Below, in pieces: positions 1 to 20,000 of a stretch of 20,000 nt of DNA; the stretch's first letter is position 1, and every line of letters begins with the position of its first letter. The position numbers and the translations under genes are program-made. This DNA comes from Ancylonema sp. (lineage: Eukaryota), in contig JBFLGF010000018.1 of the NCBI GenBank assembly GCA_050230475.1, positions 121,410-141,409 of the forward strand, written 5' to 3'. A model generated the notes under the pieces. The model saw only the letters and a program-made list of their open reading frames with translations. It searched no databases and was not told the DNA's origin.

Positions 1-1
1 A

Positions 2-112
2 TTTGACGAGTATAAGCAAAGTGGTCGTCCCACGGTGGAAATCAAGTTTGATCTCGATGACAAGATCCTTGCTGCTCTAGGAGTCGGTGTCCCCACCTCT
101 GTTGCAGCGTAG
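2..112 (+). CDS. 3' end of an ORF entering from the left of the window, possibly the C-terminus of an LTR-retrotransposon pol
   Basis: Open frame FDEYKQSGRPTVEIKFDLDDKILAALGVGVPTSVAA* ends at TAG 110-112. It runs straight into a purine tract and then TG, the usual pol-stop/PPT/3'LTR arrangement. No diagnostic motif is visible. Confidence 0.35.
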   Translation, partial: FDEYKQSGRPTVEIKFDLDDKILAALGVGVPTSVAA

Positions 113-420
113 GGAGGGGAGAGAGTGATCAATGGTGTTACAACCGCGGGTTGGAGTAGGTGGGGATTAAGCTAAGCAGAAGCTAGGTTGCAACAGGTTG
201 CTAGGTTGCCAAGTTGCTAGGTTGCAAGAGTTGGAAACACTTTGTACGGATTGTGCCATCATTGAGGCCAAAGTTCACATCGTGTACAACCTTGCAGCAT
301 GCCTTTCTAACAATTACGTCAAAGTTTGTGTAATGTAGTCACATCATGTAGGCATCGAACTTTACCGCGCAGGGTCCTATTGAACATCCTACCCGAAACT
401 GTCACTCACAGACACTCAAC
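111..420 (+). mobile_element. Putative polypurine tract (111-125) and 3' LTR starting TG at 126; right boundary uncertain
   Basis: AGGGAGGGGAGAGAG is followed by TGATCAATGG. Short (CTA)GGTTGC repeats at ~183-228 are U3-like. There is no second LTR copy in the window to confirm it. Confidence 0.35.
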
Positions 421-1019
421 TTTAGATCTTAGTTTTTTTTTTTGGGGGAATGAAGTGATTTGGTCACGTGAAAATAAATCGCAAAACGGAAATGAAATTA
501 TGAACATGATGAAAATTATGAAAGTGTTTTATATTAAGATTGATTTGTTATAGCAACAATGTATGGTCACTCGAGAAATCCAATCGCCAATTATGCTTAT
601 TTAGTGTGTCAATGAACTACAACTTCAAAACATATGCGGATTAAGTGCAGTTTGGATCAAAGCATTATCTAAGATCACCCGTGAGGGATCAGGCCGAACT
701 CACCATACTTCCGGGATTTTCGCCACCAATGGTGCGTGAGAGCTTTTTGTCCCCCAATCAATTTCCACACAAATGATCCACGCCCAAATCCGGATTGGCG
801 CCGGTTTGCAAAACCTATTGGATCAGGCCCAACTATGGTGCAGATTATGCACCATGCACCATGTGTATGTTATGCACTGCAAAACATACACTTGTTGACA
901 ATCATGGTTCACAATTCACACACTTCAATTTGTTTTCGCTATAGGGAGAATGGAATCGATGTGTGGTTACCATGGGATCTTTGGACACTTCGGTAAATGT
1001 GGAGTTGACGAGGAAAGAG

Positions 1020-1983
1020 AAAACGAAGACAAGAGTAGTCCACATTGAAGACTATATTTTATTGAAGAGCGTTTTTAAATACCCAATTTGAAAAGTTTAT
1101 GGACATCAGCGATTGAACATGGACTCTTGGTGATAAGCGTTAATCAACCAGATAACGGTTATTTTTGGTTGACTCTTCATCAAAATAGCGACGATTTTCT
1201 CGGAATATAGAAACGCTCAACAAAACGCGAAGTGAAGTTGAAAATGTCCTTGGTCGTTATCAATAAAGATATGTTGGGTTGATACTCGAAGGTTTTATTT
1301 TCATGATTTAAGCCGAGCTCCCTCCCGGGGTGAGAAAAATCAAGGTTGACCACTAGAATAGTTGGTCTAGTAACATCCCGGGAGCCAATTGGTGTACCTC
1401 ACACACTCTTAAGTTTACTCGGAGGTTGCGGAGAAATCGAGAACCTTCATATGACAATTCACATGTACAAAGGCTTGCCACGATTATAATAGGAGCCGCA
1501 CATGGCAACATACCTTTTTTTCCAAGGTGGTTCAAGGAGAAGTGAAGCGGGCATGTGAAGATTGATTTCATCACCAAAGCATTATCGGTCAGATCGGAAA
1601 AGGTTCTAACGTCTTTCCGCTGCGGTACGCTAACGGGATTTGTGATCACTATGTTGACACAATGGCACGTATGTGAAGAGTTTTGGAACACTCTCACTAG
1701 ACGTGCTACGTTAAAAAATCTTAATTGGAAAGGTCCGGGTTTTGTTTTTTTAGCTACCCCCAGAGTTGATCACATTAGCGGTACGCTAACGGGATTTGTA
1801 CACAAAGTCATCTATGTGAACAGTGAAATACTCAGCGATGAAAATTGGACACGGGCGGATTACGATGTTTTCTCTCTTTGGTCTAATTACATATATCATT
1901 TGATAGGGGGTTGTGTGAAAGTAAACAATGTGACATACACGGGCTGGAAATATCGAGGAGTCGGGATCTTTCATAGAAACTAA
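1020..1983 (+). pseudogene. AT-rich decayed reading frame of unknown family
   Basis: The 142-aa ORF 1555-1983 continues upstream in the same frame through isolated stops (ELPPGVRKIKVDH*NSW...PRWFKEK*SGHVKIDF...). Further protein-like stretches with frameshifts reach ~1020. A 22-nt repeat GCGGTACGCTAACGGGATTTGT (GTLTGFV) occurs at ~1622 and ~1778. Strand and identity are not certain. Confidence 0.25.
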
Positions 1984-2228
1984 TAGTGAGTTAGCATCTT
2001 GGTGAATTGATGAGCGTAATTACAGTAATCCTGCAAAAAATTCAATTTGGAGTAGCTCTTATGTGATCCCTCCATTTTTTCTTGCCCAAAAAAATAAGTC
2101 TCCAAATCATTGTTATTACTTGTGGCGAAGCCTACCTTTAGTTATATTTTCACCATAGATGTACCCAAATGTAGGGGGGGGTTGCTCCCGAACTTCTTCG
2201 AACGCGCTCGGACCGAATCGTAGGCACC

Positions 2229-2449
2229 TGACGTACCTATAGAGATCGATGACGTCACAAACGTGCGGCTAGGCTAAGCACACTACAAACACGCTAAGGA
2301 CACAAGCGGACACGTGCGGATAGAGACCCGTCCAAGTCCCGTACAACATAGCAAGCAAAGAGCTAACTACTTGCATCACAAACACATATCATCACACACA
2401 CACTCGCACATCTAGCAAGCAAGCTAGCGTGCACCACTTTGGTTTTACT
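2229..2449. repeat. Split repeat B, terminal copy
   Basis: 221 bp; 6 substitutions versus 2928-3148 by manual alignment (~97%). Confidence 0.95.
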
Positions 2450-2451
2450 AT

Positions 2452-2925
2452 TATCCAAGGCAATGGAGACCTTGGTTGGCCACATGCGCCGTGAGCTGGC
2501 GATCTGTTCGGCTAGTGGGTATCCTGCCAACCTCTAAAATACAGCACACCGCAGCGGCATCAAGCACACAGCAAGGCAAGACACGTGCGAGGCGATGATA
2601 GAAGTTCTGGGAAATTATGAGAAAAGTTGGGGTACAAAGCTCTTCCTGTCCCTATTCTAGTGCAGTGGGTGAGGCACCCACGCACGTGCGAAATTCAGCG
2701 CAAAAGTAATATGCGTAACGTTTACGAGCAAATCTGGCTAGACCAATCAGAAATCACGGTCAGTGGAGGGTCATCCATCTTACGGTCTCACGTTACAAGG
2801 GTGACTTGTAGACCGCTATAACGAATGCAAGCTACTTGGATATGGTAGGGGCGTATCTACTAGTAACCGATCGGCTATAACGGGGGAGAATCTGCTATAA
2901 GCTACCGATCCCTAGCGCTACGACA
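2452..2925. repeat. Split repeat A, internal copy
   Basis: 474 bp; about 20 substitutions and one 5-bp indel versus 5656-6124 by manual alignment (~95%). Confidence 0.95.
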
Positions 2926-2927
2926 GC

Positions 2928-3148
2928 TGACGTACCTATAGAGATCGATGACGTCACAAACGTGCGGCTAGGCTAAGCACACTGCAAACACGCTAAGGAC
3001 ACAAGCGGACACGTGCGGATAGAGACCCGTCCACGTCCTGTACAACATAGCAAGCAAAGAGCTAACTACTTGCATCACAAACACATATCATCACACACAC
3101 ACTCGCACATCTAGCAAGCAAGCTAGCATGCACCAATTTGGTTTCACT
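2928..3148. repeat. Split repeat B, internal copy
   Basis: Starts TGACGTACC, 2 nt (GC) after the CA end of repeat A. Ends at the C-run that forms a PPT on the minus strand. Confidence 0.95.
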
Positions 3149-3166
3149 CCCCCCCCCAATCTCTCG
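3147..3166 (-). other. Polypurine tract-like sequence abutting repeat B
   Basis: Minus strand reads GAGAGATTGGGGGGGGGAG|TGAAACC, and homology between the two B copies stops exactly here. Confidence 0.65.
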
Positions 3167-4559
3167 GCTGAGATCACCAAAGCCAGAGGTTGAAAACTCA
3201 AAGGCTATACTACAAGTAGGCCCCCGCAAGTTCCACCCACCCCTGCAAGACATCGTAGTAGACCTCGTGATAAGAACACAACAGGGCCCCAAGTGGAATG
3301 TCTGCTAAGGGTGGAGAAATAAAACAAGTAAACATTGGAATGCTGCACACTAAGAAAACTACGCACCACAACAAGTCGGCACACTAAAGAGCTTCGGCGG
3401 TACCGCAAGTCTTGTAACCACTCCTATGGGTCTGAGCTACTGGAGTGTCTCCCCAGTCTGTGGCAAATGTGAAAAGTTGGTGAAGTTTGATCTTGCGTGA
3501 AACAAATGAAACCACGAAAAGCCAAAGAAAATAGTTCCAAGCGCCATGCGGTACCCGCGCCACACCACAAGTTGTCAGTATGAAAGTTTTCCATTCCCCC
3601 CCCCCCAAGCTGATGACTCGTCTGTCGAAGCAGCTTGGCTATACCGAGTACAGGGGTAGAGATGAAGAAGTTATCAAAGTGACCCCCCCCCCAGATTGCA
3701 CCCCTCTCCCCCCCCCATACTACAAAGTCAGAGTTTCAAGGTGAGGAAGGGAAGGAAAGGAGTCGCGCGCTGATGGAGATCTAGCGGCTGGCTGCAGAAC
3801 TGCTGAGAGCTGGCCACACTTATCCCAAGTGCGCAAACTGTCCCCCTTTCTGCCCCCCCCCCCAGCCCCCCCCCCAGCCCCCCCCCTCCGTTTCCACGAG
3901 GTTCAAAGCTGGTTGTCTGAGAGGGTGAAGGTGGAAGGGTAGAGAAGGCTGAAGAGAAGAAAAAGGGTGTAAGGAAGGAGAGGGACCAGGGTGATGATCA
4001 GCCACATAGACTGGGCTCGATGAAGTGCACCGCCCACTACATATACCACACCGCTCACCGCTGGCTCCACTCCAAAGTGAACACTGACCAGGAGGGTGGT
4101 CCAGGTGCTCATACAGTAAAGGCCGTCGAGGGAAAAGTTGCTGCACGGGTGCCAAGGTTGAGAGACTTGCACCCGCCAGATGGTGAACACCGCTGCGCAG
4201 CTTCTGAACAAGAGGGGCCTCACGGGCTGCTGCTGAACGCAAAAGAAGACCAGCCAGCGGGAGGCCAGATGAACACATATCGACTTGATCCAAACTGCTG
4301 CGTGGAGACTGCTGCGCCTGACTGTACGGAGCCAGGGTCTGAAGTAAAAGCTGGTTCATAGGCTTTGTAAAAGGTTCAGATTGAGTTTGAAGGTTTAGAA
4401 TGGGAAGTGTGGGAAGGTTAGGAAAGAGGAAAGAGGGAAGCCACTTTCCGAGGTGGAGTGGTGCTTCTGCTGCTCCTGGCCACGGATCCTGCAACGACTG
4501 CTGCGCTGCTGTGAGGACCCCTGCTGGCGCCACCACTTCCCCCCTGCGACCCAAGCCAG

Positions 4560-5424
4560 GGTCGAGCTTCTGCGTTGGCAACTGCCGCTTTTCACAAGGT
4601 CGCGCCAACGGCTCCATAGTGGGCACACAGGCTGGAGGCTTGCTCCCTGCTGCAAAGAGTGGCTGCAGTTGTCCAGAAGACCACCCTATCGGCTCCAGCA
4701 GCTGGCAGGCTGGACGCACACTCTAGGGTGCAGACTTTCAGCTCCGCGCTCCACTTGCCATGGAGATGGTGCACAGGAGGGACCTGAATTGAAGAGGGTA
4801 CGCCGGATCGATTTCGATCTTTACCGCCCTGGGCAAAGCATCTTAGAAGCGCAGAGCAGCCTCCCGTGGCAAGATCCGTCTAGAATGCTCGCATGGTGTA
4901 GCGAGGTCGTCAATCTTGAAGAAGATGGTGTAGACTAAATCGCCTGGTTTTGCTTGAAAGTTTCTCAGCTGGTCGACAGCGTCGGAAGCGTTCGTGATGA
5001 ATCGCAGCCGAATCGCTGTGAAGATCGACTCGATGTCATCAGGCTCAACCACGGCCGGAGGTAGAGGTGGATGTGCTGGATCCGGAGGACATGCTGCTTG
5101 TCTCCGCCAGGTTTTCCAAGCTGTCCTTGCAGCTGCTCTGTATGCTTGTCGCTGATGGTCCGCATGACCGGCTGGAAGGACCGCAGTCCTTTCGATGACA
5201 TGGTCGGTCAGAACTTTCCTGGCATCCCGCCCGAGGACAGAAGCCAAGTCGTAGAGGAGGAACTCGATCTCTCCGTAGCCCTTCTTGATGCGAGCTGGTC
5301 GCATGCCTATCTTGTAGTAGAAGCCGCGAACATCTGTAAAGAAATTTGTCTGCTGACTACCAAGCTCCCCGTTGTAGGGAGGTATGGTATCGCCCATTTC
5401 TTCAGAATCGTCTTCTAAGTCCAT
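4560..5424 (-). pseudogene. gag: Retrotransposon Gag (capsid-like), disrupted
   Basis: ORF 5424-4843 has IPPYNGE near the N-terminus and IRLRF...AVDQLRNFQAKPGDLVYTIFFKIDDLA, resembling the gag major-homology region. It continues past a premature stop as RF*DALPRAVKIEI. A possible decayed zinc knuckle (CAHYGAVG...) lies at ~4600-4630. The downstream boundary is approximate. Confidence 0.65.
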
Positions 5425-5655
5425 ATCTCTCTGTCTTCGACCACCCGCGGAGCTAGCGGTGATGTGGAAGTTACTGAGTAGTCAATTGGGGAGCCAGACC
5501 GTGAGCCTGCGGGTCCTGACGCCAGAGTGTTGTCTAATAAGCTACGACCTAGACGGCCACCTCCACTACGCCATGACGTTCATCAGTCATGTGCGCATCG
5601 GGTGGGAGTCGTGCTTAAGCAGACCCAGCTGATAGATCTAACTTTTATGATAAAC

Positions 5656-6124
5656 TATCCAAGGCAATGGAGACCTTGGTTGCCCAGATGCGCCGTGAGC
5701 TGGCGATCTGTTCGGCTAGTGGGTATCCTGCCAACCTCTAAAATACAGCGCAGCGGCATCAAGCACAAAGCAATGCAAGACACGTGCGTGGCGATGATAG
5801 AAGTTACGGGAAGTTATGAGAATAGTTAGGGTACAAAGCTCTTCCTGTCCCTATTCTAGTGCAGTGGGTGAGGCACCCACGCACGTGCGAAGTTCAGCGC
5901 TAAACTAATATGCGTAACGTTTACGAGCAAATCAGGCTAGACCAATCAGAAATCACGGTCAGCGGAGGGTCATCCATCTTACGGTCCTGCGTTACAAGGG
6001 TGACTTGTAGACCGCTATAACGAATGCTAGCTACTTGGTTATGGTAGGGGCGTATCTACTAGTAACCGATCGGCTATAACGGGGGAGAATCCGCTATAAG
6101 CTACCGATCCCTAGCGCTACGACA
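5656..6124. repeat. Split repeat A, terminal copy
   Basis: 469 bp, ends ...CTAGCGCTACGACA followed by CACC. Confidence 0.95.
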
Positions 6125-6149
6125 CACCGCCAATCCGAACGTCCGCGAG

Positions 6150-6962
6150 CATAGTTAACTCCGCCCCGGGCGATTATTTTGCGCCCAATTTGCCACCTGG
6201 GGTGAACCCGCCCCGGAGCGAAAAATCGGGGCGAATATTGTGGGGCGTAGCCATAGACCAAAATACCGAAAAAAAATAAAAAAAAATGCCGCAATGCGGG
6301 GATATGGTCGGTTTTGTTCAAAACTGACTTCTTGGAGAGTGTACGCCATAAGCCACACGTCCGGCATCATCTAATGTCGCCCATGAGTCCGACTCCGTGG
6401 CGTGGCAACGTGTAATGCGACTTAAGTTAAAAATAAAGAAATAGTACTTGAGATATACAAAAGAATATTACACGAGTAAAGATGGCAGTCGTAGTAAGTG
6501 TTGTAGAATCTTGTCGGATTTGAATTTTTATAAGATGTACATGATCTACGTGGACTTGAGATCCTTTCACAAAAAGGGAGAGACTCCGGGCACCCCCCAA
6601 AGCGACTCCCTCCAACTTGCCCGCAGTCTCTCCCTTAAACATATTTCAAACAAATATAGCTTCGAAACGATTTTCGATATTCAAAATAACTGTTTTTGGT
6701 ATTGTAGAGGGGACCACGTAGACAAATTCTCATTTTTATTTATTTTTTTCCCGATCAATGTGGAGTCAAAAAATTGAAGAGACTTCGGGCTGTCGGAGGG
6801 GGGTGCCCGCTGTCGCTTTGGGGGGTTGCCCGCAGTCTCCCTTGAAAAAAACCTGAAAACCCCTCTAGGGTCGTACCCCGGACTCAATTCGCTCATTTCG
6901 CTTGGGGCACCACCCGGTTCGGGCTTGCCCGGGGCGGAATTTGAGGGGCGAAGCTAACTATG
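6150..6962. mobile_element. Non-autonomous TIR DNA transposon (hAT-like ends)
   Basis: TIRs CATAGTTAACTCCGCCCC (6150-6167) and GGGGCGAAGCTAACTATG (6945-6962) match at 16/18. Multiple subterminal CGCCCC/GGGGCG motifs occur at both ends. The 8-bp flanks (TCCGCGAG / ATTTAGAG) share only GAG, so no clean TSD. Confidence 0.6.
6574..6843. repeat. Nested inverted repeat / MITE-like unit
   Basis: AAGGGAGAGACTCCGGGCACCCCCCAAAGCGAC at the left pairs with GTCGCTTTGGGGGGTTGCCCGCAGTCTCCCTT at the right, around an AT-rich core. Confidence 0.55.
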
Positions 6963-7180
6963 ATTTAGAGCCCTATGATCCCGGAAATGATTTGCCCCTC
7001 GAGCTCTGCGCCCGGATGCTTGGGAGATCACGGCCTCACGGGGTCGCCCATCCCTTCGAGTCGACTCTGGGTATCAGAAAGGGCGGTCATTTGTTGGATG
7101 AGACGTACCTTGAAGACTTCCACTGCATTTCAACTGCATTCCAGGACTCGCGTAGGCACATCGCTTCGACTGATCGATCT

Positions 7181-9388
7181 ATGGCGGGTCAAGAGAGTCC
7201 CGACGCGCTGGGCTCTGCGACTGCGGCCCTGACATTCCATGACTTCCTGGAACGAATGCGGAATCCAGCAGCCGCTGATCTTGTGCGAAGTATCAAGAGG
7301 TACAAGTTCTTGTCCCAATATACAGGCTGTCCCGCATCAATGGCGTGTCTTGTGACGAACATGCTGTGATATAGAAATATCGAAACCAGTAGTCCTCACG
7401 GGGAGGTTTGGTGGGCGCAGTTTCATTGTGTCATTCATGGGCAAGGCGCCAAATGCGGAGAGCGACAGCGCTAGTGTCCATGAGTTCGTTAGCAACACAG
7501 AGCAGATGTTTCGAGAGCATTCTCTTTGGGCAGGCGCAACTGAGGAAGAGCTGGATTGTGCTGGAGAGGTAAATTGTCTGTTTGGTTGCCAAAAGTTAGT
7601 GATGGCGAGTATGTAGCATGAAGAAAAATTTCTGGCCCGGGGGTGTTATGAATAATGCACAGTCCACGTGCTTTCAGTAAGGCAGCTGCCAATGACACGG
7701 GTTTGGATGGAATTGTTTGTGTACATCTCCTCCCCCTGGCAAGTGGCCAAGTGATGAAGTAGCTACCCAAATGCAGTGCACAGCTGTGTGCAGTAATAAA
7801 ACTACAGCAGTACCTGCACAGCCGACGGACAAGAAGAGGCTAGCTGTTTCCTCCTAAAATTGAACCATCTTGATTATTTCCACCGGCCCCACGAGTAGCG
7901 AAGGGGTTTCAGACGTGCACCATGGCGCCTCTTTCTCCCCTGTTGGCAGGGCCTGGAGAAGTATCTGATGACCAAACTCTTTCCTCGTGCGTTCGCGCCC
8001 CTCCCCGAGGACGTGGCACGCGATGAGCGCCTCTTCACGAAGCTGGCTGCTCTCCAGCAGTTTGTACGGCCGGAGCACTTGGATATCCCCCCCTCCCACT
8101 ATAATGAGGCCTCCTGGTTGGTGAGGACCCCTCCGTAGACTTCCCTCTGTTCCTCCACTGCCTTCTGATGGGAGAGAAGGGAAGCCATGAAAGGAGTTGG
8201 TTGCGTTTCCCCTGCAGCTTGCTCAAAAGGAGGTTGGCAAGATGGGGTCCTTCAAGGCTCCGCGGGACAAACTCGTGTGCCTTCTCAACTGTTGCCGCGT
8301 CATCAACAACCTGCTCATCAACGCGCACCTGAGGGAAGGGGAAGGAGCCTCTCCAGGCGCTGACGACTTCCTTCCCGTCCTTGTTTACGTGCTGCTCAAG
8401 GTGACAAGCGGGTCGTTCCTAGGGCCAATACGAGGAGGGGATGAGAAGCACGGCATGCCATGGGAGTCTAGTTTTTGGGACTCTGTTTTGACTCTGTTTC
8501 GTGGTGCAGGCCAACCCCCCCCACCTACTTGCCAACGTGGCGTTCATTGAGCGCTACCGCCACCCCTCCCGCCTTGTGTCCGAATCTGCCTACTTCTTCA
8601 CCAACGTGGTGTCAGCGGCCACCTTCCTGGAGACCATGGACGCGTCCTCGCTCACCATGGCGCCACAAGAGTATGAGTCACAGTGGAAACACGCCATGGA
8701 GGCCATGGCAGACAGTGCAGCTCCCCCCGCCCCCGCCCCCGCCCTCGCCTCTACTGATGCCAGCCCTGAAGAACCGAGTGCCACCAAACCTTCTCTGCAG
8801 TCTGGGCATCAGAATACTGGGGCTGGCCTGCAAACCGAACAGGATTTTGAAGCTGATGTGGTGCGAGAGTACCCGTTTGTCTTCGCCACTGCAGATCATC
8901 AGAGAGTCGGGGATGTGGAGATTCTACTGAACCAGTACAAGGAACTGGTTCTCAAATATATCACCCTCTCGAGATCGGTAGCAGGTTCGTCGTCGGCCGT
9001 TCATCGTGCTCTGCCCAAGAAGGGCGATGAGCGTGAAGGGGGGGAAGAGAGACACGGGTCAGCGCAGGCTTTAGAGTCCCGGGAACCCGAAACTGTGCCC
9101 CACGAGGGTCACTCTTCTTTGTTTGATGGCCTGGTGATGGGCATGGAAGGGACAGAAGGCAGGACGGAGATGAAGAGGGAGGTGGAAGGGGATGAGAAGG
9201 CACGTGGTTCAGACCTGGAGTCCATGACGAAAGAAGTGGAGAGAGTGGAGGGAGATGGTAGAGGTGGAGGTTCCACCAAGGGGGGTACACATTTGTCAGA
9301 AAGTGGTGAGGAAAGGAGTGTAGAAGTTTCGGATGAAGTTCTAACCGACCATAGTATCCCCACACATGCACCATGGAGGAGAGGTTGA
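7181..9388 (+). CDS. VPS9A: Vacuolar protein sorting-associated protein 9A-like Rab5 guanine nucleotide exchange factor; join(7181..7299,7421..7568,7950..8120,8218..8400,8510..9388), about 499 aa
   Basis: The spliced product (1500 nt, four GT-AG introns, all in phase) reads FHDFLERMRNPAAADLVRSIKSFIVSF...HSLWAGATEEELDCAGEGLEKYLMTKLF...SWLLAQKEVGKMGSFKAPRDKLVCLLNCCRVINNLL...PGADDFLPVLVYVLLKANPPHL...ESAYFFTN (VPS9 domain). It also has the plant-type C-terminal block YPFVFA...VGDVEILLNQYKELVLKY. Colinear with Arabidopsis VPS9a as recalled. Confidence 0.95.
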
Positions 9389-9926
9389 TAGATAAGGAGG
9401 TGACTGATGCCTAGAGCTCGTAGGGGAGAGCCGCAGCAGGGAAAGATAGACGAATGTGTCATTTATTTGTAAGTAACACTTAGCATGTCCATTGCATACT
9501 GTAACCCAAGAGATGCAGTTTCCTCTCGAATCATTCTAGGTTCAGCTCTATTATGTTTTGCAACAACTAAACAATTTTCAGTACTGTTTAACTATTTCTG
9601 GCCTACAGTTGGGTTTCGGATACGTGCTTTCAAACACATGTGAGTTCTAAACCGTTTATTTTCCTTCGTCAAATCTCGACAGATTCGGGTGGATTAAGCT
9701 CCGTTTATTTTTTTGGTCGGGATTGCTATCCGGCCCACTCCGACCCATCCGGAGCTATCTACAATCTGAATCGTAGTCCGGTCACTAACTAGATTCAAGC
9801 GCGCCCCAACCGGTTTAAAATATGCTTCAAACGGTTTGGGGCCGACAAGGAGAAAGTAAAAAAATTAAGCTAACCTTTTCGGGGCTTTCAAGCCGAACTA
9901 GGTGCATGTAAAAGTGCACACCGTAT

Positions 9927-9927
<1 letters not shown>

Positions 9928-9957
<30 letters not shown>
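9928..9957. repeat. (CACCCT)5 microsatellite, telomere-variant-like
   Basis: Five perfect tandem hexamers. Confidence 0.85.
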
Positions 9958-10029
9958 TGACAAAATAGTAGGACAAGTCGCAAGCACCCAACAATATATG
10001 CCGTATCGGGTGGTATCGGGACCAACCAT

Positions 10030-10690
10030 GTACAAGTCATATCATAGTTGAGACCCCGACAAGTTTGTCCGAGACATGTCCCTCATTTGTCCCGGACACC
10101 TCCGAAGAATCCCGGACATGTCCGGGGCTCACAAGGGGCGGGGGGGGGGGGTTTAAAAAAATGACCATCGTTTTTTTAGGAAAACAAATATATGGAAATC
10201 AAGGTTTCTCATGACATGACACTAATCTCATCTTTTGTTTGTATTACGTGTCTAACTTAGGAACATTAGCGACATTACTCGCCTGTGCATTCACCTTGGT
10301 TGTATTGAAGGCGATTTAGTTCATAGTTGCACGGACCGGCAATATTGTGCGGACAGACATGGTCCGGAGTCGGGATCTGGTCAGACCAGGGATCCTTTGG
10401 GTTTTTATTTTTCTCGGCAATTTTCGGTGGGAAATGGACATTTCGAGGAATTTTAAAGGTGAACATTTAGTTTAATAGAAAGAAGCCAAAATGAAAAACA
10501 ATTTATATTTTTCCGGCTTTAGTCTCCACGGTAAACCTTTCAACCGGCGGTCCGGCACTTTTTTTGGCCAAGAAGGATGGACCTCGGTCCGGAATCGGGA
10601 CCTCGGAGCCGTGGTTCGCCCGACCATGCAACTAATATTTATTTGGCACGGTATCCGGGTCCGGGACGTATCCCGGACGTGTCCCGCTAA
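10030..10690. repeat. Non-coding region with clustered TCCCGGAC/GTCCGG motifs, probably DNA-transposon remnant(s)
   Basis: Repeated (T)CCCGGAC / GTCCGG motifs at ~10060-10130, ~10360 and ~10580-10690. The region replaces the Gypsy pol abruptly at ~10690. TIR pair and TSD not resolved. Confidence 0.35.
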
Positions 10691-11066
10691 GTCGTAGGAC
10701 CTGTGGGGGGGAAGGGTGTTTGCAGCCTCCTCGGAGAACACGTCTGCGAAGTCGTGGTACTCGGGAGGGAGCTTGGCTAACAGGGCGGGGTGTGGGGGGA
10801 GGTGCACAGCGTTCAAAAGTGCAGGTTTGGGCTGGGTATAGGGAGGGGGAGGGGGGGGGGAGGGGGGGGGGGAAGTACTGGAGAGTAAGCACTGAGCAGC
10901 ACAGTGTGGGCTGGTGAGGGACAAGGTGCCTGACTGCCAGTCTATGTTGGGGTTGTGCTTGTGCAGCCAGGGGAAGCCTAGGACGACTCGGCAGTGCGCC
11001 AGTCGGGTGACATCCAAGGTAATGGTTTCTGTGTGGTTGCCGAGGGATCGGAGTTGTGCCGAGAAG
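10690..11066 (-). pseudogene. pol: Gypsy pol fragment: protease C-terminal half and linker to RT
   Basis: SAQLRSLGNHTETITLDVTRLAHCRVVLGFPWLHKHNPNIDWQSG...EYHDFADVFSEEAANTLPPHRSYD. Confidence 0.88.
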
Positions 11067-11519
11067 TGTAGGAACGCAGCTGTGCCATGTAGGAATTATA
11101 TCGGATAGCCATGTTTGCTAGCATGCTAGTCCGGATTGCCGGTTAGTGTAACCGGTAGGGTTCCTCGGTTGTGCTTATAATGAGGGGCCGGACTTCTGTC
11201 CGGACACCCGAATCTGACGTTTCGATTGTGCCGTTTGTAGCACGTGCGGTCTAGATGGTTCCGAATCTAGACGTCTGTCCGGCGTGTGCCGTTGACAGGA
11301 TCTGACTGTTGTTGAGTTATGATAGGCCGACGGTTCGCAGACATGACCGTCGGCACGCTTTGTAGATTTATGTGGTGGACGAGGCATCGTGGTATACCTA
11401 CACGATGCCGACCATTGAAGATTATTCTTCCAACTCAACACTTTGTCATTGATCACTTCTGAGAGACGTAAGCGGAAAGAATCACACTGCCTCGCACCGA
11501 TCACGTCACATCCCTAAAA
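11067..11519 (+). repeat. Copia 5' LTR (core 11088-11519 plus 21-nt 5' extension)
   Basis: TGTAGGAATTATATCGGATAGCC...CATCCCTAAAA matches 17127-17581 with scattered substitutions and indels. Confidence 0.92.
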
Positions 11520-11532
11520 GGTTATGGGCCCA
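11520..11532 (+). other. Primer binding site, half-tRNA-iMet type
   Basis: GGTTATGGGCCCA directly after the LTR, the motif known from Drosophila copia-like elements primed by a tRNA-iMet fragment. Confidence 0.85.
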
Positions 11533-11734
11533 CAAGCGGTCTAGAAAGACGTTGTGTCAATAACTACAGATTCCACGCGATACGCTGCTAAAGGCACTCT
11601 GTGGTAGAGGTTATTAAGTACTGCACGTAATCCTTCGATTGCGCTGCCAGTGACTGAGGTGTGAGTAGCGCTGCACGAAACGCTCAAGAAAGCAGCTGAG
11701 AGCTGAGCACCAAGAATTTTAGGTGTTGCCTAAC

Positions 11735-14700
11735 ATGACGGAAAAGTCATACATTCCGGTCTTCACAGGAGCAGACTACAAAGGGTGGGCATTTAAAATT
11801 AAGTTCGGTCTGGCAGACAAGGAGCTGCACGACATTGTTATGGATTGGGGAAAATCGCCGAGGCAAGAAGAGCCTGCCGTGTTTCTACCACATACGCAGG
11901 ATGAGCTCGATACGCTGGAGGCTGCGGACGTCGCTAGAACGATCACAGCACGCACCCAGCTCATCGGTCGACAGACTCTCCATCGAGAGGTCTGGTCGAA
12001 GAAGAACATCGCTGCGATGGCCTACAGCGTCAAACACCTCCAGACGGGGGAGCTGACGCATGTGAGGAACTGCGCGACTGCTGCAGAGATGTGGGAGGCC
12101 CTGAAGTCTTTCTACGACATTCAGGGAGCCAGAAATTGCCAACGCTGAAGTTGAGCTCACGGCAATTATCATGGGAGAAAGCGGAGGAGCTGAGCGATTA
12201 CGTCAAGCGACTTCAGGAGCTGCACGATCGGCTGGGCATCTGGGGGAACCAGTCAATCCGGCAAAGCAGACGATAAATTTCCTGAATTCCCTGAACACTC
12301 GCTACAGCGCACGAGTGGAGAGCGTGATGTCCTGGGCAGTTTTTCTGCACCATCTCACTCTTCACGTCCCTCAGGCCGTCAGCACTCTGTCAGCTGGCGA
12401 TCGACGGGAGGTCTGCAACGACCGGAAGAGAGGGGCGCTGCCGGGAGGGCAGCAGTCCAATTTCGCTGGAAGGGGAGAGGTTACTCGGGCAGCTCCGGAG
12501 CAAGTCGACCGGGGAGGTGGGATCGGCGTTCCCGGAAGCCGCGACCTGACGAGAACTCAGTGCTACGGCTGCAACCAGTATGGCCACCTGAAGTCGGATT
12601 GCCCCGTGCGTCCGCCAATGAGGTGCCATGGCTGCAACCAGACCGGCCACAGGCTGTCGCAATGCGGCCAGCAACGGCACGGTGGAGGAGGAAGATCGGC
12701 TGGCTAGGGAAGTGGCAGTCCGAAACCTAAGTGCAGATACTGCGATAAGCTTGGACACACATTGGCAGAATGTTTGAAGCGTAAATCTGATCTGGCATTG
12801 TCTGCACCTGATTCGAATCTCCGTAATCAAGCTCAGGCTAGACTTGCTGCAAGACCAGACACACCTTTTGATGCCTCTAAATCCTTAGCTTATGCAGCAT
12901 TCTCATCTGACGCACGGATTGCGATGGCAGTTGGAACTGATTGTTCGCATCTGTGGCTTGATTCAGGCTCGACCGATCACGTCTTCGTAAACCGAGACCA
13001 CTTCGTCGAGTACGACACCAACGGTCCCAATGCAGCATTCTTCATCCACACGGCTGACGGCACGCCCCACACAAGCGAGGGGACAGGCTTCGTGCACGTG
13101 AAAGTGAAGAACGACGACTCCTCTTTCGTCGTCCCTCTCGCGGCTCTGCACGTCCCTACAGTCGCTGCGACCCTGGTGTCCACCGACTGCCTCGTCCAGA
13201 GACGGTGGGCTGAGCTTTGCCCAGACACCACATGGCCCCAAACTGACTAAGAATGGACTGAAAATGGGCTGATGTCAGCAGGCAGAGGAATGATCTGTCG
13301 TTGCTGCATGCATCTATCATCATGGCTGGTTCTTCTGGTCTGCAAGCTAATCTGTCCATCGGCATGCTCTGGCATGGCAAACTGGTTCACCCTGGTATAC
13401 CAGCCATGTCAGACATGGCCAGAGTGGTGATATACCGAGACTGAATCAGGAGGAATTGACTGAAGTCAGGGATTGTGAGATCTGTTGTATGGGGAAGATG
13501 GGACAGTAGGGGCATGCTATTGCTAGCGAGGATGTGGCCACTATGCCGAAAATGGGAAGGTTGCATCTAGATCTGATAGGTCCTTTTGGTGTTAAGTCAA
13601 TGCACGGAGGGTTTGACTACGCACAGACAGGGATAGAGGTCAACACTAGACTGTCAACAGTATCTCTCCTCAGGCACAAGAGCGAGGCTCTCAGTCAAAC
13701 GCGCATCACTGTACAGAAACTTGAAGTTGAGTCAGGACTGGCGTTGAAGTCTATCAGGACAGATGGGGGGGGTGAATACACAAGTAAAGAGTGGAGAGGC
13801 TATTGTGAGGATAAAGGCATCAGACATGAACTGACTGCTCCCTACAGCCCTCAACATAATGGAATGTGTGAAAGGTTGAACAGAACATTGATGGAAAAGA
13901 TGAGGTGTTTGCTGATGTGGTCTAAATTGCCTAAATCGTATTGGGATGTGGCACTGATACACGCAAACTGGTTAAGGAACAGGACCCCCACTAGTTCATT
14001 AACAGGGGGGATACCTATTGAGGAGTGGACGGGACGTCAGATAAAAATGGACAGAAGTCACACATTCGGCTGTCTGGTTCAATATTTGCTAGTTGGGCAT
14101 GATAAAAATAAACAAGGGGACAAGTATGCTGCCAGGACTGCTTTTGGGGTGGGCTGGCAGCAGATCAGGCTGGGTACAACATCATCGACCTTCGACCCGC
14201 TCAGAGCCGGTGATGGTGCGGACAGACGCGTTTCTTCGAGGAAGTGCCGGGGTACCCGAGACTCATGGGGGGGAGAGCTCCCCAGGTCGAGGCGAAAGCA
14301 GATGGACACTTTCTCCAGCTGTTCCCCGACACGGAGATGATGAGCCTACGGCTGGAGGGGTATCAGGACAAGCAGCAGTAACAGCTGCAACGCCAGCAGC
14401 AGAAGCAGAAGAAGCAGCAGCAGCTCTAGCAGCAGTGCCAGCAGCAGCTGCAGCACACAACGACCCAGGAGCCCAGATCCTAGTGTTACAGTTTCCGCCA
14501 CCATCAGCTGCTGAGGTCCCCATCTCTGTGGTTGAGCTGTCTGACAGCCAGTGAGGTATCAACAACGCAAGAGTGGCAGGCGAGGAGGAGGAAGTTCAGG
14601 GAGGGGGTGAAGGGGAGGGGCAAGGGGTAAATGCTGTGAGCATAGCTGAGAGGGTGATGGGGAGAAGGAGGGGAAACTTCGCCCACTTTGGGGATGTCCT

Positions 14701-16409
14701 CTGATACGATGGGGAGGAGTTTGACAACCAGGCGCTGGCAGCAGCCATTCAAGACGAGGAGTGGGAGGCGACATGCTTCTTCACAGGCTTCAACGGCCCC
14801 TCTGACCCTGGATTCTGTATGATTGGCCACGTCTGCTGACTCCTCCGACCCTCTAACGCTGAACCAGGCCATGACGAGGCCAGACTTGGGACCAGTTGGT
14901 TAGCTGCTATCCAGGAGGAGCTGAATAGCTTGGGGGAATTCAACACCTTCGAGGTGTGTGAACTTCCACCAGGTCAAAGGGCTGTGGGGTGCAAATATGT
15001 ATTCAAAACAAAATACACACCCACGGGGAACCCTTGAAAGACATAAAGTCAGACTGGTCGCCCAAGGTTTTCTACAACAAGAAGGAGTTGACTATAATGA
15101 AATATTCGCACCTGTAGTAGAGTAGATAGTACCTCTCCTCTATCTCTCTTCTACTAGCGATTGCGAATCAGGAGGGTTGGGGAATTGAACATATGGATGT
15201 AGTCACTGCTTTCTTGCACGGAAGACTGACGGAAGAAGTGTACATGAAAATTCCACCAATTTATGGAGATTTGAGTGAGGGGCTGAGGGAAAGGTTCTGA
15301 GAATGAGGGGGGCACTGTACGGACTGAAACAGAGTAGCAAGGTCTGGGGTGAAATGTTCACAACCTTCATGCTCAGTATAGGGTTCAAACAGTGTATTAA
15401 TGGACACATGCATATACACCAGGGGAACAGGACAGTCACGGATCATAGTGGAATACACATAGATGATTAGGTGATAGTTGGTCCTAACACCGTGGGTCAT
15501 TAAGGCATTCAAACAGGAACTATCAGGGAAAGAAATTCAAAATGAAGGATCTTGGGGCCCTAACCCATATCCTGGGGGTGGAAGTGAAAAGGGACAGACA
15601 ACAGGGGGTGCTCTCGTCAACAGGGGGTGTTGACGTTGCATCAGGGAGGGTTCATAACACAGGTTCTGGAACGTTTTGGCATGGCAAACTGTAATCCTAC
15701 AAAACTACCCTTACCACCTGGACTGGCATTTCACCAAGCCTGAACAGATAACTGAATTCCGGGGAAAAATTCTCATTTATGCAATGAAACACACCAGACC
15801 GGATATTGCGCATGCACTGGGCGTACTGGCAAAACACATAGGGAATCCTGGGACTGCTCACATCAAATCCTTACACCAATTCAGATATTTAAAGGGTACA
15901 GTGGATCACGGAATATGCTACGTGAGGCAGAGGAAGTTAGAGATCAAGGGGGGTACTGTGATGCTAGTTGGAACAGCTGCAGTATGACTGGGAAGTCGGT
16001 CACAGGATGGGTCACTACTGTTGGGGGAACTGCTTTAAGCTGGAAGTCACAGAAATAGTCTACAGTCGCACAGAGTACAGCAGAGGCTGAATATATTGTT
16101 GCCTGTAGTGTGTCTAAGGAATGCTGTTACCTTAAGTCGCTCCTGCATGAGCTCAAACTCCCTAATGAAATTACAGTTTACAGTGACTCAACTGCTGCAC
16201 TCTCAATGATCCAGAACCCAGTCCAACGCCAAGAGGCCAAGCACTTCAATGTGGTATACCACTGGGTGAGAGAGTGCCACAGAACTGGCAGGCTGAAGTA
16301 TATGTATCTGGCAAGGGCCAATCAACCAGCCGATATGTTCACTAAGGCTCTTCCACAGGTCTTACTTGACAGACACGGAAAGTCTATAGGTTTTGGGAGG
16401 GTTAACTGA
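11735..16409 (+). pseudogene. gag-pol: Copia gag-pol polyprotein with multiple frameshifts and stops
   Basis: Gag: IPVFTGADYKGWAFK, TAAEMWEALKS, three CCHC knuckles (CYGCNQYGHLKSDC, CHGCNQTGHRLSQC, CRYCDKLGHTLAEC). Protease: WLDSGSTDH. Integrase: LHLDLIGP, IRTDGGGEY, TAPYSPQHNGMCERLNRT. RT: W..AIQEELNSL, MDVVTAFLHG, ALYGLKQS, TRPDIA. RNase H: STAEAEY, YSDSTAA, KHF, ADMFTKAL. Confidence 0.93.
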
Positions 16410-16935
16410 AATGGGGGTGCACATTAGGTTCTAGGGGATTTTCGGCTGCCATGCTGTGTTCGGCAGGGGGTGTATGTTCTGTTATTATTCTTGCAGAATG
16501 CACCTGTGGAGGGCTCTCAACGCTCGTCTATCCACTAAGTCACCCTACTCCTTTTTCTGCCCTGGAAAATACTCGAGGACACCTGAAAAGTTGCAGATCT
16601 GCTTGCATCTAGAGTTGTCAGTTGTTCATGAATTCTGGATATGTGTTGCCACTCATATTATTATTTACAAATGTTGTGTCAAAAGTTCGTTTGATTTGGT
16701 GAAGTATTGAGAAAGTTATGAAGTTTTAAGAAAATGGTGAAGTTCTGAGAAAGTTGAAGTTGTGCTGCGAAAGTTGTGAAGTTTTGCATATTTTCAAGTT
16801 ATTCGGAGAAAACTACAGAAGATTGACTTGTTGTCATTTTTGTATTGCCCTAACTTGTGGTATTTGTTTGTATGTTCATTCAGGGCTCCGGCCCGAAAAA
16901 CGACTAAGGATCTGGAGCGATCCTTCTGGAGTGAG

Positions 16936-16980
16936 TTCCGATCGGCTTCCGATTGGCTTCCGATCGTCTTCCGATCGGCT
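16936..16980 (+). repeat. 11-bp tandem repeat (TTCCGATCGGC)x4 in the Copia 3' UTR
   Basis: ttccgatcggc ttccgattggc ttccgatcgtc ttccgatcggc. Confidence 0.85.
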
Positions 16981-17117
16981 GATATTTTAAATGCCTTAGC
17001 ACATTGATATGCTAGATAAGACCCTACTATTCCAGGGCTATGCAATGGTCTTGCCATGACTTAGCTGTTGAGAGTGGTCCTTCGGTGCTGACTTAATGCC
17101 AACTTGGCATGGCATCC

Positions 17118-17126
17118 GAGGGGGTG
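17118..17126 (+). other. Copia polypurine tract
   Basis: GAGGGGGTG immediately before the TGT of the 3' LTR. Confidence 0.8.
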
Positions 17127-17581
17127 TGTAGGAATTATATCGGATAGCCACCCATGTTTGCTAGCGTGCTAGTCCCGGACTGCCGGTTAGTGTAACCGGT
17201 AGGGTTCCTAGGGTGTGCTTATGTTGAGGGGCCGGACTTATGTCCGGGCACCCGAAATATGACGGTTTCGATTTGTGCCGTTTTGTAGCACGTGCGGTCT
17301 AGATGGTTCCGAATCTAATCTAGACGTTATGTTTTGTCAGAGTGTGCCGTTGACAGGATCTGACTGTTGTTGAGTTATGATAGGCCGACGGTTCGCTGAT
17401 ACGACCGTCGGCACGCTTTGTAGATTCATGTTGTGGACGAGGCATCGTGGTATACCTACACGATGCCGACCATTCAAGATTCCAACACAATACTTGTCAT
17501 TGATCATTCTTGCTTCTGAGAGACGAGTTCCTTGTACGGAGAATCACTGCCTTGCACACCGATCACGTAACATCCCTAAAA
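17127..17581 (+). repeat. Copia 3' LTR
   Basis: Direct repeat of 11088-11519, followed by TSD AGAAG. Confidence 0.93.
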
Positions 17582-18888
17582 AGAAGTAGCAGGTAATGGG
17601 GTCAGCAGCTGGAGGGCTGCCATCAATAAGCTCGACCGGGATAGGCTGGGGATGGGGGTGGGTGGGTCGGTTGTTGTCTGCCAGGATCTGGGGGTCTCTG
17701 AAGTTGCCTGACGCCCCAGAGTCGATCAACACGCGGACAGGTATGGGTGGGAGGGGGTAACGGAGTAACTGGCAGGCCAGCAGGAGCTGGCGGGGGAGCT
17801 CGCGGGGGTGGGGAAAGGGGGAGGGTAGGGAAAGGGGACCCGCAGAGACCCCTCCTAGGACTGTGTGGGGTGGTCGTTTTTTGACTCTAAGTGCTGCAGA
17901 TCCAGGAAGCGCACGGTGCGTCCCTTGCCCTTGTTGGGACAAGTCCTGTTGTCATGGCCTGGGAGGCCATAGTAGTGGCACAGGTGGCCAGCCACACGGC
18001 GAGCCATTTCCGCTGGTTCCACTTTCAGGACCTGGCGGGGGGTTCCATCGATGTCCATGGGTACGATCTGCAGGTGAGAGGGCACCTGCTGGGGAGGAAA
18101 CTGATCTGCAGCTCTGGCTTGGGGGGGAGTATGCAGGGGTTTGGAGGGTCGGTCGAGACTGCTGGCAGCCATGCGCTGTTCTCCACCTTTTTGACAAAGG
18201 TAACGTACGCTGAAAAAAGGTTTCAGAAGGGTCCTGCACTTTGTGAGTATTTCTCGACGGAGCTCCGGTTTAAAAGCTTCTCGAAGAAGGTATAGATGCT
18301 GGGGTGGTCAGGCCAGGGGGGGAAGGTCTTAACAATAGCCCTAAACTGGACAGTGAAGTCTGACACTGAACCGGTTTGTCTGAGTTCGCGCAGATGTCGT
18401 TCCTTGGTGAAGTCGGGTGTCGCCCTCCCCGAACAGTCCTGGAGATCCTTCAGCAGTTGAACTGGCCAAAACCGTCCGGGAGGTCTCCGTTGTCGTCAAG
18501 GTAGTTAGAAACCAGTCGTAGTAGGTCCAGTTAGTAGAGTGGCCACGTAGTGGGCGGTCTGAACAGGATTGTGGAACCGCTTAGGTGCCAGCCTGAGCAT
18601 AGAACGGACCCGGTGGCAGAATGTAGCGACATCTTTGGAGGTCCCATCAAATGTAGGAGGGTCAGATGGAACCAGGTCTTTGAGTGTAGGGATAGGCTGG
18701 TATTCTGAAGCGGCTGGATCGCTTCCAGAAGCCATGTAATTTGTTTCATAAGCAAACTGGTCCGAAAGTTCTGTAAATTTGCCTTTAATGTCTTTATTTT
18801 CCTACGCCAAAACTCTGAATTTTTCATCTTGAGAATGTCGTATCTGACGTAAAACTGCCATGACTTCCTCTAAATTTGGAGAAGACAT
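17582..18888 (-). pseudogene. gag: Gypsy gag and N-terminal half of protease, frameshifted
   Basis: ATG at 18888 (MSSPNLEEVMAVL). Capsid motifs at ~18680-18300, zinc knuckle at ~17990-17935, protease DSGA at ~17710-17730. Several stops and frameshifts. Confidence 0.88.
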
Positions 18889-20000
18889 AGTTGAATAGGT
18901 AGGAGATGAAAAAAGGGAGGCGGCTGAATGAAGTTCAGATTCAGGATATCTTAAAAAAAAAACTTCAAAAATTCCTATCAAAGTGTTAGGAACGGATGCA
19001 AAAGGCGTCCCTAGCAAGCAAGTTGCAATATGCACACAAGCGGAAAGATGGCGAAATTCCGGATAGGACGAGATGGCATGAGCCGATGGAAATGGTGGTG
19101 ATATAATCGGGAGGCAAGTACATGAGTTGATAGGAATGCCTAAAGGCATTCCTATCGACTAGATATAGGAACTGGCTAAAGTCTGAATCACGCTACAAGT
19201 GGGATAACTCACTCCGAATATGATAAAGACACATCAAGTCTGGCTAACGGCACAATTGCCGGAGCTAAGGACACATCAGAATACTCCCTAGGGGCCAGGC
19301 GGCCGCTAGGGACACCCACAGAACTCGCTATAGAGGAAACTGAGCTAGTAGCGCTCTAGCTGTTAGGAGTGGACTGCTAAGTGTGGAGACCTCGCTAAGG
19401 AGCCCTAGTGACTGTAGCGAGGGTCCTAACACCCATAGGCGTTAAAATTATAATATTATCCCCAGGGGGGGGGAGGGGACTTACTACACCCCAGGGGTGC
19501 CTGGATGTTTTCAAAATCATGAAATGTATTTGGTGATCCGATTACAACGTGGGAGTATTCAATTTAGGACCTAAGACTTTATATTGAACTACTTACTGTG
19601 CAAAATGGTCAGTACTCACTACTTGATCGAATTTCGACGTCCGAATTCGATTACTGAAATTGTCCCAGTGCGGCACGCATGCCGCACGCGTGCACTCGCG
19701 CACCCGTGCCGCATGCGTGCGCAAATCTTGCGCACGGTGCTGACCCATCTATGCCCAGAACAATTAATAAACGTCCCCTACCCCATCCCCTACCCCTAAA
19801 ATTGTAATGAACTATGGTCCCCTACCCCACTTAACCCCTACCCTTCATATATGGTCGTTTCCCCCCCCCCCCTTCTAATATTGATTTAGAAAAATATTCT
19901 GACTATTGTAACGCGAGGACAGAGCTGCCAAGATCAGACAATGATCTAGCGACCTGCTTGATGGCGGAGATCGACGGTGGTACACCTCTGAGCCATAATC

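Follow-up and report, generated by a model that had tools for sequence, protein, structure and literature searches.

A decayed split-repeat retrotransposon copy with TG...CA ends, a 4-bp target-site duplication and a candidate integrase attachment site inside its LTR

The stretch from position 2225 to position 6128 of the window (the whole 20,000-nt piece of DNA that was analysed) is an old, decayed, pol-less copy of a retrotransposon in a plant-lineage genome. It is likely to belong to an integrase-dependent, Gypsy-like LTR family with the attachment sites in the middle of the LTR, i.e. to be a pol-less copy with the order A-int-B-GC-A-B. We speculate further, at roughly even odds, that in an integrase-encoding LTR lineage a templated CA-GC-TG palindrome in mid-LTR has taken over the role of attachment site from the cDNA ends, and that end-joining followed by internal cleavage of a two-LTR circle would be its obligatory integration route. 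Read on the minus strand, the element consists of A1 (6124-5654), an internal region with a broken gag, a purine tract, B1, GC, A2 and B2 (to 2229). The features are as follows:

2225..2228, no strand: left 4-bp target-site duplication, CACC (chance 0.43-0.55%)
2229..2449, minus strand: repeat B2, 221 bp, the 3' end of the element, with the minus-strand terminus CA (215/221 identical to B1)
2450..2925, minus strand: repeat A2, 476 bp (22 substitutions and a 5-nt gap relative to A1)
2906..2947, no strand: internal head-to-head junction of both element ends, CA-GC-TG, the predicted integrase cut site
2926-2927: GC spacer between B1 and A2, 2 nt
2928..3148, minus strand: repeat B1, 221 bp, beginning one base past the purine tract
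3149..3165, minus strand: polypurine tract, 15/17 purines, predicted plus-strand primer
3166..4755, minus strand: degenerate internal DNA without recognisable protease, RT, RNase H, integrase or recombinase
4756..5424, minus strand: broken gag core with a predicted retrotransposon capsid fold
5418..5579, minus strand: gag N-terminal piece in a frame that differs from that of the core, similar to the N-terminus of P0010
5654..6124, minus strand: repeat A1, 471 bp, the 5' end of the element, with the minus-strand start TG
6125..6128, no strand: right 4-bp target-site duplication, CACC

The split direct repeats in the order A-int-B-GC-A-B, which a preliminary description of this DNA had proposed, are borne out by repeat alignment at the same coordinates. 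A2 (2452-2925) aligns to A1 (5656-6124) with 448 matches, 21 mismatches and one 5-nt gap (95.5%), and B2 (2229-2449) is identical to B1 (2928-3148) at 97.3% of the positions. Repeat A reaches 2 nt further than first noted, to 5654-6124 and 2450-2925, with one transition in the added part, and because of this extension A2 and B2 join without extra bases. The element does not carry two complete direct LTRs at its ends: its termini are the A and B halves, and the sole full B-GC-A unit is internal. B2 begins at the very base at which B1 takes over from the purine tract; the join of A2 and B2 therefore resembles a join of two reverse-transcription ends, and we infer that it is one, as a random deletion would not hit the purine-tract boundary with no extra bases. 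Both repeat pairs are equally diverged (22 substitutions in A versus 6 in B, Fisher p 0.30), which fits the two pairs having been made at one insertion.

The ends of the element were also found as previously described, i.e. TG...CA with 15/20 inverted identity (18/30 over a longer stretch) and CACC on both sides, and so was the purine tract before B1. When six candidate units within the element were tested, a duplication of at least 4 nt was present only around the whole A-int-B-GC-A-B unit. In 200,000 random position pairs the chance of identical abutting 4-mers was 0.43% and that of any 4-6 nt duplication 0.55%, and the boundaries are not post hoc picks because they are defined by the repeat alignments and not by the duplication. 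Inverted identity of 15/20 has a chance of 1e-5 at a fixed position pair, and an equally purine-rich tract occurs in 0.7% of 17-nt windows. In this one copy we thus find TG...CA ends with a target duplication in the 4-6 bp range, and a purine tract immediately ahead of the 3' repeat, as in Ty3/Gypsy-type elements.

Both outer ends also meet inside the element as CA-GC-TG, and the 20-nt arms of this junction, symmetric at 15/20 positions, form the strongest inverted symmetry in the element. A motif merged from the ends matches only the four ends in the window, where 0.01 matches are expected. TG...CA symmetry is absent from the ends that the purine tract defines (4/20).

The gag core is open from 4846 to 5424; an in-frame stop lies at 4843-4845 and the similarity continues past it. 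The N-terminal piece is identical to the N-terminus of P0010 at 37 of 47 residues (E 3e-21). A model of the core (pLDDT 82.7) was compared with 48,161 chains, and the top six rows as well as 26 of the 50 best rows were retrotransposon or retroviral capsids, including Ty1, PNMA2, Arc, copia and Ty3, with Z of 5.1-6.1 for the top six, which is below the level that the tool treats as reliable. Foldseek returned nothing at E<=0.001 for the gag model against PDB and viral structures, and a second gag model, led by P0006, reached a pLDDT of 51. The core is accordingly predicted, at middling Z, to have a retrotransposon capsid fold. The early designation of this region as gag is supported by the predicted fold but not by Pfam, where support for the core was not found; Retrotrans_gag and zf-CCHC each had a weak match in one of the 17 aligned proteins. 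A PDB sequence search with the gag alignment gave two matches only, both unrelated (E>=0.83). When 3149-5655 was translated in all six frames, stops being written as X, and scanned with Pfam, only two weak, unrelated matches came up, and no remnant of pol, RT, integrase or tyrosine recombinase was seen in this copy. No primer-binding site is recognisable by eye after A1, and a search for self-priming complements of at least 9 nt to either repeat came up empty, which leaves minus-strand priming unaccounted for in the LTR-type reading.

The pathway that we propose is as follows. The RNA would start inside A1 and end inside A2, and ordinary LTR-type reverse transcription with a purine-tract-primed plus strand would yield a linear B-GC-A-internal-B-GC-A molecule. 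Its ends would be joined, either in a two-LTR circle before insertion or by end-joining just after it, giving the A2-B2 join. A DDE integrase supplied in trans would nick the upstream CA-GC-TG site behind the CA of each strand and produce a pair of CA-3'OH ends, each with a 5' overhang of 2 nt, i.e. the normal processed substrate; strand transfer with a 4-bp stagger would then lose the GC and duplicate CACC. No cut but one at the upstream site leaves a copy that can be re-transcribed to the full template, which would explain why the order has been kept. The earlier suggestion that the LTR is B-GC-A, starting at the purine tract and carrying the attachment sites in its middle, fits every feature that could be tested and is partly supported, the observations coming from a single copy.

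The most serious competitor, which we nevertheless consider unlikely, is that the arrangement is a one-off and not family-wide: either a TG...CA unit (2928-6124) joined head to tail with a short A-B unit (2229-2925), or a rare and aberrant product of an otherwise ordinary LTR family, inserted as one piece by an integrase. Both sub-units do share the 15/20 inverted TG...CA ends, and the 22 differing sites between A1 and A2, together with a transversion share of 14/28 among all A and B changes, could reflect two templates; if the 3-nt ACT that borders the internal region on either side is taken for a duplication, the region could be an insert in an ordinary 697-bp LTR. However, the internal join of the short unit coincides exactly with the purine-tract boundary and the end of A1, neither sub-unit has a duplication of its own, and the mismatches show no significant clustering (p 0.19), A and B having diverged to the same degree. 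Inverted ends are absent from the internal region (4/20), on which ground a DNA-transposon insert into an LTR was rejected as well. Moreover, the layout is already published for a multi-copy Gypsy family, as far as the legends of PMC5890265 describe it.

It is less probable still that the element is a non-autonomous PAT/Ngaro-type tyrosine-recombinase element, in which CACC would be due to chance or target homology and the junction palindrome would be a recombinase binding site. That recombinases work on inverted binding sites flanking a short spacer speaks for such a reading, as does the absence of a visible integrase; a tyrosine recombinase is not seen in this copy either, which lacks RT as well. 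At the left end CACC stands in place of the CAGC of the junction, three of the four positions being equal, and this counts against the integrase reading. The order A1-internal-B1-A2-B2 is also the textbook layout of these elements in the portions of PMC8969392 and PMC4157794 used here. On the other hand, DIRS-order elements are described in the same portions of PMC8969392 as lacking target duplications. A chance CACC pair costs about 0.5%, and a crossover at the shared CA needs a point change on the left plus a chance CACC on the right; besides, the duplicated CACC differs from the element's own junction sequence (GC), which a recombinase core would equal. The 2-nt spacer between CA and TG has integrase geometry, whereas tyrosine recombinases use spacers of 6-8 nt. 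The predicted capsid-type fold of gag, like the purine tract at B1, speaks for the LTR group, and it is because of this fold and a true 4-bp duplication that we favour an integrase element.

An assembly artefact joining repeat copies is very improbable: the paired repeats differ at 28 sites and by a 5-nt gap, the joins are exact to the base, and a duplication at the outer ends is not something that an artefact would create. A retrozyme was rejected, since Rfam on 2000-6400 gave no ribozyme; its two sub-threshold miRNA matches lay on a C-rich run.

It is instructive to compare the element with known systems. The preliminary description knew of no family with this combination of features, which is not right: in KnitGypsy-Dnmt3 of Klebsormidium nitens, an element with Gypsy domains, the repeats are of the DIRS type (de Mendoza et al. 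2018, PMC5890265, Fig. 4c legend), their order being given as A-coding-B-A-B (Fig. 1e legend). The repeat layout has thus been reported once before, in a green alga, but without explanation. Like the present element, KnitGypsy-Dnmt3 has the DIRS-type order and a streptophyte host, but it is coding-competent and has a Dnmt3 domain, whereas our copy has only a broken gag, and the likeness lies in the repeat order. As far as those legends go, target duplication, end sequence, purine tract and mechanism are not given. A literature search, with most subscription journals and Repbase reports outside its scope, found no integrase element with split repeats besides that in PMC5890265. PAT, Ngaro, VIPER, TOC and kangaroo share the A1-internal-B1-A2-B2 layout and an internal B-A junction that equals the joined ends, but they use a tyrosine recombinase and are without target duplications, according to the sections drawn on here (PMC4157794, PMC8969392, PMC6681497, PMC9210276, PMC8547959, PMC3783388). 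The present element, judged from one copy, agrees with PAT, Ngaro and VIPER in the split-repeat layout and differs in having the 4-bp duplication, as well as TG...CA ends, a purine tract and a gag with a predicted capsid fold.

Canonical Ty3/Gypsy and Ty1/copia elements share with it the short inverted TG...CA ends, a 4-6 bp duplication, the purine tract and, as far as the predicted fold goes, a capsid-fold Gag. They differ in having their attachment sites at the reverse-transcription ends and a full LTR on each side of the body, while here the proposed attachment pair lies inside the LTR. Cutting of abutted circle ends with a 2-3 nt spacer by a DDE enzyme is familiar from IS30, IS21 and IS3/IS911, although these are bacterial DNA transposons without reverse transcription and differ in this from the present element. 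A parallel to the proposed step is foamy virus, whose integrase, in the sections of PMC1180852 consulted, cuts on both strands a circle-junction palindrome whose conserved CAs are 2 nt apart, leaving processed ends with a 2-nt 5' overhang, the 2 nt being lost on integration. In foamy virus and HIV-1 the palindrome is formed by joining of cDNA ends and, according to the parts of PMC1180852 and PMC1905944 used, is a side path of disputed weight. The palindrome of the present element is, in contrast, fixed, templated and in mid-LTR, and it would be the sole route.

Two-LTR circles are usually regarded as dead ends. Whether an integrase can use the circle junction as its real substrate has been debated since the 1980s, as recounted in the consulted sections of PMC1180852. 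If our reading is true, nature would offer a case in which the circle-junction route is required, namely a family that has split repeats and a fixed CA-GC-TG inside the element. Split direct repeats would then go with the opening of a circle by a retroelement and not with a particular enzyme, and the family might link Gypsy with PAT/Ngaro elements. Such repeats would not be diagnostic of tyrosine-recombinase elements, and families of this kind may therefore have been filed wrongly under DIRS or overlooked by LTR finders.

The merged end motif had no loci in viral contigs and none in metagenome contigs, and of the candidate stretches picked out by gag-based locus scans, 596 in metagenome contigs and 601 in prokaryote genomes, none was confirmed. 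A long polyprotein relative of gag was found neither among 3053 nor among 7993 longer candidates, both being weak tests. Relatives of gag itself were two among 505 protein candidates of similar length and 14 in a representative protein library; the ten gag relatives looked up are unnamed ENA proteins on contigs of 624-1414 bp. The host genome carries a plant-type VPS9a gene (E 2.8e-22 for the match to 2efc, which we take to be of plant origin, versus 2.6e-6 for Rabex-5-type chains), which we count in favour of our reading.

The split-repeat feature at 2229-6124 is real, and the layout in the preliminary description, two direct-repeat pairs with TG...CA ends and CACC flanks, was borne out by global alignment and end comparison. 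Read along the minus strand, the element runs A1, internal region, purine tract, B1, GC, A2 and B2, and it has the following parts.

Repeats and gag pieces of the element
2229-2449, minus strand, repeat B2 (215 of 221 positions match B1, global alignment)
2452-2925, minus strand, repeat A2 (against A1, global alignment: 448 matches, 21 mismatches, one 5-nt gap)
2928-3148, minus strand, repeat B1
4846-5424, minus strand, gag core, in a frame differing from that of the N-terminal piece and followed by an in-frame stop
5418-5579, minus strand, gag N-terminal piece (37 of 47 residues identical to P0010, a protein relative)
5656-6124, minus strand, repeat A1

Repeat A runs 2 nt longer, with one transition (A1 5654-6124, A2 2450-2925), so that A2 and B2 join without extra bases. 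The repeat pairs differ at 28 sites, 14 of them transitions, and divergence is equal for the A and the B pair (Fisher p 0.30). When the internal 2.5 kb was scanned in all six frames, stops being read as X, neither a protease, RT or RNase H nor an integrase or recombinase was found; the element is an old, dead, pol-less copy.

The termini, TG...CA, share 15/20 inverted identity, which at a fixed pair has a frequency of 1e-5, and CACC adjoins both the left and the right outer end. The merged motif of the two ends has four matches in the window (0.01 expected), namely the two outer ends and both sides of the internal GC. The predicted reverse-transcription LTR, B-GC-A, is 699 bp long; its own ends show 4/20 inverted identity and its middle 15/20. 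This middle, the CA-GC-TG junction at 2906-2947, has the highest symmetry of any site in the element. Four further sites in the 20 kb also reach at least 15/20, and the palindrome by itself is not rare; its weight lies in its coincidence with both element ends. As for the flanks, identical abutting 4-mers have a chance of 0.43%, and a duplication of 4-6 nt was found in 0.55% of 200,000 random position pairs. Six candidate units of the element were compared, and a duplication of at least 4 nt surrounds the whole element alone (a 3-nt ACT borders the internal region on each side). A copia element at 11067-17581 served as internal control, and its flanking 5-bp duplication was recovered by this test.

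The element likely behaves as an integrase-driven LTR retrotransposon whose permuted LTRs are cut internally. The purine tract (15 of 17 nt are purines; 0.7% of minus-strand 17-nt windows have at least 15) would set the start of B-GC-A, and an RNA that begins within A1 and terminates within A2 would yield a linear B-GC-A-internal-B-GC-A cDNA. Joining of the cDNA ends would create the A2|B2 join, either as a circle before insertion or just after insertion, and the sequence fits both alike. Since B2 starts at the exact base that follows the purine tract in B1, this join probably stems from reverse transcription and not from deletion, and we regard this fit as the best single argument for such an origin. 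If both strands of the upstream CA-GC-TG were then nicked 3' of CA, CA-3'OH ends with 2-nt 5' overhangs would result, and strand transfer with a 4-bp stagger would drop the GC and duplicate the target. According to the text examined, foamy-virus integrase makes this cut in vitro at the junction of its circle, with AT as the 5' overhang, and the 2 nt between the CAs are lost during integration (PMC1180852); HIV-1 integrase likewise cleaves its junction palindrome (text examined of PMC1905944).

A one-off dimer or aberrant insertion is an unlikely source of the same arrangement, and it would have to account for the base-exact fit at the boundary of the purine tract. Less probable still is a tyrosine-recombinase element. 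The layout would suit it, judging from the parts examined of PMC4157794, PMC8547959, PMC6681497, PMC9210276 and PMC3783388, and it could make use of the left flank, which equals the junction at 3/4 bases; this use, however, requires both a point change and a coincidental match at the right flank, and the text examined of PMC8969392 describes DIRS-order elements as having no target duplications. Mis-assembly is at odds with the diverged repeats and the duplication and is very improbable.

The proposed integrase-driven route does not account for two details. No primer site is recognisable 3' of A1; a short stem-loop closes just ahead of the end of A, followed by short palindromes at the expected primer site (5654-5690, minus strand), possibly indicating unusual minus-strand priming. 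The predicted cDNA ends share one trinucleotide (3146-3148 and 5654-5656), both copies of which are retained at the A2|B2 join (2447-2452), one with a transition; this may be coincidental (1 in 64) or relevant to end joining.

It is useful to compare the element with known systems. It is not a canonical Gypsy, having no paired terminal LTRs, and unlike PAT/Ngaro members it carries a target duplication and is probably not one of them. The earlier view that no known family has this mix did not hold: KnitGypsy-Dnmt3 of Klebsormidium nitens is described in a figure legend as combining a DIRS-element repeat structure with a Gypsy domain composition (de Mendoza et al. 2018, Fig. 4c legend, PMC5890265). 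The element resembles it in DIRS-type repeat order, the Gypsy domains being those of KnitGypsy-Dnmt3, and kinship is plausible. The text examined of that paper mentions neither a target duplication nor an end sequence or a mechanism, and the terms "TSD" and "integrase" are absent from three of its supplements. Outside subscription journals and Repbase reports, we found no further description of an integrase-type split-repeat element and no other KnitGypsy paper. For the layout there is a one-line precedent; no description of the mechanism appears to exist.

The gag is broken and had no match in a Pfam search. Two relatives show 81% and 72% identity, 14 were found in a representative library, and all 10 that were looked up are unnamed ENA proteins on short contigs. 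Of 17 aligned proteins, one gave a weak Retrotrans_gag match (E 0.026) and one a zinc-knuckle match, likewise weak (E 0.063). For the gag core, modelled by AlphaFold at pLDDT 82.7, there was no Foldseek match at E<=0.001; in a structure search of 48,161 chains, capsids of Ty1, PNMA2 and Arc filled the best six rows (Z 6.1-5.1), while retrotransposon or retroviral capsids made up 26 of the best 50. This enrichment supports a capsid fold, short of proof at such middling Z.

Four scans of viral contigs, metagenome contigs and prokaryote genomes found no DNA copy of the element, and no longer gag relative was found among longer candidate proteins (a weak test), so that family-level statements rest on one copy. 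A gene lies some 750 bp away from the 5' end of the element.

Neighbouring gene
6869-9388, plus strand, intron-containing VPS9 gene, a VPS9a-like Rab5 exchange factor

The VPS9a structure matches it far better than Rabex-5-type chains do, suggesting a host from the lineage of green plants.

The control element at 11067-17581 is a decayed copia (gag, zinc knuckle, protease and rve), with LTRs about 85% alike and the duplication AGAAG. Both LTRs end in AAAA, not CA, and the 5' LTR is extended by 21 nt that repeat its start. It splits a minus-strand Gypsy-type remnant (about 10700-11066 and 17582-19450; weak aspartic protease match, RT-start-like residues by eye) within the latter's protease region. 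The window also holds three imperfect palindromes (844-915, 19125-19160 and 19673-19720) and an exact 22-bp direct repeat (1622-1643 with 1778-1799).
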